In this document: in pieces, positions 1 to 64,000 of the stretch
Layout of the letters: each line of letters starts with the position of its first letter
Position numbering within the stretch: position 1 is the first letter of the stretch
From: an uncultured delta proteobacterium
Lineage (GTDB): Bacteria; Myxococcota_A; Polyangia; Polyangiales; B10-G4
NCBI GenBank assembly: GCA_963727445.1
Contig: CAVSGI010000010.1
Coordinates: 960,001 to 1,024,000, forward strand
Direction of reading: 5' to 3'
Length of the DNA: 64,000 nucleotides
Position numbers and translations under genes: made by a program
The notes under the pieces: generated by a model
What the model was told of the DNA's origin: nothing
Seen by the model: the letters and a program-made list of their open reading frames with translations, nothing else
Database searches by the model: none

Positions 1-612
1 CCAATAGCCGCCCCCGTTGAAGATGATGCTGAGCATCGCGTGGTCGCCGAAGAGCGCTTCGAGGCCGAAGACGCCCCAGAAGCCACCGTCGTAACGCACG
101 ATTCGGCCGCCTGGCTGGTCGAGTGAATTGAAGCCGGTGCGAAGCTCGGGGCCGATGACGATCTTGAAGACCCGCGGCAAGGCGATGTCGACCAGGAGCG
201 CCACGTCACCGCCGCCGCTGATCGAGGGACCGAACTCGCCGATCAAGAAGTAGGGCGCCACGCGAATACCGAGGGCGGCCCGCCGGCCGTGAAGCGGTGT
301 CCAGCGAAGCGGCAGCCGTCCGGCGAAGCCGACCTCCTGACGGTCTCCGTCCCAAGCGGGGCGTCCGTAGGTGACGCCGAGGATCACGCCGATGTCGAAG
401 TTGGCGAGAATGCCGATGTGGAGGTTGAAGCTGCTCTCGGGCCAGCCGCTCGAGAAGCCCACCACCACCCCCGTCCGGTCGACGGTGTGCGCGCCGAAGA
501 GCGTGGGCGTACGGCCGGTGGGGTACTGCGCGTGCGCGGTGCTGCTGGGCGCGAGCGCGATCAGGAATGCCGCGAATGCGACGCCGGCGAGCCATGACGC
601 GATGGTGTTCAT
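1..612 (-). CDS. Secreted hypothetical protein, possibly outer-membrane beta-barrel-like; runs off the window edge
   Basis: Hand translation from ATG at 612 gives MNTIASWLAGVAFAAFLIALAPSSTAHAQ (signal peptide), then alternating hydrophobic/Gly beta-strand-like segments. Frame is open to position 1. Not in the ORF track. Confidence 0.6.
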   Translation of the reverse strand, partial: MNTIASWLAGVAFAAFLIALAPSSTAHAQYPTGRTPTLFGAHTVDRTGVVVGFSSGWPESSFNLHIGILANFDIGVILGVTYGRPAWDGDRQEVGFAGRLPLRWTPLHGRRAALGIRVAPYFLIGEFGPSISGGGDVALLVDIALPRVFKIVIGPELRTGFNSLDQPGGRIVRYDGGFWGVFGLEALFGDHAMLSIIFNGGGYW

Positions 613-653
613 CGGCGCGAAATCGCAGCACGGCGACCCAGCGCTGTAAAGCA

Positions 654-1985
654 TCAATGCGGTGGTGGAGCGTGTTCGAACTCTTCGTGCCGCGTGTGAT
701 GCTCGGTGAGGTCGGCCTCGAGCGCGCGCCCGGCAGGGACCGAAGTGCGCGCGATGAGGCGCGCGCCGCGACGGAAGGTGATGTAGTTCCACCCCCAGTT
801 GAGCAATACAGCCAGTCGGTTCCTGAAGCCGATCAGGAAGACGATGTGCACCACGAGCCAGGCGAGCCACGCGAGGTGCCCGGCGAGCTTCACATCACCG
901 CTCTGGGCCACCGCGCGGGAGCGCCCGATGGTGGCCATGATGCCCTTGTCACGATAGCGGAACTCGGGACGCTGCCCGGCGGGCGTGCGCCAGCGGATGA
1001 CCTCGGCGACGTGACGTCCCATCTGAATGGCGACCTGCGCGACACCTGGCAGCGGTTGCCCCTCTTCGTCTTCGAAGTAGGCCATGTCGCCGATGACGAA
1101 GACATCCGGCCGGCCGGGAAGCGAGCAGTCCCGCTCCACCGTGACGCGCCCGCTCTTCATCGGCGCGTCGAGCTTCGACGCCAGACTCACCGGAGTGACG
1201 CCGCTCGCCCAACACACCACCGATGCCCGTACCCGCTCCGAGTCGACTTCGATGTAGCCGGCACCGATATCGGTCACCTTCTTTCCCGTCCACACCTCCA
1301 CATCGAGATCGGAGAGCGCCGCCTCTGCCTCGCGCGACAGAGACGCATCGAAGGGGGTGAGGACCCGGTCGGCCATCTCGACCAGGATCACGCGGATGGC
1401 GTCGGGATCGACGAGACGAAAGTCGTCCCGGATCGTCTTGCGAGACAGCTCGCTGAGGGCTCCCGCCGTCTCCACCCCGGTCGGCCCTCCGCCGATGACC
1501 ACGAAGGTCAGGAGCTCCGCGCGGTAGTCGTCATCGGGCTCCCGCTCCGCTTCCTCGAAGGCCATCAGGATTCGCTCACGAAGGGTCAGCGCGTCGCGCA
1601 GCGACTTCAGCCCCACCGCGTGCTCGGCCCACTCGTCATGTCCGAACCACGAGGTTTTCGCGCCGGCGGCGACCACCAGGTAGTCGTAGGCGATCTCGCT
1701 CGCCGCTCCCGAGAACGACTTTCTTCGCCTCTTTGTCGACGTCCACCACTTCGCCCATCAACACCTGCGTGTGCGGGTCGTGCCGAAGCACAGCGCGAAT
1801 CGGAATGGTGATGTCTCCCGGCGAAAGCCCTGCCGTCGCCACCTGGTAGAGGAGCGGTTGAAAGAGGTGGTGGTTCTCCCGATCGATCAGAGTGACGCGT
1901 ACGTCCTTCACGCGGCCCAGCGCCCGCGCCACCGCGAGGCCGCCGAAGCCGCCACCCACAATCACCACGTGCTTTTCCCCTCCAT
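654..1985 (-). pseudogene. ndh: Type II NADH:quinone oxidoreductase (NAD(P)/FAD-dependent), frameshifted near 1700 and probably near 1975
   Basis: ORF 1636..1968 has VVIVGGGFGGL and HLFQPLLYQVAT. ORF 654..1676 has VIGGGPTGVE, VFVIGD, LPGVAQVAIQMG and ATIGRSRAV. The two halves are in different frames. Confidence 0.85.
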
Positions 1986-2086
1986 GCTCGGGACCCTAGG
2001 AGCGCGAGCGCCTGCCTGTCGAGGCCTTGAACGTCGCCCCCGTCGGCGATACAAGCCGGGCGTCCGCCAGCCCCGGGAGGTGACAC

Positions 2087-3268
2087 GTGATCCGCATCGG
2101 AACGCCGAACACGCAGACGGAAACCAAGATGCTCCTGCTCGGCTCCGGAGAGCTCGGCAAGGAGGTCGCCCTCGAGGCCCAACGGCTCGGCGTGACCGTG
2201 GTGGCGGTCGATCGCTATCCGAACGCCCCCGCGATGCAGGTCGCGCACCGCAGTCACGTCATCTCGATGACCGACGCAGACGCGCTCCGAACGGTCATCG
2301 AAGAAGAGAAGCCGGACTTCGTCGTACCGGAGATCGAAGCGATCGCCACGCCCACGCTGATCGAGCTCGAGAGGGACGGCTTCCACGTGGTGCCCACCGC
2401 GCGTGCGGCGCGCCTCACCATGGACCGCGAGGGGATCCGCCGTCTGGCCGCCGAAGAGTTGAGCCTCCGGACGTCGCCCTACCGCTTCGCGGCGACGCGC
2501 GAGGAGTACGACGCCGCCATCGCCGAGATCGGGACGCCCTGCGTGGTGAAGCCGATCATGAGCAGCTCCGGCAAGGGGCAGAGCACGGTGAAGAGCGCCG
2601 AGGACGCAGGCGCGGCCTGGACCGCCGCTCAGGAAGGCGCGCGTGGGGGCGCAGGCAAGGTGATCGTCGAAGGCTTCGTAGACTTCGATTACGAGATCAC
2701 CCTGCTCACCGTGCGTCACGTCGGCGGCACCAGCTTCTGCGAGCCCATCGGGCACCGTCAGGTCGGCGGCGACTATCACGAGAGCTGGCAGCCGCAGCCG
2801 ATGAGCCCCGCAGCGCGCGCCGAAGCCGAGCGCATGGCCAAGGCGGTGACCGACGACGTGGGCGGGCGCGGCATCTTCGGCGTCGAGATGTTCGTCAAAG
2901 GCGACGAGGTCTGGTTCAGCGAGGTCTCGCCTCGTCCCCACGACACCGGGATGGTGACGATGATCACCCAGGACCTGTCGGAGTTCGCCCTCCACGTGCG
3001 CGCGATCCTCGGCCTGCCCATTCCCTCCATCCGACTGCACGGCCCCGGGGCCTCCGCGGTGATCCTCGGTGAAGGGAGCTCCGACGCGCCGGCCTTCGAG
3101 ATCGACGAGGCGGCCCTCGAAACGCCCGACACCCAGCTCCGCCTGTTCGGCAAGCCTCAGGTGCACGGCCACCGGCGCCTCGGCGTGGCCCTCGCGCGCG
3201 GCAAGGACATCGAGACGGCGCGCGCGGTCGCGACCAAGGCGGCTCGCCACGTGAAGGTAGTGCTCTGA
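2087..3268 (+). CDS. purT: Formate-dependent phosphoribosylglycinamide formyltransferase (ATP-grasp)
   Basis: [51 protein letters not shown]...RRLGVALA. Confidence 0.96.
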
Positions 3269-5718
3269 GCGTTCGCTCGAAGGGGAGGCTCACGGCAGTC
3301 GTCGGGATCGCTCTCGGCATCGCCGCGAGCCTTCCCGGCGATGAAGCGGCCGCCGACGGGCCAGAGCCCACGGCGGTGTACGTGGGCGTGTACCTGCACG
3401 ACATCACCTCCTTCGATCAAAAGAACGGCGTCTTCGATGCCGACTTCGAGCTCTGGGCCAAATGGCGCGGCGAGCTCGACTACGAGAAGCTCGAGATCAC
3501 CAACGCCGGCGGCGTCGATCGCACCTTCGTCGGTCTGGACGACGACCACGGCTGGAAGTCGGCGCGCTGGCGCGTGCGGGGAACGCTGCGGGGCGAGTTC
3601 CCGCTTCACGCGTTCCCTTTCGACGAGCAGACGATCGCGGTGATCCTCGAGCTGCCCTCGGACGCGGGCCGCCTGGTCCCCGACCTCGCGTCGTCGGGGA
3701 TGGCAGAGCGCTTCAGCCTCACCGACTGGCACTACAACCCCGAGTTCGATCCGGATGTGAGCGAAGAGGTCTTCCCCTCCGACCTCGGCAACCTCGCACA
3801 CGAGGGAAGGCCCACCGAGGTGCGCCGCGTGGCCTACCAGGTCCGCCTCACGCGCCCCATCGTGCCGGTGATCCTCAAGCTCTTCCTGCCACTCGGCATC
3901 ATCATGCTGGTGGCCCTGGCGTCGCTCTTCGTCGCACCCGACCAGATCGAGGCGCGCTCAGCGATGGGCGTCACAGCCCTTCTCAGCTGCTTCGCGTTCC
4001 AGTTCACCATCTCCGACTCGCTGCCGGCTGTCGCGTACCTCACCCTCGCCGACAGCCTCTTCATCCTCGCCTATGTCGTCAGCACCGTGACCGTGGTGGT
4101 GACGATCGTGAGCTACGGTCTCGCCCACAAGGGCATGCACCGAGCGGCGATCTGGACCGACCGGGTCACCCGGGTCGCGGTGCCCATCGCTGCCGCGCTC
4201 GCGATCTGGGCGAACGTGCCCGAGCCAATCCCGCCGCGCGTGGCGGCACCGGACCCGCTCCCCGAGCTGCCGCGCCACGCGAGCGCCCGCGACGAGCTGA
4301 AGATCGGCACCAACGTCCTGACCACTGTGACCAGCAGCATCAACAGCTGGGGGCTGATCCACGAGGACTCCGAGCTTGGTAAGCAGGTGATCTTCGTCGA
4401 GCGCGCGCCCGGGGTCGACAACGACGCCATCCGCTTCCTCGCCGGCGGCGAGATCGAGGTCACCTGGCGCATCCGCGAGGGCGTCGCCTGGTCCGACGGA
4501 ACCGAAGTGAGCGCAGACGACGTCCTCTTCGCCCTCGAGCTGAGCCCCGAGCCGCACATCGTCGAGTCGACCTCGCCCGACCCGCGCACGGTGGTGCTCC
4601 GCTGGGACGAGCGACTGGCGAGCGCCCTCGAAGCGCCGTGGCTCTTGCCGCGTCACGTCCTCGAAGAGATCGCGAATGCGCCGGGTGAAGACGGTGAGCC
4701 CGGCGGCTACGACGCGGTGCGCGACTATCGCCGAGAACATCCGGTTCCGGTGCTGGGACCGTACCGCGTGGTCTCCTTCGAGAAGGAAGGGCGCCTGGTC
4801 GCCGAAGCGAACCCACACTTCATCGGCCCGGCGCCGAACATCGTGCGCTACGAGGTGATCCACTACGCAGATCGCGAAGCGGTGCGCGCCGCTTTCGAAG
4901 CCGGCGAGGTGGACATCACCTACCCGAACTCGCTCACCGTGGAGGACGCGGTGGCGCTGCAGCAAGCGCGACCGGACGCGGTCAGCATCGAGCCCTCGGC
5001 GATCCTGGTCTTCCTACAGCCCGATCTCTCGCTGCCACTCTTCTCCACCATCGAGGCGCGCCGAGCGGTGCTGATGGCCATCGACCGACAGCGCATCACC
5101 GACGTCAGCTACCCCGCCGATGCCGGCCGCGTCGCACACATTCCGGTGCCGGGCGAGCTCCCCGAAGGGACCGAGATCACGCCCTACGATCCCGACGCCG
5201 CGCGCGAGAAGATCCAAGAGCTTGGTCACGCCGGCACCACCATCGAGCTGACGTACGTCGCCTCGCCCACCAGCGACGCGGGCATCGACGTGATCGCGGA
5301 GAACCTGGCGGCGGTCGGTATCACCGTCGAGCGCAACACCGTGAGCAGCACGCTCAGTCTCTGGCGGAGCGGCGATCACGGCGGCCTACTGATGCACGTG
5401 CTTCGCGCCAGCCGCGAGTCGTCTCCCCCTCGCTACTGGGGCGTGCCCCTCGTCGACGGAAACTCCGATCCGGATTTTCGCTCCTCGGCGTACACAGACG
5501 AGATCCACGGGCTCGTGGAGCGCGAGCGTCGCGCGCTCTACCCCGAACGCCGCGACCAGCTCCGGGAGACCCTGCTCTCGAAGGTGTCGCAGAACCTGCC
5601 CATGCTGCCGATCATGTTCGCGCCGGAGCGGATCGCCCACGACCCGGCGTTGAAGAATTGGCGCAACGACGCCGAGGACTCCTTCGCGAGCAGCATCGAG
5701 CAGTGGTATTTCGAGTGA
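3265..5718 (+). CDS. Pentameric ligand-gated ion channel (GLIC/ELIC-like ECD + 4 TM) fused to a C-terminal family-5 solute-binding protein
   Basis: Pro-loop [13 protein letters not shown]1 [15 protein letters not shown]2 [16 protein letters not shown]3 YLTLAD; M4; then the SBP5 signature [22 protein letters not shown] and [14 protein letters not shown]. The ORF track starts at GTG 3376; an in-frame CTG at 3265 adds a signal peptide. Confidence 0.85.
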
Positions 5719-5900
5719 GCTCGGCTTCGAAGATCGAAGTCGGCCTCTGTCTGAACTGCAGATGGGCGAAGGTCGTCGAGAGCGGCAAGGGCTCGCGCTT
5801 CTATCTCTGCAGGCGCGCCGCCACCGACCCACGCTTCCGAAAGTATCCGCAGCTCCCCGTGCTCGTTTGCGACGGCTTCACTCGAGCCACAGACGGATGA
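5715..5900 (+). CDS. Small conserved-looking protein with four Cys (putative Zn-binding)
   Basis: GTG overlaps the upstream TGA (GTGA). Sequence includes GLCLNC...GSRFYLC...DPRFRKYPQLPVLVC. Confidence 0.65.
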   Translation: MSSASKIEVGLCLNCRWAKVVESGKGSRFYLCRRAATDPRFRKYPQLPVLVCDGFTRATDG

Positions 5901-7063
5901 CGCTCTCCTCGGCCGGGACGCCCACCCGCAAGGGGAAGCCGTAATGCCCGGTGCCCCTGTGGACGTAGAGGCGGTCGCGCCCGCGCGCCCAGAGCCCATG
6001 ATCGGGCATCGAGGTCAGACCGCTCACGAAGGTCCAGGCGAGCCCGAGGCTCACCAGACCGACCTGTCCGCCGTGGGTGTGGCCGCTGAAGACGATGTCG
6101 CCCTCGCCCTCGGGCAGGTGCTTGAAAGCGCCCGGGTCGTGTAGGAGCACCACGCGGAGATGGCCCGGGCGCCGCGGGAAGCGAGCGGTGAGAGCGCGCA
6201 AGTGCTCGGCGCGCCCGCGCCACGCGAAGTCAGAGCCGACGATCTGCACAGGCCCCGCCTCGGTCCGCACCACCGCCTCCTGATCGACGAGGAGCTCGAT
6301 CCCGTGCGCGCGGCAGGCGTCGCGCACGATGCCCGGGGCCTCGTGATCGTGGTTTCCAAAGCACGCGAAGACGCGCCCCGTCGCGGCCGCGAGCGGCGCG
6401 AGCGCCTCGTTCAGGTATCGCGGGTCAGCCTGCGACTCCATCGTCATGAAGTCTCCAGTGAGCAGGATCAGATCGGGGTCGCGCGCCACCGCCCGCTCGC
6501 AGAATCCTCCGAAGGCGGCCGACCGACATGAAGGGACCGAGATGAGGATCGGTGATCTGGACGACGCGCAGAGGACGTCCTTCGGAGGACGCCTCGCTTC
6601 GATGCTTCGGATGGCGGGTGACGGCTTCACTGGTCTCTTTCCGGTCGATCCGCAGGTCCACCTCTTCGAAGCTCATCCACATCGATTGCAGGACGCCGAC
6701 GCCGGCGATGGCGAAGGGAAGCCAGGTCGCGATGGGGTCGAAACCGAAGGCCGCCGCCACGGCCCAGGGGATGGCGAAGGTGGTGCCCGCGGCGAAGAAG
6801 CTCCCGGGCACGCTCACCACAAAGCGCCACCAGGTCGGACGCATCCGAGCCCAGATCAGCGATCCGAAGTGGAGAAAGACCGCCCCGTGCATCCAGGCGT
6901 AGACCGGCCAGACCCACGCCGCCTCGGTGAACAGGGCAGTGGCCGAGAGGCCCTCGATGCCGAGGATGATGGCCGCAAAGGTCGCGAAGAAGCGGCCGCG
7001 AAAGAGCCACGCCACCCCCACTACGAGCAGCCAACCGAGCCCGGTCGCGATCGAGAACGCCAT
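5878..7063 (-). pseudogene. Membrane-anchored calcineurin-like metallophosphoesterase (YkuE-like), frameshifted near 6510
   Basis: N-terminal TM helices and QITDPHLG lie in ORF 6425..7102. LTGDF, GNHD, LLHDP, SGHTHGGQ and YVHRGTG lie in ORF 5878..6630. Confidence 0.8.
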
Positions 7064-7149
7064 GGGGCCCCGAGATTGTGGTGTCCGAAGGCGCGACGGC
7101 AACCCGTCTTTTCTGGCCGCCGGCGCTCCGGTCGCGTAATGATCGGGGG

Positions 7150-7935
7150 GTGAGCGGTACCCCGGAGCTCGGTCTCTCGGTCTTACGCAAGGCGATCGAG
7201 GAGCGGAAGGACGAGGCTTTCGCCTCCAGCGTGATCTTCGAAGCGCTCTCGGAGCTCCCCGAGGGGCAGGACATCCCGAAGACCTTGGCGGCGCTCACCA
7301 TCTTCGTCGCGGGTCCGCTCGCCAAAGTGCTGCGCAAGCGCATGCCCGAGGGGCGGAGCGCGGAGATGATCGAGGCGGTCAAGGACGCCGTCGCCTCCGC
7401 AGCGATCGGGGTGCCGCAGGCCGCGCCGGTTCCGAAGGACCTCGCGGCCCCGAGCGCCGACTCCGACTGGCCCGAGGTGGTGATCGAAGAGCCGGCCGGT
7501 TCGACCCCTCCGGAAGGCGAGGAGCAGAAGCGGCCCACGCTCGTGATGGCAAGCGACGAGAGCATGGGCGACACGGTGAGGGTCATGGTGCTCTCCGGCA
7601 GCCCCCGCCTCGCGCAACAGATCAGACTCGCCTTCGGCGACCATCGCGTGACGGTGTCCTTCAGCAGTAGCTACGACGAGGTGACGGAGCGGCTCGAATC
7701 CTTCGCACCCGCGATCGTGATCGTCGACGGACAGAACGAGGCGGACATCCCTCCGGCCTCGGTCGGGGTGCTCCTCACCGCCACCGAAGCGCTCGTGCTG
7801 GTGTGGGCGAGCGACCAGCCGTTCGGAAGCGCGACCGTCCGCAAGCTCGAAGAGGAGGGCGCGACCTTCGCACCCATCCCCCGAAAGACCGGGGTCGAAA
7901 CGATGCTGGATTACGTGCGCGCTCGCTTTCCTTGA
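7150..7935 (+). CDS. Hypothetical protein with a C-terminal receiver-like (CheY-fold) domain
   Basis: RVMVLSG...PAIVIVDG...LVLVWAS beta/alpha pattern; typical GC3 codon bias. Confidence 0.5.
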   Translation: MSGTPELGLSVLRKAIEERKDEAFASSVIFEALSELPEGQDIPKTLAALTIFVAGPLAKVLRKRMPEGRSAEMIEAVKDAVASAAIGVPQAAPVPKDLAAPSADSDWPEVVIEEPAGSTPPEGEEQKRPTLVMASDESMGDTVRVMVLSGSPRLAQQIRLAFGDHRVTVSFSSSYDEVTERLESFAPAIVIVDGQNEADIPPASVGVLLTATEALVLVWASDQPFGSATVRKLEEEGATFAPIPRKTGVETMLDYVRARFP

Positions 7936-8056
7936 GTCCCGGTGTCGGCTTGACAACCCGTCCATATCGGACATTGAAAGATGCGCGGGAAGAGCAGTCC
8001 CTAACAAGCCCGCGTCCACGGACGGGACGGGTGTGTGAACCACATCCGGTGGAGAG

Positions 8057-8593
8057 ATGAGCGAAACGGGGGAAGAGGAGCGGCAGAAGCGCTGGGGAAA
8101 GCTGATCAGGCTCTCCACGGCTCGACGTCGTAAACCGAAGAAGACCAAGCGGGTCTCGCGTCCGGCCATTCTGGAGAGGCCGGAGGCCGCGGTGCGCGGC
8201 ATTCTGGCGACGCTCGAGGAGCGAACGGATCGTTTCCTCGCGTCCCGACATGCGGTCAGCCTCCCGGCGCCGGTGGCGGGTTTCGCGGCCCGGGCCGTGC
8301 TCGCTTTTTCGGCCTGCGCCGAGAAGGTGGGCGGCACCCCCTGGGGGAGCTTCGACGTCGGCACCTTCGCACACTGGCTCGGTAAGCGGGACAACCTTCA
8401 TCCGGCGGTCATCCCGGATCTCTTCCGGGCGTTCCGGAGCGTCTTCAGCTGGCTGGTGGTGGAAAAGGAGATCGATCCCGTCACCGCCGCGCAAATCGTC
8501 GAGGAGCTCGAGGCGCGGGAGGACGAGATCGTCCACGGCGTGATCGATCGGCACCTCGCCGCCGGCGCCAAGCCGGGCGCCCCCGTCGCCTGA
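8057..8593 (+). CDS. Hypothetical protein
   Basis: ATG with GGAGAG RBS; balanced composition; no recognised motif. Confidence 0.55.
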   Translation: MSETGEEERQKRWGKLIRLSTARRRKPKKTKRVSRPAILERPEAAVRGILATLEERTDRFLASRHAVSLPAPVAGFAARAVLAFSACAEKVGGTPWGSFDVGTFAHWLGKRDNLHPAVIPDLFRAFRSVFSWLVVEKEIDPVTAAQIVEELEAREDEIVHGVIDRHLAAGAKPGAPVA

Positions 8594-8660
8594 AGCGGGC
8601 GTGACGCAACGGCTCGACGCTCGCTTGCGGTGGTGCGCGCCGCGGCTAGAAGAGGATCGA

Positions 8661-9053
8661 ATGGACAACGAGTCCGAAGACCCGGATCGCGTCTGGCAAC
8701 GGAAGGTCCTCTACTACCAAAAGACGCGCACCGATCTCGCCAACGAGCGCAAGTACGTCAGCTGGTTGGGCGTGAGCATCGCGCTCGTCTCCCTCGGCTT
8801 CGTCGTCGAACGACTCGATCTCTTCCTCAAACCGGTCAGCGGTCACACGGCCGACGCTCCGGGCGCACTACCGTGGGCTCCGCGGATCATCTTCGCCCTC
8901 GGTTGCCTCACGATCGTGACCGCCACCTGGGAGTTCTTCGCCGATCGCCGGCGGTTCGCGGCCGAGACGCCGCGGGGCTCGCGCATCGTAGTCGGGCTGA
9001 TGATGATCATCGCCGTGACCATCGTGACGATCGCCGCCCTCTTGCCCCGCTGA
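8661..9053 (+). CDS. DUF202 (YidH-like) membrane protein
   Basis: RTDLANERKYVSWLGVSIALVSLGF plus 3 TM segments; GAGG RBS. Confidence 0.8.
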   Translation: MDNESEDPDRVWQRKVLYYQKTRTDLANERKYVSWLGVSIALVSLGFVVERLDLFLKPVSGHTADAPGALPWAPRIIFALGCLTIVTATWEFFADRRRFAAETPRGSRIVVGLMMIIAVTIVTIAALLPR

Positions 9054-9123
9054 CGACGCTCCGCCGCGGCCGGCCGTCACCGAGGCTCGCCGAGCCCGGT
9101 GACGACCGTCGACGGAAGTGCGC

Positions 9124-9552
9124 TCAGGCGTGTGCCGAGGTCGTGCGCCCCTTGCTCTTCGACGTCATGTGCTGGAGGGCGCGATTCACCTCGCCTCGAA
9201 ACTGTTCGAGATCCGTTTGGGCGCCGGTGAGCGTGTTCGAGAAGAACACCGTCATGCCGGCCATCGCCGCCGCCTCGCGCATCTGCTCCTCGGTGGCGCC
9301 GAAGGCGCGCGCGGCCTCGGTGTGAAAGTGGATGCAGTAGGGGCACTTGATGTGGCTCGCGACCGCGATACCGATGAGCTCCTTGGTCTTGTTGTCCAGC
9401 TTCGTCTCGGACAGCTCGAAATCCCGCTGAATGCCCCATGCGCTCGCCTGGGCACACTCCGGTATGGCCTCGTAGAACTTCGGAACGAAGCCGAAGGTCG
9501 CCTTCATTTCTTCCCGCGCCTGCTTACGTGCGTTTCCATTCTTGGATCCCAT
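9124..9552 (-). CDS. Carboxymuconolactone decarboxylase / AhpD-like protein
   Basis: LDNKTKELIGIAVAS..KCPYCIHFH...GATEEQMREA. Confidence 0.88.
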   Translation of the reverse strand: MGSKNGNARKQAREEMKATFGFVPKFYEAIPECAQASAWGIQRDFELSETKLDNKTKELIGIAVASHIKCPYCIHFHTEAARAFGATEEQMREAAAMAGMTVFFSNTLTGAQTDLEQFRGEVNRALQHMTSKSKGRTTSAHA

Positions 9553-9664
9553 TCTCTGCCTCCTCGTCGTGACTCGTGTTCACGACAGCGCCGCCCCTAA
9601 CGCCGGGCGGATTCGAGACAAGGGGTGGCGCGGAGGCAATCCGCGCCTGTGGGGATGCGAGCGG

Positions 9665-10420
9665 CTACGACCCGTCGGGTATCGGGAAGCGTCGCACCGT
9701 GAGCAGATGCCACGCGGCGCCGAGGGGCGATTTCGGCAGGGTCGCGAAGTAGCGCATCGCGGAGGGAAGCGCGCCGAAGGTCTTCTCGATCTCGCGCAGA
9801 TGCGGATCGTTCTGGACGTTGTCCCGCAGCATCGTGTCCTGGGTCGTGCGCGCGCGGTAAGCGCGCACGTGCTCGAGGAGCCGGGCGTGGTAGTCCGGCT
9901 CCTCCACGATGGCGCCGATGGAGCGCGCACGCGGATGCGTCCCGTCGAGCATCTGCTCGATCTGTGACTCGAGGGCGTCGAGGCCGCCCTCGTGCGACTC
10001 CAGGAGCTGCAGGTCGTAGATCGGGTTCGCATGGACCACCTGCATCAGATGTCCGATGATGTTGTCCCGCGTGCTGAGGAAGCCCACCGGATCGATCATC
10101 GAGGCGGGCTCGTCGAGGATGCGCAGGATCTGATGAAAGCCGTAGCCGATCCCGCGCGAGGCGTAGTAGTCGGCGGCAGCTGGGCTGATCCAGAAGCGGA
10201 GCATGTCGATCGAGCCGACGATGAGCTGGATCCGGCTGGGCGGCGTCTCGATGTGGCCCAGCTCCGAGAGGCGCGCGAGGCGCGCGTCGAGTGCCGGGCC
10301 GTTCGCGTAGGCGCCGATGGCCCTGGCCAAACGCCACACCTTGTCCCGCATCTCGCGCGGCGATCCCGCGGCGTCGCGGAGCAGGGTGAGGGCGGGCTTG
10401 GTGAGGCGCGAGGTAGCCAC
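9665..10420 (-). CDS. Hypothetical protein
   Basis: 251-aa ORF with coding-like codon use; no recognised motif. Confidence 0.65.
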   Translation of the reverse strand: MATSRLTKPALTLLRDAAGSPREMRDKVWRLARAIGAYANGPALDARLARLSELGHIETPPSRIQLIVGSIDMLRFWISPAAADYYASRGIGYGFHQILRILDEPASMIDPVGFLSTRDNIIGHLMQVVHANPIYDLQLLESHEGGLDALESQIEQMLDGTHPRARSIGAIVEEPDYHARLLEHVRAYRARTTQDTMLRDNVQNDPHLREIEKTFGALPSAMRYFATLPKSPLGAAWHLLTVRRFPIPDGS

Positions 10421-10568
10421 CGGTCGATGCTACCGCGCGCAATCGACGTACACCGAGTGGAGACTCGTCGCCCCGTGATCTGGCCAAGGGAGGCGCCACC
10501 ACGAACCGTGCACGCGGTGATTTCGCCGTCCAACGCGTTGGGCACCACCCTTGCACAGGGCCGCCTTC

Positions 10569-11579
10569 ATGATTCGAAAAACCGCCATCCTGCTGGCGCT
10601 CTTGGGCTGGGGCTGCAGCGCGAACACGCCCGCTGCGTCCAGCGATCTCTGTGAACGGGCCGCTGCCCACGTCTCGACTTGCTTCGAAGGGGCCGACGTC
10701 CAGACGAGCGGCTGCGACGAGGCGCGCGCCGCGGCCGCCCTCGACCAGACCTGCGCCGAGCTACGTGAGAGCGGAGACAAGGCCGACTGCAGCGTCTTCA
10801 CCTGGTGGGAGTGCTACGGCGGCGGCGGAAGCAGTGATGCGTCGGGCGGCAAGCTCCAGATCAGCGTCGACGAGTGCCTGAACGACTTCACGGGCAGCTG
10901 CGCCGGCGTCTCCGCGGTCGCCTGCGCCGCGGTCACGGTCGAGACGGCGAGCGGTGACGTGGTGGCCGAAGGCTTCACCAGTGGCCACGGCGGCTTCGCA
11001 GTGGAAGACCTCGAAGCCGGTGGCGAGTACGTCGTCCGCGTGAAGCGGCGGGACGGGACCGTACCGGACGCGACCTTCGGCGATTACGTGGAGGAGATCG
11101 CTCCCGCCGAGGCGCACGTCACCATCGACGGCGACACCACCCGCCTCGACCTGCGCCTGGTCCACGGCGAGCGCGGCGAGGTCTACTCCTGCGCCAGCCT
11201 CGAGGTGCGCTCGAAGGTGATGGCCGACGGTGAGCAGGTCGACCCGGACGAGCAGGAGTGGGACTGGATCGCGGTCTTCGAAGGCGCCGATGGCCCGATC
11301 GGCGACCCCTCCCGCAGCTACCGCGCCTACGACTCCGAAGACGACTTCAGCTCGTTCCGAGAGCTCGACCTCCGGCCCGGCGACTACACCGTCGCCTACC
11401 ACCGCGTGTCGGTCCCCGACTACGCGCGCCTTCCCAACCGCAATCAGGAGCTCCTCGACACCTACGAGGTCTACGGCGCCGAGCCGCAGGTCGTGAGCGT
11501 GACCATCGGCGAGGGCGACATCGGCACCGAGGTCGCCTCCGACGTCTTCGTCCTCGAGGATCCGACCCCGGGGGAGTGA
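10569..11579 (+). CDS. Acidic lipoprotein with Cys-rich N-terminus and beta-sandwich-like domains
   Basis: MIRKTAILLALLGWGC lipobox. Confidence 0.7.
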   Translation: MIRKTAILLALLGWGCSANTPAASSDLCERAAAHVSTCFEGADVQTSGCDEARAAAALDQTCAELRESGDKADCSVFTWWECYGGGGSSDASGGKLQISVDECLNDFTGSCAGVSAVACAAVTVETASGDVVAEGFTSGHGGFAVEDLEAGGEYVVRVKRRDGTVPDATFGDYVEEIAPAEAHVTIDGDTTRLDLRLVHGERGEVYSCASLEVRSKVMADGEQVDPDEQEWDWIAVFEGADGPIGDPSRSYRAYDSEDDFSSFRELDLRPGDYTVAYHRVSVPDYARLPNRNQELLDTYEVYGAEPQVVSVTIGEGDIGTEVASDVFVLEDPTPGE

Positions 11580-11581
11580 CG

Positions 11582-12751
11582 ATGCCGGCCATGACGGATG
11601 GTGCGCGCCCCCTCGACGGCGTCCGCGTCCTCGAGGTCGGTCAGCTCCTCGCGGGTCCCTTCGCCGGCACCTATCTCGGCTGGTTCGGCGCCGACGTCGT
11701 CAAAGTCGAGCCACCCGGCGGCGATCCGATCCGCGGTTGGCGGATGCTCGAGGAGGACGGCACCAGCGTCTGGTGGCGCTCCCTCGCCCGCAACAAGCGC
11801 TCCCTGGTCCTCGACCTGCGCACGGAGGAGGGGCGCGCGACCCTGCGAGAGCTCGCCCTCGCCGCCGACGTCTTGATCGAGAACTTCCGGCCCGGTCGCA
11901 TGGAGGAGTGGGGGCTCGGCCCCGAGGAGCTCCTCGCCGAAAAGCCCGGGCTGGTCTACGCGCGGGTCTCGGGTTTCGGTCAGACCGGCCCCGATCGGGA
12001 GCGCCCGGGGTACGCGGCGGTGTGCGAAGCGGTCGGCGGCCTTCGCCACCTGATCGGCGAGCCTGGGCAGGCGCCGATGCGTCCGAACCTCAGCCTCGGC
12101 GATACGCTCGGAGGCCTGCACGCCGCGCTGGGTATCCTCCTCGCCCTCCGCCAGCGCGACCGAACGGGGCGCGGACAGGTCGTGGACGTCGCGCTCACCG
12201 AAGCGGTCTTCGACATGCTGGAAGCGGTGATCCCGGAGCACGACCGCTTCGGCGTGAGCCGGGCTCCCTCGGGCACGACCATCACCGGCGTGGTCCCCTC
12301 GAACGCCTATCCGTGCGCAGACGGAAGGTGGGTGGTGATCGGCGCCAACGGTGACTCGATCTTTCGCCGGCTGATGCAGACCATCGGCCGGGAGGACCTG
12401 GCGGCGGACGATTCGCTCGCCACCAACGCGGGCCGCGTGGCGCGCGCTCGAGAGCTCGACGCGGCGATCGGCGCGTGGACGAAGGATCGGAGCGCCGCGC
12501 TCGTCTGCCAGGAGTTGGTGGCGGCCTCGGTGCCGGTGGGGACGATCCGCGACGCCGCCGCGCTCCGTGAAGACCCCCACTTTCAGGCGCGGGGGCTCTT
12601 CGAGAGGGTCGAGACCCCGAGCGGCCCGCTCGTGATTCCGGCGCTCGCCCCCCGACTCGCGGACACGCCCGGGCGAAGCGAGCGGGCGGGGCCGGAGCTG
12701 GATGCGGATCGACAATCCGTCCTCTTGGATTGGCTCGGATCTGCCCCATAG
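11582..12751 (+). CDS. CaiB/BaiF family III CoA-transferase
   Basis: RPLDGVRVLE, LAGPFAG, GADVVKVEPPGGD, RNKRSLVLDL, DVLIENFRPG, SGFGQTGP. Confidence 0.92.
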   Translation: MPAMTDGARPLDGVRVLEVGQLLAGPFAGTYLGWFGADVVKVEPPGGDPIRGWRMLEEDGTSVWWRSLARNKRSLVLDLRTEEGRATLRELALAADVLIENFRPGRMEEWGLGPEELLAEKPGLVYARVSGFGQTGPDRERPGYAAVCEAVGGLRHLIGEPGQAPMRPNLSLGDTLGGLHAALGILLALRQRDRTGRGQVVDVALTEAVFDMLEAVIPEHDRFGVSRAPSGTTITGVVPSNAYPCADGRWVVIGANGDSIFRRLMQTIGREDLAADDSLATNAGRVARARELDAAIGAWTKDRSAALVCQELVAASVPVGTIRDAAALREDPHFQARGLFERVETPSGPLVIPALAPRLADTPGRSERAGPELDADRQSVLLDWLGSAP

Positions 12752-12761
12752 TGATCCCGTC

Positions 12762-13919
12762 TTGCTGGTCCGCCTCATCACAGACCTCTCCGAAGTCGAC
12801 GCGGAGGCGTGGGACGCCCTGACCGGTGAGGACGACCCCTTCGTCGAGCACGCCTTTCTGGCCGCGCTCGAGGAGAGCGGATCCGTCGGCGGCAAGACCG
12901 GGTGGGACCCGTGCCACCTGACGGTCTGGGAGGGCGACCGGCTGATCGGCGCGCTGCCGCTCTACCAGAAGGACCACAGCTACGGCGAGTACATCTTCGA
13001 TTGGGCGTGGGCCGACGCGGCGATGCGCATCGGCATCCCCTACTACCCGAAGCTCGTCTCGATGGTGCCGATGACCCCGGCCACCGGCCGCCGCCTTCTC
13101 GTGCACCCGGAGGCCGATCGCGACGAGGTGGTCGCCGCGCTGGTTCAGGGCGCGCTCGCGGTGGCCGAGGAGCTCGACGCGTCCTCGGTGCACTTCAACT
13201 TCCTGACGGAAGAGGAGCGCGCCGATCTCTCGATCCACCCCGCGCTGATGAGCCGGATGACCCAGCAGTTCCACTGGCACAACGAAGGCTACGAGAGCTT
13301 CGACGACTTCCTCGGCCGCATGCGGTCCTCGAACCGCAAGCAGATCCGGAAGGAGCGCCGGCGCGTCGCCGAGTCCGGCCTCCGTGTGGAAGTGAAGACC
13401 GGCGAAGAGCTCACGCAGCCGGACTGGCGCGCCCTGCATCACTTCTATCGCGACACCTGCGGTCGCAAGGGCTCCTATCCCTACCTCACCCGGAAGTTCT
13501 TCACGCTCCTGCCCGAACGCCTCGCGCATCGGGTGGTCGCCGCCATCGCCTACGACGGCGATCGCCCCGTCGCCGGCACCTTGAACTTCGAGAAGGGCGC
13601 GCACATCTACGGCCGCTACTGGGGCGCAGAGGCCGACTACGACATGTTGCACTTCGAGCTCTGCTACTACCGCCTCATCGAGCGCGCGATCGACGAGAAG
13701 ATGACGCGCTTCGAGGCCGGCGCACAGGGAATGCACAAGCTCAAGCGCGGTCTGATGCCGGTTCCCATCCACAGCGTGCACTTCATGCGGCACCGGGTGC
13801 TGGCTGAGGCGGTGGGCGACTTCTTGCCGCGGGAGGCCGCTTCGACCCGCATGCGCATCGAAGAGCTGGCCGCCCACGGCCCCTTCCGGCGCGGCGAAAG
13901 CGAAGAGGAAAAGGCGTGA
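12762..13919 (+). CDS. FemAB-related GNAT protein (DUF482)
   Basis: KDHSYGEYIFDWAWA, YYPKLVSMVPMTPATG, YGRYWG, LHFELCYY, FEAGAQGMHKLKRG; start codon uncertain. Confidence 0.88.
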   Translation: MLVRLITDLSEVDAEAWDALTGEDDPFVEHAFLAALEESGSVGGKTGWDPCHLTVWEGDRLIGALPLYQKDHSYGEYIFDWAWADAAMRIGIPYYPKLVSMVPMTPATGRRLLVHPEADRDEVVAALVQGALAVAEELDASSVHFNFLTEEERADLSIHPALMSRMTQQFHWHNEGYESFDDFLGRMRSSNRKQIRKERRRVAESGLRVEVKTGEELTQPDWRALHHFYRDTCGRKGSYPYLTRKFFTLLPERLAHRVVAAIAYDGDRPVAGTLNFEKGAHIYGRYWGAEADYDMLHFELCYYRLIERAIDEKMTRFEAGAQGMHKLKRGLMPVPIHSVHFMRHRVLAEAVGDFLPREAASTRMRIEELAAHGPFRRGESEEEKA

Positions 13920-13974
13920 AATAGGCGAGGCCGGGTCTCCGTAGGGAAGCCGAACCCATGACGGAGAACGGAAA

Positions 13975-14910
13975 ATGAAGCGAATCGCCCTCGCCGCCAC
14001 CCTGGCGGCCATCCTCATGCCCAGCGCCATCGCCGCCGCCCAGGTCACCGACCGGATCACCTTCGGTGGAGACGTCACGGTCGCGGCCGGCGAGGTCGTG
14101 AACGACGTCGTGACGATGGGAGGCGACGCGTCGATCGAAGGCGAGGTGCGCGGCGACGTGGTGACCATGGGCGGCGATCTCGACGTCGCCGACTCTGGTC
14201 ACGTCTTCGGCGAAGCGGTCACCATGGGCGGCGACGTGACGGTCGAAGACAGCGGGCGGATCGATGGACGCGTGCAGACCTTCGGCGGCGAAGCGGAGGG
14301 CACCGGGATCGCGGCCACGCCTTCCACGCCCGACACGCCCCGGGTGCACGTCGACCTCGGGCCCGGCCATTCGCCCGAGCACGGCTGGAGCTTCGGCGAG
14401 TGGGTGGTCGACACGATTCAGAGCTTCGTGAGCCACGTGCTCCTCTTCATCCTGGGCCTGCTGCTGATGGGCGTCGCCAAGGAGCGCTACGAGGCGCTTC
14501 AGGTGACCATCGTCAAGAAGCCCCTGCCCTCCTTCGGCTACGGCGTGCTCGGCATCGTCGGTGCGCTCCTCGCCATCGTCGTGCTCGCGATCACCATCAT
14601 CGGCATCCCCGCCGCGGTCCTCGGCGCCGTCGCCCTGCCCATCGCGGTCTACATCGGCCTGGCGGCGTTCGCGGCGGTCTTCGGCGCGGCGCTCCCGATC
14701 GAGCAGCTCCGCGGAAAGCCGGTGCTCCAGCTCGCCGCCGGCGTGGGCACGCTCTGGCTGCTCTCGCTCATCCCCTTCATGGGCGCCTTCGCCACCGCGG
14801 TCGCCGCGGCTCTGGGCCTGGGGGCGCTCTTCATCACGCGCTTCCGCACCACCGCCCAGCTGCCGCCCGACCCCACCCCGGCCGGCCCCTACCGGACGTC
14901 GACGGTCTGA
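13975..14910 (+). CDS. Membrane protein with an N-terminal bactofilin-like beta-helix
   Basis: Signal peptide, repeated V(V)TMGGD units, then about 5 TM helices. Confidence 0.7.
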   Translation: MKRIALAATLAAILMPSAIAAAQVTDRITFGGDVTVAAGEVVNDVVTMGGDASIEGEVRGDVVTMGGDLDVADSGHVFGEAVTMGGDVTVEDSGRIDGRVQTFGGEAEGTGIAATPSTPDTPRVHVDLGPGHSPEHGWSFGEWVVDTIQSFVSHVLLFILGLLLMGVAKERYEALQVTIVKKPLPSFGYGVLGIVGALLAIVVLAITIIGIPAAVLGAVALPIAVYIGLAAFAAVFGAALPIEQLRGKPVLQLAAGVGTLWLLSLIPFMGAFATAVAAALGLGALFITRFRTTAQLPPDPTPAGPYRTSTV

Positions 14911-14939
14911 GCGCCCGGCGCGGGCGTCAATGTGAAGAA

Positions 14940-15605
14940 GTGTTGAGATCGATTGACGCTCGCGCCCTGCCGACCCACCTGAAACACGTGGAGGAGAGTG
15001 AGCTCACCGTCGGCGCTGCGCGCGCTGCTTTCTTTCGTGCCAACGGTTTTCCCGCCGACGGCGGATACGAGGACGAGTTCGCCGAGGCAGACTTCGGGCC
15101 GCTCCGCTATCGCGTGCCCAACACTCGAGCGAGAGGCCGCGCCCTGATGGTCCACGACCTCCATCACGTCGCCACCGGCTACCCCACGGATTGGCGCGGC
15201 GAAGCGGAGATCAGCGCGTGGGAGCTCGGCAGTCGCCTCGGCGTCACCCACCCCTACGCGTGGATCACAGTGCTCTTCGGCGTCTTCACCGGCATCCTCG
15301 GTCATCTCGGCGCAACGTTTCGCGCCTTCACCCGCGGCCGTCGCTCCGAGAACCTCTACGGCGAACGCTTCGATCCGGAGTGGCTGAAGCGCCGCCTGAG
15401 CACCCTCCGAGCGGAGCTGAGCGTGAGCGAAGAGCCGCCGCGCCCCCGATTCGTCGACGCCCTTCTCTTCGCCGGATGGTCGGTCCTGGCGCTCGCTTTC
15501 GGGGTCGTCGCCCTCCCCTTCGTGGCGCTGTCGGTTCTCGACGCAGCACGCCGGCAGCTCGCGGTCTGTCCCTTCGCCGCCGCCAGCTGCTCCAGCCGCT
15601 CCTGA
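14940..15605 (+). CDS. Hypothetical membrane protein with a Coq4-like HDxxH motif
   Basis: VHDLHHVATGYPTDWRGEAEISAWE; start uncertain (GTG 14940 or 14988). Confidence 0.55.
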   Translation: MLRSIDARALPTHLKHVEESELTVGAARAAFFRANGFPADGGYEDEFAEADFGPLRYRVPNTRARGRALMVHDLHHVATGYPTDWRGEAEISAWELGSRLGVTHPYAWITVLFGVFTGILGHLGATFRAFTRGRRSENLYGERFDPEWLKRRLSTLRAELSVSEEPPRPRFVDALLFAGWSVLALAFGVVALPFVALSVLDAARRQLAVCPFAAASCSSRS

Positions 15606-15838
15606 GAACGGATCACAAAGGGCCCGAAGTGCGGTTATCATTCGGCGGTGAACGCTCGCCTGAATGTCGGGGGGAATCGGCGCCACCCAGATCTCGTCAT
15701 GCCGCCGGAGCGCCTTTGAAGAATCCGGGGAAGGGCGACGAAGCGCCGGCGTATGACGCATCGGAGACGGATGATGCGCCCCCGAGCGCTCCAGAATCGC
15801 AAGGTGACGAAGTGCGACCGACGACGCGATTTCAACGG

Positions 15839-16808
15839 ATGGCACCGCCGCGGCAGCCGCTGCCGACGACTCCCGATCCGAAGTACCTGAAGGACACCCT
15901 CGAGGATTTCGACGACGCCATCTCCCAGCTCCAGATTCGAGCGCGCGAGCGGGTGGGCGAGTCCCTGGCGGGGCGCTACGAGCTGCGCAACGTCCTGGGC
16001 GCCGGCGGGGCGGGTGCGGTCTACTCGGCCTTCGATCACGAGACGGGCGAGCGCGTCGCGATCAAGCTCCTGCACGCGGGGCTCCACCAGTCGAAGGAGC
16101 ACGTGGCTCGATTCGAGCGGGAGGCGCGCGCCGCCGCCGCCATCGGGCACTCGAGCGTGGTGAACGTCCTCGAGGTAGTGAACACGCGAAACAATCTCTT
16201 CATGGTGCTCGAGCTCCTCGACGGCGAAGCGCTCTTCTACGCGATCGAGGATCGACGCCTCTCTCTCGGGGACGTCCTCGAGGTCGGCCGACAGCTCCTC
16301 GGCGCCCTCGCCGCCGCACACGCGCGCGACATCATCCACCGTGACGTCAAACCGGAGAACGTCTTCCTCTGCCGCGATCCCAGCGGCGCCCTGCGGGTGA
16401 AGCTCCTCGACTTCGGCATCGCCAAGATGCTCCGGCGCGACGTCGCCACCACCTTCAGCACCCTCGACGGCATGGTGGTCGGAACCCCGCACTACATGAG
16501 CCCGCAGATGTGCGCCGGTGAGCCCGCGACGCCCGGCGCCGACATCTGGGCCGCGGGCGCGCTCCTCTTCCACGCCCTCGCCGGCCAACCGCCCTTCGAC
16601 GACGATCACATCGGGCGGCTGCTGATGCGCATCGTGCGGGACCCGGCACCTTCGCTCCGAACCCATCGGCCGGATCTGCCCCCGGGAGATCATCGCCGCG
16701 GTCGACAAGGCGCTGGCCCAGGATCCCGATGCACGTTGGAAGAGCGCCCAGGCTTTCGCAGACGCGCTGAGCCTCGGAGGCGCGCCAATCGACGACCTCG
16801 ACTACTGA
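15839..16808 (+). CDS. Ser/Thr protein kinase (Pkn2-like), with an apparent frameshift near 16683
   Basis: LGAGGAGAVY, VAIK, HRDVKPEN, DFGIAK, GTPHYMSP. The C-terminus IIAAVDKALAQDPDARW continues in another frame to TGA 16808. The start may be further upstream. Confidence 0.85.
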
Positions 16809-16845
16809 GCCCGCGGCCGGCACGCCCCTTGCTCCAGCTGCAACC

Positions 16846-17832
16846 ATGACGCTCGTTTTGTGCCGAGTCGTGCCGTTCCTCTGCGCGTGCTCAGTCCTCG
16901 TTGGATGTTTTGGATCCCACGACACGCCCCCCGGGGGAGGCGATGGCGGCGTGCCCGATTCGGGTCGGCGCACCGACAGCGGCACTTCGCCCGATGGCGG
17001 CATCGTGGACGGCGGAGGATTCGACTCGAGCACGCCCTGGGACGGTGGCGCCCTCGACTGCCCTGCCTCGCCCATGGATCTGTTCTGCGGGACCGACACC
17101 GTGTTCGCCGGTCTTCCGCAGACGCTCGAGGTGCTGGTGGGTGGCGCCGACCGCTGCTACTGCGGGGAGACGGTCGACTGCGCGGTGAGCCTCGGCGAAG
17201 AGCCGCACACGCTCGTGATCTCCGCCGGACTCTGCACGCCATCCATACTCTGCGACGGATGCATGCCCTACGCGCGCGGCGAGTGTGCGCTGCCGGCCCT
17301 GGACGAAGGAAGCTGGCGCGTCGACGTCAACGGGGCGCCGGCCTTCGAGCTGAACGTGCTCGATCCGGGCGTCATGCCGGAGTGGGGCGCTGAGTGCACG
17401 AGCCCCGCCCGGGTGGAGGACGAGAGCTGCGGTCTCTCCTGGCCGCCGGGCGACAGCACCTTCGACCAGGCGTGTCACCCGTCCGCGGTCCTCGCCGACA
17501 CGCGTGCCGAGATCCACGTCACCACCTCGTGCGGCGGCTGTGGCCAGAGCGCCGGCCCTTGCGAGGTGGAGATCTTCGACGACGTGATCCACGTGCGACC
17601 CTCGACCGCCTACTCGGGGTGCGACTACGACTGCCCACCGGTCTGCGAGGTTCGAACCGACGTCTGCACCACGCCTCCCCTGCCCGAAGGGACCTGGCAC
17701 TTGATCATCGACGGTCCCGCTGGCCTCGAGAGCACCATCGTGTCGACGCGAGACCCGGCGCCCCCCGATGAGCTCTGCTTCGGCGCAGCCAGCGGCGGGA
17801 CGAGCGGAGGCGCCGGCGCCGGCGGCCCCTGA
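16846..17832 (+). CDS. Cys-rich lipoprotein with two tandem related domains
   Basis: VLVGC lipobox, DGG/DSG linker, two units ending CALPALDEGSW and CTTPPLPEGTW. Confidence 0.7.
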   Translation: MTLVLCRVVPFLCACSVLVGCFGSHDTPPGGGDGGVPDSGRRTDSGTSPDGGIVDGGGFDSSTPWDGGALDCPASPMDLFCGTDTVFAGLPQTLEVLVGGADRCYCGETVDCAVSLGEEPHTLVISAGLCTPSILCDGCMPYARGECALPALDEGSWRVDVNGAPAFELNVLDPGVMPEWGAECTSPARVEDESCGLSWPPGDSTFDQACHPSAVLADTRAEIHVTTSCGGCGQSAGPCEVEIFDDVIHVRPSTAYSGCDYDCPPVCEVRTDVCTTPPLPEGTWHLIIDGPAGLESTIVSTRDPAPPDELCFGAASGGTSGGAGAGGP

Positions 17833-20165
17833 AGGGTCAACGCCGCCAGAATCTCGGACGCGCGCCTGGCCACGAGCGCCCGCGCGGCCGCGAAGCGCGC
17901 GTCGCCACGCATGGGTGCGAGCGACGGGCAGTTGTCGACCCAGTTGAGGTCGAGGAGGACTCCCTTCGCCGCCACCTCCAGACAATCGAAGGCGAGGTCG
18001 AGAGCGCCAGCGGTGCAGAAGACCTCGGCGCCGATCTGGTGGATCAACACATCGAAGCGCGGATTGGCGAGCCACTCGGGAGCCCTGTCGATCATCTCGA
18101 GCGCGGCTTTCGATTCTCCCTCCCCGACGGCAACGGCGCAGAGCAACGCGACGCGCTCCGCCGCTTTGGTGCCGACGTCGCGGACGCCGGCGAGCCGCTG
18201 ATTGGCCTCCTCCATCTCGCCTCGCCAGAGCGCCGCGCGGAAGCGACCCATTGCCGCGGGAAGCGAGTGTCCGATCTCGCTCTCGGCCACCGCCTGCGTG
18301 TGACGTCGATACGCCTCGAAGTCTCCCCGGAAGATCGCCGCGCGCCCAAGCGTCAGATGGCAGAGGGTGAGGGTCGGGTCGAGCTCGAGGGTGAGCTCGA
18401 GACGCCTGATGCCTTCCTCGACGCGGCCCGACTCGATCTGGAGCTCTCCGAGATAGTGCTGCGCCTCGGCCATGGTGGGTGCGATCTCGAGCGCCCGGCT
18501 GAGCGCCACCGCCGCTTCGCGGAACCGGCCCACCTGAACGTCCAGCATCGCGGCCGCCAGATGTGTCTCGGCGAGATCGGGCGCGCGACGCAGGGCACGT
18601 TCGACGCTCCGCTCGGCGCGCTGCCGCCGGACGTCTCCGTCGAGGGCGTGTGTTCCCCACCAACCCCGTACGCTCGCCATGGCGTGCGCGACCAGCCCCA
18701 CGGAGAAATCGGGCGCGAGCGCGATGCACTGGTCGAGGAGCTCGATGGCCTCTTCGGCGCGGATCATCGCGTCGCGCCGAAGCAGGCGCCGCGCACGCAG
18801 GTAGAGCGTGATGGCTTCCCGAGGCGCCTTGTGGCCATGCACCGCGGCGTCCACCTCGAGCCTGAGCGCTTCCGCGATGCGCCGGCCCATCGACTCCTGT
18901 AGCGCGAAGAGATCTTCCACGGTCCCCTCGAAGCGATCGTTCCAGCGCTGTAGAGCGGAGTCGGTATCGATCAAGCGCGCTGTGATGCGAACGCGGGAGC
19001 CCGCGAGCTGAACGGTGCCGTCGACCACCGAGTCGGCGCCGAGCTCGGCGGCGATGGCCTCCGGGTCCCGCGCTTTCGCGAAGCGACGGGTCGCCCCCAC
19101 GGCCAGCACCTTCAGTCCCCGCGTTCGCGAGAGCACGTCCACCAGCTCCTCCGCGAGGCCGTCGCCCAGGTAGTCGCTTTCTGGGCTTCCCCGATAGTCG
19201 AAGGGCAGAACGGCGATCGTATGCTCGCCTGGGGACGCGATGGGCGCGTAGAGCGACTGGCTCGCGCGCGCGCTGACCTCGGGGCTCGCATCACCGCTCA
19301 GAAAGGCGTCGAGCGCTCGCGTCACCACCGACATCGACGCCGGGCGTCCAGCGGGATCGCGCGCCGTACACGACAGGAAGAGGTTCGCCAGGGCGTCGGG
19401 GACCGCCGTGACGTCGCGCGGGTCCAGGGGGTCGCGATGCAACCGCGCAGCGGCCACGGCGATCGGAGTGTCTCCCTCGAAGGGCAGGCGCCCGGTCAAG
19501 AGCTCGAAGAGGATCAAGCCGAAGGCGTAGACGTCGCTGCGTGGGTCTGCCTTCCGACCCGACACCTGCTCCGGGCTCATGTAGTGGGGCGTACCGACGA
19601 GCATCCCCGTCTCGTGGGTCTTCGCCTCCGAAGCCATCGCCCGCGCGATCCCGAAGTCGGTCAGCACGACGCGTCCCTCGTTCGCCAACAAGACGTTGGC
19701 CGGCTTCAGGTCGCGATGAATGATGCCCGCCTCGTGCGCCGCCTCGAGCCCCATGGCGATGTCACGCGCGATGCGAGCGGCACGAATTGGGTCGAGCGCG
19801 CCCTGCTCTTCGAGGATCGCGTCGAGCGCGCGACCCTCGACGTATTCCATGGTCAGGTAGCGCACCTCTCCGACTTCGCCGAAATCGTGGATCCGCGCGA
19901 CGTTCGGGTGGGTGACCTTCCGCGCGAGTCGCACCTCGCCCCGAAAGCGCTCGAGGGCGCGGTCCGACGCCAACGTCAGCAGCTTCAGCGCCACCGTCTC
20001 GCCGAGCGCCCGATCGCGAACGCGATAGACCGCGCCCATCCCACCGCGCCCCAAGAGCGCTTCGACCTCGTAGCGACCGGCGAACTCCTGGCCGGGCGCG
20101 AGCGTCATGCCCAGCGCATCCCCCGCTTCGGCGGCGCGGATGGTGTCGTCGATACCCGAGCTCAT
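17625..20165 (-). CDS. Ser/Thr kinase with a TolB-like (FlgO/CsgG-fold) domain and TPR repeats
   Basis: Kinase motifs HRDLKPAN, DFG, YMSPEQ; then TIAVLPF...LGDGLAEEL..LKV and TPRs. The true end is probably near 17837 (EIWRR*) if a 1-nt indel exists near 17850. Confidence 0.88.
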   Translation of the reverse strand: MSSGIDDTIRAAEAGDALGMTLAPGQEFAGRYEVEALLGRGGMGAVYRVRDRALGETVALKLLTLASDRALERFRGEVRLARKVTHPNVARIHDFGEVGEVRYLTMEYVEGRALDAILEEQGALDPIRAARIARDIAMGLEAAHEAGIIHRDLKPANVLLANEGRVVLTDFGIARAMASEAKTHETGMLVGTPHYMSPEQVSGRKADPRSDVYAFGLILFELLTGRLPFEGDTPIAVAAARLHRDPLDPRDVTAVPDALANLFLSCTARDPAGRPASMSVVTRALDAFLSGDASPEVSARASQSLYAPIASPGEHTIAVLPFDYRGSPESDYLGDGLAEELVDVLSRTRGLKVLAVGATRRFAKARDPEAIAAELGADSVVDGTVQLAGSRVRITARLIDTDSALQRWNDRFEGTVEDLFALQESMGRRIAEALRLEVDAAVHGHKAPREAITLYLRARRLLRRDAMIRAEEAIELLDQCIALAPDFSVGLVAHAMASVRGWWGTHALDGDVRRQRAERSVERALRRAPDLAETHLAAAMLDVQVGRFREAAVALSRALEIAPTMAEAQHYLGELQIESGRVEEGIRRLELTLELDPTLTLCHLTLGRAAIFRGDFEAYRRHTQAVAESEIGHSLPAAMGRFRAALWRGEMEEANQRLAGVRDVGTKAAERVALLCAVAVGEGESKAALEMIDRAPEWLANPRFDVLIHQIGAEVFCTAGALDLAFDCLEVAAKGVLLDLNWVDNCPSLAPMRGDARFAAARALVARRASEILAALTLQGPPAPAPPLVPPLAAPKQSSSGGAGSRVDTMVLSRPAGPSMIKCQVPSGRGGVVQTSVRTSQTGGQS

Positions 20166-20203
20166 CCGCGTTCATCGTACCGCAGCGGCAGAGCCAGGTG
20201 AGG

Positions 20204-22075
20204 TCACTCGAGCTCGCGCAGCATGCGTTCGAGCTGGCGAATGTCGATGTCGCCGCTCCCGCTCCCGCTCCCGCTTCCGCCCGCGCCGCCGAGGGCCTGC
20301 ATGAGCGTGTTCAGGTCGAGCCCGCCCGAGCCGCTGGCGCCGCCCGAGCCGCCGCCGAGGGCCTGCATGAGCGTGTTCAGGTCGAGCCCGCCCGAGCCGC
20401 CGGCCCCCTGACCGCCCTGGAGGTTGCCGAGCGCCGCGAAGAGCCCACCCGAGCCTCTCCCGATGTCCTGGTCGCCGTGCGCTTCGTCGAGCCAATGGCG
20501 CGCGATGGTCTCGACGCGCCTCTTGTGCCGTCCTCGCTCGCGGTCGGCGATGACGTCCACCAACCCGCGGCCGGGCGCCTGCTGGAAACGGTATCGGTCG
20601 ACGTAGTCGCGGACCGCCGCGAAGAAGCGCCCCTCACCCACGGCATGCCTGAGCGCCGGATAGACGTAGACCCCCTTGCCGTAGATCAGCCCCGCGTAGG
20701 AGAGGCTCGAATCGAAGGCATCGACGGGCTGGTTCACCGCCGCGTCCGGGTGCCCCATCATCCGCATCATGCGGTAATTCATCTTCACCTGGCTCTCGCC
20801 GTCCTCGCGTGCGCGGGCCGCGCCGTAGCGATCCTCGAGGTAGAGGAGCGCGCTCCACTGGGCGAGAGACTCGTCGATGAAGGGATGGGCGCGCGAATCG
20901 CTGCCGACCAGACCGTGCCACCACTGGTGCGCCACCTCGTGCGCCGTGACCATCTCGATCATGCGCTCCGGGTCGGCGCCCGCACCCAGGAGCGACTCGA
21001 GGCCGCCCATCCCCGAGTCGCGATAGAACATGCTCGCCACCGTGACCAACCCGGCGAACTCGACGCCGCCGGCTCCCCCGACGAGCGGCGCTTCGACCAG
21101 GTCGAGCTCGGTATAGGGATAGCCGCCAAAGCGGCGCTCGAAGATGCGGAAGGCCTCGACGGCCACGTCCAGGACCCGTTCGCCCCCCGCGCGTTCTTCC
21201 GGAAGGAACCAGGAGCGTATGGTGACGTCGCCTACCTGGCGCGTCTCGGCGGTGAGCCGCTTGCTCGCGAGCACAGTGAAGTCGCGCACCATGGAGGCGA
21301 CGACGTGATGCTCCACGCGGCCACCCGTGCGCCGGCGCTCCGCGGTGATTCCGGTGGTCACCACCGTCACGTCGGGGTCGACCCGGATGGTGGCCTCCAC
21401 GTTGGACATGTAGTCGCTGCCGAGGTCGCCCATGGTGGTCGATTCACCCCGCACCCACCCGGAGGCGTCCCTGCGCGCGATCACCGCATAGAAGTTGGCG
21501 AAGGAAGCGATGTCGTCGCCGACCGAGAGCAGCCCGTAGTCGCTGTGGTGCTCGTTGCTCCCGAGCGTCGCCATCCCTTCGAGGCCTTGCGCCATCATGT
21601 TGGTGCGCGACGAATCCGTCACCCGCAGGCGCCCCTCGAGGCCGACGTACATGCGAATGCGCGCCCCGGGAGCCAGGGGCGCGGCCGGCCGAAAGGTGAG
21701 CGCCGTCGCGTTGTCGATGTGGGTATCGCAATGCGTCCCCAGACAGTGCGCGTGGGTGAGGTGCACCGGTGGGGGACCGTCGACTGTGTTCGCGTAGACC
21801 CTGAGGACGATCTCGCCCTGGGGCTGGCCGGTGTCGTTTCGGTAGTCGATCGTCTCGCCGAGGGTGAAGCGCCCGTCGTCGACGTCGATGTCGAGGTCCA
21901 TCTGGTAGTGCGTCAGATCGCTCACGTCCGACAGGCCGGCGGCTGCAGGCAGCGCGCGCGCCGCAGAGCTCCGAAGCGACGCATCGCGCCCCGCGGGACC
22001 GGTTTGTTCCGGCTGCGCCCTCGCCGCGCCCGCCCACGAGGTGATGGCGAGCATCGCGACGAGGCAGCGGATCAT
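20204..22075 (-). CDS. Secreted M1-family metallo-aminopeptidase
   Basis: Signal peptide MIRCLVAMLAITSWAGAARA; GGVEFAG; AHEVAHQWW...IDESLA; LIYGKG. Confidence 0.88.
   Translation of the reverse strand: MIRCLVAMLAITSWAGAARAQPEQTGPAGRDASLRSSAARALPAAAGLSDVSDLTHYQMDLDIDVDDGRFTLGETIDYRNDTGQPQGEIVLRVYANTVDGPPPVHLTHAHCLGTHCDTHIDNATALTFRPAAPLAPGARIRMYVGLEGRLRVTDSSRTNMMAQGLEGMATLGSNEHHSDYGLLSVGDDIASFANFYAVIARRDASGWVRGESTTMGDLGSDYMSNVEATIRVDPDVTVVTTGITAERRRTGGRVEHHVVASMVRDFTVLASKRLTAETRQVGDVTIRSWFLPEERAGGERVLDVAVEAFRIFERRFGGYPYTELDLVEAPLVGGAGGVEFAGLVTVASMFYRDSGMGGLESLLGAGADPERMIEMVTAHEVAHQWWHGLVGSDSRAHPFIDESLAQWSALLYLEDRYGAARAREDGESQVKMNYRMMRMMGHPDAAVNQPVDAFDSSLSYAGLIYGKGVYVYPALRHAVGEGRFFAAVRDYVDRYRFQQAPGRGLVDVIADRERGRHKRRVETIARHWLDEAHGDQDIGRGSGGLFAALGNLQGGQGAGGSGGLDLNTLMQALGGGSGGASGSGGLDLNTLMQALGGAGGSGSGSGSGDIDIRQLERMLRELE
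20285..20400. repeat. Exact 50-bp direct repeat (period 66) in the peptidase C-terminal tail
   Basis: gccgccgagggcctgcatgagcgtgttcaggtcgagcccgcccgagccgc at 20285-20334 and 20351-20400; encodes GSGGLDLNTLMQALGG twice. Confidence 0.9.
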
Positions 22076-22157
22076 GGGCTCACTATGGCGCAGCCCCCGC
22101 TGCGCCACCACCCGCACTGGCTTCTGCAGCGAAAAAACGGGTACGATCGCCATCGTC

Positions 22158-22565
22158 ATGAACATCGAGCGTCGAGATCCGGGTGTGGTCCTCATCCTCT
22201 CGCTCTTCACCTGCGGGCTCTATCTCATCTACTGGTACTTCAAGATGTACGACGAGCTCGAAGAGCTGTGCGGCACGACACCCACCGGCAACTCTTTCAT
22301 CCTCGACCTGCTCCTGACCTTCGTGACCTGCAGCCTCTGGGGGATCTGGGTCGACTACAAGATCTCCATGCAGCTGAACGACCTTCAGCGCGAGCGGGGG
22401 ATCATGAGCCCCGATAGCACGATGCTCGCGGTGGGTCTCGACGTCGCCGCCTACATCACCGGCTTCTTCTGCAACTACATCACGAGCGCCGTACAGCAGG
22501 ACCAGCTCAACAAGGTCGTCCAGACCCCGGTGAATCCCCAGCTGGAGCCCCCCCAGACCTTCTGA
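22158..22565 (+). CDS. DUF4234-like membrane protein
   Basis: RRDPGVVLILSLFTCGLYLIYWYFK...LTFVTCSLWGIW...QDQLN. Confidence 0.75.
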   Translation: MNIERRDPGVVLILSLFTCGLYLIYWYFKMYDELEELCGTTPTGNSFILDLLLTFVTCSLWGIWVDYKISMQLNDLQRERGIMSPDSTMLAVGLDVAAYITGFFCNYITSAVQQDQLNKVVQTPVNPQLEPPQTF

Positions 22566-25114
22566 TGCGTGCGCTCGCGACGACGCTGCTCCCTTGGGCT
22601 CTCGGCCTCTCTGCGTGTAGCGTCGACTCCCACGCCATCCCGCCCGGAGCACCCGTCGACGCGGGCGCAGACGCCTTGCCCGACGGCTTTCTGCCCGACG
22701 GCCCACTGGACGCCGGGCCGCCCTGCACGACCTTCGCCGCCGACCCCACCGTGATCGCGGTGATCGCGGGAGACGACCTCTCGAGGACGGCCGGCGTGAG
22801 CTTCGAGGACACGGAGATCCAGGAGCCCGGCGTGATCGCGCTCGCCGAGAGCCCCTATCGCTATGGCTACTGGGCGTTCCTCGGACACGAGGAGCCCCTC
22901 CTCCGCGATCCTCCCAACCTCGCCGATCTGAGTGGAAGCACGCCGGTGGCCGCGGCCTTTCGCGACGACCTGGACGTCGACGTGAGCGTGGGGGAAGCCC
23001 CGTACGATCTCCTCGTCACCCTCGACGACCGCTACACCATCGAGGTCATCGGGGAGATCGCCCTCACGGCGGGCGACAGCGAGGTCTTTCTGGACGTCGA
23101 CGGTGGTGGTGTCCTGTCGATCGACGTCGACGGAACGGCGTTCACCATACGGCAGCCCACCGCCGGTGAGTCTTCGGTGACCGTCACCGCGCCCCGCGAC
23201 GACTTCTATCCCGTCCACGCCGCATGGCAGAACGAGGGGGGGCCCGGCCGTTTTCACGTGGAGGTCGCGCCGCCTGGTGAGTCACGAGACTTGCCGGCGC
23301 CCTCCGACATGCGCGTGGACGCCTCGTCGCTGTCCGGCCGCGAGGTGATCGGATGGGAGAGCGAGGTTCCCGACGGAGACCCCCTCGGGTCGCGGATCGA
23401 TCTCGACGCCACGGGGTGGACCTCCGACGGGCCGCCCTTCGAGGGCGTGGGCATCACCGAGAACGACAACTGGTCGGCGCGCTGGTTCGGGCGTCAGGTC
23501 ATGAACGACCCCATCGACGACGTCCACGTGCGCTCGAACGAGAGCCACCGGCTCTGGGTCGATGGGGTGTTCCTGGGCCGCGACTACGGAGGCTCGACGG
23601 ACCAGCGCTACGACACGCCGGCACCCGACGGGATCGTCGACGTGGTCATGGAGCTGAGCGATGGCAACGGAGGCTCGGAGCTCACCTACGAGGTGGATGA
23701 TGCGGCCGTCGCCCCCAATCACCTCCGTCCGGCCACCCGCTTCGGAGGCACGCCTTTCGGGGTCGGCGAGCGTTTCTCCCACTCGGTGAGCGACACCCGC
23801 ACGGAGACCCTCGACCTTTCGGGGATCCCCGGAGGTCCGCCCTCCGCCGTGGAGGTCTCGGTGATCGTGGCGGCCGCCGAACCGGAGAGGGTCACCGTGT
23901 CGGTCACCGAGCCCGGCGGACGCATGGACTCCCGATCCCTCGCGGACGCCGCGTGGTCTCGGGCGGGGGGGATGTGGCTCCTGCGATGGGTCCCCCCGTG
24001 GGCCGCGGAGCTGGACTCGGCGGACGACACCTGGGAGATCACCGTCGACAACGCGGCCAGTGACTCGGTGGATTGGATGGCGCAGGGGGTGCTCGTCCAC
24101 CTCGGCGGGGTCGACGCTCCCTACGCGCGCACCGGCAACTACCAGTCGATCGTCCTCGATCTCGGCGACGACACCGAGCTGACCGGCGTACGCGCGGGCG
24201 GGATGTGGACGGGGACGACCGACGTTCGATTCGGGCTGCGCGCGAGCGCCGTACCCGCAGAGCTTCTCTCGATGCCCTTCGCCGACACCGATGACACCGG
24301 GGATCTCGCGACGCCCATCCATGGCCGATTCGTCCAGGTCCGCCTCGACCTGTCGGGACCGGGATGGGACACGCCACGCATCCGCGACCTGCGCATCCTG
24401 GGACGCGCCTGCCGGCGCTGCGCGGAGATCGATCCCACCACCTGCCCCGAAGAGCGGGCCGTCGACGGGCTCGTCGGCCTGTGGCGCTTCGACGAGAGCG
24501 GCAACGTGATTCGTGATCTCTCGGGTTACCGCGTGCACGACCTCATCACCCCGACCGGCGCACGCATCGACTGGGTCCCCGGCTCCGTTCAGGTCGAGAC
24601 CGGTCGTTTCACCGTCGACCGACCCATCGACGCCATCACGGATGCCATCGAAGCCGCGAATGCCCTCACCCTCGAGGCGTGGGTGACGCCCATCGATGAC
24701 GTGCAGGGCGGCCCGGCGCGCATCCTGACGATCTCCGAAGGGGTGTTCGATCGAAACCTCACCCTGGGCCAGGACGGCACCCATTGGGAGGGGCGGATTC
24801 GGCGCGACGGCGCGACGAACGGCAATCCCTTCACCGACTCCGCCGATCCCTCCGTCCGCCCCGGCATGCTGCAGCACATCGTGCTGACCCGAACCCCCGC
24901 CGGTGAGCAGACGCTCTGGGTCGACGAAGTCATGAGCGGCGATCCGGTGTCCACCACCGAGACCCTCGGCAACTGGGACCGCACCTTCCGCCTCTACGTC
25001 GCCAACGAGAGCACCGACGATCGCCAATGGGCCGGCGGCATCCACCTCATCGCCCTCTACGCCCGCGCGCTGAGCGCCGAGGAGATCGCGCGCCACCAGC
25101 GCATCGGGCCGTGA
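22565..25114 (+). CDS. Large surface lipoprotein with PA14-like domains and a C-terminal LamG/ConA-like domain
   Basis: LGLSAC lipobox; DNWSARWFG..RLWVDG (PA14); GLVGLWRFDE, LTLEAWV, LYARALSAEEI (LamG). Confidence 0.78.
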   Translation: MRALATTLLPWALGLSACSVDSHAIPPGAPVDAGADALPDGFLPDGPLDAGPPCTTFAADPTVIAVIAGDDLSRTAGVSFEDTEIQEPGVIALAESPYRYGYWAFLGHEEPLLRDPPNLADLSGSTPVAAAFRDDLDVDVSVGEAPYDLLVTLDDRYTIEVIGEIALTAGDSEVFLDVDGGGVLSIDVDGTAFTIRQPTAGESSVTVTAPRDDFYPVHAAWQNEGGPGRFHVEVAPPGESRDLPAPSDMRVDASSLSGREVIGWESEVPDGDPLGSRIDLDATGWTSDGPPFEGVGITENDNWSARWFGRQVMNDPIDDVHVRSNESHRLWVDGVFLGRDYGGSTDQRYDTPAPDGIVDVVMELSDGNGGSELTYEVDDAAVAPNHLRPATRFGGTPFGVGERFSHSVSDTRTETLDLSGIPGGPPSAVEVSVIVAAAEPERVTVSVTEPGGRMDSRSLADAAWSRAGGMWLLRWVPPWAAELDSADDTWEITVDNAASDSVDWMAQGVLVHLGGVDAPYARTGNYQSIVLDLGDDTELTGVRAGGMWTGTTDVRFGLRASAVPAELLSMPFADTDDTGDLATPIHGRFVQVRLDLSGPGWDTPRIRDLRILGRACRRCAEIDPTTCPEERAVDGLVGLWRFDESGNVIRDLSGYRVHDLITPTGARIDWVPGSVQVETGRFTVDRPIDAITDAIEAANALTLEAWVTPIDDVQGGPARILTISEGVFDRNLTLGQDGTHWEGRIRRDGATNGNPFTDSADPSVRPGMLQHIVLTRTPAGEQTLWVDEVMSGDPVSTTETLGNWDRTFRLYVANESTDDRQWAGGIHLIALYARALSAEEIARHQRIGP

Positions 25115-25199
25115 CGGCGGGGTTGGGGCGGTAGCGGGAACGGCGACGGGGCGCCGAGACGCGTTCGGGTTCGGCGCTGGGGTGGGCGCGGACACCGCA

Positions 25200-25330
25200 G
25201 CGACGGAGACGGATTCGGATTCGGAGACGGATTCGGCGACGGAGACGGGTTCGGATTTGGAGGCGGAGACGGGAACGGATTCGGAGACGGGCAACGGAGA
25301 CGAGAACGGCGACGGGTTCGGGACGGCTGC
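25200..25330. repeat. Degenerate hexamer tandem array (GGAGAC/GGATTC/GGCGAC/GGGTTC)
   Basis: About 20 GGnnnC units with period 6, intergenic, upstream of the HUH transposase. Confidence 0.8.
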
Positions 25331-25536
25331 GCGTTCTGAGACGGCGCTGGGCGCGGAGATGCGCCGGCTGGCGGGGCCCGGCGACCGGAGCGGACCTGCG
25401 GATGCGCGCGGGCCCGGACACGGTCTGGAACGCTCAGACCAGCGCAAGCGAGGCGCAAACGTGCGGGGCTCGGGGGCGTGCCTGTTCGATTTCGCTTGCT
25501 CACTCTCGAATACGTGTCATTGTCTGCCTATTCAAG

Positions 25537-26235
25537 ATGAGTCGCGCTCGCCCCAGATCGAAGCAGCTATCCATTCGCTATCGCAGCTGGGGCGGACGAC
25601 GAAAGGGCGCCGGTCGTCCGCGTCTCGCGGATCGAAAGCGCGTGTCGCATTCGCGACGCGAGCGCTTCCACTGTCGGGTGCCGCTGCTCATCACCATCCG
25701 TGTCTGCGAGCACGTCCCGGACTTGCGGGGCCCCTTCGTGTTACCGACCATCGAGGCCGTGCTCGAGCGGTGGATGAAGCGCGACGGGTTTCGCATCGTG
25801 CACTACTCGGTGCAGGGCAATCACATCCACTTGATCGTGGAAGCGCCTGGCGGCCGAGCGGCCGTTGCGCGCGCGATGAAGGGGATCAAGGTCGCGATCG
25901 CCCGGCGCATCAACCAGCTCACCTTCTCAGAGGGAACGGTGTGGGCCGACCGGTACCACGACCGACTTCTCGACAAGCCGAGGAAGGTTCGAAATGCGCT
26001 CGCCTATGTGCTGAACAATGGACGTCGGCATCGCGTACGCGGGCGATGGCGGCGCTCGCGCGATCGAGTCGACCCCTGTTCGAGCGCCGAGGTCTTCGAG
26101 GGCTGGAAGTGGCCCGTCCAGCACGAACGCGACGGCCCGCCCCCCGTCGTCTCCGCCGGCACCTGGCTGCTGCGCGAAGGTTGGAAGCGAGGCGGCGGAC
26201 GGATCGCGCCCGATCAGGTCCCCGGCGCGGGGTAG
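25537..26235 (+). mobile_element. HUH/Y1 tyrosine transposase, REP-associated (RAYT)/IS200-like
   Basis: WGGRRKGAGRP, LLITIRV, HYSVQGNHIHLIVEA (HUH), VWADRYHDR, RNALAYVLNN (catalytic Tyr), DPCSS; no tnpB gene. Confidence 0.85.
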
Positions 26236-26557
26236 GAGGTCCGAAGGGGGAGTATCGGGATGTCTTCGGAGGTAGCGCGCGCGGACGGCGCCCCCCCTCA
26301 CCGCGCGCCTCTCCCCTCGAGCCTCTAACGCCATCCCCGCCCACCGATCGAGCATCCGCGTCGCACCTCGCCCGCGCCATCCGCGTTGTTCGACGCGCCA
26401 CGGGCTGCCGCCCGCCACCCGACGCCACCCGCAGCCTCCGCCGCGCCGTGCGCCCGCATTCCCTCCAACGCCACGGCCCGAGCCGGCGCGCGCACCTGCC
26501 CGCGACGCCTCCCCCGCGCGCCCTCCGCTCGAACGCACGGCCGCTCGGGCGGCCTCG

Positions 26558-27190
26558 CTACACCCCTGCCAACGGCGCTCCCGTCACCTTCGCGACCTCT
26601 TCCGGCGTGACCCCTGGCGCGCACTCCACGAGGGAGAAACCGTCGGGGCCGACGTCGATCACCGCGAGGTCGGTGATGATGCGGTTCACGACGCCCTGGG
26701 CGGTGAGCGGGTAGTCGCACTCGGCGACGAGCTTGGGCTCGCCCTTCTTGGTGACGTGTTTGGTGAGGACGAGGATGCGGCGCGCCCCCGCCGCGAGGTC
26801 CATCGCGCCGCCGATGCCCATGGTCTTGCCACCCGGGATCGCCCAGTTCGCCAGGTCGCCGGTGGCGCTGATCTGCATCGCGCCGAGGATCGCGAGGTCG
26901 ACGTGGCCGCCGCGGATCATGGTGAAGGAGAGCGCCGAGTCGAAGCAGGAGCCGCCGGTGACGACTGTGACGGTCTGCTTTCCGGCGTTGATGATCTGCG
27001 GGTCCGCCTCGCCTTCGTAGGGGAAGGGGCCCATGCCCAGGATCCCGTTCTCGGTGTGGAGCCAGACGTCGTCACCCTCGGGGATGAAGTTCGCGACCTG
27101 CGTCGGCAGCCCGATGCCCAGGTTCACGATGCTGCCCGGCTCGACCTCGGTGGCGGCGCGCTCGGCGATCTCTTCGCGTGACCAGCTCAT
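26558..27190 (-). CDS. scoB: 3-oxoacid CoA-transferase subunit B
   Basis: VNLGIGLPT, HTENGILG (catalytic Glu), INAGKQ, IRGGHVD, GDLANW, GIGGAMDL. Confidence 0.9.
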   Translation of the reverse strand: MSWSREEIAERAATEVEPGSIVNLGIGLPTQVANFIPEGDDVWLHTENGILGMGPFPYEGEADPQIINAGKQTVTVVTGGSCFDSALSFTMIRGGHVDLAILGAMQISATGDLANWAIPGGKTMGIGGAMDLAAGARRILVLTKHVTKKGEPKLVAECDYPLTAQGVVNRIITDLAVIDVGPDGFSLVECAPGVTPEEVAKVTGAPLAGV

Positions 27191-27921
27191 CGTCCCGCCT
27201 CCGCGCCGGCCGGCCGCGGCCGGGTGGTCTCGTACTCGAAGGGATCCTCGTGCTCCTTCACCTCGACCACGCGGTGGACGAAGACGCCCGGCAGGTGAAC
27301 GTCGTCGGGGTCGATCGCGCCGAGCGGCACGAGCTCGTCGGTCTCGACGATGGTGGTGGTGGCCGCGGTGGCCATCAGCGGCGCGAAGTTTCGCGCGGTG
27401 CGCCAGAAGCGCACGTTCCCGAAGGGGTCGGTCTCGTGCGCGCGGACGAGGGCGTAGTCGGCGTGAAGCGCCTCCTCGAGGACGAACGCGCGCCCACCGA
27501 AGGTGCGGACCTCCTTGCCCTCGGCGACCACGGTCCCCACGCCGGTGGGCGTGTAGAAGGCCGGGATCCCTGCCCCCGCCGCGCGTATCCGCTCGACGAA
27601 GGTCCCCTGGGGGACGATCGACACGTCGATCACCCCGCCGGCCATCGCCGCATGGAGGTCTTCGTTGTTGCCGACGTAGGTGCAGACGATCTTGCGGACG
27701 ATGTCCGCCTTGAGCCAGGCGGCGAGGCCTTTGCCCATGTTGCCGGCGTTGTTGCTGATCAGCGTCAGGTTCTTGGCGCCGGAGTCCACCACCGCGGCGA
27801 TCAACGCCTCGGCATTGCCGCACAAGCCGAAGCCGCCGACCATGATGCGCGCGCCGTCGGAGAGACCTTCGAGCGCTGCTCGTGGGTCGGTTTTTACTTT
27901 GTCGCGATGTCTTCCCGTCAT
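27187..27921 (-). CDS. scoA: 3-oxoacid CoA-transferase subunit A
   Basis: MVGGFGLCG, LISNNAG, YVGNN, PQGTFVERIRAAGAGIPAFYTPTGVGT; 4-nt overlap with subunit B. Confidence 0.9.
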   Translation of the reverse strand: MTGRHRDKVKTDPRAALEGLSDGARIMVGGFGLCGNAEALIAAVVDSGAKNLTLISNNAGNMGKGLAAWLKADIVRKIVCTYVGNNEDLHAAMAGGVIDVSIVPQGTFVERIRAAGAGIPAFYTPTGVGTVVAEGKEVRTFGGRAFVLEEALHADYALVRAHETDPFGNVRFWRTARNFAPLMATAATTTIVETDELVPLGAIDPDDVHLPGVFVHRVVEVKEHEDPFEYETTRPRPAGAEAGR

Positions 27922-28029
27922 CTCGAGCACCCTGGGGCCGGCGGCTACGAGAAAAAAGGGGCCGCGGCGGCCTCCGGGGGAAGAGTACACGGGCGCTTCC
28001 GCCGATAGCGGGGTAACTTCAGGGGGCTG

Positions 28030-29724
28030 ATGGGAAGTAGCGCGCTCTCTCAATCGACCCGGCCCGGCGAAGAGGTCCCGCTCGACCCCGGCTCGGTGCT
28101 CGACGGGCGCTATCGGGTGGTGGACGTGCTCGGGATGGGCGGCGTCGGCATCGTCTACCGCGCGGAGCACCTCGGCCTCAAACGCGAGGTGGCGGTCAAG
28201 GTCCTGCGAAAGAGCTTCGTGGAGCACACCTCGCTTCGCCCGCGCTTCGACCGCGAGGCGCGCGCGATGGCGGCGATGAGCCACCCCAACATCGTCTCGG
28301 TGATGGACTTCGGTGCGGCGGAAGGGGCGCCTTTCATCGTCATGGAGCTCCTCGAAGGACGGACACTTCGCGAGCTGATGGACGAGGGACCGGTGCCCGA
28401 GGCGGAAGCGCTGCGCATCTCCCGTGAGCTCCTCCGGGGCCTCGGGTACGCGCACGGGCGCGGGCTGGTCCACCGCGACGTCAAGCCCGGCAACGTCTTC
28501 CTGCAGGCCCTCGACGCACAGGGCGAGCACGTGAAGCTCCTCGACTTCGGCTTCGCGAAGATCCAGGCGGGCTCGGAGCTCACCACCGGCTCGATGATCT
28601 CCGCGGTGGACGAGACATTCGGCACGCCCGCGTACATGTCGCCGGAGCAGGCGATGGGCGACAACCTCGACCATCGCGCCGACCTCTACTCGGTCGGCGT
28701 GGTGATCTTCGAGATGCTCGCCGGCGACAAGCCCTTCGACGGAGAGCTGCACGAGATCGTGAAGGCGCACCTCGCCGCACCGGTCCCGCCCATCGAGGAG
28801 TTCCGCCCCGATGTCCGCGTCCGCCCCCCGCTGGCCGAGCTCCTCGCCAAGGCGATGGCGAAGAACCCTGTGGATCGCTTTCGCGACGCGGACGAGATGG
28901 CCCACGCGATCGAGGAGCTCCCGCGCGAATCCCTGGTGCCCAAGCCCATCTGGGAGGACAGCGTCCGCGCGGCGCGCGAGGCCGAAGACGCCGAGCAGGA
29001 AGAGCGGATCGCCAAGTCCGAACCGCCCCCACCGATCCACCCCGAGGAGCCGCAGCAGAGGTCACTGACCGTTCCCATCGTCGCGCTCGGCGTCCTGCTC
29101 GCCCTCTCCACCGCCTATTTCCTCTGGCCCGCAGGGACGACGGAGACGGAGACAGCGACGGAGACCGCGACCGCGACGGAGACCCCGACGGAGACGGAGA
29201 CCGCGACCGCGACCGCGCGGACGCAAAGCGATCCCGAAGCCGACGCCGTCTTCGCCACCGATCCCGTCCCCGCCTCCGAATCCGAGACCGCAGCCGTCGC
29301 CGAAGCCGAAGCCGAAGCCGAAACCGTCGCCGAGCCCGATGCCCCCGCCGCAGCGGACTCCGAATCCGCTTTCGACTTCGCCACCGACGCCTGGCACCTG
29401 CACCCCACCGTCCCCCTCCTCGAGGACATTCGCGCCGCCCTCGACGCGGGTGAGACGCCGCGCACGCGGGCGGTCAATCAGCTGCGGGCCTACTCGCGCG
29501 GGAACCGAGCCGACCCGCGGCCCCATCTGCTCCTCGCCCGCATCTTCTTCGCGCGGCATTGGTGGAGCGACGCCCTCGCGCGCTTCACCCTGGCCTACGA
29601 GGTGGACCACCGGATCGCGGAGGATCCGGACATGCGCGCCGCCCTCGAGAGCCTGGCGGCCAACCCGAGCATCGCTGGCGACGCCACCCAGGTGATGCGC
29701 CAGATCTACGGCGGGCCGAGCTGA
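28030..29724 (+). CDS. Transmembrane Ser/Thr kinase with a T/E/A-rich linker and C-terminal TPR-like helices
   Basis: LGMGGVGIVY, HRDVKPGN, DFG, GTPAYMSPEQ; TM VPIVALGVLLALSTAYFLW; TETETATET linker. Confidence 0.9.
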   Translation: MGSSALSQSTRPGEEVPLDPGSVLDGRYRVVDVLGMGGVGIVYRAEHLGLKREVAVKVLRKSFVEHTSLRPRFDREARAMAAMSHPNIVSVMDFGAAEGAPFIVMELLEGRTLRELMDEGPVPEAEALRISRELLRGLGYAHGRGLVHRDVKPGNVFLQALDAQGEHVKLLDFGFAKIQAGSELTTGSMISAVDETFGTPAYMSPEQAMGDNLDHRADLYSVGVVIFEMLAGDKPFDGELHEIVKAHLAAPVPPIEEFRPDVRVRPPLAELLAKAMAKNPVDRFRDADEMAHAIEELPRESLVPKPIWEDSVRAAREAEDAEQEERIAKSEPPPPIHPEEPQQRSLTVPIVALGVLLALSTAYFLWPAGTTETETATETATATETPTETETATATARTQSDPEADAVFATDPVPASESETAAVAEAEAEAETVAEPDAPAAADSESAFDFATDAWHLHPTVPLLEDIRAALDAGETPRTRAVNQLRAYSRGNRADPRPHLLLARIFFARHWWSDALARFTLAYEVDHRIAEDPDMRAALESLAANPSIAGDATQVMRQIYGGPS

Positions 29725-29881
29725 GCTTCCTGCGATCCCTGCGCAGTCGAGCAAGGCTTGCCTAGGGCTCAGCGTCGCCCTTCGCCGGCTGCGCTCCCAA
29801 AACCACCCGTAATATCAGGGAGATGAGTGTCGAAACCCACCTCTGCCCACAGGTGGCCGCTGCATTGCTCTATCCGCAAGC

Positions 29882-30838
29882 ATGCTGCATCGGACAACGC
29901 TCATCGTCGCTCTCATCGCCGCCAACCTCCTCGTCTTCCTCCCGGGCGGAGGTCTCGTGGGGATCGATGACAAGATCGCTGGAGCGGCGGCGTCCATCGT
30001 CGCCGAGGACAAGAGCGCCGCCGCGGACGCCGAGGCGCCCGGCGCCCTCGCTCCGGTGCCCGAGGTCGAGATCGCCGCGCCGACCGCGGTGGAAGAGCTC
30101 CCCACCGCCCCCACCTTCGAGACCACCCTCGCCAGCTACTCCACCCGCTATCACTTCGGTGGGAGCCACGCGGGCCGCGCGCACAACGTCGAGCAGGCCG
30201 CGGCGATCCTGAACGGCGCCATCATCGGCCCCCACCAGCAGCTCAGCTTCAACGAGCACGTCGGTCCGCGCGACCGCAACAACGGATTTCGCATGGCGAA
30301 GGTCATCGACGGCGGCCGCCTCGTCCCCGGCATGGGCGGTGGCGTCTGCCAGGTCGCGAGCACGCTGCATGCGGCGGCGCTCGAGGGTGGGCTCGACATC
30401 GTGCAGTCCCGCCCGCACAGCCGTCCGAGCCACTACATCCCGATGGGGATGGACGCCACCGTCTCCTATCCGCAGCTCGACCTGGTGATCGAGAACCCCT
30501 TCGACTTCCCTGTGCTCGTCTCTTCGCGCGCGGGCGAAGGTGAGATGTACGTCGAGCTCCGCGGCCAGGCGCGCCCCCGCGAGGTGGAGATCGAGCACCA
30601 CGTCGTGCACCGCTTCGCCTACGGTCACGAAGTCGAGGAAGACCCGAGCCTGCCCCTCGGCCGGCGCGTGGTCGAGCAGCACGGCATCCGCGGCGCGCGG
30701 GTGGAGGTCCTCCGCACCATCACCGAAAACGGCGAGACGCACGTCGAGCGCGACTTCGTTCGCTATCCCTCCACCGACGAGGTGGTGCGCGTCGGCACCG
30801 GCGCCCCCCGCCTCGAAGGTGCGCTCGCCCTGCGCTGA
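29882..30838 (+). CDS. VanW-family protein with a G5 domain
   Basis: RAHNV..AA..LNG, SFNEHVGPR, GGGVCQVASTL, HSRPSHYIPMGMDATV; EEDPSLPLGRRVVEQHG (G5). Confidence 0.88.
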   Translation: MLHRTTLIVALIAANLLVFLPGGGLVGIDDKIAGAAASIVAEDKSAAADAEAPGALAPVPEVEIAAPTAVEELPTAPTFETTLASYSTRYHFGGSHAGRAHNVEQAAAILNGAIIGPHQQLSFNEHVGPRDRNNGFRMAKVIDGGRLVPGMGGGVCQVASTLHAAALEGGLDIVQSRPHSRPSHYIPMGMDATVSYPQLDLVIENPFDFPVLVSSRAGEGEMYVELRGQARPREVEIEHHVVHRFAYGHEVEEDPSLPLGRRVVEQHGIRGARVEVLRTITENGETHVERDFVRYPSTDEVVRVGTGAPRLEGALALR

Positions 30839-30890
30839 GCGCCGAAGATTCTTCGTCCCATTTTCGTGCCCCCCTCGCACCGAGGGGGGC

Positions 30891-31502
30891 ATGATGCTCT
30901 TTCGATTCACTCTCGCGCTCGGCGTCCTGCTCGCCAGCGCCAGCGCTGCCCAGGCACAACGCAGCTCGGGCTTTTCGACGCGCGAGCGCGAGGCCCTGAG
31001 TCGCGGCGAGATCGTGCGCCGCGTGCTCTCCTCCGAAGGCCAGGACCATCGCGCCTACGGCGGGGTCAGCTTCCTCTTCATCGACGCACCTGTCGACGAG
31101 GTCTGGGCGAAAGCCAGCGACGCCAGCGCCCTCACGGATCTCATCCCCACGCTCTCGAGCGCGCGGGTGGTCGAAGAGGGTGCGGGTCAACGGCTTCTCT
31201 TCATGCACCACAGCTACGGCGTCGGGCAGACCGACTACTACATGCGCATGGCGGTCGACGACACGCACCACCAGCTACGCTTCGCGGTCGACGCCTCCCG
31301 GCCACACGACGTGCGGAGCGGCAACGGGTTCTTGTCGCTGAGTCGCTACCGCGGCGGGACGATGGTGAGCTGGGGCATGCGCCTCGATCCCGGCGTCGGG
31401 ATCCTGGGTGAGCTCTTCTCGGGGGCCCTCGACGCATGGCTCCTCAAGCCGCCCCTCTGTTTGCGGGATGCGCTGAGGCCGGGTCCGGAGCCGTCGTGCT
31501 GA
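30891..31502 (+). CDS. Secreted SRPBCC/START-like protein
   Basis: Signal peptide ending ASAAQA; FIDAPVDEVW...LIP pattern. Confidence 0.65.
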   Translation: MMLFRFTLALGVLLASASAAQAQRSSGFSTREREALSRGEIVRRVLSSEGQDHRAYGGVSFLFIDAPVDEVWAKASDASALTDLIPTLSSARVVEEGAGQRLLFMHHSYGVGQTDYYMRMAVDDTHHQLRFAVDASRPHDVRSGNGFLSLSRYRGGTMVSWGMRLDPGVGILGELFSGALDAWLLKPPLCLRDALRPGPEPSC

Positions 31503-32308
31503 CGGGCCGGGTCTTCGCCGTGACTGGCGCCAACACCGGCGTCGGTCGCGCCACGGCGATGGCGCTGGCCGCGCGGGGCGCGCGGGTCCTGCTCCTCTGC
31601 CGCGACGACGCACGCGCCGCCGAGGCCGCGGACGCCATCAGGGACGAGACCGGCAACACGCGCGTCGAAACGATCCACCTCGATCTCGGGGATCTCTCCT
31701 CGGTGGCGGTGGCGGCTGAGGAGATCGCGCGACGTGCACCGCACCTCGACGCCCTCATCAACAACGCAGGCGTCGCCGGCGCGCGGGGAACGACCGCCGA
31801 CGGTTTCGAGCTCGCCTTCGGCGTGAACCACCTGGGCCACTACGCGCTGACCCGGCGCCTGCTGGCCCGCATCGACCGCGTCGTCCACGTCACCTCGGGC
31901 TCCCACGCACGCGCTCACCGCCTCGACTTCCGCCGCCTCGAAGGCCCCACCCGCTCGCTCACCGGCATCGAGGAGTACGCGGTCTCGAAGCTCTGCGTGA
32001 TGCTCTTCCATCACGAGCTCCCGCGACGCTTCCCGGAGGTGCTCACCCTCGCGGCCAATCCCGGTGACGTGGCCTCCGACGCGTGGCGTCACGTCCCCTG
32101 CCCCGTGCGCCACTTTCTGGTCCGCGGGATGAAGCCTCCCGAGGAGGGGGCGAAGACTAGCGTGCACTGCGCCGTCGAGGACGACCTCCCCTCCGGGGCG
32201 AGCTTCGTCGACGAAGCGCCCTTCGAGGCGAGCGCGCTCTCGCACGACCCGGCGCTCGCCGCCCAGCTCTGGGAGCGGAGCGCGCGCTACGCGGGGCTCG
32301 CGCCATGA
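31496..32308 (+). CDS. Short-chain dehydrogenase/reductase (retinol-DH-like)
   Basis: VTGANTGVG, LINNAG, FGVNHLGH, YAVSK. Confidence 0.9.
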   Translation: MLTGRVFAVTGANTGVGRATAMALAARGARVLLLCRDDARAAEAADAIRDETGNTRVETIHLDLGDLSSVAVAAEEIARRAPHLDALINNAGVAGARGTTADGFELAFGVNHLGHYALTRRLLARIDRVVHVTSGSHARAHRLDFRRLEGPTRSLTGIEEYAVSKLCVMLFHHELPRRFPEVLTLAANPGDVASDAWRHVPCPVRHFLVRGMKPPEEGAKTSVHCAVEDDLPSGASFVDEAPFEASALSHDPALAAQLWERSARYAGLAP

Positions 32309-34137
32309 GCCGCCGCGCCGCGCTCTCCCTGGCCAAGCGCGCGCTGCCGCCGCTCCTCGGCGTCGTGGGGCTCTTCGCGATCGGGGCGCTGGTGAAGAGC
32401 GCAGGCGCTGTGGAGATCGGCGCAACGCTCTTGGACGCCTGGCCGTGGCTCTTCGGGATCGTCCTGCTCGAAGCCGGCGCGGCCGCCGTCGAAGCCTCGG
32501 CGGTGTGCACGCTTCTCGGGGATCGCGCAGCGGCGGTGCCCACCCATGGCTGGGTGCGAAGCAGCGGGCTCGCCGTCGCCTGTGCGCTGCTCTTGCCCGG
32601 TGGGAGGGTGCTCGGCGAGGTCGTCCGCGCGACGGCGCTCGGCCGATGGGTCGACGGCGCCGAGGCCGCGGCCCTCGTCCTCCGCGTCCACGGCACCTAC
32701 CTCCTCACCATCTCCCTCGCCTCGCTGCTCTGTCTGGCCGCAGCCTGCGCAGCACCCGAGCCGAGCTCTCTCCTGGTCGGCCTCCTTCTCTACGGCACCT
32801 GCTTCAACCTCGGCCTCGGCACCCTCTTCCTCGCCGGGCCACGCCGCGCGCGCGTGGGGCGCTTCCTCGCGCGACGCGTCGGTCTGCTCGCCGACTTCGG
32901 GCCGCGCTTCGACGACGCGTTTCGGAAGAGCTCGTTCCTCGACCCCCGCGCCTACCTGCGCCTCGTCGGCGCGCGCGCGCTCCACGCCGCGAGCTCCGCC
33001 ACCGCTCTCGTCGCGATCCTCGGCGTCGCGGGCGCGTCGCCCGCACGGATCCTCGTCAGCGAAGGCATTCAGCTCGTCGCCTCCCACGCCGGCGATACCG
33101 TCCCGGGCCAGGTGGGCGTGCTCGAAGGCGCCTATCGGCTCTTCGCCGGCATGTTGGGTCTCGGTGAAGCGCTCGGGCTCGCCCTGAGCATCGCCCTCCT
33201 CTTCCGCATCGCGCGCGTCGTGCTCGCCCTCGTCGCGTCGGCGCTCTCCGCGCTCCTCCGCGAACGAAGCGCGAGCGGCGCGGCGGCCCTCGCCGCCTCC
33301 GCGCTCCTCGCCTCGTCCGCGCTCCTCACGGCGCCCGCCGATGCACAGAGCGCCACGGTGGTCGTGCGCCAGCGCGTCGTCGGCGTGATCACCCCCATGG
33401 GCGCCGAGCACGCGATAGGGGTGGGGATGCACGTCCCCCTCAGCCGGAGCGGCAACCCTCTCTTCGAAGGAACCCACCTGGAGCTCGGCGCCCGCACCTA
33501 CACCTCGCCGGTCTACTCGCAGACGGGCGCGTACCTCCAGGTGAGCCCGCTCGCGTTCTTGATCCTCCGCGCCGAAGCCGGCGGCAAGGCGCTCTGGTCC
33601 ATCGGCATGGATGGCGCGGGCTTCTATCCCGTGGGCGGCTACGACGCCGACGTCCGCTCACGGAACCTGCCCGCCGCCGCGGGCCGCGTGGCGTCGGGCC
33701 TCAACGCACAGATGAGCGCGATCCTGCAGGGCGCGTTCTCCGTCGGCGCGTGGCGTCCGATCTTCTGGAATCAGTTGGTGGTCGAATACGAACGCCTCGG
33801 AGCGGAGGACTATCACTACTCGCCCAAGTACGACCTGGTGCTCGCGCGAAGCGAGTGGATGATCGCGAACACCGCGATGGTGCTCCTCGAGCGCAGCTTC
33901 GGGGATCGTCTGGCCCTGCGCGCCGGCGGCTACGACGACCTCCGCTACGTCCTGGCCTCGGGCGCGCGCTCGCATCAGCTCGGGCTCACCGCCATGGTCG
34001 CCATCGGCTCCGGCGGCTGGCTGCGAGAGCTCCTGATCTTCGCGCGCGCGGGCGTCTTGCTCGCGCCCGAGCGGCGCGCCGACCAGGCGACGGGCCTGGT
34101 CGGCTTGATCGCGCGCTACGACGTGGGTGAGCTCTGA
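32305..34137 (+). CDS. UPF0104/LPG-synthase-like flippase domain fused to a putative beta-barrel domain
   Basis: Multi-TM N-half with LLPGGRVLGEVVR and VPGQVGVLEGAY; internal signal-like ASSALLTAPADAQ; amphipathic beta-strand C-half. Confidence 0.6.
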   Translation: MSRRAALSLAKRALPPLLGVVGLFAIGALVKSAGAVEIGATLLDAWPWLFGIVLLEAGAAAVEASAVCTLLGDRAAAVPTHGWVRSSGLAVACALLLPGGRVLGEVVRATALGRWVDGAEAAALVLRVHGTYLLTISLASLLCLAAACAAPEPSSLLVGLLLYGTCFNLGLGTLFLAGPRRARVGRFLARRVGLLADFGPRFDDAFRKSSFLDPRAYLRLVGARALHAASSATALVAILGVAGASPARILVSEGIQLVASHAGDTVPGQVGVLEGAYRLFAGMLGLGEALGLALSIALLFRIARVVLALVASALSALLRERSASGAAALAASALLASSALLTAPADAQSATVVVRQRVVGVITPMGAEHAIGVGMHVPLSRSGNPLFEGTHLELGARTYTSPVYSQTGAYLQVSPLAFLILRAEAGGKALWSIGMDGAGFYPVGGYDADVRSRNLPAAAGRVASGLNAQMSAILQGAFSVGAWRPIFWNQLVVEYERLGAEDYHYSPKYDLVLARSEWMIANTAMVLLERSFGDRLALRAGGYDDLRYVLASGARSHQLGLTAMVAIGSGGWLRELLIFARAGVLLAPERRADQATGLVGLIARYDVGEL

Positions 34138-34144
34138 GGTCGAC

Positions 34145-35002
34145 TCAAGCGACTTCGGCCAGCGCCTGGGCCTTGGCCTCGAGGTCCTCGCCTTCGAGGC
34201 GAAGCTCCGCGAGCACGGCGTCGTCGATGCCGGTGGAGAGCGCGTGGGCACGTCCGGCGGCGCGCGACGCGCGGGTGAGCGCGCTCAAATAGGCGTCGAT
34301 GCGGCGATCGAGGACGGCGTGCTGGCCGGTGGAGCCGTCGATGCGCGAGGTGGCGGTGGCGAGGAGCGCGCGGTAGGCGCGCTCGAGGCGCCTGCGCGTG
34401 CCGCGCGAGAGGCGATAGTCGGCGTCGACATGACGGCGACGCAGCACCACCGCGCGGAGCAGGCCGTAGCGGCGCGCGCCAGAGGCGCGGTCCGCCAGCA
34501 TGCGCAGCCGGTGCGTGACGCGATCGTCGATGGTGATGAGGAGCGGCGCCGCCGCGAGGAGCGCAGCGACGGTGACGGCGGCGCCGCGGATCAACCAGTC
34601 CGCGCCGACATAGGCCCACGCCACCCAGGCGGCGATGCCGCCGCAGAGGAACGCGAGGGTGCCGATCAGAACCTGGGTGACGACGTTGCGCGCCCGGACG
34701 AGGCGCTCGCCGTAGGCGAAGCTGACGAGGAGCGCCCCGGCGAGCGCGACCGACATGGGAGCGAAGGCGGTGTAGAGAGCGGCCCCGAGCGCGCCGAAGC
34801 CGACCGCCGCCGGACTGAGGCCGCCCGAGAGCACCACCGCGAGGAGGACGCCGGCGGCGACGCCGAAGGCGGCCGCCACCAACGGATGCGCGGTGGAGAT
34901 GAAGGGCGCCGCGGTGAGCACGGCGCCGAGGAGCAGGACGCGGCCGGAAGAGGTCGCGGCCGTGGCCATGCCGGCGGTGGATCGGCTTCGGGCGGAGGAC
35001 AT
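34145..35002 (-). CDS. Hypothetical membrane protein with a C-terminal helical region
   Basis: ATG overlaps the vWA gene stop; about 6 TM segments. Confidence 0.6.
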   Translation of the reverse strand: MSSARSRSTAGMATAATSSGRVLLLGAVLTAAPFISTAHPLVAAAFGVAAGVLLAVVLSGGLSPAAVGFGALGAALYTAFAPMSVALAGALLVSFAYGERLVRARNVVTQVLIGTLAFLCGGIAAWVAWAYVGADWLIRGAAVTVAALLAAAPLLITIDDRVTHRLRMLADRASGARRYGLLRAVVLRRRHVDADYRLSRGTRRRLERAYRALLATATSRIDGSTGQHAVLDRRIDAYLSALTRASRAAGRAHALSTGIDDAVLAELRLEGEDLEAKAQALAEVA

Positions 35003-36468
35003 CAGTAGGCCACCCGCGTGCGACGCTGTGCGTTGGAGCGCAGGCCGTAGGCGCGCCCAGCGCCGGAGCTCGCGCTCACCGAGTCGAAGGCCTCGCCGTC
35101 CGCCTCGATGCCCGAGATGGTCGCCTCGAGCCGCGGCGCAGCCGAGGGCGCGGCGGCCTGCACCTCGCGGAGCCTGCGCACGTTCTGCTGCGCGATGTTG
35201 CGGGCGCGGGTCGCGTCGCCGGAGCGCCACGCATCGACTGCGTCCTTCTGCTCGGCGTCGACCACTACCGCCCAGGTCTCGGCGTAGACCTCTTCGTTGC
35301 GGGTCGCCGCGACCTCGGCCTCGGTGCCCACTACGGCGAGCGCCAGCGCGGCGCCGCCGATCTGGTGGATCTCGGAGTCGACGACCGTGCGGTAGTCGAC
35401 GGTGGCGCCGAGATCGCCTAGCCCGCCCGGCGCGCCCGCGACGATCTCGAGCTCGAGCACGGCGCGGCGCGAGCCGCCGGCCGGGAGCGGGCCGAAGGGA
35501 ATCCGGGTCTGGCCGGTCGTCCCAGTGATGTCCGCGCCGTGTGCCCGCGCGACGCGCACGCCGCTCGGCAGGGTGATCAGCGTCGCCACGCTGTCGACGA
35601 CGGTGGTGCTCGCCTGGTCGAGCTCGCGGCGAAGGAACGCCTGGAGCTCGCTGCCGCTCGCGAGGAACTCGTAGTTGCCGCGGCCGGAGTCGGCCACCGA
35701 GGTCATGAAGCGCTCGTCGTAGTCGGTGCCGATACCGAGGGACGAGGTGGAGACGCCCTGAGACGCGCGGTTGCGGATCTGCGAAGAGACCATCTCCACC
35801 GACTGACCCGAGCCGTCGAGCCCATCGGAGAGGAGCACCATGCGGCGCACCAGGTTCTCCGGGGCGCCTTCGAGGGCGCGCGCACCGGCGGTGAGCGCCT
35901 GCGGGATCACCGTGCCGCCGCCGGGCTGGATCATGGCGATGCGCCCGTAGAGCTCCTGGCGCACGGCGCCAACTGGAGCGAGAGGCTGGATCACGTAGGT
36001 CTCGTGGTCGTAGGTGATGATCGCGACCTGGTCCTCGTCACGCATGCGCTCGACGAGCTGGCGGACGGCGTTCTTCGCCTGCTGGATCTTGTCGCCGTGC
36101 ATCGAGCCGGAGACGTCGAGCACCACCGCGAGGGCCACGGGCTGGCGCTCGGCGGCGGTGGCGGCGTTTTCGTCGGCGGTCAGGCGGAGCTCGGCGAGGA
36201 GCCGGCGCGTACCGTTGGCGAGGACCGCTCCCTGGGAGATCGCCAGATGGCCGCTGATGCCCGGCCCGGAGAGGGCGACCTTGGTCGGCCCGAGATTCTG
36301 AACGCTGACCCCCTGGGTCGTGGGGAAGCCGCCGAGCGTCTCGGCCTGACGGGGCGCCGCGTGGCCTGGGGCACGCATGAGCACGATGCCGCCTGCGGCG
36401 AGGGCGACGCATCCGAGAGCGAGCGCCCAGCCTCCCTTCCTGAGCTTCTGCCTGATCTTCTTCTTCAT
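35002..36468 (-). CDS. vWA (MIDAS) domain protein, YfbK-like
   Basis: VVLDVSGSM, PGGGT, VLLSDG, SLGIGTDYDE, GRGNY. Confidence 0.88.
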   Translation of the reverse strand: MKKKIRQKLRKGGWALALGCVALAAGGIVLMRAPGHAAPRQAETLGGFPTTQGVSVQNLGPTKVALSGPGISGHLAISQGAVLANGTRRLLAELRLTADENAATAAERQPVALAVVLDVSGSMHGDKIQQAKNAVRQLVERMRDEDQVAIITYDHETYVIQPLAPVGAVRQELYGRIAMIQPGGGTVIPQALTAGARALEGAPENLVRRMVLLSDGLDGSGQSVEMVSSQIRNRASQGVSTSSLGIGTDYDERFMTSVADSGRGNYEFLASGSELQAFLRRELDQASTTVVDSVATLITLPSGVRVARAHGADITGTTGQTRIPFGPLPAGGSRRAVLELEIVAGAPGGLGDLGATVDYRTVVDSEIHQIGGAALALAVVGTEAEVAATRNEEVYAETWAVVVDAEQKDAVDAWRSGDATRARNIAQQNVRRLREVQAAAPSAAPRLEATISGIEADGEAFDSVSASSGAGRAYGLRSNAQRRTRVAY

Positions 36469-36648
36469 CCGAAAAACCTCCTCCGCGCCGGTCCCCTCGA
36501 CGTCCAAGTTGACCCAGACGATCGAAACCGGTGGTTAGGTCTCCGTAAAAACGGCCGACCTTGGCTTCCGGAGGTTTTTGGTGGTGCGATGCGGCAGCAC
36601 CGCACGCGAAAAGGGCGCTATTTCAGCGGGTTCGAGCGGCCGTGCGCG

Positions 36649-37371
36649 CTACTGCTGCTGGACGACCTGAGGGCCGTCTTCTTCGCCGTGCTCGACGATC
36701 TCGATGCCGCCTCCAGACCCCGAACCCTGGGCGGTGGGCTCGGAGGTCTGCTGGACGGGGGCCTGACCCCCGGCGGTCGTCGTCGCGGTCCCCGCGGGCA
36801 GGGTCTGGGCCGGCGGCGCCACCTGCTGGCCGGGCATGCCGTCGATGCTGGCGACCGTGTCCCCGTTGAAGTGGACCACCACGCGACCCGAGCTCCCCCA
36901 GAACGTCCACGCCGGCATGTTCAGATCCGGTGTCTCGTGGTCCGGCGGATAGCCGAGGGCGGCGATCACGCCGGCTCTGGACATACCGATGGCCGGCAAG
37001 CCGGTCTGCACACCCTGTCGATCGACGGCGCTCATCTGGTCCATCTTGGGGCACTGGGTCCCGAAGTAGTGCTGCAGATGCGTCTGCACAGGCAGGCGCG
37101 AGGCGCGATGGATCACGTAACGATAGCGGGTGCCGGCCGCGTCGAAGATGATCTCGCGGCCGCGTGCGCGCCGCACCAGCACCGGCGTGCAAGCGGGGAT
37201 CATCACGCTGCCGCGCCACTCGTTGATCGAGGTCAGCTGCGTGCCGTGCGCGCGCAGATTGGTGAGCGTCAGGAGGTTGCCTCCGTTCTCGAGGGGAACG
37301 GAGCGACGGCAGCCACCGGTGCAGAGCAAGACGAAGGCTGCGAAGGCAAAGAGCAGGTAAGGTCGGCGCAT
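36649..37371 (-). CDS. Lipoprotein with a SmpA/OmlA-like C-terminal motif
   Basis: LLCTGGC lipobox; IGMSRAGVIAALGYPP. Confidence 0.65.
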   Translation of the reverse strand: MRRPYLLFAFAAFVLLCTGGCRRSVPLENGGNLLTLTNLRAHGTQLTSINEWRGSVMIPACTPVLVRRARGREIIFDAAGTRYRYVIHRASRLPVQTHLQHYFGTQCPKMDQMSAVDRQGVQTGLPAIGMSRAGVIAALGYPPDHETPDLNMPAWTFWGSSGRVVVHFNGDTVASIDGMPGQQVAPPAQTLPAGTATTTAGGQAPVQQTSEPTAQGSGSGGGIEIVEHGEEDGPQVVQQQ

Positions 37372-37419
37372 GGCAAGCCCAGGGTAGAGGAAGCGAAGAC
37401 GACTGTCAGGAGACCGTAT

Positions 37420-38472
37420 TCACCGACCGCGAGCGCTCGTCCCCGCGGAACCCCGGGTTTTGCGCCGCCGCACGAAGGCGCCGAGGAAGAGCCAGGGGAG
37501 GTGCGCGAAAGGAGTGGACCCCACCGCGTTACAGCCGCCGCCGTCACCGGTGGACCCAGCATCCGCAAGGGCTCCATCACCCCCATCCGTGGATGCATCC
37601 GGCGCCGCGCCGTCGCCAGCACCGCCGTCGTCGATGACCGCATCTGGGGAGACCCAGGCCGGCAGGGAATAGCCACCGTCCGAAGCGGCCGCGCGTCCGA
37701 GCTCCCGCAGCCAGTCGCGCCACGCGTAGGTCGCCGAGAGGATCGGCGCACCGCACGGGTTGACGCCGCGGGAGGTCACGCCGATCACACGCCCCTCGGC
37801 GTCGAGGGCCGGCGAGCCGGAGTCGTACTCGCAGATCACCCCGTCGCCGACCTCGAGCTCCGTGTCCTGCACGAAACCATCACCGCATGCGGCGGCGCCG
37901 ACGCAGACCACCTCCAGCCCTTCCCCGACGCGGCGCTCTCCGAGGCCGCCGCCGCTGCCATCGCTCCCGAAGCCGACGGCGGTCACGACCTCGCCTGCGA
38001 TCGCGGGTGCGTCCAGCCGCGGTGGGAAGGGCGTGGCCTCGCTCGCGTCCAGGTTTCGCGCGAGCACGACAGCGGCGATGTCGAAGCCGCACTCGTCGTT
38101 TCCATCCGGAGGCACTTCAATCCGCGCTCCGGCGACGTAGACGCTCGGGTCGTCGGGGGGCATGACGCCCATCGTGGTGGAGAGCGTCTGATCGCCCGCG
38201 ACCGGCGTCCCCAGAGGCGAGCTTCCGCAGGCGACGAACCCGCCGGTGGTCGGCGAGACGCAGTGACGGGCGGTGAGCACGAGGTTGGGCGAAAGGAGGA
38301 CGCCGGTGCAGCGGGCCACGCCCGAGGGCTTGTTGATGAAGATGCCGACGACTCCGGGATAGCTCCCGTCGTCGAGGGTGCCGTTCACTGCGCCTCGGGT
38401 CGCCCCGACGTCTTCGGAGTGACAGCCGACGCTCCAGGCGAGCAGCGCGGCGATTGTCAGAACGTGACGCAC
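37420..38472 (-). CDS. Trypsin-like (S1) serine protease with an N-terminal lipobox and a MYXO-CTERM-like tail
   Basis: WSVGC; CTGVLL..VLTARHC; FDIAAV; CEYDSGSP; GGGC..hydrophobic..RRRK. Confidence 0.82.
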   Translation of the reverse strand: MRHVLTIAALLAWSVGCHSEDVGATRGAVNGTLDDGSYPGVVGIFINKPSGVARCTGVLLSPNLVLTARHCVSPTTGGFVACGSSPLGTPVAGDQTLSTTMGVMPPDDPSVYVAGARIEVPPDGNDECGFDIAAVVLARNLDASEATPFPPRLDAPAIAGEVVTAVGFGSDGSGGGLGERRVGEGLEVVCVGAAACGDGFVQDTELEVGDGVICEYDSGSPALDAEGRVIGVTSRGVNPCGAPILSATYAWRDWLRELGRAAASDGGYSLPAWVSPDAVIDDGGAGDGAAPDASTDGGDGALADAGSTGDGGGCNAVGSTPFAHLPWLFLGAFVRRRKTRGSAGTSARGR

Positions 38473-38545
38473 GACGACTCCAATGTACCAGCTCGGCAGG
38501 GCTCAGCGGTTGCGGTCAGAGCCCGTCGACGCTACCCCCTTCGCC

Positions 38546-39688
38546 ATGCGCTTCGATGCCGTCTCGCTCCGCCACGCGCTGCACCGATCCGCCGAGATCG
38601 CTGGCGAGGAGCGAGCGACCGCGGCGCGTATCGTTCGGACGCTCGAGGCGTTCGAGCCCGACGACCTGCTGACGGAGGTCGGTGGCCACGGTGTCATCGC
38701 GACGTTCCGTGGCAGCGAAGCGGGTCCCCGCGTCTTCCTCCGCGCCGAGCTCGACGCGCTCCCCATGCCGGAGGGCACACCCCTGCCCTACGCCTCGGCG
38801 TCGAGCAAGGCAGCGCACAAATGCGGTCACGACGGACACATGACCATGGTCGCCGGCCTCGCGCCGCGGTTCCGCGAGACGCCCCCGCGGCGGGGCGAGG
38901 TCCACCTGCTCTTTCAGCCAGCCGAAGAGGTCGGCCGCGGTGCGGCGCACATGCTCGAAGATCCGCGCCTCTCTCTCGCGCCGACCGATTGGATCTTCGC
39001 CGCCCACAACCTCCCCGGCCATCCACTCGGCGAGGTGGTGCTCCGCGAGGGCACCTTCGCCGCGGCGTCGACCGGCTTCGCGTTCCACCTCGGCGGCACG
39101 TCTTCCCACGCTGCCGAGCCGGAGCGTGGCAAGAGCCCGGCCCTCGCGATGGCCCACCTCGTCTCCGCGCTGAGCGCCCTACCGCAAACCGAGTCCGCCC
39201 TCGGCGAGGGCGGGAAGGTGACCGTGGTCCATGCGCGCCTCGGCGATCCGGCCTTCGGAACGAGCCCTGGCGACGCCGTCGTCATGGCGACCTTCCGCGC
39301 CTACGAGACCGCGCTCCTCGACCGCCTGATCGCCCGCGCCGAGCGCCTCGCGGAGGGGGCCGCCACGGCCCACGGGCTCACCCTTCGCACCGAGCGGGTC
39401 GACCCCTTCCCCGCCACCATCAACGATCGCGAGGCCGTCGAGCGCCTCGAGCGCGCAGCAGCGACCCTAGGGATGCGCGTCGTCCGCGCCGAGGCGCCGT
39501 TTGCCTGGTCCGAGGACTTCGGCCACTTCACCGCGGGCCGGCGCGGCGCCCTCTTCGGCCTCGGGGCCGGCGAAGAGCAACCGCCGCTGCATCACCCCAG
39601 CTACGACTTCCCCGACGCGCTCCTCGACCGCGGCACCGATCTCCTCGAGGCGGTCACCCGCGCGTGCCTCGATGAGGACGAGGCATGA
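38546..39688 (+). CDS. M20D-family amidohydrolase
   Basis: LRAELDALP, HKCGHDGH, FQPAEEVG, HNLPG, SHAAEP, WSEDFG, LHHPSYDFPD. Confidence 0.9.
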   Translation: MRFDAVSLRHALHRSAEIAGEERATAARIVRTLEAFEPDDLLTEVGGHGVIATFRGSEAGPRVFLRAELDALPMPEGTPLPYASASSKAAHKCGHDGHMTMVAGLAPRFRETPPRRGEVHLLFQPAEEVGRGAAHMLEDPRLSLAPTDWIFAAHNLPGHPLGEVVLREGTFAAASTGFAFHLGGTSSHAAEPERGKSPALAMAHLVSALSALPQTESALGEGGKVTVVHARLGDPAFGTSPGDAVVMATFRAYETALLDRLIARAERLAEGAATAHGLTLRTERVDPFPATINDREAVERLERAAATLGMRVVRAEAPFAWSEDFGHFTAGRRGALFGLGAGEEQPPLHHPSYDFPDALLDRGTDLLEAVTRACLDEDEA

Positions 39689-40848
39689 CCGCCACGCTCG
39701 CCACCTCGTCGATCACGCTCAGCCGAAGCGCCCTCGCCGGCAACGTGCGCTTCCTCCGCGACCTGATCGGTCCGAGCGTGCGGCTCTGCTCGGTCGTCAA
39801 AGGCAACGCCTATGGGCACGGCATCGCGGAGCACGTGCCCCTCGCCGAGGCCGCGGGCGTCCGGTGCTTCGCCGTGTTCGGCCCGGGGGAAGCCGAGGCC
39901 GTCCTGGCCGCGCGCACCACGGACGCGACGATCGTCGTGATGGGCCCGGCCATGGGCGACGCGCTCGAATGGATGGTCGACCGCGAGCTCTCCTTCTTCG
40001 TCCACGACGTAGCGGGCCTCGAGCGTGCCGTCGCCGCGGCGCGCCGACGTGAGCGGACCGCGCGGATCCATCTCGAGCTCGAGACCGGGCTCTACCGCAC
40101 CGGGCTCAGCGATCACGTCCTGCCGCGCGTGGCGAGGCTGCTCGAGGACGCAGGCGAGGCGGCGAGCGTGGTGGGGACGTGCACCCACTTCGCCGGCGCC
40201 GAAGACGCCACGAACCACCCACGCATCGAAGCCCAGCTCGAACGCTTCGAGCAGGGGCTCGCTCACCTCGCGCGCCTCGGTGTCTCTCCGGGGCTTCGCC
40301 ACACCGCCTGCTCCGCGGCGGCGCTCCTGTTCCCGGAGGCCCGGATGGACCTCGTGCGCGTCGGGATCGCGCACTATGGCCTGTGGCCCAGCCGCCAGAC
40401 GGCGTCCACGTTTCTGTCGCGCCGTGGCGACGTCACTTGGGATGCGCTGACGCCCGTGCTCCGCTGGACCAGCCGCGTCATGGGAATCAAAGACGTCCCT
40501 CCGGGCGCCCACATCGGCTATGGCAGCTCGTATCGCACCGAGCGCTCGATCCGGGTCGCCACGGTGCCCGTCGGCTACGCGCAGGGCTTCTCCCGGAGCC
40601 TGAGCAACGGCGGACGCATTCTCTTCGCCGGCCACGAAGCGGAGATCGTGGGCGTCGTGAACATGTCGATGCTGCTCGTGGACGTCAGCGACATCCCGGG
40701 CGCCGGCCCCGGTGACGAGGTGACCCTCATCGGTCGTGACGGCGACGCCGAGGTCCGCGTCTCGTCCTTCAGCGATCCGCCCGGACACCCCACCTACGAG
40801 ATGCTGGTGAACCTCGACCCGAGGATCCCGCGAATCGTCGTCGACTGA
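39685..40848 (+). CDS. alr: Alanine racemase-family PLP enzyme
   Basis: VVKGNAYGHG, ETGLYRTG, THFAGAE, VRVGIAHYG, IGYG, VPVGYAQG; ATGA overlap with the amidohydrolase. Confidence 0.85.
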   Translation: MTATLATSSITLSRSALAGNVRFLRDLIGPSVRLCSVVKGNAYGHGIAEHVPLAEAAGVRCFAVFGPGEAEAVLAARTTDATIVVMGPAMGDALEWMVDRELSFFVHDVAGLERAVAAARRRERTARIHLELETGLYRTGLSDHVLPRVARLLEDAGEAASVVGTCTHFAGAEDATNHPRIEAQLERFEQGLAHLARLGVSPGLRHTACSAAALLFPEARMDLVRVGIAHYGLWPSRQTASTFLSRRGDVTWDALTPVLRWTSRVMGIKDVPPGAHIGYGSSYRTERSIRVATVPVGYAQGFSRSLSNGGRILFAGHEAEIVGVVNMSMLLVDVSDIPGAGPGDEVTLIGRDGDAEVRVSSFSDPPGHPTYEMLVNLDPRIPRIVVD

Positions 40849-40927
40849 AAGGGCTCGCTGTCTTTGCGTCTGGCGAGGGCCACGCCGAGGAACCCATCAT
40901 CGGGCAGCCATTGTACAATGACGCCGA

Positions 40928-42220
40928 ATGTACGCGCCCCTTCGCGCGGCCGCGGCGACCCGCATCGCCTTCGTGGTCCTCGCTCTCGGCGGATGCTCGG
41001 CCGACGAGCACGAGCTGATCGTCAACGTTCGCACCGATCTGGTGCCGGGCGCGGAGTTCGATCAGGCCGTGGTGGAGCTCTTCGATGAGCGCGGGACCTT
41101 CGGCGAGCGGCTGCGACGCGTCGAGGTGCGCGCCGTCGCGGGAGACGACTACACCGAGGGCTACCGTGTCGCCGAGCTCCAGGCCGTCCCGAACGGCTTC
41201 TTCGTGATCCGCGCCGCGCTCCTGTTGGACGGCGACCTGGTGGTGGACGCCGTGGGGCCGCTCGAGGTGCGAGAGAACCGCGCGGTGACCGTCGACGTCA
41301 CCCGCGCTTGCGTCGGGGTCTCCTGTCCCCCGCCCGCCGCTCCCAACGCGACGGTGTGCGTCGCAGGTACCTGCGCGCCGCCCGAATGTCTCTTCGCACG
41401 TGGGGGCGCGGGCTGTCCGAGCGTACCCGACGGCGGGCTCGATTCGTCGCTGCCGATGGACACGGGGATCGACGCGGGCGACGCGGGCGACGGGGGCGTC
41501 GATGCCGACGCCGGCGCGGACGCGGGGCCGACACCACCGCCGGGCTACGTGCTGGTCCCGGCCGGGCCGTACCAGATGGGATGCAACAGCGCCCTCGACA
41601 CCGTGTGCATGCCGGACGAGCTCCCGCGACACGAGGTCTTCGTGAGCGCCTTCTTCATCATGATCCGCGAGGTGTCCATGACCGAGTGGGCGGCGTGCAT
41701 CGACGCGGGGGAGTGCGCGATCCCCAGCGACGGGATGTGGTGGACGCCGATGATGACGCCGAACGATCCGGTCGTGGACATGGAGCGCGCCGAGGCCGAG
41801 GCCTATTGCCGGTGGATCGGCGGACGACTGCCGACCGAGGCCGAGTGGGAGAAGGCTGCGCGGGGCACGGATGGTCGTGTCTACCCCTGGGGCAACGACC
41901 CTCCCAACTGCACCCTCGCCAACTACCTCGACTGCGGCGACATGCGGATGTCGGTCGACATCTTCGAGAGCGTCGCCAGCCCCTACGGCACCATCAACCA
42001 AGCCGGCAACGTGTGGGAGTGGGTGAGCGACTACTACGCGGCGGACTACTACGCGAGCAGCCCGGCCAGCGATCCCCGTGGCCCCGCGACCGGCACCAGC
42101 TGGGTGATCCGCGGCGGCAGCCACGACTGGCCGGACACCGCGCTCCGAACGTCGAAGCGATTGGAGTGGGATCACCCCACGGCGGTGATCGGCGTGCGAT
42201 GCGTGCGCGACGTGCCCTGA
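40928..42220 (+). CDS. Lipoprotein with a C-terminal FGE-sulfatase (SUMF1) domain
   Basis: ALGGC lipobox; RLPTEAEWEKAARG, YPWG, AGNVWEW, RGGS, IGVRC. Confidence 0.85.
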   Translation: MYAPLRAAAATRIAFVVLALGGCSADEHELIVNVRTDLVPGAEFDQAVVELFDERGTFGERLRRVEVRAVAGDDYTEGYRVAELQAVPNGFFVIRAALLLDGDLVVDAVGPLEVRENRAVTVDVTRACVGVSCPPPAAPNATVCVAGTCAPPECLFARGGAGCPSVPDGGLDSSLPMDTGIDAGDAGDGGVDADAGADAGPTPPPGYVLVPAGPYQMGCNSALDTVCMPDELPRHEVFVSAFFIMIREVSMTEWAACIDAGECAIPSDGMWWTPMMTPNDPVVDMERAEAEAYCRWIGGRLPTEAEWEKAARGTDGRVYPWGNDPPNCTLANYLDCGDMRMSVDIFESVASPYGTINQAGNVWEWVSDYYAADYYASSPASDPRGPATGTSWVIRGGSHDWPDTALRTSKRLEWDHPTAVIGVRCVRDVP

Positions 42221-42223
42221 GAT

Positions 42224-43714
42224 TCAGATCCGCTGCAAGCGCTCGTTCTCGATGCGCCACTCCTCGCGCGTGACGCGCTCCGCGAACCACCCGTCGTGGG
42301 TGACGAGGAGCAGCGCGCCGGGATAGGCGTCGAGGGCCGATTCGAGGCGCTCGATGGAGGGCAGGTCGAGGTGATTGGTCGGCTCGTCGAGGACCAGACA
42401 GGTGGCACCGGCGGCCAGGCCTTCGGCCATTCGCAGCTTCTTCGCCTCGCCCGGTGAGGGCTCGTCGGTGGCGAGGACGCGCGCTGGATCCGAGCCCAAC
42501 GCCGCCAACAGGGACAACACCCGTCCGCGCGCGTCTCTGGGGAGCGCACGGACGCGACGGACCGCGGCGCGACGCTCGCCCGCCGTCAGCTCCTGCGGCA
42601 GGTAGAGCGTGGACCGCGGAGGCAGCAGGTCGAGGAGCGCTTTGAGGAGCGTGGTCTTGCCGGCGCCGTTGTCACCGGAGACGCGGACGCGACTCTCTCG
42701 CTCGACGACGAGGCTGATCGGCCCCCGGGCGAGGAGTCGGCCCGCGATCTCGAGCGCCGGCAGACAGAGCGCTCCCAAACGCGTCGATCGCGCGGGCTGG
42801 TAGTCGAAGAAGAGCTCGCTCCCGAGCGGCTTTTCCACGTGGTGCTCCGCGAGGCGCGCCTGATCGCGGGCATGACGAGAGGAGAGGCTGGCAGCCGCGC
42901 GCGCGTGGGCCGACTCGGCCTTCGCCGCGCGGTGCTTGCGGTTGACCGAGCGCCCATCCGAGTCGCGAATGCTCTTGAGTCGCCGCCGGGCCCCGATGTT
43001 CTTCTCGGCCGAGGCGCGCTCTCGGCGCCGGGCGTCCAGTGCGCGGGCGCTCCGACGCACCTCCGCGCGTGCGCGCTCTCGCGCCTCGTGCTTCGTCCGG
43101 TGGTCGAGTGCCCGCACCTCTTCGGCCAGGCCGTAACCTCCGTCGAAGACACGCAACCGGCCGTCCTCGAGGAAGGCGGTGTGCGTCGCGATCTCTTCGA
43201 TGAACGCGCGGTCGTGACTGACGACGATGCCGACGCCGCGAAACCGGCGCAGCGCGGCCGTGAGGAGGACGCGAGCGGAAGTGTCGAGGTGATTCGTGGG
43301 CTCGTCGAGGAGCAGGACGTCGGGACGCCGCGCGAGCGCCGCGCCGACCTGAAATCGCTTTCGCTCGCCCGGCGACAGCGTCCCCCAGCGGCAGAGATCG
43401 AGCGCCTCGAGGTCGAGCTCCGCGCGCAGACGGACGCTCGTTCGATCCCAAGCCCCCGCGAAGGCCTCGATCTCGGCGTCGGGTGCGTCGACGACCTGGG
43501 GGCATCGCACGACGAGCGCGCCCGCCGGCTCGATGCGCACCTCGCCTTCGTCGGGCGAGAGGGTGCCGTCGACGAGCGCGAGGAGCGTGGTCTTGCCGGC
43601 GCCATTTTCGCCGACCAGCGCCGTGAAGCCGGGCTCGAAACGATGGTCGAGCCCACGGAGAATCGGAACGTGACCGGCGTAGGCGAACGCCAGGCGACAA
43701 AGGGATACGGACAT
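42224..43714 (-). CDS. ABC-F family ATPase (putative ribosome-protection ARE type)
   Basis: Two NBDs (GENGAGKTT, LSPGE, LLDEPTNHLD; GDNGAGKTT, LVLDEPTNHLD), a long basic linker, no TM domain. Confidence 0.88.
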   Translation of the reverse strand: MSVSLCRLAFAYAGHVPILRGLDHRFEPGFTALVGENGAGKTTLLALVDGTLSPDEGEVRIEPAGALVVRCPQVVDAPDAEIEAFAGAWDRTSVRLRAELDLEALDLCRWGTLSPGERKRFQVGAALARRPDVLLLDEPTNHLDTSARVLLTAALRRFRGVGIVVSHDRAFIEEIATHTAFLEDGRLRVFDGGYGLAEEVRALDHRTKHEARERARAEVRRSARALDARRRERASAEKNIGARRRLKSIRDSDGRSVNRKHRAAKAESAHARAAASLSSRHARDQARLAEHHVEKPLGSELFFDYQPARSTRLGALCLPALEIAGRLLARGPISLVVERESRVRVSGDNGAGKTTLLKALLDLLPPRSTLYLPQELTAGERRAAVRRVRALPRDARGRVLSLLAALGSDPARVLATDEPSPGEAKKLRMAEGLAAGATCLVLDEPTNHLDLPSIERLESALDAYPGALLLVTHDGWFAERVTREEWRIENERLQRI

Positions 43715-43784
43715 GAGACCTCGAGCGGGGTGAAGGACGAAACGGGGCCGCCTGCCCAACGGGCACGCGACGCGGACGGGTTCT

Positions 43785-43814
43785 TCAGCTCGCGAAGGTC
43801 ATGATCGGCGCCAT
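43785..43814 (-). promoter_or_regulatory. Putative leader peptide (uORF) MAPIMTFAS upstream of the ABC-F gene
   Basis: Strong SD AGGAGGTG at 43824-43831, ATG at 43814, TGA at 43785, 70 nt before the ABC-F ATG. Confidence 0.6.
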
Positions 43815-43990
43815 CTCTGGCGCCACCTCCTCGATGCGTCTCGGCAGGTGATGTGTCAACCGCCAGTCGCGCAACCTCTGCCCCGTCGTGCGCTTTGGGC
43901 ACACGGCCGGGCATGAAATTGCAGGGCTTTGGGTGGGTACGGGGACTGCATACAGGGTCCTACATCCTCCCACTTCCCCACCGGAGCTCG

Positions 43991-45292
43991 ATGGCCCCCT
44001 CCCACAGCCCCCTCGAACGTCAGAGCGCGCCCCTCAGTCCATTCGAAACCGCCGACAGCGGCCTGTCGCTCGTCGTCACCGAAGGCGAGCTCCAGCGTGA
44101 CCCGCGCGCCTATCACGGCCGCCGCATCACCGTGCGCGCGCTGTTGTCGCGCGGATTCGAGCACAGCACCCTCTCCATCGCCTGGTGCGAGCTCCCAGAA
44201 GGGGAGAGCGAGAGCGACTGGGATGGGCTTCATCTGGTCGAGGCCACGGGCGTCTGGCACTGCGACGGAAAGACGAGCTATGGGCACCTCGGCGCCTGGG
44301 ACGCCGAGTTTCGTGTCAGTCGGATCGCCCTGCGCACACCGAGCGCCGAGCGCACAATCATCCGCGAAGAGCTGCTCGACCTCGTCCCGGACGAGGTGAC
44401 GGTCGTGCGCATCTGCACCGAGGTGGAGCTCGGTGACGACCGCTGGAACGTGTGGCTCGGCAACCGACGGATCATCGAGTCGGGCCTCGGACGATTTCCC
44501 TTCGGGGCGCCGTGGAAGCGCGGCCGGCGCGTGGCGGACCTGGTGCTCGTGGTCACGCCCTCCAACAAGCTCTACGTGGTCTCGGCGACCTGGATCGCGA
44601 GCCCCGGGAGCGCGCGCACCCGGATCAAGGTCGTCGGCTCCCACGAGCTCGACCGCGAGTTGCCCGGCGCGGCGCGCGTGATCGGGCAGCTCGTCTCGGA
44701 GGCCGGGCAGGTGTTCCTCGAAGGAGGCCCGGTCAACGGGAGGCGCCTGATCGAGGTCTCGGAGGAGATCGAGGAGCGACTCGCACACGGTCCCGCGATG
44801 TGCATCGTGTCGATGGATCGTGACGAGGTCCTCGACGTGGAGCTGGTCGAAGCGACTCTCGAAGAGACCGAAGAGCAGGGCACGCTTCGCCTCGCTGATG
44901 TCTTCGAGGATCAGCTCGGCTTCATCATCGAGGAGTACGAGCTGCCCGGCTCGGCGCGGCGCGTCCTGGTCCGGGTGGCCGAAGAGGACGCGTCGGGTGC
45001 GCGCCTCGGCCGCTGGGAGCGCGGAGGCTTCGCGGGGCTTCAGGCGGCGCAGCGTGAGCTCCGGCGTGCGGCGCGTGCCTGGGCGGAGGTCCATGCGCAC
45101 GAGCGGCGCGCCGAGCAGCTCCGTGCCGAGAGCGAGCGCATCGGGCTCCCTGAGCAGCGCCACCAGGTGGCGTCCCTGGCCTTCAAGGAGCTCCTCTTCG
45201 CCGAGCGCGCGCGCCTGCGTTTCGCTGCGGAGCGCACGCGCTTCGGCCGAAGCGTTCGGCGCGCCGCCGACGCGCGCCGAATGAACGGGTGA
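43991..45292 (+). CDS. Hypothetical protein
   Basis: GGAG RBS + ATG; coding-like codon use; C-terminal coiled coil. Confidence 0.6.
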   Translation: MAPSHSPLERQSAPLSPFETADSGLSLVVTEGELQRDPRAYHGRRITVRALLSRGFEHSTLSIAWCELPEGESESDWDGLHLVEATGVWHCDGKTSYGHLGAWDAEFRVSRIALRTPSAERTIIREELLDLVPDEVTVVRICTEVELGDDRWNVWLGNRRIIESGLGRFPFGAPWKRGRRVADLVLVVTPSNKLYVVSATWIASPGSARTRIKVVGSHELDRELPGAARVIGQLVSEAGQVFLEGGPVNGRRLIEVSEEIEERLAHGPAMCIVSMDRDEVLDVELVEATLEETEEQGTLRLADVFEDQLGFIIEEYELPGSARRVLVRVAEEDASGARLGRWERGGFAGLQAAQRELRRAARAWAEVHAHERRAEQLRAESERIGLPEQRHQVASLAFKELLFAERARLRFAAERTRFGRSVRRAADARRMNG

Positions 45293-45312
45293 GGCGTCGG
45301 CCGCCCGCATCC

Positions 45313-46341
45313 TCACGCCACGCGGAGGGCGGCGCGGGAGGCGGAGGCGTCGACGCTTCCCGTACGACGCGCGCTGACCACGTCGACCACGACGCTGCCG
45401 CTCGGGCGCCGCGTCTCGAGGGCGGCGTGGGCATCGGCGATGCGCTCGAGCGGATGGCGCTCGGCGATCACCGCGCGAACGGCGCCGGACTCGGCGAGGT
45501 CGCGCAGGTCTTCGGTGCTCGCGGGGGTGCCCATGGCCACGCCCGCCAGCGCACGCTGGCCGCCGCGCAGCGCGGTGAGCGCCATCTCGAAGAGGACGCG
45601 CAGGGTGAGGTAGAGGGAGAGGTAGCGTCCCTTCGGGCCGAGGGCGCGGCGGAAGGAGCGGAAGTGATCGCCCTCGGTGGTGTCGAGGATCACGTCCCAC
45701 TTTCCGCGCTCCTGGGTGAAGTCCTCTTGCGTGTAGTCGATGATCGCGTCGGCGCCGAGGGAACGCACGAGCTCGGCGTCGCGGCTCAGCACGCCGGTGA
45801 CGTGGGCGCCGAGGTGCTTGGCGACCTGAACCGCCATCCGGCCCGACGCCGCCCGAGGCGCCGACGATCAGCACGCGCTCGCCCGGCTGGACCTTCGCCA
45901 GGTCGCGAAGGAAGTAGCAGCGCCGTCCCCGCGCCGTAGGGCAGTGACGCGGCCTCGGCGTAGCCGAGCTCGGTGGGCATGGTGGCCACGGGATCGGTCT
46001 CGTTCACCGCGAGGTACTCGGCGTACGCCCCGTGCATCACGGTGCCGAAGATGTCGTCTCCGACCGAGAAGCGCGTCACCTCGGCGCCGACCTCGACCAC
46101 CCGACCGGCGAAGGTAGAGCCGCCGATGGTGTGGCGGGGGCGAAAGACGCCCATCATGAGCCGGCCGAAGACGGCGGACATGCCGGGGAAGTCGGCGCTG
46201 CGCAGCCGGCGGTCGCCCTGGGTCACCGCGCTTGCGTGAACCCGCACCAGGACCTGGCGAGGGCCGATGGTGGGGCGCTCGACCTCGGAGATCTCAAGGA
46301 CATCGGGGGTTCCGTACTCGGATGTTGGTGGCTGCACGCAT
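45313..46341 (-). pseudogene. MDR-family NAD(P)-dependent oxidoreductase (quinone reductase-like), about 3 frameshifts
   Basis: YGTPDVL, VLVRVHAS, AGRVVEVGAEVTRF, VLIVGASGGVG, AVQVAK, LGADAIIDY are spread over several frames. Confidence 0.8.
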
Positions 46342-46450
46342 GGTCTGCTTCCTCTGCGTTCGCGCCGGCTCCATCGCCGACACCTGGAGTATGTTCATGC
46401 GATTTCGTTTTGAAAATCCGCGATTACGCATCTGTGCTATGCATTTATGC

Positions 46451-47342
46451 ATGGATTGGCGCCACGTCGGCTTCGACTGGAACCGGGCCCGGGCCTTCTT
46501 GGTGACGGCCGAGGAAGGCTCTTTCTCGGCGGCAGCGCGGGCCCTCGGCGCGACCCAGCCGACCGTGGGGCGACAGGTGACGAGCCTCGAGGAGGAGCTC
46601 GACGTCGTCCTCTTCGAGCGGGTGGGCCGTGGCCTCGAGCTGACGCCGACGGGCCTCGAGCTGGTGGAGCACGTCCGCGCCATGGCCGAGGCGGCGCTGC
46701 GCTTCTCACGCGTCGCCGCAGGTCAGTCGCTCTCGCTGGACGGGCCGGTCTCCATCAGCGCCGGCGAGGTGATCGCCGTGCACATGCTCCCCGCGGCCGT
46801 CGGCGAGATCCGGCGCGCCCATCCCGGCATCGAGATCGAGATCCTCGCGACCAATCAGGTCAGCGATCTCGGAAGGCGCGAGGCGGACGTCGCGATCCGC
46901 AATTTCCGCCCCCGAGAGCCCGAGCTCGTGGCCAAGAAGCTGCGCGAAGCCGACGGCTATCTCTACGCCACCCCAGCGTATCTACGAGTCCATCGGCGAT
47001 CCCCAGACCCTCGAGGCGCTCTCCCGCCGCGGCGAGTTCGTCGGCTTCGACACCAGCGACACCTTCGCGAACGGGCTCAACGCCATGGGCTTCTCCGTCA
47101 CCCAGAAGAGCTTCCCCTGGGTCTCGGGCAACCAACACGTGCAGTGGTCCCTCGTCACCCAGGGCTCGGCCATCGGCGTCATGATGGCCGACATCGGCGA
47201 TGACGATCCGCGCGTCGTCCGCGTGCTCCCCGAGCTCGTGCGCTTCCCCGTCCCGATGTGGCTGACGAGCCACCGCGAGGTGCGCACGAGCCGCCGCGTC
47301 CGCGTCGTCTTCGACATGCTCGCCGAAGCGCTCGGCGGCTGA
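46451..47342 (+). pseudogene. LysR-family regulator divergent from the MDR gene, frameshifted near 46987
   Basis: FDWNRARAF..AEEGSFSAAARALGATQPTVGRQ; READVAIR; the C-terminus WLTSHREVRTSRRVRVVFD is in another frame. Confidence 0.85.
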
Positions 47343-47396
47343 GGGACGACGATCGGTGACTCGACGCCGGCGCGAGGCGCGTGACACCATCCGCCC

Positions 47397-47927
47397 ATGT
47401 CCCGTCAGGGTTTTCGTTGGTTAGCGTTCCAGCTCGCCGTGTCTGCCACGTTGACCTGTGGCGGCTGCTCGAGCTCGTCGACACAGGAGCCTGCGCCACC
47501 CGCGGAGGCGCTGGCGTCAGGTGCGCCTGCGCCGAAGACCGGTTACGGAACCGCCATGGCGGACGTCGGGCGGCGCTTCGAGCTCCTCGGGCGCGCCGTC
47601 GTCGCCGACCGCTTCGAGCTCGCCGACTACGAGCTGGGGGAGATCGGTGAGGTGTTCGAGGAGACGCTCCCCGAGGCGGACCTTCCCCGCGAAGGCCACC
47701 CCGAGGTTCTGCCCGCCATGGTGACGGCGTTTACCGCGACCAACATCCCGGATCTCCACCAGGCGCTCGCGGGTCACGACGCATCGGAGATCACCGCGGC
47801 CTTCGAACGAACCGCTTCCGCCTGCAACGAGTGCCACCGCGATTCGGGTCACGGCTTCATCGAGGTCTCCCTCGTCGCCGGCAGACCTGTCCCGGTCACC
47901 GATCCCCTCGAACCCGCCGCGCCCTGA
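47397..47927 (+). CDS. Monoheme c-type cytochrome lipoprotein (helical bundle, cyt c'-like)
   Basis: LTCGGC lipobox; C-terminal ACNECH. Confidence 0.72.
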   Translation: MSRQGFRWLAFQLAVSATLTCGGCSSSSTQEPAPPAEALASGAPAPKTGYGTAMADVGRRFELLGRAVVADRFELADYELGEIGEVFEETLPEADLPREGHPEVLPAMVTAFTATNIPDLHQALAGHDASEITAAFERTASACNECHRDSGHGFIEVSLVAGRPVPVTDPLEPAAP

Positions 47928-47939
47928 AGGCGGGGCGGG
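47913..47939. terminator. GC-rich hairpin between convergent genes
   Basis: cccgccgcgcc-ctgaa-ggcggggcggg; no clear U-tract. Confidence 0.3.
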
Positions 47940-47943
47940 GGTA

Positions 47944-48642
47944 TCAGCGCGCGAGATAGTAGAGCTCGTGCTCCGGGCCCGACGCTCCGTCGTGAGCGAG
48001 TAGGAAGAGGCGTCCCACCTCGAGGCTCGTCCACACCCTCTTCTTGCCGACCGTCTCCGCGTCTGACCACTGAGCCACGTAGCGATAGTGGCGAGAGTCC
48101 TCTCGCGTGTCGTTGTGCACCGGATCCTGGATCCAGGCGGGCACGCCACCGATCTTGGTGCCGCCCGCGTGGGAACCCTTCAGCCAGCCCGCGGGCGGCG
48201 CGGGCCTTTCTTCGTGGGCGCCGTACAGAAGGAAATCGACCAGCGTGTCGTCGGCGACCTCCACGGTCTTCGTCCACTCGGCGACGATCAGCGGCTCGGC
48301 CGGCGCGTCGAGCCCCGGCGGCGGCTCGGTCTTCTTGGCCCCGGGAGAGTCGACGACCACTATCGCGTGGGCGCCGTCGGCGTTCCCCGGGACTCCCGCG
48401 CTGAAACCGCAATCCGGGGAATCGAAGTTCTTGCAGAGGAAGGCATAGAGAACGCGCTCCTCCGCACCGAGGTCAATCCGCTCGCCGGCGTGTTTCCACT
48501 GACCGATGAAGGCCATGGGCTCGTTGCACAGGGCGCAATGAGGCCAATCGTCGTCGGGCAGGCCGACGGGCAGTCCGCCGACGCGGTCCAGGCTCATGCC
48601 CCCTCGGCGAAACGTCGGCAGCCAGGTGACGAGCTCCGCCAT
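47944..48642 (-). CDS. YwqG/DUF1963-like protein
   Basis: RVGGLP...WPHCALCNEPMAFIGQ; TKIGGVPAWIQ. Confidence 0.65.
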   Translation of the reverse strand: MAELVTWLPTFRRGGMSLDRVGGLPVGLPDDDWPHCALCNEPMAFIGQWKHAGERIDLGAEERVLYAFLCKNFDSPDCGFSAGVPGNADGAHAIVVVDSPGAKKTEPPPGLDAPAEPLIVAEWTKTVEVADDTLVDFLLYGAHEERPAPPAGWLKGSHAGGTKIGGVPAWIQDPVHNDTREDSRHYRYVAQWSDAETVGKKRVWTSLEVGRLFLLAHDGASGPEHELYYLAR

Positions 48643-48713
48643 GACCCGAAAGGTACCACGGACCGATTCTTCGACGATCAGAGGGTGACGCACCCCGCGC
48701 GAAGCAAGAACGC

Positions 48714-50252
48714 TCAGCCGAGAAGACCCGGGATCGTCCCGGTCACCTCGCCGAGCGTATCGCCGGTGTGCCCCGCGGCCTGCATGGCGGTGATCAGCGC
48801 GCGTACCGGGTGAGCGCCGCCGGCGTCGATGTGCTGTCCGGTCATGAGCCCGCCGGCGTGGCCGCCGATGAGCATGGCCATGCGACTCACCGAGTGGGTG
48901 GCGTTCGCGGTGGAGCCGTCGTTGAGCTGGGTGCCGTGCCCCGCTTCGGGGGTGAAGACGAGCACGCTGTTGTCGAGCACGGTGCCGCCGCCTTCGGGCG
49001 TGTCCTTGAGCTTCTGCATCAGGTACGCGTAGTGGGAGATGTGCCACTGCAGCATCATCGAGACGTGGAATTGGCCGCGGTTGTTGGTGTCGCCGTTGTG
49101 GCCGAGCTCGTGGAGATCGGCATAGGCCGGATAGCCGAAGTCGGTGGAGATCGGCAGCACGCTCATGTGTGACTGGAACGCGGTGATCTGCAGGGTCGAC
49201 ACCCGCGTGAGGTCGCAGACGAAGGCCATGTGGATCAGGTCGCACATGACGCGCGCGCGCTCGTGCTCGTTGGAGTAGCCGGTGCCGCCCGTGATGTCCG
49301 CGCTGGTGGCGCCTGGATTGTCCGCGCCGATGGCGGGATCGGCGCCGGGATCGGGCGGCACCATGCACTCGCCGGTGGCCATCGGCGGGATGGCGGCGAT
49401 GCGCAGCTCGAGGGCGCGTAGCTCGTCGAAGTGGCGCTCGAGGCGGATCTGATCGGCGCGTCCGACGCGCGCCAGCACAGCGTCGCGCTTCTCCCCGATG
49501 AGGTCGAGAACGCTGCGCCGCGCGCGGATCTCGAAGTCGAGCCGCGCCGCCGCCGCGCCGTCGTCGGGCATGAAGCCGCTGAAGAGCGACATGTACGCGT
49601 TCTGGGGGCTCGTCTGCGCCTCGATGCGCCCCGCGCGTCCGCCGGCGTCGCGATACGAGATGTACTGGCGCCCCGCGTGATCGTATCCGCTCAGATAGAA
49701 GGGCACCTGGGCGCGCATCACCAGATGCCGGTGGATGGTGTCGCCGTCGTACATGTCGGCGATGATCTGGTCCGAGGTGGGCCCGTTGCAGATGAAGGTC
49801 GACTCGGTGGAGCGGGTGCCGCTGAGCAGTGGGCTCTTGCCCCCTCCGTGGAAGTCGCGGAAGGCGCCGCCCGCGGGCACCCCGCCCGCAGAGGAGTCCG
49901 ACGCGTTGAAGGGGATGTTCATGTTGCTGACGAGGGTGAAGTCGTCGATCAACGCGCGCATCGGCTCGAGGGGCGTGGTGATGGTGTACCCGGTCCCTGT
50001 CTCCGGCGGCGCGATGAAGTGGCCGGTCTCCGTCGTACGGGTGCCGTCGATCATGTAGTTGTCCTCGGCCCAGCCGTCGCCCCCGAGGGCCTGGCCGGCG
50101 AAGAGGATCGCGTAACGGGCGGGGGCGGCCCCTGGTTGCGCCTCCGCCCGGTTGCCATTGTCGTCGAGCATGCACTCGAGGACGGGCAGGCCCACGGCGA
50201 CGCCGCCGCCGAGCCCCAGGAGGAAGGTGCGCCTGTCGAGCTTGAAAGCCAT
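48714..50252 (-). CDS. DUF1552-family protein with a Tat-like signal
   Basis: LDRRTFLLGLG..GLPVLECM; RRSVLD; RLERHFDELRALE; AFVCDLTRV; EGGGTVLDNS. Confidence 0.85.
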   Translation of the reverse strand: MAFKLDRRTFLLGLGGGVAVGLPVLECMLDDNGNRAEAQPGAAPARYAILFAGQALGGDGWAEDNYMIDGTRTTETGHFIAPPETGTGYTITTPLEPMRALIDDFTLVSNMNIPFNASDSSAGGVPAGGAFRDFHGGGKSPLLSGTRSTESTFICNGPTSDQIIADMYDGDTIHRHLVMRAQVPFYLSGYDHAGRQYISYRDAGGRAGRIEAQTSPQNAYMSLFSGFMPDDGAAAARLDFEIRARRSVLDLIGEKRDAVLARVGRADQIRLERHFDELRALELRIAAIPPMATGECMVPPDPGADPAIGADNPGATSADITGGTGYSNEHERARVMCDLIHMAFVCDLTRVSTLQITAFQSHMSVLPISTDFGYPAYADLHELGHNGDTNNRGQFHVSMMLQWHISHYAYLMQKLKDTPEGGGTVLDNSVLVFTPEAGHGTQLNDGSTANATHSVSRMAMLIGGHAGGLMTGQHIDAGGAHPVRALITAMQAAGHTGDTLGEVTGTIPGLLG

Positions 50253-51922
50253 CAGAGTGCCTCCTCTCGGCGATGGGCGAAGCGTTCGCTCGCGACGAAC
50301 TCGGTGATGAGCGCTCCGAGGTCGTGGCCGTTGTCCGCGAAGATGGTGACGAGCTCGTCGACCGCCGCGCTCTCCACACCCTTGGCGGAGCGCCCGATGG
50401 CGAAGCTGTAGAGCTGCTCCATCGCGCAGCTCTCGATGTACCCGTCGGCGACCAGGATGTCGGCCAGCTCGGCGGGGCCGTTGAAAGGCGTTCCGTCCGG
50501 CAGGTTGCCGTCACCGTCGATGACGCACTCGGGGCGGCCCTCGTCGTGCTCGCGGAACACGCCGGCCATGTCGTAGTTCTCGAGCCCGAAGCCGATCGGG
50601 TCCATCTGGTCGTGGCAGCCCGCGCAGCCGGCGGAGGCGCGATGCGCCGCGTAGCGGTCGTACTTGCAGTCGTCGGGCGACGAGCCGGAGGGCGCCTGGT
50701 CCACGTTGACCGTGGCGGGCGGCGGCGGGATGACCTGACACATGAGGCGCGTGCGAATGAGGATGCCGCGCTGGGTGGGGCTGGTATCGGCGAACTTGGC
50801 GAAGGCCGACAGCACCGCGCCGTGGGAGAGGATCCCCGCGCGACCGCTGTCACCGTAGGGGACCCAGCCCTCCCCGCCCGAGGGGGCGGGCAGGCCGTAA
50901 TGCGCCGCGAGATCGTCGTTCAGGTAGGTCTCGTCGAAGGTGAAGAGGTTCGTGTAGTCCTGCGGCTCCTCGAAGACGACGCGATCGATGAGCGCGCTGG
51001 TCTCCATGGAGAAGTTCGCCACCAGCGCCGCGTCGTGCGGGATGATGCGGTAGCCCAGCCACATGGCGTGAAAGCGTCGCAGCTGATCGCGGGCCCGCGG
51101 GTCGGCGAGCATGCGGGCGACGGCGGTTCGGCGCCCCTCCTCGGTGACGAGCGCCCCCGAGGCGGCCTCGCCGAGGAGCGTCGCGTCGGGCGTCGAGGCC
51201 CAGAGGAAGTAGCTCATCCGGCTCGCGATCTCGTAGCCGTCGAGGGCGAACACTCCATCCTGATCGGTGGGCGTGCCCAGCTCGATGCGATACTGGAATT
51301 CCGGGTCCTGGAGGATGGCTCGGATCACCAGCCCGATCCCCGTGTAGAAGTCGTTGTCGACTTCGGCGATGTCCTCGGTGCTGAAGGCCTGGAGCGTCAT
51401 GTACCGCGTGATCTCCTCTTCGGTGATCGGGCGGCGGAAGGCCTTCGGGGCGAAGTCTTCGATGAACGCGCGGAAGCAATCGGTGTCGCCCGGGCCGGTG
51501 GGCGTGCAGGGGACGATCGCGTCGCGGATCGTCGTATCGCTCATGGCGTTGTTGGCGACGTCGGTCGCCCAGATCTCGACAGAGGTGATCAGGTTCTCCG
51601 ACGCCATCTGGAGCGTGTAGTCGTTGTCGAAGGGCTGGAAGGGGTCGGCGAGGAGCATCGCGGTCGCCTCACGCCGGTCGTCGCCGAGGAGATCGCGGAT
51701 GGTGTTGTCGAGCTCGTGGGTCGTGAGGCGACGTGCGCCGCTCTCGGAGGCGTAGTCCGCGGTGACCGGTCCGACCGTGCCGGGTGGACGAACGGGTGGA
51801 CCGTCGCCGCCTCCAGGCTCGAGAACCTGGCCCACGCAGGCGCCGATGCCCGCCAGTGTGATGATGATCGCCAGGTCCAGAAGGTTTCTCCTGAACGCCG
51901 GCTCCTCTGCCCGCTTCTCCAT
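50252..51922 (-). CDS. DUF1587/1595/1592/1588/1585 multi-domain protein with a CxxCH motif
   Basis: RRLTTHELDNTIRDLLG, AFRRP, YEIASRMSYFLW, RAGILS, TSPTQRG, CAGCHDQMDPIGFGLENYD. Confidence 0.88.
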   Translation of the reverse strand: MEKRAEEPAFRRNLLDLAIIITLAGIGACVGQVLEPGGGDGPPVRPPGTVGPVTADYASESGARRLTTHELDNTIRDLLGDDRREATAMLLADPFQPFDNDYTLQMASENLITSVEIWATDVANNAMSDTTIRDAIVPCTPTGPGDTDCFRAFIEDFAPKAFRRPITEEEITRYMTLQAFSTEDIAEVDNDFYTGIGLVIRAILQDPEFQYRIELGTPTDQDGVFALDGYEIASRMSYFLWASTPDATLLGEAASGALVTEEGRRTAVARMLADPRARDQLRRFHAMWLGYRIIPHDAALVANFSMETSALIDRVVFEEPQDYTNLFTFDETYLNDDLAAHYGLPAPSGGEGWVPYGDSGRAGILSHGAVLSAFAKFADTSPTQRGILIRTRLMCQVIPPPPATVNVDQAPSGSSPDDCKYDRYAAHRASAGCAGCHDQMDPIGFGLENYDMAGVFREHDEGRPECVIDGDGNLPDGTPFNGPAELADILVADGYIESCAMEQLYSFAIGRSAKGVESAAVDELVTIFADNGHDLGALITEFVASERFAHRREEAL

Positions 51923-52077
51923 CGCACCACCCGTCCCGCTGATGGCTGAAGGATTAAGTGTAGGCCAAGGTGTGAGGATCCGCAGAGGAATTTCGCTTTA
52001 AGCAACGATTCCACGCCCCAAGGTTGGTCCAACCACCAACCACCCAAGCTCGGACGCGTTGACTACAATCCGCGGCG

Positions 52078-53049
52078 GTGGCGGAAGAGGAAGAGGAAGT
52101 CGGCGGCGAAGAGGGAGGCAGCGAATGGCTCGGGCAGGGCTTCGCGCTGCTGTTGGTCTGCGCTCTGATCGGGCTGGTCGTGTGGTTCGCGCGCGGCTAC
52201 GACGCCAACCCCGACGTCGGATTCGTTGGCGATGCCGGAGCGGACGACGCCACCGCCGCTCACGACGCCACCGCCGCGCTTGGCGACGCGGTGGTGGCCG
52301 AAGAGGAGCTCGTCGAGGGGCCCGCTGCGAACGAGAACGGGCTCGACACCGCGCTCTTCGGCGCGCTCGTGACGTCGAGCGAAGGGACACCGCTGTCGCT
52401 GGAGCAGGGCTGCGTGCTCCGCGTCACGCTCACACCCGCGCCGACCATCGCGAGGGTGCGCCTCGACTGCGAAGGCTACCGCTACGAGTCGGCCACCTTC
52501 GACCGCGCGATCGGCGTCGTGCAAGAAGCCGTCTCCCCCGCCGGTCCCATCTACACCGTTCAGATCACCACGCCCCAGAACGAAGAGGACCGGCGCATCT
52601 CCGTCGACACGGACGGTGAGCGGATGCTCCTCCTCGACGGCGAAGGACGCGCGGAGCTGGTGGTCGATCAGTGGAGCGCGCCCCGCCCCACGGAGCCCTA
52701 CGACGTCTCGTCCCCCGGAGGCGAGCGGCCGCCCTTCGATCCCGAGGGCTGCACCGTCGAGCGGCGATGGATGGGGAGCGTGCTCCTCGCGGAGCAGGAG
52801 CTCGAGCCGCTCACCGTCTCGTTCCCGGAGGGAGTGGGAATCGACGTGGACCTCTTCGACGCCCGTGCTGGAACGATCGACACGCACCACACGTCCTGTC
52901 GCGACGGCGTGTTCACCATGTCGGGCTCGAGCGCGCGCTACGACGGCGTGCTCGGCCCGCACGGTCGTTCGGTGGTCGGCAACGCGACCTTCGACGGGGA
53001 GCCGGCGCTCTTCTGGCTGGTCGCCGTCCCGGCGCCCGCTACCGAGTGA
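52078..53049 (+). CDS. Single-pass membrane hypothetical protein
   Basis: N-terminal TM helix, DAG linker, acidic extracytoplasmic domain. Confidence 0.6.
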   Translation: MAEEEEEVGGEEGGSEWLGQGFALLLVCALIGLVVWFARGYDANPDVGFVGDAGADDATAAHDATAALGDAVVAEEELVEGPAANENGLDTALFGALVTSSEGTPLSLEQGCVLRVTLTPAPTIARVRLDCEGYRYESATFDRAIGVVQEAVSPAGPIYTVQITTPQNEEDRRISVDTDGERMLLLDGEGRAELVVDQWSAPRPTEPYDVSSPGGERPPFDPEGCTVERRWMGSVLLAEQELEPLTVSFPEGVGIDVDLFDARAGTIDTHHTSCRDGVFTMSGSSARYDGVLGPHGRSVVGNATFDGEPALFWLVAVPAPATE

Positions 53050-54106
53050 AGTCGAACACCTCGGGGCGGGCGTGGTCGAGGCAGCCCGCCGCCGCCCAGA
53101 GGTCCTTCGCCGATAGGTCCATCACCAGGGCTCCGCAGGTCTTCACGGCGTGCGGCGCCTCGGGAGTCGCGAGGTGGGCGCACACGCTCCGCGGGTAGCC
53201 GTCGTGGCTCCCGAGGCGCTGCCACATGTCCCGCCGGCTCTCGATCGCACGCTCGGCGATGCTCGAGGTGAGCCAATCGTAGCGGATGTGGGTGGTCGAC
53301 TCTGGGGTGCTTCGGTGCACCGCTGCCATCTCCGGGTCGAGGCAGTGATTCGTGTGCACGTACGAAGAAGCGCCGCCCTCGTAGACGACCTTCTCCTTGT
53401 GGCCGCTGGTCTCGATCCCGTAGGCGGTGTCGCCCTTCGCGACGAGGTAGTGATGGCCGCTCCCGAGGGGGCTCTTCAGGATCACGTCGCGACCTTCTTC
53501 GGCCGTGCGCTCCGCCAGCACCCGCCGCACGAGCGCCGGCCAGACGATGCCCACCTTGGCGTCGAGGCTCTTCAGGTTGTTGATGGTGATGGCGAGCCCC
53601 TCGGCGTTCATCCCCGTCATGCCGAGACAGCCGGTGATGGTGAAGACCCACGCCGCGGGGACCTCTGCCCGCGCCGGCACGCGCAGCATCATCACGTAGG
53701 GCTCCGCGGAGCCGTGCATGTCCCAGGTCTGGCCGAGCAGTGGTCCACCCGCCGAGCGCGCGAAGACCGCGGAGCAGTCCTCCTCCGCCGGCGCGTCGGG
53801 AGCTGCGGGCACGATGTCCCGCAGATCGGTGTAGTGGTTGAGGACGACGATCCGCGCCGGCTCGACGCCCGAGCCTTCGGCGATGCCGAGGAGCTCTTCC
53901 GAGAGGTCCGGGCTCTCTTCGGCCAACACCGGCAGGTGCTCGGCGGCGACCGCGAGGATCTGTGCTTCGGTGGTGAACGCTCCGAGCGTCTTCACCAGAC
54001 CGAGGCGGATCTCCGCGATCTCGGCGATCATCGGCGCGAAGGCCTCTCCGTGCGCCCGGCCCCAGTCCCGGGGCGAGGCGCCATCGGGTAGCTCGAAGAC
54101 CTTCAC
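53039..54106 (-). CDS. C45-family Ntn-hydrolase (isopenicillin-N acyltransferase-like acylase)
   Basis: WGRAHGE, EELLGIAEG, autocleavage Cys in EEDCSAV, GQTWD, GMNAEGL, HTNH; GTGA overlap with the upstream gene. Confidence 0.85.
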   Translation of the reverse strand: MKVFELPDGASPRDWGRAHGEAFAPMIAEIAEIRLGLVKTLGAFTTEAQILAVAAEHLPVLAEESPDLSEELLGIAEGSGVEPARIVVLNHYTDLRDIVPAAPDAPAEEDCSAVFARSAGGPLLGQTWDMHGSAEPYVMMLRVPARAEVPAAWVFTITGCLGMTGMNAEGLAITINNLKSLDAKVGIVWPALVRRVLAERTAEEGRDVILKSPLGSGHHYLVAKGDTAYGIETSGHKEKVVYEGGASSYVHTNHCLDPEMAAVHRSTPESTTHIRYDWLTSSIAERAIESRRDMWQRLGSHDGYPRSVCAHLATPEAPHAVKTCGALVMDLSAKDLWAAAGCLDHARPEVFDFTR

Positions 54107-57100
54107 TCGAGCGCCTCGAGCAAGGCCTGCCGGAAGGTGGATGCCGCGCTCACGCCGAGATCGTAGGGCGGAACCACGGCGAAGCAACCGTTCGGGAACA
54201 CGCGAACCCGGTGCGCACGCTCCATCAGCGATTCGGCGATCTTCTTGGTGTGCTCTGCCGCCTCGACGACGCGATAGAGGCCGCGGCCGCGAACGGCCAG
54301 GCCCGCGTCGCGCGCCGGCCCGAGCGCCTCGTCCCATGCGCTCGCGAGCTCCGCGACGTCCACGTGACGCGCCGCGCGGAGCTGGTGGTGGGCGCGGATC
54401 AGGCTGAGCTCGTCCCCGTCCCAGGTGGAGACCATGGTCAGCGCAGTGGGTACGAAGTAGCGGTCGTCGCAATGCACGAAGCCGATCTGCCCACCGGCCC
54501 ACCACGACAGGGTGTTGGGCATGAAGTCGAGCTGGCTCGAAGCGAAGGCGCCGTCGCCCGAGCGGTAGCACCCGGTCGAGGTCTCCACGAAACCCACGGG
54601 CACGTCGAGCTCGTCCCGGAGCGCGTCGAGCACCTCGAGGTACTCGGCGGAGAGCACCCTGCCCGTCCGCTCCTGCACCGGCTCGACGAAGAAGCCGATG
54701 ACCGCCTCGGCCCCACCCGCCTCGTTGATCGCGGCGTGAAGCGCTTCGATCGATGCGTCGACCCCGACATCCTCGGGGTGCGGCACCCGGCGCCAGCGCG
54801 AGAAGTAGCCCGGCCCTTGACGGTGGACGCGCGGATCGCTGATGGAGCGCGCCGCGCCGGTGGTGTGTCCGACGTAGCCGCCCTCGAGCCCCAGCACCAC
54901 CTGACCGTCCGGCCGATGGAAACGAAGCGCGCGGACCGCCTTGTCGAAGGCCTCGTCACGGCTCGAGGTCAGATACATGTGCGGCATCTGCGGCAACAGC
55001 GCGTCGACGTGCTCGACGGCGCGCACGATCGAAGGCGTCACGTAGTTCATGACCGTGATCTTGTTGACCGTCGGCCCGTAGAGCAGGCCCGACTGCGCCG
55101 CGGCGCGGAGCGACGCGGGCGGCTCCCAAAACGGACGGCTGATCCCTCCGGCGAGGTCGATGAACGCCTGCTCCGGCTCCCTTCGCGTCACCGGGTCCGG
55201 CGCGAACGGACCCACGGGGATGCGGTAATAGATCGCCTCGGCTTCGGGGTCCTGGTAGGCGCCGATGAAACGGAAGAGCTCGTAGGCGCCGAGCTCGATG
55301 TTCACGTGCATCATCGCTTCGGTCTTGCCAGCGCGGTTGCGGCTGGTGGCATGACGGTAGCGGCGCGCTTCGTCCTCGGTGCGCATCTTCGCCGCCTCCT
55401 CGAGCATCATCATCTTGAGGCGCTTGCCGATGCCGAATCCGCGGTAGCTCGGGTCGACGGTGAGGGCGATCGAGTAGAGCGTGTTGTTCTTGCCGAGCAT
55501 CGGATCGCGGTCCGGCCCGGCGAGATCGCGGAAGCGCTCGAGGGGCGCGGCGAGGGCGCTACCCACCAGCACCCACTCCTCACCGTCGTGAGCCTCGGCC
55601 ACGATGGCGACGCCGTCGGGATCTTCGAAGCCCAGCGCCAGCCGCTCCGGGGGATCGCGCCGCACCGGCTCGTAGACCCGCTCCTCCATCAAGAGCACCC
55701 GCGCCAGCATCTCCTCGCGCTCGCGACTCTGGACGCGGCGAAAGCGCAGCTCCGGGGCTTCGCGCTCGTCGGGATGGTCGCGATGGCCGAGGCGCGTCCG
55801 GGGCAGGTCCTCCCACTTGGGCGGCGTCTTGCCGGGATGCGCCTCGAGCCAGGAGAGCGTCCGGCGCATGGTGTCGAAGAGGAGATCGAGCTCTTCGTCG
55901 TCGTAGCTCGTCGACAGCCGGTAGCGCACGGTCTTGGTGCCAGCGCCGAAGACCACCGCGCCGCGCCAGAAGCGCTGCGAGAGGTACGCCATCAGGTGAT
56001 CGGTGCTCGGGAGATCGAAGGCGACCGCGTAGCCGGTGTTGCGCGGGTGGCGCACCAGCTCCGGGAATCGCCGCGAGAGATCCTCGAGGCGCTTGCGCAC
56101 GTCGGCCTCGATCCACGCCGAGGCGTCGTCGGCCACCTCGTCGGCGTGGGCCAGACCGCGCACGCAGGAGGCGGCGTGGGAGCTCGTCGGCTCCGGATCC
56201 TCGAAGCGGCTCATCACCACGCCGACCTGGGCGCGCTTGGCGAAGCACACGCAGTCGGGGCCGTCCGGGTTGCCGTCGAGGGCCACCAGCTCGAAGCGGT
56301 GATGCCAGGCGAAGCTGCCGCCCAGACCGAAGCCGCACTGCACCTCGTCCATGATCAGCGGCACGCCGTGGTGACGCGTCAACAGGCGCAGCGCACGATG
56401 GAAGCGTGCCGTCGAGTAGCGATCGCCGCCCTCGCTCTGCATCGGCTCGATCATCACGGCGAAGTACTCGCCGGTCACGAGGGCGTCGTGTACCGCCGAG
56501 AGCGCGCGGATCTCCTCCGCGAGGAGCGCGTCGCCCATCGCGCCCCAGGTGCTCGCCGCTTCCTCGAGGCGCCCCTTGGCCACGGTGCCGAGGTAGTCGG
56601 GCGGCGCCGCCGGCTCACCGCCGTGGGGCGTCCACCACACCGGATAGGGAGCGTAACTCACCTCGTGACCGGCGATCTCGAAGGGAGCGCGCTTCTTGGG
56701 ATTGAAGCTGGCGTGGAGCGACAGGAGCGTGCGCCCGTGAAAGCTTCCCTCGAAGGCGAGGATCTTCCGCTGGCGCTCGGATCGTGCGCGCTGCCGACAG
56801 AGCGCGAGCGCCTTCTCGTTGGCTTCGGCGCCGCTGTTGACGAAGCTGACGAAGGGCAGCCCCGGCACCAGGTCGCGCAGCAGGCTGGCATAACGTTGGA
56901 GCGCTTCGTTTCCGCCGAGGGAGGTGTCGTCCGCCGACAGGATGGTGTCGCCGAAGCCGCCCTCCACGTAGCGCCGCACCACGGGCCCCTCTGCGAAGCC
57001 GCCGACCAGCGTCGCCGTCTGGCTCATCCCGTCGAGCACCGAGAGCGGCTCGTCGTCCACCGAGACCATCCACGGACCGACCGACCGCAGGTGATCGAAG

Positions 57101-58761
57101 ACGCCCGGCTTCTTCTCGCGCACCACGCGCCCGCCCGCGTAGAGCCGGTCGAGCCAGCGGCGCGACTCCGGCAGGTGCCCCCCCGAAGGCCGCACCGTCT
57201 TGAGAGGACGCGGGTGCGCGGCGAGGGTCCGCTGCGCCTCCTCCGCCTCCTCTTCGGCGTGGCGCGCATCGAGGGCGTCGAGATCCGGCGCGATCAGGTT
57301 CTTGGCGAGCTTGGGATCGAGCGTGAAGGCGCCGGGGAGGTTCTCCTGGATCGCCACCGGGATCGTCAGGTTGCGATGCGCGTATCCGCCGGCCGGCCGG
57401 AAGTTGCCAGCGCTGCCGATACCGCCGAAGGGCAAGCGGGGGCTCGCCTGGTTGGTGCTGCGATTCCAGTTGAGGATCGCCACCGGCGTCTGATCGAAGT
57501 AGCGGTCGAAGGCCTCTCGGCTCGCGGTGAAGACGCTGTGGGCCAGTCCCACCGGCGCCGCGCGGAGCGCCGCGATCGCCTCGTCGTCGCTCTCGAAGCT
57601 CTCGACGTGCACGTCTGGCCCGAAGAGCTCGACGTTCGTATAGCCATCGATGTCGTGCACGCCGTGCGGGAGCACGTGCAGGCGCGGCGCGATGAAGTTG
57701 CCGCCTTCGGGCGCCTTTCCACGGGCGACCACTTCGGCTCCGGCCGCCTCCGCCTTCTCCATCGCGGTGCGCAGCTTCTGGGCGCCGCCCGCGGTGGCGA
57801 GGGGACCAGCGAACGCTTCGGGATCGTCGGGGACGCCGTAGCGAAGCCCATCGACCAGGGGGATCAGCGCCTCCATCAGACGGTCGCGGACGGAGGCATG
57901 GACCAGGACGCGATCGGTGCAGGTGCAGCGCTGGCCGCTGGTCAGATAGCCGCCCACCACGATCTCGTGCGCCGCCTGCCGGATGTCCGCATCCTCGCGA
58001 ACGACGCAGGTGTTCTTCCCGCCCATCTCGAGGGCCACCAGGACCTCCGGCCGATCGAGGAGCGCCTCGAGGATGCGCCGGCCGGTGGGCCACGACCCGG
58101 TGAAGGCGAGCGCACGCAGCGGCTCTGCGGCGAGGAGCGCAGCGCCCGCGGCGCCGCCTCCCTGCACCACGTTGAGCACGCCCGGCGGCAAGCCGGCGGC
58201 GAGGGCCGCTTCGGCATAGCGCTGGCCGGCGAGGGGCGCGACCTCGCTCGGCTTCATCACGACCGTGTTGCCGAGGAGAAGCGCCGGGACGACGTGCGCG
58301 TGACAGAGGTGAAGTGGGAAGTTGAAGGGCCCGATCACACCGACCACGCCGTGGGGATGGTGACGCAGCACCTCGTTGGGGAACTCGGGCAGCGGGCCGT
58401 CGTGCAGATCTTCGCGGATGCGGCTCTTCACCAGGTCGAAGCGGCCGACGAGGGCGCGGATCTCGGTCTTCGCCTCGGGGCGGAGCTTTCCGACCTCGCG
58501 CACGATGGCGTCGGCCAGCACGTCGGTGCGCTCGCGAATCGCCTCGCGGAAGTGGCCGAGGATCTGGGCGCGCTCGTCGAAGGACATCGCCTTCCAGGCG
58601 GGGAGCGCGTCGGCGGCGGCCGCACACGCTTCACCCATGCGCCCGGGATCCCACTTCGTCTCCAGCACCGGCTCGCCGTCGGTGGGATTGTGGGAGACGA
58701 GGCTCTCGCCCTTGGGCTCGTGGAACTCACCGCCGATGAAGTCGCCGAGGGGTGTGCTCAT
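54103..58761 (-). CDS. Four-domain fusion: AstD-like aldehyde dehydrogenase + class-III aminotransferase + GNAT + degenerate class-III aminotransferase
   Basis: GPFNFP, LEMGGKN, GQRCTC, ELFGP, PFGGIG (ALDH); NSGAEANE, SFHGRT, IEPMQSEGG, MDEVQCGFG, FAKR (AT-III); LTVDPSYRGFGIG (GNAT); GYVGHT, VEPVQERTG, STWDG (second AT-III). Confidence 0.88.
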   Translation of the reverse strand: MSTPLGDFIGGEFHEPKGESLVSHNPTDGEPVLETKWDPGRMGEACAAAADALPAWKAMSFDERAQILGHFREAIRERTDVLADAIVREVGKLRPEAKTEIRALVGRFDLVKSRIREDLHDGPLPEFPNEVLRHHPHGVVGVIGPFNFPLHLCHAHVVPALLLGNTVVMKPSEVAPLAGQRYAEAALAAGLPPGVLNVVQGGGAAGAALLAAEPLRALAFTGSWPTGRRILEALLDRPEVLVALEMGGKNTCVVREDADIRQAAHEIVVGGYLTSGQRCTCTDRVLVHASVRDRLMEALIPLVDGLRYGVPDDPEAFAGPLATAGGAQKLRTAMEKAEAAGAEVVARGKAPEGGNFIAPRLHVLPHGVHDIDGYTNVELFGPDVHVESFESDDEAIAALRAAPVGLAHSVFTASREAFDRYFDQTPVAILNWNRSTNQASPRLPFGGIGSAGNFRPAGGYAHRNLTIPVAIQENLPGAFTLDPKLAKNLIAPDLDALDARHAEEEAEEAQRTLAAHPRPLKTVRPSGGHLPESRRWLDRLYAGGRVVREKKPGVFDHLRSVGPWMVSVDDEPLSVLDGMSQTATLVGGFAEGPVVRRYVEGGFGDTILSADDTSLGGNEALQRYASLLRDLVPGLPFVSFVNSGAEANEKALALCRQRARSERQRKILAFEGSFHGRTLLSLHASFNPKKRAPFEIAGHEVSYAPYPVWWTPHGGEPAAPPDYLGTVAKGRLEEAASTWGAMGDALLAEEIRALSAVHDALVTGEYFAVMIEPMQSEGGDRYSTARFHRALRLLTRHHGVPLIMDEVQCGFGLGGSFAWHHRFELVALDGNPDGPDCVCFAKRAQVGVVMSRFEDPEPTSSHAASCVRGLAHADEVADDASAWIEADVRKRLEDLSRRFPELVRHPRNTGYAVAFDLPSTDHLMAYLSQRFWRGAVVFGAGTKTVRYRLSTSYDDEELDLLFDTMRRTLSWLEAHPGKTPPKWEDLPRTRLGHRDHPDEREAPELRFRRVQSREREEMLARVLLMEERVYEPVRRDPPERLALGFEDPDGVAIVAEAHDGEEWVLVGSALAAPLERFRDLAGPDRDPMLGKNNTLYSIALTVDPSYRGFGIGKRLKMMMLEEAAKMRTEDEARRYRHATSRNRAGKTEAMMHVNIELGAYELFRFIGAYQDPEAEAIYYRIPVGPFAPDPVTRREPEQAFIDLAGGISRPFWEPPASLRAAAQSGLLYGPTVNKITVMNYVTPSIVRAVEHVDALLPQMPHMYLTSSRDEAFDKAVRALRFHRPDGQVVLGLEGGYVGHTTGAARSISDPRVHRQGPGYFSRWRRVPHPEDVGVDASIEALHAAINEAGGAEAVIGFFVEPVQERTGRVLSAEYLEVLDALRDELDVPVGFVETSTGCYRSGDGAFASSQLDFMPNTLSWWAGGQIGFVHCDDRYFVPTALTMVSTWDGDELSLIRAHHQLRAARHVDVAELASAWDEALGPARDAGLAVRGRGLYRVVEAAEHTKKIAESLMERAHRVRVFPNGCFAVVPPYDLGVSAASTFRQALLEALE

Positions 58762-58810
58762 GGCCCAGCCCTACCAGGCGCCGGCCGCGGGGAAAAGGGT
58801 GAGTCGAGCC

Positions 58811-59404
58811 TCAGAAGGTCGAGCGGAGGTTTACGCCCACCTGACTCGGGGAAATGACGGGAGCGATCGCGAAAGGCGGCGGCTTCTCGTCCTCCGTATC
58901 GGGGGCGAGGAGTGTGGCGATCAAGCCGGCCAACACCAGGGCGAGGCCCGAGGTCTGCAGGACGGCCGAGGCGATGGTCCACCCCGGCCAGGCCCCACCC
59001 CGGCCATCCTCGGGCAAGGTGGCGAGCTGCATGTAAGGCCCCACCACCGGCACCAAAGACCACTCGCGGAAGCTCTCCCACTGAGGATTGTGCTGACACC
59101 CGCTGCCGCCCCCGCCGCCGGAGTAGCCGTAGAAGCCGATGCCGATGCTGCACTCGACCCCCGCGCTGAAGCCTGCGAGGGCGTTGGCGCCCCATCCGCC
59201 GACCAGGAGCGCACCGCCGGCCACCATCATCCACGGGCCGACGACCCCCCGAAGGGAGCGCCGAGCCTGCAACTGTCGACCGGGAACGCGGGAGGGGGCC
59301 GTCAGCGCGGTCGCTCCATCCTTCCATTGCGCGTGCGCGGGCGGGGCGAGGGCGACGACGGAGCTGGCGAGGAGCAGGAAGGAGAATGCGGCTCGAAAGT
59401 GCAT
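58811..59404 (-). CDS. Secreted/membrane hypothetical protein
   Basis: Signal peptide ending PPAHA; LVPVVGPY; hydrophobic helices; C-terminal Phe. Confidence 0.6.
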   Translation of the reverse strand: MHFRAAFSFLLLASSVVALAPPAHAQWKDGATALTAPSRVPGRQLQARRSLRGVVGPWMMVAGGALLVGGWGANALAGFSAGVECSIGIGFYGYSGGGGGSGCQHNPQWESFREWSLVPVVGPYMQLATLPEDGRGGAWPGWTIASAVLQTSGLALVLAGLIATLLAPDTEDEKPPPFAIAPVISPSQVGVNLRSTF

Positions 59405-59462
59405 GACGAGGGCGTGGGTGCCGCGGCCCTCGGGAGATGGGACGAAAAATCCGTCGGATGGC

Positions 59463-59978
59463 TCAGCGCCGGTTGTCGAGGGGGACGCCGCGGACCCAAT
59501 CGGTACGCTCGAGGCCGTTGCCCTGGTGGCAGCTGATGCAGAAGTCGATGTTGCCGCCCTGTTGGAGGGTGCCGTCGGCGCTGTAGCGGCCCCACCACCA
59601 GTCGGCCGTCGCGGGCACCCCACCAACCGCGCCTTTGACCATCACGGTCAGGCCCTGGCGCGCGCCCGAGGCGTCGAACATCTCCTTGACGATCATGGTG
59701 CTGGTGGGGAACGCGTCGACGGTCGCGGTGGCGTCGGCGGGATCGATCCCGCGATAGGTGTCGAGCCCCTCGAAGGAGACCCACACGCTCACGGCGTTGG
59801 CGGCGTGCTGTGACATGAAGGGCGTGTCGTTCACCTGGGTGAACTCCCCGCTGGTGTCGAAGTCGGCGAGACGCGTGGTGATCGCGGCCTCGTCGAGAGC
59901 GCCACCGGCCATCTCGTTGCTGCAGGCGCTCGCGAAGAGCATCGCCCACAGAGCCCAGATCGCCTTCCCCGTCGTCAT
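59463..59978 (-). CDS. Cytochrome P460-family lipoprotein
   Basis: FASAC lipobox; FPTSTMIVKE, GLTVMVK, DWWWGRY, FCISCH. Confidence 0.8.
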   Translation of the reverse strand: MTTGKAIWALWAMLFASACSNEMAGGALDEAAITTRLADFDTSGEFTQVNDTPFMSQHAANAVSVWVSFEGLDTYRGIDPADATATVDAFPTSTMIVKEMFDASGARQGLTVMVKGAVGGVPATADWWWGRYSADGTLQQGGNIDFCISCHQGNGLERTDWVRGVPLDNRR

Positions 59979-59982
59979 CGTC

Positions 59983-61014
59983 TCAGTCTCCTTCATCACC
60001 CACCTGCTCCGGCAGGCAGGGCGCCATCGCTTCGTCCCAGAGGCGCTGAGCCTCCTCGTCCATGTGCGCGAAAAGGTAGCGTCGTGCGTCGCAAACCGCA
60101 CGCGCGTGCGGGTCGTCCTCGGCCAGCGCGGACGAGAGATCGTAGGCGCCGACGGGGACTGCGCCCTCCGGGCAGCGGAGCACCAGGCCCCCGCGCCCGT
60201 CCTCGTCACGCACGGGCGTGCCCGAGGGACAGGTGATGGTGACGTGCGGGCGATCGACGTTCTGCTCGCGCGGCCGATAGCGCTCGAGGGGGCTCGCATC
60301 CGAGAGAACGGCTCGCACCGAGTAGAAGCCGGCGGCGTCCGTCGGCCGCATCGGTCCGCCCTCCGAGGCGAATCGCCGGGGACCGCGAGCGCGCGCATGA
60401 CATCGAACGCAGCCGCTCCGCGCGACCAGCAGGTCGGCGACGGCGTCGAGATCGGTGCGCGGGCCGTACGCCGCGAGACCCCCGCCGGTGCGGACGAGAT
60501 CGGCGAGCGAAGCGTGCGCACGATGACCGAGCGCGGGGCGGTTCTCGGGCCAGGCGTAGCCCACCAGGGGCGAGCCGGGACCGGGACGCTCGGGACGCAG
60601 CAGGCGCAGGATCCGAAGCCCCTCCGGGCCGAGCCGCGCGCCGCGCACGTCGCCGACGGTCCACTCTCCGTCGACCCGCAAGAGCTCCACGCGATCGGCT
60701 TCGGTCCCCTCGGGGAGCACCAGCGCGCCGCGCTCGTCGACACCGATGGTCGCGTCGTCGGGGAGGCGGAGCCACACGTCGACCCGGCTCGACAGATCGC
60801 GCTGCGTCGGCCCGAGCAGCGGCGTGGTCATGTGGACGAAGCCCTCCGCCTCCCAGTGGTCGTCGGGGCGCTCGATGCGCAGGCGCTCCACCGCGTCGTC
60901 GTCGAGCGTGGGGTGGGTCCACGTGCCTTCACCCCGAGGCGCGTAGCTCGCCCAGATCCCGCCCGCAGCCGCGACGGAGACGGTCACCGCGAAGATCGCG
61001 ACGCCTGTCCGCAT
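59983..61014 (-). CDS. Exported hypothetical protein with a single CxxCH heme-c motif
   Basis: N-terminal hydrophobic MRTGVAIFAVTVSVAAAGG; GCVRCH; TGATG overlap with the upstream gene. Confidence 0.65.
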   Translation of the reverse strand: MRTGVAIFAVTVSVAAAGGIWASYAPRGEGTWTHPTLDDDAVERLRIERPDDHWEAEGFVHMTTPLLGPTQRDLSSRVDVWLRLPDDATIGVDERGALVLPEGTEADRVELLRVDGEWTVGDVRGARLGPEGLRILRLLRPERPGPGSPLVGYAWPENRPALGHRAHASLADLVRTGGGLAAYGPRTDLDAVADLLVARSGCVRCHARARGPRRFASEGGPMRPTDAAGFYSVRAVLSDASPLERYRPREQNVDRPHVTITCPSGTPVRDEDGRGGLVLRCPEGAVPVGAYDLSSALAEDDPHARAVCDARRYLFAHMDEEAQRLWDEAMAPCLPEQVGDEGD

Positions 61015-61718
61015 CACGCCACCTCCTGCGTCGTGAGGACGCCGCGCGCGATCAGATCCTCGCGTGCAGCCGCGAGGGCGGCGGGTACGACCGGCGCTGC
61101 GTCCTCGCTCAGCTCGCCGCGCGCGACGGCGAGCGCCGCGAGGTGCGCGATGGAGGGTTGAAAGCGCCGGACCGCCGAGGCATCCGGCATCCGATGGAGG
61201 AGCGCGAAGGTGGCGGCGGCGCCGGGGAGCGGCGCGTCCGGGTCGCGCCGAGCGGCGGCGGTGAAGGTCGGGACGTCGAAGGTGTACTGCCGGACGAAAC
61301 ACGGAACCACGTCGCCGACGGCGGGCGGCGCGCCGACGACCGAGAGTCGGTGCAAGCACTCCTCCCAGTCCGCGACTTCGGCCACCCGGGGATCGCGGGC
61401 ATTGGCGGCCACAGTCTCGGAAAAGCCGAGGGCGATCCTCGGAAAGTCGCGCTCCGCACCCGCCTCGGCGGCGAGATGCGCGTCCACCGCGGCGTCGAAG
61501 CAAGGCTCCCCCAGCGCATCCGCCGCCACCGCAGTCGCCGCGAACGCGTTTCGGAGGAGGTTGCGGCGGGCGGCCCAGACCATGCGCAACACGAGATCGA
61601 GCCGATCGACGCGGCTCCCGCCGCCGCATTGCTCGACGACGTCGGCGGCGTCGAGGCGCCCGTCGAGCCCGCGACGCATCGCCGAGAAGAACGCGCTCAA
61701 GTCCGACGGAGCCGTCAC
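61014..61718 (-). CDS. DUF2063-like MNIO partner protein (RRE-like N-terminus)
   Basis: RLDLVLRMV..RNLLRNAF..ALGEPCFDAAV..HL..F...VAEVADWE; directly after the DUF692 gene with GTGA overlap. Confidence 0.65.
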   Translation of the reverse strand: MTAPSDLSAFFSAMRRGLDGRLDAADVVEQCGGGSRVDRLDLVLRMVWAARRNLLRNAFAATAVAADALGEPCFDAAVDAHLAAEAGAERDFPRIALGFSETVAANARDPRVAEVADWEECLHRLSVVGAPPAVGDVVPCFVRQYTFDVPTFTAAARRDPDAPLPGAAATFALLHRMPDASAVRRFQPSIAHLAALAVARGELSEDAAPVVPAALAAAREDLIARGVLTTQEVA

Positions 61719-62557
61719 GCGCAGGCCCTCGCCCTCTTTGCACCTTCGAGCGCACGGTCCACGACGCCGCGCACCATGTCCGCTTCGTCGAGGACGCGGT
61801 CGAGGGACGGGATGTTCGTGTCCCACTCGAGGAGCACCGGCACCTCGCCCGTGCGCGCGAGGGCGCGCTCGAGGAGCGCCAACACCTCTGGCCGAACGGG
61901 GTGACCGTGATCGTCGATGAGCACGTCCTTCTTTTCCAGATGACCGGCGACGTGGATGCGCGTCGTTCGCTCGAGCGGCATGGCGTCGAGGAGCGCGTCG
62001 GGGTCGAGCCCGTGGTTGCGGGCCGAGACGTAGACGTTGTTGACGTCGAGGAGGAGCCCACAATCCGCTTCGTCGACGACGCTTCGCACGAACTCACCCT
62101 CGCCCATGACGCTCCCCGGCATCCGCACGTAGGTGCTCGGGTTCTCGACGTCGATGGGTCGCTTGAGGCGGTCCGCGGCCTCGCGGATCCGCGAAGCCGC
62201 GTGACGGATCGCGCTCTCCGAGAACGGCAGCGCGAGGAGATCGTGGGTGTGATGGCCGAGGACGCTCGAGAAGCTCAAGTGCTCGGTGTAACGGTCGATT
62301 TCGAGCTCGCCCAGGAGCTCATCGAGCCCCTGAAAGAGCTCGGGATCGAAGGGGTCGGGCCCGCCCAGGGACATCGAGACCCCATGGGCGCCGATGGACC
62401 ATCGCTCGCGGGCCCGACGGAGGGCGTGGAGGAAGGGACCGGGCTTGTCGAGGAAGTTCTCGGGAATGATCTCGAGCCAGTCGACGCGACGATCCGTCTC
62501 GAGGAGTGCGGCCGCAAAGGGACGCCTCAGCCCGATCCCTACTCCACGGAGTTGCAT
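61715..62557 (-). CDS. DUF692-family multinuclear non-heme iron-dependent oxidase (MbnB/TglH/ChrH/BufB-like)
   Basis: GVGIGLR, WLEIIPENF, HGVSMSLGG, TEHLSF, HDLLALPF, VENPSTY, LLLDVNNVYV, IHVAGH, IDDHG, LLEWD. Confidence 0.93.
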   Translation of the reverse strand: MQLRGVGIGLRRPFAAALLETDRRVDWLEIIPENFLDKPGPFLHALRRARERWSIGAHGVSMSLGGPDPFDPELFQGLDELLGELEIDRYTEHLSFSSVLGHHTHDLLALPFSESAIRHAASRIREAADRLKRPIDVENPSTYVRMPGSVMGEGEFVRSVVDEADCGLLLDVNNVYVSARNHGLDPDALLDAMPLERTTRIHVAGHLEKKDVLIDDHGHPVRPEVLALLERALARTGEVPVLLEWDTNIPSLDRVLDEADMVRGVVDRALEGAKRARACA

Positions 62558-62820
62558 CACATCCCCGAATCGGCCGTGGCGCAGCCCGCGTCCGCTGACG
62601 CATCCGCGGAGGGACAGCCCGCATCTGTCGCTGCATCCGCGGAGGGACAGCCCGCGTCGGTCCCTGGGCAACCAGCGTCCGATCCGGGGCAGCCCGCATC
62701 CGTGCCGGGGCAACCCGCACAACCAGCATCGCCGGTCGTCGAGTCGTCACCACAACCTCCCGTCGCCACCGCGCCGACTACCACGGCGACTTTCAGGACA
62801 TCCAAGAGTTCTTTCTTCAT
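62557..62820 (-). CDS. Putative MNIO precursor peptide: lipoprotein signal plus DAGC repeats
   Basis: MKKELLDVLKVAVVVGAVATGGC, then 6 DAGC + 1 AGC; SD-like GAAAGGTG before ATG 62820; TGATG coupling to the DUF692 gene. Confidence 0.82.
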   Translation of the reverse strand: MKKELLDVLKVAVVVGAVATGGCGDDSTTGDAGCAGCPGTDAGCPGSDAGCPGTDAGCPSADAATDAGCPSADASADAGCATADSGM

Positions 62821-62868
62821 CTCGCTCACCTTTCAAGAAGAGCCGCTCCGAGCGAGCGGAGCTTCAGC

Positions 62869-62894
62869 TACGGGAGCGAATAGACCCTCGTTAC
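62869..62894 (-). promoter_or_regulatory. Putative ECF sigma-factor promoter
   Basis: Minus strand reads GTAAC-gagggtctattcgctcc-CGTA, about 50 nt upstream of the precursor ATG. Confidence 0.55.
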
Positions 62895-62980
62895 ATCCGT
62901 TTCATCGCGTTCTTTCGAACGATCTATTCGAACTGGGTTGACGATTTGTGTTCGGCGCCTAGGGCCTACTGTCAAGGGGT

Positions 62981-64000
62981 TTACACCCGGGCGATGCGAC
63001 GTCGGGGCCATGCGATCCAGGCGAGCGCACAGGCGAGGAGCAGGAGCGCGGGCGTGCCGTCGCCGCCGTCGCCGTTGCCTATCACCGCACCCTCCGTCTG
63101 TGCGGTGACGTAATACGTGGCGAAGCGCGGCGGCTGCTCGGACGCCTGGAGGATCAGATCTTCGGAGAGGGCGTTCGCCGGGAGCTCCGCGCGCATGCGG
63201 GTCACGGTCGCCTGAGAGGAGGAAGACAGACCCCGGGTGGCGACCAACCAATCTTCCTGGGGGCTGGTGGGATCGCCGGCGGTCACGTAGGGCGCGGCGA
63301 CCGTCTGCGAGACCTCGGTGAGCCAGGTGCGGCCTCCTTCCTGTCCGAGGAGCTCCGACGCGACCGCGTCGTAGTCGAAGGTTCCGCTCGCCGCATCGTA
63401 GGTCAGGTCCTCGTCGGCGATCTCCGCGTTGGGGAAGTTCTGGACCTCCCATCGTCCCTCGGCGATGAGGAAGAGCTCGAGGCTGACGGTCTCCCCGATC
63501 CCCGCCGCGACCATGCGGAGCGGGAAGCTGACCTGCGCACCGGGAACGGTCACCCGCACCGGCTGCATCTGAGAGACGCCCGCGTCCGGCGAGAGGCGAA
63601 GCACGGCAAAGCTCATCCCTTCGTCGACGTAGTGCGCGATCGTCGGCGTCAGCGACTCGGGGATGGCGTAGCCGTTGTCGGTGAGCCAGCCCGTGAGGCT
63701 CATCGCGTCGTCGCTACCGATGACCACCGTCTCGTAGGGACCGACGACTTCGCTCGAGTAGACGGTGACGCGGGAGTCGGACGCGCCGGCAGCCGCCGCA
63801 GAGGCCCCGCATCCCAGGGAGAAGCCCCCGCCGCCCGATCCCGTGACCGGACCGTAGAGCGTCACCGCGGTGGCGCCGTTCAGGTACTGGAAGAAGGACT
63901 GCTGAGCGACGTCGATCTGCACGTCCGCACCGCCCGACACCGGCAGCACCCACACGAAGTCCTCCGGGTTGCCGGCGTACTCGAACTGATCCCAGAGGGT
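62981..64000 (-). CDS. DUF2330-family protein with a C-terminal membrane anchor; 5' end lies outside the window
   Basis: FVWVLPV, VGPYETV, WLTDNGY, YVDEGMSFAVLRL, FPLRM, TRMRAEL; TM helix + RRR tail. Confidence 0.8.
   Translation of the reverse strand, partial: TLWDQFEYAGNPEDFVWVLPVSGGADVQIDVAQQSFFQYLNGATAVTLYGPVTGSGGGGFSLGCGASAAAAGASDSRVTVYSSEVVGPYETVVIGSDDAMSLTGWLTDNGYAIPESLTPTIAHYVDEGMSFAVLRLSPDAGVSQMQPVRVTVPGAQVSFPLRMVAAGIGETVSLELFLIAEGRWEVQNFPNAEIADEDLTYDAASGTFDYDAVASELLGQEGGRTWLTEVSQTVAAPYVTAGDPTSPQEDWLVATRGLSSSSQATVTRMRAELPANALSEDLILQASEQPPRFATYYVTAQTEGAVIGNGDGGDGTPALLLLACALAWIAWPRRRIARV

Follow-up and report, generated by a model that had tools for sequence, protein, structure and literature searches.

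A myxobacterial pentameric ligand-gated ion channel subunit followed by a complete family-5 solute-binding domain

What might a bacterial pentameric ligand-gated ion channel (pLGIC) do with a solute-binding protein (SBP) attached behind its last transmembrane helix? The question is raised by one gene of the window (the whole stretch of 64,000 nucleotides analysed here) and, to our knowledge, few natural stimuli of bacterial pLGICs have been identified.

One reading frame and its relatives

A sequence-only reading had seen pLGIC and SBP in one continuous frame, and translation bears this out: 817 codons without an internal stop (3265-5718, +), with coding-like codon-position GC in 8/8 bins (GC3 0.83-0.94). 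The overall architecture is confirmed as signal peptide, full GLIC-like channel subunit, Pro-rich linker and complete family-5 SBP (Table 1). Because no ATG, GTG or TTG lies ahead of the signal peptide in this frame, the gene probably starts at the CTG at 3265, which overlaps the stop codon of purT. A hydrophobic stretch precedes β1 at 58 of the 60 fusion loci examined; at locus L021, a G-run is likewise found upstream of an in-frame CTG. Homologues are not always encoded as separate genes: at 63 of 72 loci of other genomes, mostly Myxococcota MAGs, the fusion is a single ORF, and 119 other full-length fusion proteins were found beside this one. Every full-length copy retains the SBP fold entire, with all three domains.

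Table 1. Features of the fusion gene and its product (window coordinates)
Feature	Position	Strand	Basis
pLGIC-SBP5 fusion gene, 817 codons + stop	3265..5718	+	probable CTG start; 119 other full-length relatives
Shine-Dalgarno-like GAAGG, 7 nt upstream of CTG	3253..3257	+	sequence; putative role
Predicted signal peptide, residues about 1-30	3265..3354	+	model helix 6-22; leader in relatives
pLGIC extracellular β-sandwich domain (ECD), residues 36-197	3370..3855	+	model, fold match; 59% mean pairwise identity, 156 fusions
Pro-loop FPFD, F117-D120	3613..3624	+	conserved 99/99/90/99%
Four-helix transmembrane domain M1-M4, residues 199-317	3859..4215	+	model
Pore helix M2	3946..4014	+	alignment of 156 non-redundant fusion copies
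Pro-rich linker, residues 318-341, near-fixed length	4216..4287	+	spacing, Pro content, pLDDT
Complete family-5 (cluster C) solute-binding domain, residues 342-817	4288..5715	+	Pfam E 7.7e-40; fold Z 28.3
F391, candidate channel-docking residue	4435..4437	+	F/L/Y in 38/38 deep channel copies; kinase copies 1 Leu, F/Y 0/12
R450, candidate channel-docking residue	4612..4614	+	R/K in 37/38 deep channel copies; Arg 0/12 kinase copies
Y759, candidate channel-docking residue	5539..5541	+	Y/F in 37/38 deep channel copies; Tyr 1/12 kinase copies

The channel part

We identify the channel from PDB sequence and fold matches rather than from Pfam scores. Its profile matches GLIC (E 5e-18), and the top 33 of 48,161 chains in a fold search are pLGICs or pLGIC domains, among them GLIC (Z 22.2, rmsd 2.5 over 269 residues), sTeLIC (Z 20.3) and ELIC (Z 19.9). 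These three channels share the ten-strand ECD, the four helices, an acidic ring at -2' and a gate with bulky residues at 9' and 16'; they end at M4, whereas about 500 residues follow here, and identity to them is 18-21%. The HMMER check came out divided: SBP_bac_5 scored above its cut-off (see below), Neur_chan_memb (Pfam) fell short of its own (18 bits versus 28.1, with 49.4 in relative P0056), and Neur_chan_LBD (Pfam) matched nothing in the protein or the genome, its control matching nothing either. LGIC_1 (NCBIfam; E 1.6e-16) was also below its cut-off.

The first reading had described an ECD with the Pro-loop FPFD, four transmembrane helices and an M2 with a 9' Leu gate, all of which are upheld. 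The helices lie at residues 199-222, 228-250, 259-288 and 292-317 of the AlphaFold model; Kyte-Doolittle analysis at a threshold of 1.5 finds only two transmembrane stretches in P0001, and the count of four is the model's. Positions in M2 are given in the established prime numbering. Anchored on the GABA-A α1 pore of chimera 5OSA, M2 aligns as E229-A-R231(0')-S-A-M-G-V-T237(6')-A-L-L240(9'), and over the 156 copies its conservation is 81% at -2' (E/D), 100% at 0' (R), 99% at 6' (T), 89% at 9' (L; 100% as L/V), 100% at 13' (A) and 16' (F/Y), and 76% at 20' (D). R197 (pre-M1), P209 (M1), R231 and P254 (M2-M3) are each present in 100% of these copies, and P118 and D120 of the Pro-loop in 99%. The rings at -2' and 20' are acidic, which suggests a pore selective for cations. 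M2 is decayed in some family members (L090, P0193).

There is no cysteine in ECD residues 36-197, hence no disulfide to close the β6-β7 loop; the protein is therefore a Pro-loop receptor, strict Cys-loop membership is rejected, and the description of a "Cys-loop scaffold" has to be dropped. The mean net charge of the M3-M4 loop (+2.4) is consistent with a cytoplasmic position and, together with the leader and the fold, points to an exported N-terminus and a C-terminus outside; on this topology the SBP is periplasmic, as had been proposed. A single pLGIC gene was found in the host genome (85.6% complete), which would fit a homopentamer. Across the 156 fusions the ECD is the best conserved module and the SBP the least (mean pairwise identity 59% versus 43%). 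Furthermore, near-invariant residues ring the usual agonist pocket (Y43, D60, W64, K66, S172-G175 and E180, with E129 at 84%), so the ECD may itself sense a ligand, or be the real agonist site.

The solute-binding domain and its relatives

The Pro-rich linker followed by some 470 residues of SBP, as first read, is borne out as a domain of 476 residues. The linker is 25% Pro with pLDDT 86-96, and the spacing from M4 to the SBP (D299 to R346) is 45-47 in 145 of the 156 fusions. SBP_bac_5 scores 137.6 bits against a cut-off of 32.4 (E 7.7e-40), and the fold match to 8EFZ (Z 28.3, rmsd 3.1 over 437 residues) covers residues 342-817, with the three-domain fold complete. Ligands of family-5 proteins range over peptides, oligosaccharides, metal chelates, opines and signals. 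Among the fold matches here are proteins that bind nickel, peptides, sialic acid, glutathione or opines, all scoring within 1-2 Z units, and no named family-5 subfamily model (NCBIfam) comes near its cut-off, the best being NikA-type at 35-45 bits versus 600: the peptide or metal-chelate ligand proposed earlier gains no specific support. The SBP positions that are likely to line the cleft vary among family members. OppA, DppA, NikA/NikZ, AppA, AapF and CBP have the same complete fold (Z 25-28) and SBP_bac_5 signature, but at 13-19% identity, and the domain here is tethered to a channel and has no linked permease.

Ionotropic glutamate receptors (iGluRs) are tetramers with a K-channel-like pore set within a small PBP-II domain, and this domain exerts a direct pull on the gate helix. 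A PBP-descended clamshell beside a channel is common to both; here, however, the pLGIC is intact, has an ECD of its own and carries an appended cluster C domain. Membership of the iGluR family is rejected because the SBP is contiguous after the pLGIC transmembrane domain and no pore is inserted in the clamshell; the suggested iGluR-like logic stands as an analogy only. DeCLIC (6V4A; Z 20.2 over the channel part) is also a prokaryotic pLGIC that bears an additional module in the periplasm; that module, as described in the available text of PMC12664993 and PMC9897478, is N-terminal, flexible and built of two calcium-binding lobes, whereas ours is a C-terminal cluster C SBP that is predicted to be docked. 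Binding proteins associated with pLGICs were described in 2004 as N-terminal fusions of PBP-I or Cache domains and proposed to be chemoreceptors; in the available part of that account, PBP-II occurs with pLGICs only as a separate gene, and none of the PBP-fused ART-LGICs of Tasneem et al. has a family-5 domain after M4 (PMC549065). We reject an N-terminal fusion of this kind here: only the signal peptide precedes β1, and the SBP is C-terminal. Family-5 SBPs are also known to regulate signalling proteins, in the pairs DppA-Tap and CBP-ChiS (PMC8050422; bioRxiv 10.1101/2020.01.10.902320, parts available to us), and CBP stays attached to ChiS whether or not ligand is present (same preprint). In both pairs the SBP controls a signal transducer, as is proposed for our domain; unlike it, CBP and DppA are free SBPs that serve transporters too, and what they control is a kinase or a chemoreceptor rather than an ion channel. 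The word "channel" is absent from the review PMC8050422.

The same SBP clade also occurs on 12 single-pass Ser/Thr kinases, in the order kinase-TM-SBP. The 12 kinase SBPs form one clade (support 98) nested among the channel SBPs, and monophyly of the latter is rejected in an AU test (p 7e-8). Channel SBPs are 37% identical to kinase SBPs and 24% to stand-alone SBPs. Judged from these relationships, the clade was captured by kinases, of which it is the likely outer domain; this capture points to a sensory module shared in Myxococcota. Among two candidates scored per genome in 401 genomes of the phylum, no kinase-SBP fusion was found. Of 119 channel-conserved positions, 90 are kept in the kinase SBPs; R450, F391 and Y759 are among those lost, a post-hoc pattern since the kinases represent one event. 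Over all 10 positions lost in kinases, deep channel copies retain 46%, compared with 63% at kept positions, and the three basal copies are without R450 and Y759.

Predicted docking and the role of the SBP

Whole-chain AlphaFold prediction gives a pTM of 0.86, where by our own arithmetic undocked domains would give about 0.62-0.64; in this model, the value implies that the SBP is docked on the channel. Predicted as a complex, three ECDs and the SBP score 0.50 (best control 0.00), with at least 82% of contacts reproduced between runs and a partner pLDDT of at least 85. The score mark is reached by 116 of 157 solved pairs and by 2 of 215 mismatched ones; between the mark and 0.60, however, lie just 18 of the solved pairs and both of the mismatched. 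The prediction weakly supports a docked ECD-SBP complex. Alignment A1 underlies both this and the whole-chain prediction, so the two do not count as independent evidence. Usable inter-domain coevolution was absent from an MI-APC analysis of 156 sequences (effective 71), in which phylogenetic noise was dominant; the top ECD-SBP pair, 154-447, is disregarded.

Because kinase capture and predicted docking both support a sensory role, we judge the SBP to be probably a sensor on the channel. Taking as established the fusion, both folds, the conserved pore and coupling residues, the lack of a conserved transporter partner and the reuse of the SBP on Ser/Thr kinases, we lean, a shade more cautiously, towards a GLIC-like, cation-selective homopentamer whose docked clamshells shift the gate when they close on ligand. 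Each subunit would carry its own clamshell, predicted to dock on the ECD in a fixed SBP-to-channel arrangement; closure on a periplasmic ligand would shift the gate by allosteric coupling, and this coupling could either activate the channel or relieve an inhibition, a role that free CBP plays towards ChiS.

In the best-surviving rival, which we nevertheless consider unlikely, the ECD is the true sensor, responding to a small amine, an ion or pH, and the SBP, though docked, acts as a structural cap or tonic modulator independent of ligand. The greater conservation of the ECD, its near-invariant agonist-site residues and the variable SBP cleft would suit this arrangement, as would the modulatory extra domain of DeCLIC (PMC12664993, PMC9897478, in the parts available). 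It accounts poorly for an SBP fold that stays entire in all full-length copies, and for its retention on 12 receptor-type kinases that have no ECD to cap. Somewhat less likely still is a hand-off, in which the SBP concentrates a solute and passes it to the inter-ECD agonist pocket, clamshell closure playing no part in gating; the idea goes back to a 2004 proposal for PBP and Cache partners, whether fused or in an operon (PMC549065, available text). The conserved pocket and a predicted docking that would put the SBP near the ECD agree with it. Kinase capture, however, fits conformational signalling better, and family-5 cleft ligands are larger than typical pLGIC agonists.

We find it improbable that the SBP serves uptake, either through the pore or by way of an ABC permease encoded elsewhere, with the channel as an anchor. 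Most family-5 proteins are receptors of ABC importers, the host genome has 9 BPD_transp_1 permease matches elsewhere, and at locus L088 an ABC ATPase and permease lie 1-3 kb downstream. As first read, however, no ABC permease is linked to the gene: none lies in the 64-kb window, the nearest in the host genome being about 83 kb off, and one was found near 1 of 73 fusion loci (probed with 8 permeases of the host genome, over 2.5 kb on both sides in 40 of 69 scored loci) and in 0 of 4 regions of 19-20 kb. An Opp/Dpp/Nik importer receptor is rejected on that count, and an ABC uptake component also because a pore with T6', L9' and F16' is, on general grounds, too narrow for such solutes and kinase SBPs are closer than stand-alone ones. 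Nor do the loci have a conserved neighbour of any kind: 565 neighbouring ORFs fall into 449 clusters, each in at most 6 loci, and purT is not conserved upstream. Although apparent frameshifts split two nearby genes in the same assembly, we practically dismiss the idea that mis-assembly or read-through joined two adjoining genes, because most loci in other genomes (63 of 72) and the 119 further proteins show the fusion with equal spacing.

What is new here is the near-fixed spacing with a predicted docked SBP, and the capture of this SBP clade by kinases: we found no paper on C-terminal family-5 SBP-pLGIC fusions, or on kinase fusions of the clade, in a search lying mostly outside subscription journals and wholly outside supplements. 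More tentatively, we propose a new gating mode in which five clamshells, docked on the outer face of the ECD and held to M4 by a tether of fixed length, would be primary sensors of bulky periplasmic molecules (peptides, glycans, prey-derived fragments); the same sensor would later have moved to Ser/Thr kinases, so that myxobacteria might read one cue as both ion flux and phosphorylation. The question of sensing is directly testable, since the fused SBP can be purified alone for ligand screens. Allosteric action by a domain at the M4 end would be a route unseen in solved members of the family and relevant to modulation of animal receptors through M4 and peripheral ECD sites, and a modular SBP-gated pore would be a biosensor scaffold.

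The channel-binding domain fusion and its fold

The sequence-only reading had placed channel and binding domain in one continuous frame, and translation agrees: window 3265-5718 (+) reads through as an uninterrupted 817-residue open frame, whose pentameric ligand-gated ion channel (pLGIC) is followed by a family-5 solute-binding domain (SBP, residues 342-817). The frame overlaps the purT stop codon. The first in-frame ATG, GTG or TTG (3376) lies downstream of the hydrophobic leader, which makes the CTG at 3265, with GAAGG 7 nt upstream, the probable start; at homologous locus L021 there is no canonical start ahead of the leader either, and an in-frame CTG is preceded by a G-run.

Residues 53-313 match GLIC (phmmer, E about 5e-11), as does the channel part through a 56-sequence profile (E 5e-18), and SBP_bac_5 matches residues 399-705 (E 7.7e-40). 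In Pfam, Neur_chan_memb scores under its cut-off and Neur_chan_LBD has no match on the fusion protein, a probable reason for the plain label of ABC substrate-binding protein on most named relatives. The AlphaFold2 whole-chain model (117 sequences; pLDDT 92.6, pTM 0.86) comprises, in order, a leader helix, a ten-strand extracellular domain (ECD), four helices, an ordered linker and the SBP. With the channel part modelled alone, pLGICs or their domains were the top 33 of 48,161 chains, GLIC being first (Z 22.2, rmsd 2.5, 269 residues); the SBP aligns over 342-817 to proteins of cluster C (top Z 28.3, rmsd 3.1, 437 residues; also Foldseek). Both proposed identities are thus upheld: by each of the structural tests applied, the modelled protein belongs to the pLGICs, and its C-terminal part has the family-5 fold. 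Membership as an ABC receptor, a Cys-loop receptor or an iGluR was rejected in each case.

Each of the two split neighbouring genes in the table reflects a frameshift or assembly indel. The Cys-rich frame, which has no Pfam match, may encode a small metal-binding protein.

Features and proteins, with coordinates where available
Feature	Location	Strand	Description
Type II NADH dehydrogenase-like gene	window 654-1968	-	Two frames (1636-1968, 654-1676), consecutive Pyr_redox_2 parts
purT	window 2087-3268		Directly upstream of fusion gene; Pfam ATP-grasp + PurT_C
Short Cys-rich frame	window 5658-5900	+	Just past fusion stop; two CxxC-like or Cys clusters
Membrane-anchored metallophosphoesterase	window 5878-7102	-	Apparently two frames, 6425-7102 and 5878-6630
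P0122	L106:184-3423	+	pLGIC with N-terminal Peripla_BP_6; about 300 extra residues after M4
Further family-5 domain, this genome	G000:C6:739341-740354		Within 1028-residue open frame
Kinase-SBP proteins	P0172, P0178, P0179, P0181, P0183, P0269-P0271, P0273, P0274, P0277, P0279		Single-pass Ser/Thr kinases with C-terminal channel-derived family-5 SBP

Occurrence, conservation and precedents

Of 7,999 candidates scored in a protein search, 210 were relatives; the listed 120, this gene included, each align over 95-100% of the query with 44-85% identity. Scanning species-representative genomes, we obtained 72 fusion loci, 61 of them with a single ORF across 770 or more of the 810 profile positions; two more (L047, L090) are whole, though outside the codon filter, seven end at contig edges, L091 is spread over four frames and L092 breaks early. 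The homologues are therefore not separate genes: the fusion is genuine and conserved, and its function we infer. Most loci are labelled Myxococcota (Polyangiales, Myxococcaceae, Archangiaceae); the other labels are two Verrucomicrobiales and several that are vague or discordant, and every locus comes from a MAG. The labels of distant members are Planctomycetota and a cyanobacterium. Occurrence is scattered: the fusion is in 3 of 41 related genomes and, in an overlapping search whose counts are not additive, seven intact copies plus one broken in 301 phylum genomes, this one counted. The matching automatic cluster in ESM Atlas has 171 members, Myxococcota being commonest. A myxobacterium is thus the probable host of the window.

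Among 156 copies less than 90% identical to each other, mean identity is 59% for the ECD, 48% for the transmembrane domain and 43% for the SBP; distances in the ECD correlate with those in the SBP (rho 0.80), which would fit long co-inheritance. R197, P209, R231 (0'), A244 (13'), F245 and P254 (23') are invariant, and the pore keeps T6' (99%), L/V9' (100%) and F/Y16' (100%). An acidic residue occupies -2' in 81% of copies, and Asp occupies 20' in 76%; we predict cation selectivity, because rings of acidic residues at the cytoplasmic mouth are a mark of cation-selective pLGICs (PMC9897478). The M3-M4 loop is basic (+2.4), placing the end of M4 and the SBP in the periplasm, as first proposed. 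A homopentamer is likely, since a single pLGIC gene was found in this genome (85.6% complete) and no second one at any fusion locus. M2 is decayed in a few members (L090, P0193); L090, L091, P0193 and P0194 combine a divergent M2 with an intact SBP, and P0193 and P0194 form a basal branch whose SBPs are nearer stand-alone ones.

This architecture is apparently undescribed: among the papers listed by our literature searches, none concerns a C-terminal family-5 pLGIC fusion. In the portions consulted, Tasneem et al. (PMC549065) describe PBP-I and Cache fusions that are N-terminal, whereas ours is C-terminal and family-5, and they report PBP-II genes standing alone beside bacterial pLGICs, proposing chemoreception; the DeCLIC papers (PMC12664993, PMC9897478) mention extra domains as N-terminal only, unlike the SBP here, and Jaiteh et al. 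(PMC4795631) discarded terminal regions. P0122 is a second kind of C-terminal pLGIC fusion; its post-M4 region has no Pfam match, and its Cys and His motifs may point to an NlpC/P60-like peptidase. Other pLGICs (L109, L110, L111, L116, L117; P0220, P0229, P0233) carry an N-terminal NMT1_3 (TAXI-type) binding domain, a type common in one family of the phylum.

Kinases that carry the same SBP

Another observation came from a profile search of 1.84 billion representatives: among the best 150 matches, five proteins of 875-924 aa match the SBP part only (E 1e-137 to 1e-153, much stronger than stand-alone family-5 proteins at about 1e-53) and consist of Pkinase plus SBP_bac_5. A second search brought the set to 12; in each, a hydrophobic stretch separates the kinase from the SBP, and together they are apparently a family of receptor kinases. 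Our SBP tree has 76 rows: 52 channel rows (44 of 106 plus 8 sampled others), 12 of 12 kinases, two fragments and, as outgroup, 10 of the 16 stand-alone SBPs; it is a quick LG+G4 tree with SH-aLRT as its only support measure. The SBPs of the kinases group as a single clade (98) inside the channel SBPs, reached through branches of 98, 100 and 99, and channel SBP monophyly is rejected (p-AU 7e-8), in a tree where two long branches meet in the distant part and many rows deviate in composition. With this root, we read the kinase as having taken its sensor from the channel.

Of the 119 channel-conserved positions, kinase SBPs retain 90 and have lost 10. They are 39% identical to this SBP; 38 deep (distant) channel copies are 28% identical and conserve R/K450 (37), an aromatic at 759 (37) and F/L/Y391 (38). 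A393, A539 and A543 are not kept in these copies, their retention over all ten kinase-lost positions is 46%, below the 63% seen for the kept set, and R450 and Y759 are missing from three basal copies. R450, F391 and Y759, chosen post hoc from a single transfer event, are candidates, no more, for docking-face residues. Also of interest is P0222 (1170 aa), a single sequence of odd topology in which a Ser/Thr kinase directly precedes a degenerate pLGIC ECD, transmembrane domain and family-5 SBP; no hydrophobic stretch separates the kinase from the ECD.

Docking and sensing

D299 and R346 lie 45-47 residues apart in 145 of the 156 copies (43-49 over all of them). By the pTM formula, and assuming a within-domain error, domains whose relative position is undefined would score about 0.62-0.64, and 0.86 needs an inter-domain error near 5 Å. 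Three ECDs with an untethered SBP scored 0.50 versus 0.00 for the best of three controls. In calibration, 116 of 157 solved pairs and 2 of 215 mismatched ones attained the mark, but just 18 of the solved pairs, along with both mismatches, did so at 0.60 or under. Runs agree in at least 82% of contacts, with partner pLDDT at least 85; this weakly supports a predicted ECD-SBP complex. Whole-chain and complex predictions were both built on one alignment, A1, and mutual information gave no usable ECD-SBP signal.

We somewhat favor the SBP as a sensor, tethered and docked, that would shift the gate of a cation channel when it closes around a ligand in the periplasm. Two rival explanations stay alive because conserved ECD residues (D60, W64, K66, Y43, E129, the loop-C motif S172-G175, E180-G181) ring what we take to be the usual agonist pocket. 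The SBP could be a ligand-independent cap while the ECD senses, which we think unlikely, or, slightly less probably still, it could hand its ligand to the ECD pocket. That the SBP serves uptake is improbable. As had been claimed, no permease lies nearby: about 83 kb separate the fusion gene from this genome's closest one. Probes made from this genome's eight permeases found one at 1 of 73 loci (L088), in a screen with 2.5 kb on both sides in just 40 of 69 scored loci; there is none in four 19-20 kb regions. An ABC ATPase motif pair occurs at two loci (L023, L088), and no neighbor family is shared by more than six. This genome has two other family-5 loci; the further family-5 domain in the table is possibly also part of a fusion. 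With so many single-ORF loci, an artefactual fusion is scarcely credible.

Family-5 SBPs have signaling roles elsewhere, as in DppA-Tap and CBP-ChiS (PMC8050422); CBP remains bound to ChiS, which it both represses and activates, according to bioRxiv 10.1101/2020.01.10.902320. The fusion is easy to test, and a sensor-driven shift of its cation-channel gate would change membrane potential or ion levels.

Follow-up and report, generated by a model that had tools for sequence, protein, structure and literature searches.

The locus at positions 59463..62894 of the window, the 64,000-nucleotide stretch of DNA analyzed here, raises the question of whether a cysteine-repeat precursor, an MNIO (DUF692), its partner, and two c-type cytochromes belong to one system and, if so, what that system does. 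All five open reading frames described in an earlier, sequence-only reading are present on the minus strand, and the run that it proposed (precursor, MNIO, partner, CxxCH protein, and P460-family lipoprotein) was recovered junction by junction. The first four genes are joined by TGATG, GTGA, and TGATG junctions and a 4-nt gap precedes the P460-family lipoprotein gene, for which an alternative ATG at 59996 would give a 14-nt overlap with the CxxCH gene.

Conservation of the five genes across the Myxococcota

Homologs of the CxxCH protein were identified at 28 loci among the Myxococcota, 24 of which also encoded the repeat lipoprotein. Among these 24 loci, the MNIO and its partner were present in 23 and a P460-fold cytochrome in 22. 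Gene order varied among loci, and both cytochromes were retained across classes and through rearrangement. In an independent set of eight genomes from outside the order, which had been excluded from profile building, all five parts were detected in seven. The same precursor and cytochromes were encoded beside each of the four MNIOs closest to that of the window and beside eight of the nine closest; the nearest DUF692 homologs thus share these neighbors, and the original claim was not refuted. A metagenome scan yielded three loci from 527 candidates: a duplicate of G190, a locus combining the CxxCH protein, the promoter, and the repeat, and a CxxCH-P460 fragment.

The five genes are one conserved system, for which the strongest evidence is the fusion of the precursor to the P460 domain and a shared promoter, both of which were absent from the sequence-only reading. 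Of 44 precursor clusters, 28 had the repeats fused to a P460 domain, as did six of the 24 loci. The resulting proteins comprise about 200 aa with the P460 domain behind the repeats, and the two parts are separate genes in the window. As for the promoter, the coordinate 62894 given in the earlier reading proved to be where a conserved ECF-type element begins, a predicted ECF-sigma (SigF-type) promoter (GTAAC-N17-CGTA; 62869..62894, minus strand) that starts 74 nt 5' of the precursor ATG. The strict motif preceded 10 of 24 precursors as compared to nine of 8,202 called genes in the host genome, and a spacing of 16–17 was found at 22 sites in 23 relatives' loci as compared to zero to two sites for each of six control spacings. 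The consensus, GTAAC-N16/17-CGWA, lies before the operon and, in rearranged loci, before separate units that include the cytochromes; of 13 sites not ahead of a precursor, 12 lie before a system gene or the adjacent ECF sigma factor. No sigma-70 promoter was found, and two terminator-like calls correspond to a single 5' leader hairpin that does not exceed chance.

It had also been suggested that heme c proteins take the place of DoxX in this locus. DoxX was indeed detected at none of the 24 loci; the idea of a replacement draws on this mutual absence, and buf2 likewise lacks DoxX, which in buf1 is dispensable (PMC11626156). No copper pump or oxidase was noticed in the gene lists of the loci, which were inspected by eye with Pfam applied to a selection.

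The repeat precursor and its predicted modification

The precursor gene (62557..62820, minus strand) encodes 87 aa that comprise a signal peptide, a lipobox with Cys23, an acidic linker, and seven core Cys in (D)AGC(P/A) repeats; six of these Cys are in DAGC and five are followed by Pro. Among 112,637 stop-to-stop frames of the 9.47-Mb genome, the precursor alone contained at least two DAGC. The possibility that DAGC is merely a common myxobacterial DAG linker was rejected, as none of the 13 inspected among 16 weaker profile matches carried GC repeats or lay within 1.5 kb of an MNIO. As the motif of the family, however, DAGC did not hold up, since the core repeat across relatives is x-A-G-C-P. 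The 24 family precursors contain 196 core Cys, of which 194 follow Gly (the other two follow Ser), 151 precede Pro, and none precede Lys, with CPAGC and CAGC spacings being frequent. The window precursor had no match in Pfam, DUF2282 included, came near the cut-off of no NCBIfam family, and lacks a CPACGMG-type motif; none of 12 relatives' precursors matched any NCBIfam family. The precursor therefore fits no curated family, in keeping with the proposal of a distinct MNIO system whose precursor falls outside known motifs.

In all 24 family precursors the first post-signal Cys lies at position 23–28 after a hydrophobic stretch, as judged by eye, and the lipobox predicts that the window precursor is lipid-anchored at Cys23. 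Membrane tethering had been put forward as a novelty, which it is not: lipidated MNIO RiPPs have been shown experimentally and published as DAG-RiPPs (PMC13056109). Lipoprotein precursors of the EGSCG/EASCG type are also common beside other myxobacterial MNIOs, one of them in the host genome.

The MNIO (61715..62557, minus strand; 280 aa), which appears related to the bufferin/oxazolin group, scored 312 bits against PF05114 (cut-off 25), 284.8 bits against the BufB model NF050167 (cut-off 310), and 266.6 bits against the HvfB model (cut-off 360). Its scores against ChrH and MbnB were 47 bits (cut-off 600) and 32.7 bits (cut-off 325), respectively, and the BufB and HvfB scores also lie far above that for ApyH. 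By sequence, then, the enzyme is far nearer to BufB and HvfB than to ChrH or MbnB, and one of seven relatives' MNIOs passed the BufB cut-off. Membership in the ChrH subfamily, and with it a chryseobasin identity, was rejected given the ChrH score, a length of 280 aa without the C-terminal extension, and a window precursor without the CPxCGxG core; membership among the MbnB-type methanobactin enzymes was rejected on the MbnB score. Residues H58, H93, E138, H202, H217, and E244 are invariant in all 24 system MNIOs and D246 is present in 23. Motif mapping, as opposed to direct alignment with FonB, indicates that the equivalents of FonB Arg15/Arg16 and Asp249 are apparently kept as R11/R12 and D246. 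An MNIO tree, constructed without any characterized enzyme, placed the system MNIOs with three changes and an open base and did not recover them as a single clade.

The partner (61014..61718, minus strand; 234 aa; DUF2063/PME1-like) scored 17.7 bits against DUF2063, below the cut-off of 27.2, which makes the earlier wording 'DUF2063-like' the right one. Nine of 12 partner orthologs matched DUF2063, five of them above the cut-off, and both orthologs tested gave a weak HvfC match.

A 5-thiooxazole has a signature of -4 Da per Cys and about 305 nm. All characterized MNIO-PME1 systems make this group (PMC13097082), and by analogy the MNIO and its partner likely convert precursor cysteines to copper-binding rings. 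Because the tested model enzyme, FonBC, refuses Pro at every position (PMC13097082), a different chemistry at Cys-Pro has to be weighed, such as ChrH-like cyclization at C-P-x-G-C or modification of Cys-Ala/Gly sites only, with a product that is not a captophorin. The frequent CPAGC and CAGC spacings would suit such chemistry, as would the apparent position of FonB Phe250, where the 24 system MNIOs have T, N, Q, L, A, M, or H but never Phe. However, Phe was likewise found at this position in none of 22 non-system MNIOs, so the position is no marker of Pro substrates. The ChrH model, moreover, scored only 39–52 bits against its cut-off of 600, the 280-aa enzyme lacks the C-terminal ChrH extension, and the window precursor lacks a CPACGMG-type motif. 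On general chemical grounds, moreover, a 5-thiooxazole should arise by reaction with the carbonyl before the Cys without requiring the N-H of the next residue, which again argues against a different chemistry. We regard a different chemistry as quite improbable, and the MNIOs of the system are predicted to act on Cys-Pro.

Two predicted heme c proteins and the stress they may answer

The CxxCH gene (59983..61014, minus strand) encodes a predicted exported monoheme c protein of 343 aa from an undescribed family of 373 representatives at 50% identity. Its one CxxCH is invariant in all 154 aligned homologs, as are R108, R124, and D226. The window protein had no Pfam match, a wide alignment gave no usable conserved stretch, a contig search with this protein alone confirmed none of 64 candidates, and a weak match in genome G146 was not confirmed. 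The predicted structure had a pLDDT of 92.6. Foldseek returned no match for this model, an Atlas search returned solely its own Myxococcota cluster (recognition being below threshold), and a PDB profile search with the family returned nothing significant. Fold comparison with VIA placed five P460/c'-beta chains in the top 13 of 48,161, with weak Z scores of 5.0–5.3, rmsd of 3.8–4.4 over 113–133 aligned residues, and unrelated folds that tie. In hhalign, alignment of the family with P460 gave probabilities of 6–13% overall; those of 9–13% came with a score of 26–27, whereas 30 column shuffles reached at most 16.7. The protein may have a divergent P460/c'-beta fold in which Arg108 occupies the position of the cross-link lysine.

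The second cytochrome, the P460-family lipoprotein (59463..59978, minus strand; 171 aa), scored 29.8 bits against PF16694 (cut-off 27). The top 12 Foldseek matches of its model (pLDDT 70.6) were all P460/c'-beta (probability 0.96–1.00; E 1e-3 to 2e-2), and a profile search also matched P460/c'-beta chains; a PDB single-sequence search returned nothing significant. Alignment places K98 with the cross-link residue McP460 Lys78 and T111 with the distal carboxylate Asp102 (PMC11928373, Table 2). H58, K98, and CxxCH are kept in all 50 P460-family homologs, none of which has D/E in the Asp102 column (16 have D/E two residues further on), and the domain has no conserved sixth ligand except a candidate distal His. 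Hydroxylamine oxidase function was rejected because the distal carboxylate position is missing, both here (T111) and in all 50 homologs. P460-family proteins with the lysine that are unable to oxidize hydroxylamine have no assigned function (PMC11928373).

Alternatively, the two cytochromes might be stress genes that share regulation with the peptide without functioning together with it, which would leave an ordinary lipidated captophorin operon. CxxCH homologs do occur without the system at four of the 28 loci, three of which form a well-supported clade; members of the P460 family are frequent in Myxococcota, and the host genome has a second copy; and Buf1-cytochrome c fusions are already known as rare curiosities (PMC12452194). 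Set against this are the fusion of the repeat to P460 in 28 of 44 clusters, the retention of both cytochromes across classes and rearrangement, and the invariance of His58 and Lys98 in 50 of 50 homologs, and we consider an incidental association very improbable. Our preferred reading, to which we give about an even chance, is that a lipid-anchored, modified Cys-repeat arm binding copper acts with two predicted heme c proteins to guard the envelope against copper and related thiol-reactive stress.

In this mechanism an ECF sigma factor, to which the observed motif points, would likely turn the operon on. In the cytoplasm, to judge from enzyme kinship, the MNIO and its partner would likely turn each Gly-Cys cysteine into a 5-thiooxazole at -4 Da each, or up to about -28 Da for the window precursor. 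After Sec export, Lgt would lipidate Cys23, consistent with the lipobox and with the Lgt genes that, along with cytochrome c assembly genes, were found in the host genome. With its several rings, the flexible arm would, by analogy with captophorins, chelate Cu(I/II) at the membrane. In the least certain step, the P460-fold lipoprotein and the larger monoheme protein would regulate the redox state of the arm or of its bound metal or, alternatively, clear the oxidant accompanying the metal. Copper and nitrosative chemistry are assigned to the system through analogies. Counting against this explanation are the missed BufB and HvfB cut-offs, the Pro that follows 151 of 196 core Cys though FonBC refuses it, the lack of any noticed copper pump or oxidase, the four CxxCH homologs without the system, and a tree that does not recover the system MNIOs as one clade.

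The promoter bears on which stress is sensed. It matches the Caulobacter SigF motif, GTAACC-N16-CGAA (PMC3511200), and SigF controls the Caulobacter buf1 and buf2 copper operons (PMC3511200, PMC11626156). Membrane anti-sigmas with two conserved-looking Cys were encoded beside three loci and at G000 C13; they were weakly similar to each other by BLAST, the three tested did not match the NrsF Pfam, and the G000 copy had no NCBIfam match. Elsewhere, the motif precedes msrB-msrA in the host genome and lies ahead of msrB in G022. In G093 it precedes glutathione reductase, in G190 a peroxidase-like gene, and in both G000 and G093 FAD oxidoreductases that are orthologous to each other. These promoter-linked genes suggest oxidative rather than specifically copper stress and indicate thiol/methionine oxidation at least as much as copper. 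They also favor an explanation in which the same modification serves to scavenge oxidants: reactive chlorine, peroxide, or NO-type species would oxidize the thiol-bearing rings as a sacrifice, and the heme proteins would recycle the rings or destroy the oxidant, like MrpX/YedY under SigF in Azospira, with copper being incidental. In Azospira, SigF/NrsF responds specifically to reactive chlorine (PMC4436054), P460 cross-links arise by reaction with peroxide (PMC11928373), and the P460 domain here has no conserved sixth ligand save the candidate distal His. However, genome-wide motif counts were at or below those of a reversed-pattern control in three of five genomes, seven of the 14 sites lie ahead of unrelated genes or of no gene at all, ROS-generating agents do not induce the Caulobacter SigF genes (PMC3511200), and characterized 5-thiooxazole peptides bind Cu. 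We consider oxidant scavenging unlikely and retain the copper-binding arm as the preferred reading. The evidence suggests an undescribed stress-defense unit outside the cell membrane.

Significance and relation to known systems

MNIO-PME1 clusters are among the commonest RiPP systems, and the field has yet to settle what their accessory genes do and what becomes of the bound copper (PMC13097082, PMC11626156). A speculative and, in our estimation, rather unlikely reading of the fusions is that they are RiPP-modified hemoproteins, in which a poly-thiooxazole copper arm and a Lys-cross-linked P460 heme bearing an invariant distal His would form a copper-heme redox catalyst in one lipoprotein, served by a second, divergent P460-fold cytochrome. 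If this is true, carboxylate-free P460s would for the first time have a physiological role outside nitrifiers, and a captophorin would for the first time be seen to serve in catalysis. Since the captophorin and P460 problems meet in natural fusions of about 200 residues expressible in E. coli, both can be tested in one experiment. The system also supplies MNIOs predicted for Cys-Pro, which FonBC refuses, and gives genetic context and a confident model to an unnamed cytochrome family of 373 clusters.

No published account of the system was found by title or by the opening of the abstract, although members could be listed among the precursors in the supplements of PMC13056109 and PMC13097082, and no literature pairing DUF692 with cytochrome P460 was found. 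The part of the PMC12452194 supplement examined contains no DAGC, GCPG, or P460, and 'cytochrome' does not occur in the main text of the PNAS version of PMC13056109.

Captophorins of the EGKCG/Lys-Cys type (HvfABC oxazolin and FonABC fontiphorin; PMC13097082) share the precursor-MNIO-DUF2063 order, with the DUF2063 (PME1) partner beside the MNIO, an exported precursor with tandem 5-mer Cys repeats (DAGCP has the acid-x-x-Cys register of EGKCG), and a related MNIO in which the Arg pair and the catalytic Asp are apparently the same. Unlike them, the system described here has an x-A-G-C-P repeat that FonBC would refuse, no DoxX, and genes for two c-type cytochromes, one of which is often fused with the precursor, and it belongs to none of the three captophorin precursor groups (DUF2282, Lys-Cys, or Cys-Lys). 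With the DAG-RiPPs (lipo-NedA/NedBC and lipo-DybA/DybH; PMC13056109) it shares an MNIO substrate whose lipobox is of the signal peptidase II kind, which predicts a triacylated, membrane-anchored RiPP, but its precursor has no EGKCG, CPACGMG, or CxxxxC core, and the 50–160 aa precursor filter of that survey would miss fusions of about 200 aa.

Among the bufferins, the buf1 and buf2 operons of Caulobacter vibrioides under SigF/NrsF are closest in that the MNIO scores best on BufB and the promoter consensus is the same. In contrast to bufferins, the precursor is an unstructured-looking repeat without a DUF2282 match, and unlike the Caulobacter system, the anti-sigma has no NrsF Pfam match. Lipoprotein signals occur in about 16% of Buf2, and Buf1-cytochrome c fusions are rare (PMC12452194); the heme domain fused here is instead P460-fold (PF16694) rather than PF00034, and fusion is common. 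Finally, P460/c'-beta proteins, in particular the inactive P460 of Nitrosomonas sp. AL212 (PMC11928373), share the fold, CxxCH, and cross-link Lys, and the AL212 protein also lacks a carboxylate at the McP460 Asp102 position. Unlike known P460s, the protein described here is a lipoprotein with an invariant His adjoining the capping position and is linked or often fused to an MNIO substrate, and the second cytochrome is twice the size with Arg at the lysine position. The new elements of this system are its Cys-Pro substrate, the fusion to P460, and a second family of cytochromes.

Composition and distribution of the locus

Re-reading of the sequence bore out the five-gene minus-strand run described in the sequence-only reading, including its overlaps and motifs. 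The run comprises a repeat lipoprotein precursor (62820-62557), an MNIO (DUF692) enzyme (62557-61715), a DUF2063/PME1-like partner (61718-61014), a CxxCH protein (61014-59983), and a P460-family lipoprotein (59978-59463). GC3 in the four non-repeat genes is 0.85-0.92, which is typical for the host (69% GC; 9.47 Mb, 86% completeness), in which the window occupies contig C10:960001-1024000. Close homologs were labelled by source as Sandaracinaceae, Polyangiaceae, and Myxococcota, which makes a myxobacterial host from the order Polyangiales most likely.

A search of the order with the CxxCH protein returned matches in 21 of 301 genomes, the window's genome counted, and a profile run on a phylum sample matched 12 of 401 genomes, 8 of them new. 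Retrieval of 19 and 8 loci, together with the window, gave a set of 28; one weak order-level match was later not confirmed. A repeat lipoprotein adjoins the CxxCH gene in 24 of these 28 loci; among the 24, the MNIO and partner are present in 23 and a P460-fold gene in 22, counts that do not amount to a statistical test because kin are not independent. The two loci without P460 run into contig edges. In genome G173, the contig stops within the repeats, whereas a different contig has, beginning at its end, an MNIO-partner pair that matches. All five parts were identified in seven of the eight out-of-order genomes, which had been left out when the precursor, partner, and P460 profiles were built. 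Gene order varies, with the CxxCH gene upstream, downstream, or divergent. One locus (L043, genome G122) derives from unpublished data and supplies 1 of the 24 loci and 2 of the 22 promoter sites considered below.

In the reverse direction, the top 17 matches of the precursor profile among the 301 genomes were already known loci, as expected by construction. Of the 16 weaker matches, the 13 inspected were all unrelated linkers. The association of this enzyme with such precursors and cytochromes, on which the sequence-only reading depended, held among its nearest relatives: all four of the closest MNIOs (66-75% identity) and eight of the closest nine reside in precursor/cytochrome loci, the exception (genome G012) having an ESSCG precursor and no cytochrome. 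DoxX was not matched in any of the 24 loci, and was found elsewhere in the genome for 22 of them.

The host encodes four further MNIO loci. One (contig C12:333245-335243) is an ordinary myxobacterial MNIO operon whose precursor, a 97-aa lipoprotein, carries EASCG/EGSCG repeats; similar lipoprotein precursors adjoin many MNIOs across the order. On contig C20 (2001-20000), a block of ~8 kb is present twice, inverted, and contains an MNIO, its partner, and a Cys-rich lipoprotein gene in divergent orientation. One MNIO copy is frameshifted, and the repeat may reflect either duplication or misassembly. Also on C20 (846979-849108), a 709-aa ORF with a divergent MNIO domain lies 3' of a lipoprotein gene and forms a long branch in the MNIO tree. 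Within the window, a DUF2330 protein with a sorting-like C-terminal tail (62981-64000) lies immediately upstream of the operon, and a DUF1592/DUF1588 and DUF1552 gene pair lies at 48714-51922; neither was seen to recur in related loci. A 1,552-aa ORF (54103-58761), by eye an aldehyde dehydrogenase, aminotransferase-like, and GNAT-like fusion, is followed by an acyltransferase-family (PF03417) gene.

Precursor peptide and predicted modification

All 24 precursors have a Cys at positions 23-28 after a hydrophobic stretch, followed first by an acidic linker and then by a core with 3-16 Cys. The host carries Lgt and cytochrome c assembly genes. The precursor is very probably lipidated. Such anchoring has precedent, since DybA and NedA were shown to be MNIO-modified and triacylated (PMC13056109), and PMC12452194 reports predicted lipoprotein signals in ~16% of Buf2 and remarks on a few Buf1-cytochrome c fusions. 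The sequence-only reading had described DAGC repeats. While DAGC occurs as one form, residues flanking the 196 core Cys (Gly before 194, Ala at -2 in 150, Asp at -3 in 82, Pro directly after 151) define the family-wide motif as x-A-G-C-P. Its placement of the precursor outside known motifs is upheld, as no curated precursor model matches.

Among curated models, the MNIO scored best with BufB and HvfB, yet under both cut-offs, and poorly with ChrH, MbnB, and ApyH. In a tree of 47 MNIOs, none of them characterized, it falls in a clade of five system members (100/100 support); the base of the tree is open. According to PMC13097082, 5-thiooxazole is the product in every characterized MNIO-PME1 case, and in the tested enzyme FonBC, which does not tolerate Pro, FonB Arg15/Arg16 form an acid-reading pair and Asp249 is the base. 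Equivalents mapped by motif are R11 (24/24 system MNIOs), R12 (20/24, versus 2/22 other myxobacterial MNIOs), and D246 (23/24). Because of these residues and the MNIO-PME1 precedent, 5-thiooxazole is the most likely product, and the system MNIO probably forms it. If made at Cys-Pro, it would represent a new substrate specificity.

Two ORFs join neighboring genes. In L044, a single 546-aa ORF spans the MNIO and partner. In L121 (5270-7003; P0038), partner and CxxCH gene form one 577-aa ORF with the C-terminal part of the partner in a different frame. The joined reading is therefore attributed to a frameshift or an error in assembly, not to genuine fusion.

The two predicted cytochromes

The gene at 59978-59463 encodes a P460/c'-beta fold. 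K98 aligns with Lys78 of the hydroxylamine-oxidizing McP460 and T111 with its Asp102, the cross-link and catalytic residues, respectively (PMC11928373). A set of 50 P460 domains from the system, which includes near-copies, shows K98, the CxxCH, and H58 to be invariant and position 111 never to be Asp or Glu. Hydroxylamine oxidation is unlikely because the inactive P460 from Nitrosomonas sp. AL212 has this pattern (PMC11928373). H58 aligns beside the distal capping residue of Thermus c'-beta and may have a distal role.

Repeats and P460 domain form one lipoprotein in 6 of 24 loci, and are likewise fused in 28 of 44 precursor clusters (cluster lengths 37-216 aa; best 8,000 candidates scored), at least two of which are near-copies of query rows. 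No other observation points as strongly as this fusion to joint action of arm and heme domain, and their functional coupling is quite likely. A second P460-family lipoprotein in the host (contig C10:1224855-1229829) lies amid a run of repeat-rich lipoprotein genes, with no relation to an MNIO.

The 343-aa CxxCH protein matched no Pfam or NCBIfam family, and its family boundary is sharp (373 representatives at E 0.001 versus 342 at 1e-10). Each of 154 aligned homologs has exactly one CxxCH; R108, R124, D226, and C308 are invariant, three more Cys are 98-99% conserved, and there is no second conserved His, Met, or Lys. A confident predicted structure (pLDDT 92.6) yielded no Foldseek matches. In a wide structural search (48,161 chains), five P460/c'-beta structures ranked in the top 13 (Z 5.0-5.3), tied with unrelated folds, and profile comparison placed R108 on K98 of P460 at low probability, though with a score above those of 30 shuffles. 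On balance, the protein is reasonably likely to be a divergent P460 fold without the lysine cross-link.

Four CxxCH homologs stand without the system. Three form one clade and have neighbors with roles in sulfur handling: L035 has DsrE, whereas L038 and L041 have rhodanese-MBL and two convergent YeeE/YedE genes. These neighbors hint at sulfur redox chemistry.

Regulation, function, and relation to known systems

Upstream regions of system loci share GTAAC-N16/17-CG(T/A)A, which matches the Caulobacter SigF promoter, GTAACC-N16-CGAA (PMC3511200); SigF controls buf1 and buf2 (PMC11626156). The strict motif precedes 10 of 24 precursors (14 loosely) versus 9 of 8,202 called host genes, a count that is partly circular because the motif was first picked out by eye. 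Loci of 23 relatives contain 22 sites, compared to 0-2 at six other spacings, and 12 of 13 non-precursor sites are correctly oriented ahead of a gene for CxxCH, P460, MNIO, or ECF sigma. Three loci have a neighboring pair of genes for an ECF sigma and a membrane anti-sigma; its likely host orthologue (contig C13:157204-158453; 40% identity) has a two-mismatch site upstream, and that of genome G190 (59%) a perfect one. A specific LysR gene neighbors 9 of 23 relatives' loci, with the host orthologue 420 kb away. A TTCG/CGAA-rich stretch just 5' of the -35 element (62900-62950, minus strand), recurring by eye in L030-L033, may be a site for this LysR. Between promoter and precursor, a GC-rich hairpin (62843-62862) was at chance level in a terminator scan.

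The main rival reading is sacrificial oxidant scavenging, following the Azospira MrpX/YedY pattern (PMC4436054). The motif also precedes msrB-msrA in the host, msrB (G022), glutathione reductase (G093), a peroxidase-like gene (G190), and an FAD oxidoreductase (two genomes), although 7 of 14 genome-wide sites precede unrelated genes or none and a reversed-pattern control equalled or exceeded the motif count in three of five genomes. The G190 site (L153, contig C172) precedes an arsenosugar-associated peroxidase-like gene and an ArsS radical SAM gene. We somewhat favor copper over an oxidant as the main target. The best reading is that the modified precursor would act as a multivalent arm that is tethered to the membrane and binds metal, with the heme partners handling its redox state or its cargo.

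The system would work like a captophorin, a thiooxazole copper-binding peptide, of the lipidated DAG-RiPP type, with two conserved cytochromes added; its precursor lacks the features that define the precursors of each described group. In the literature covered, which included few subscription papers and lacked two supplement sets, DUF692 and cytochrome P460 never appeared together and the system was undescribed. Collectively, these observations identify the five-gene system as a real, undescribed variant of known MNIO-peptide systems.
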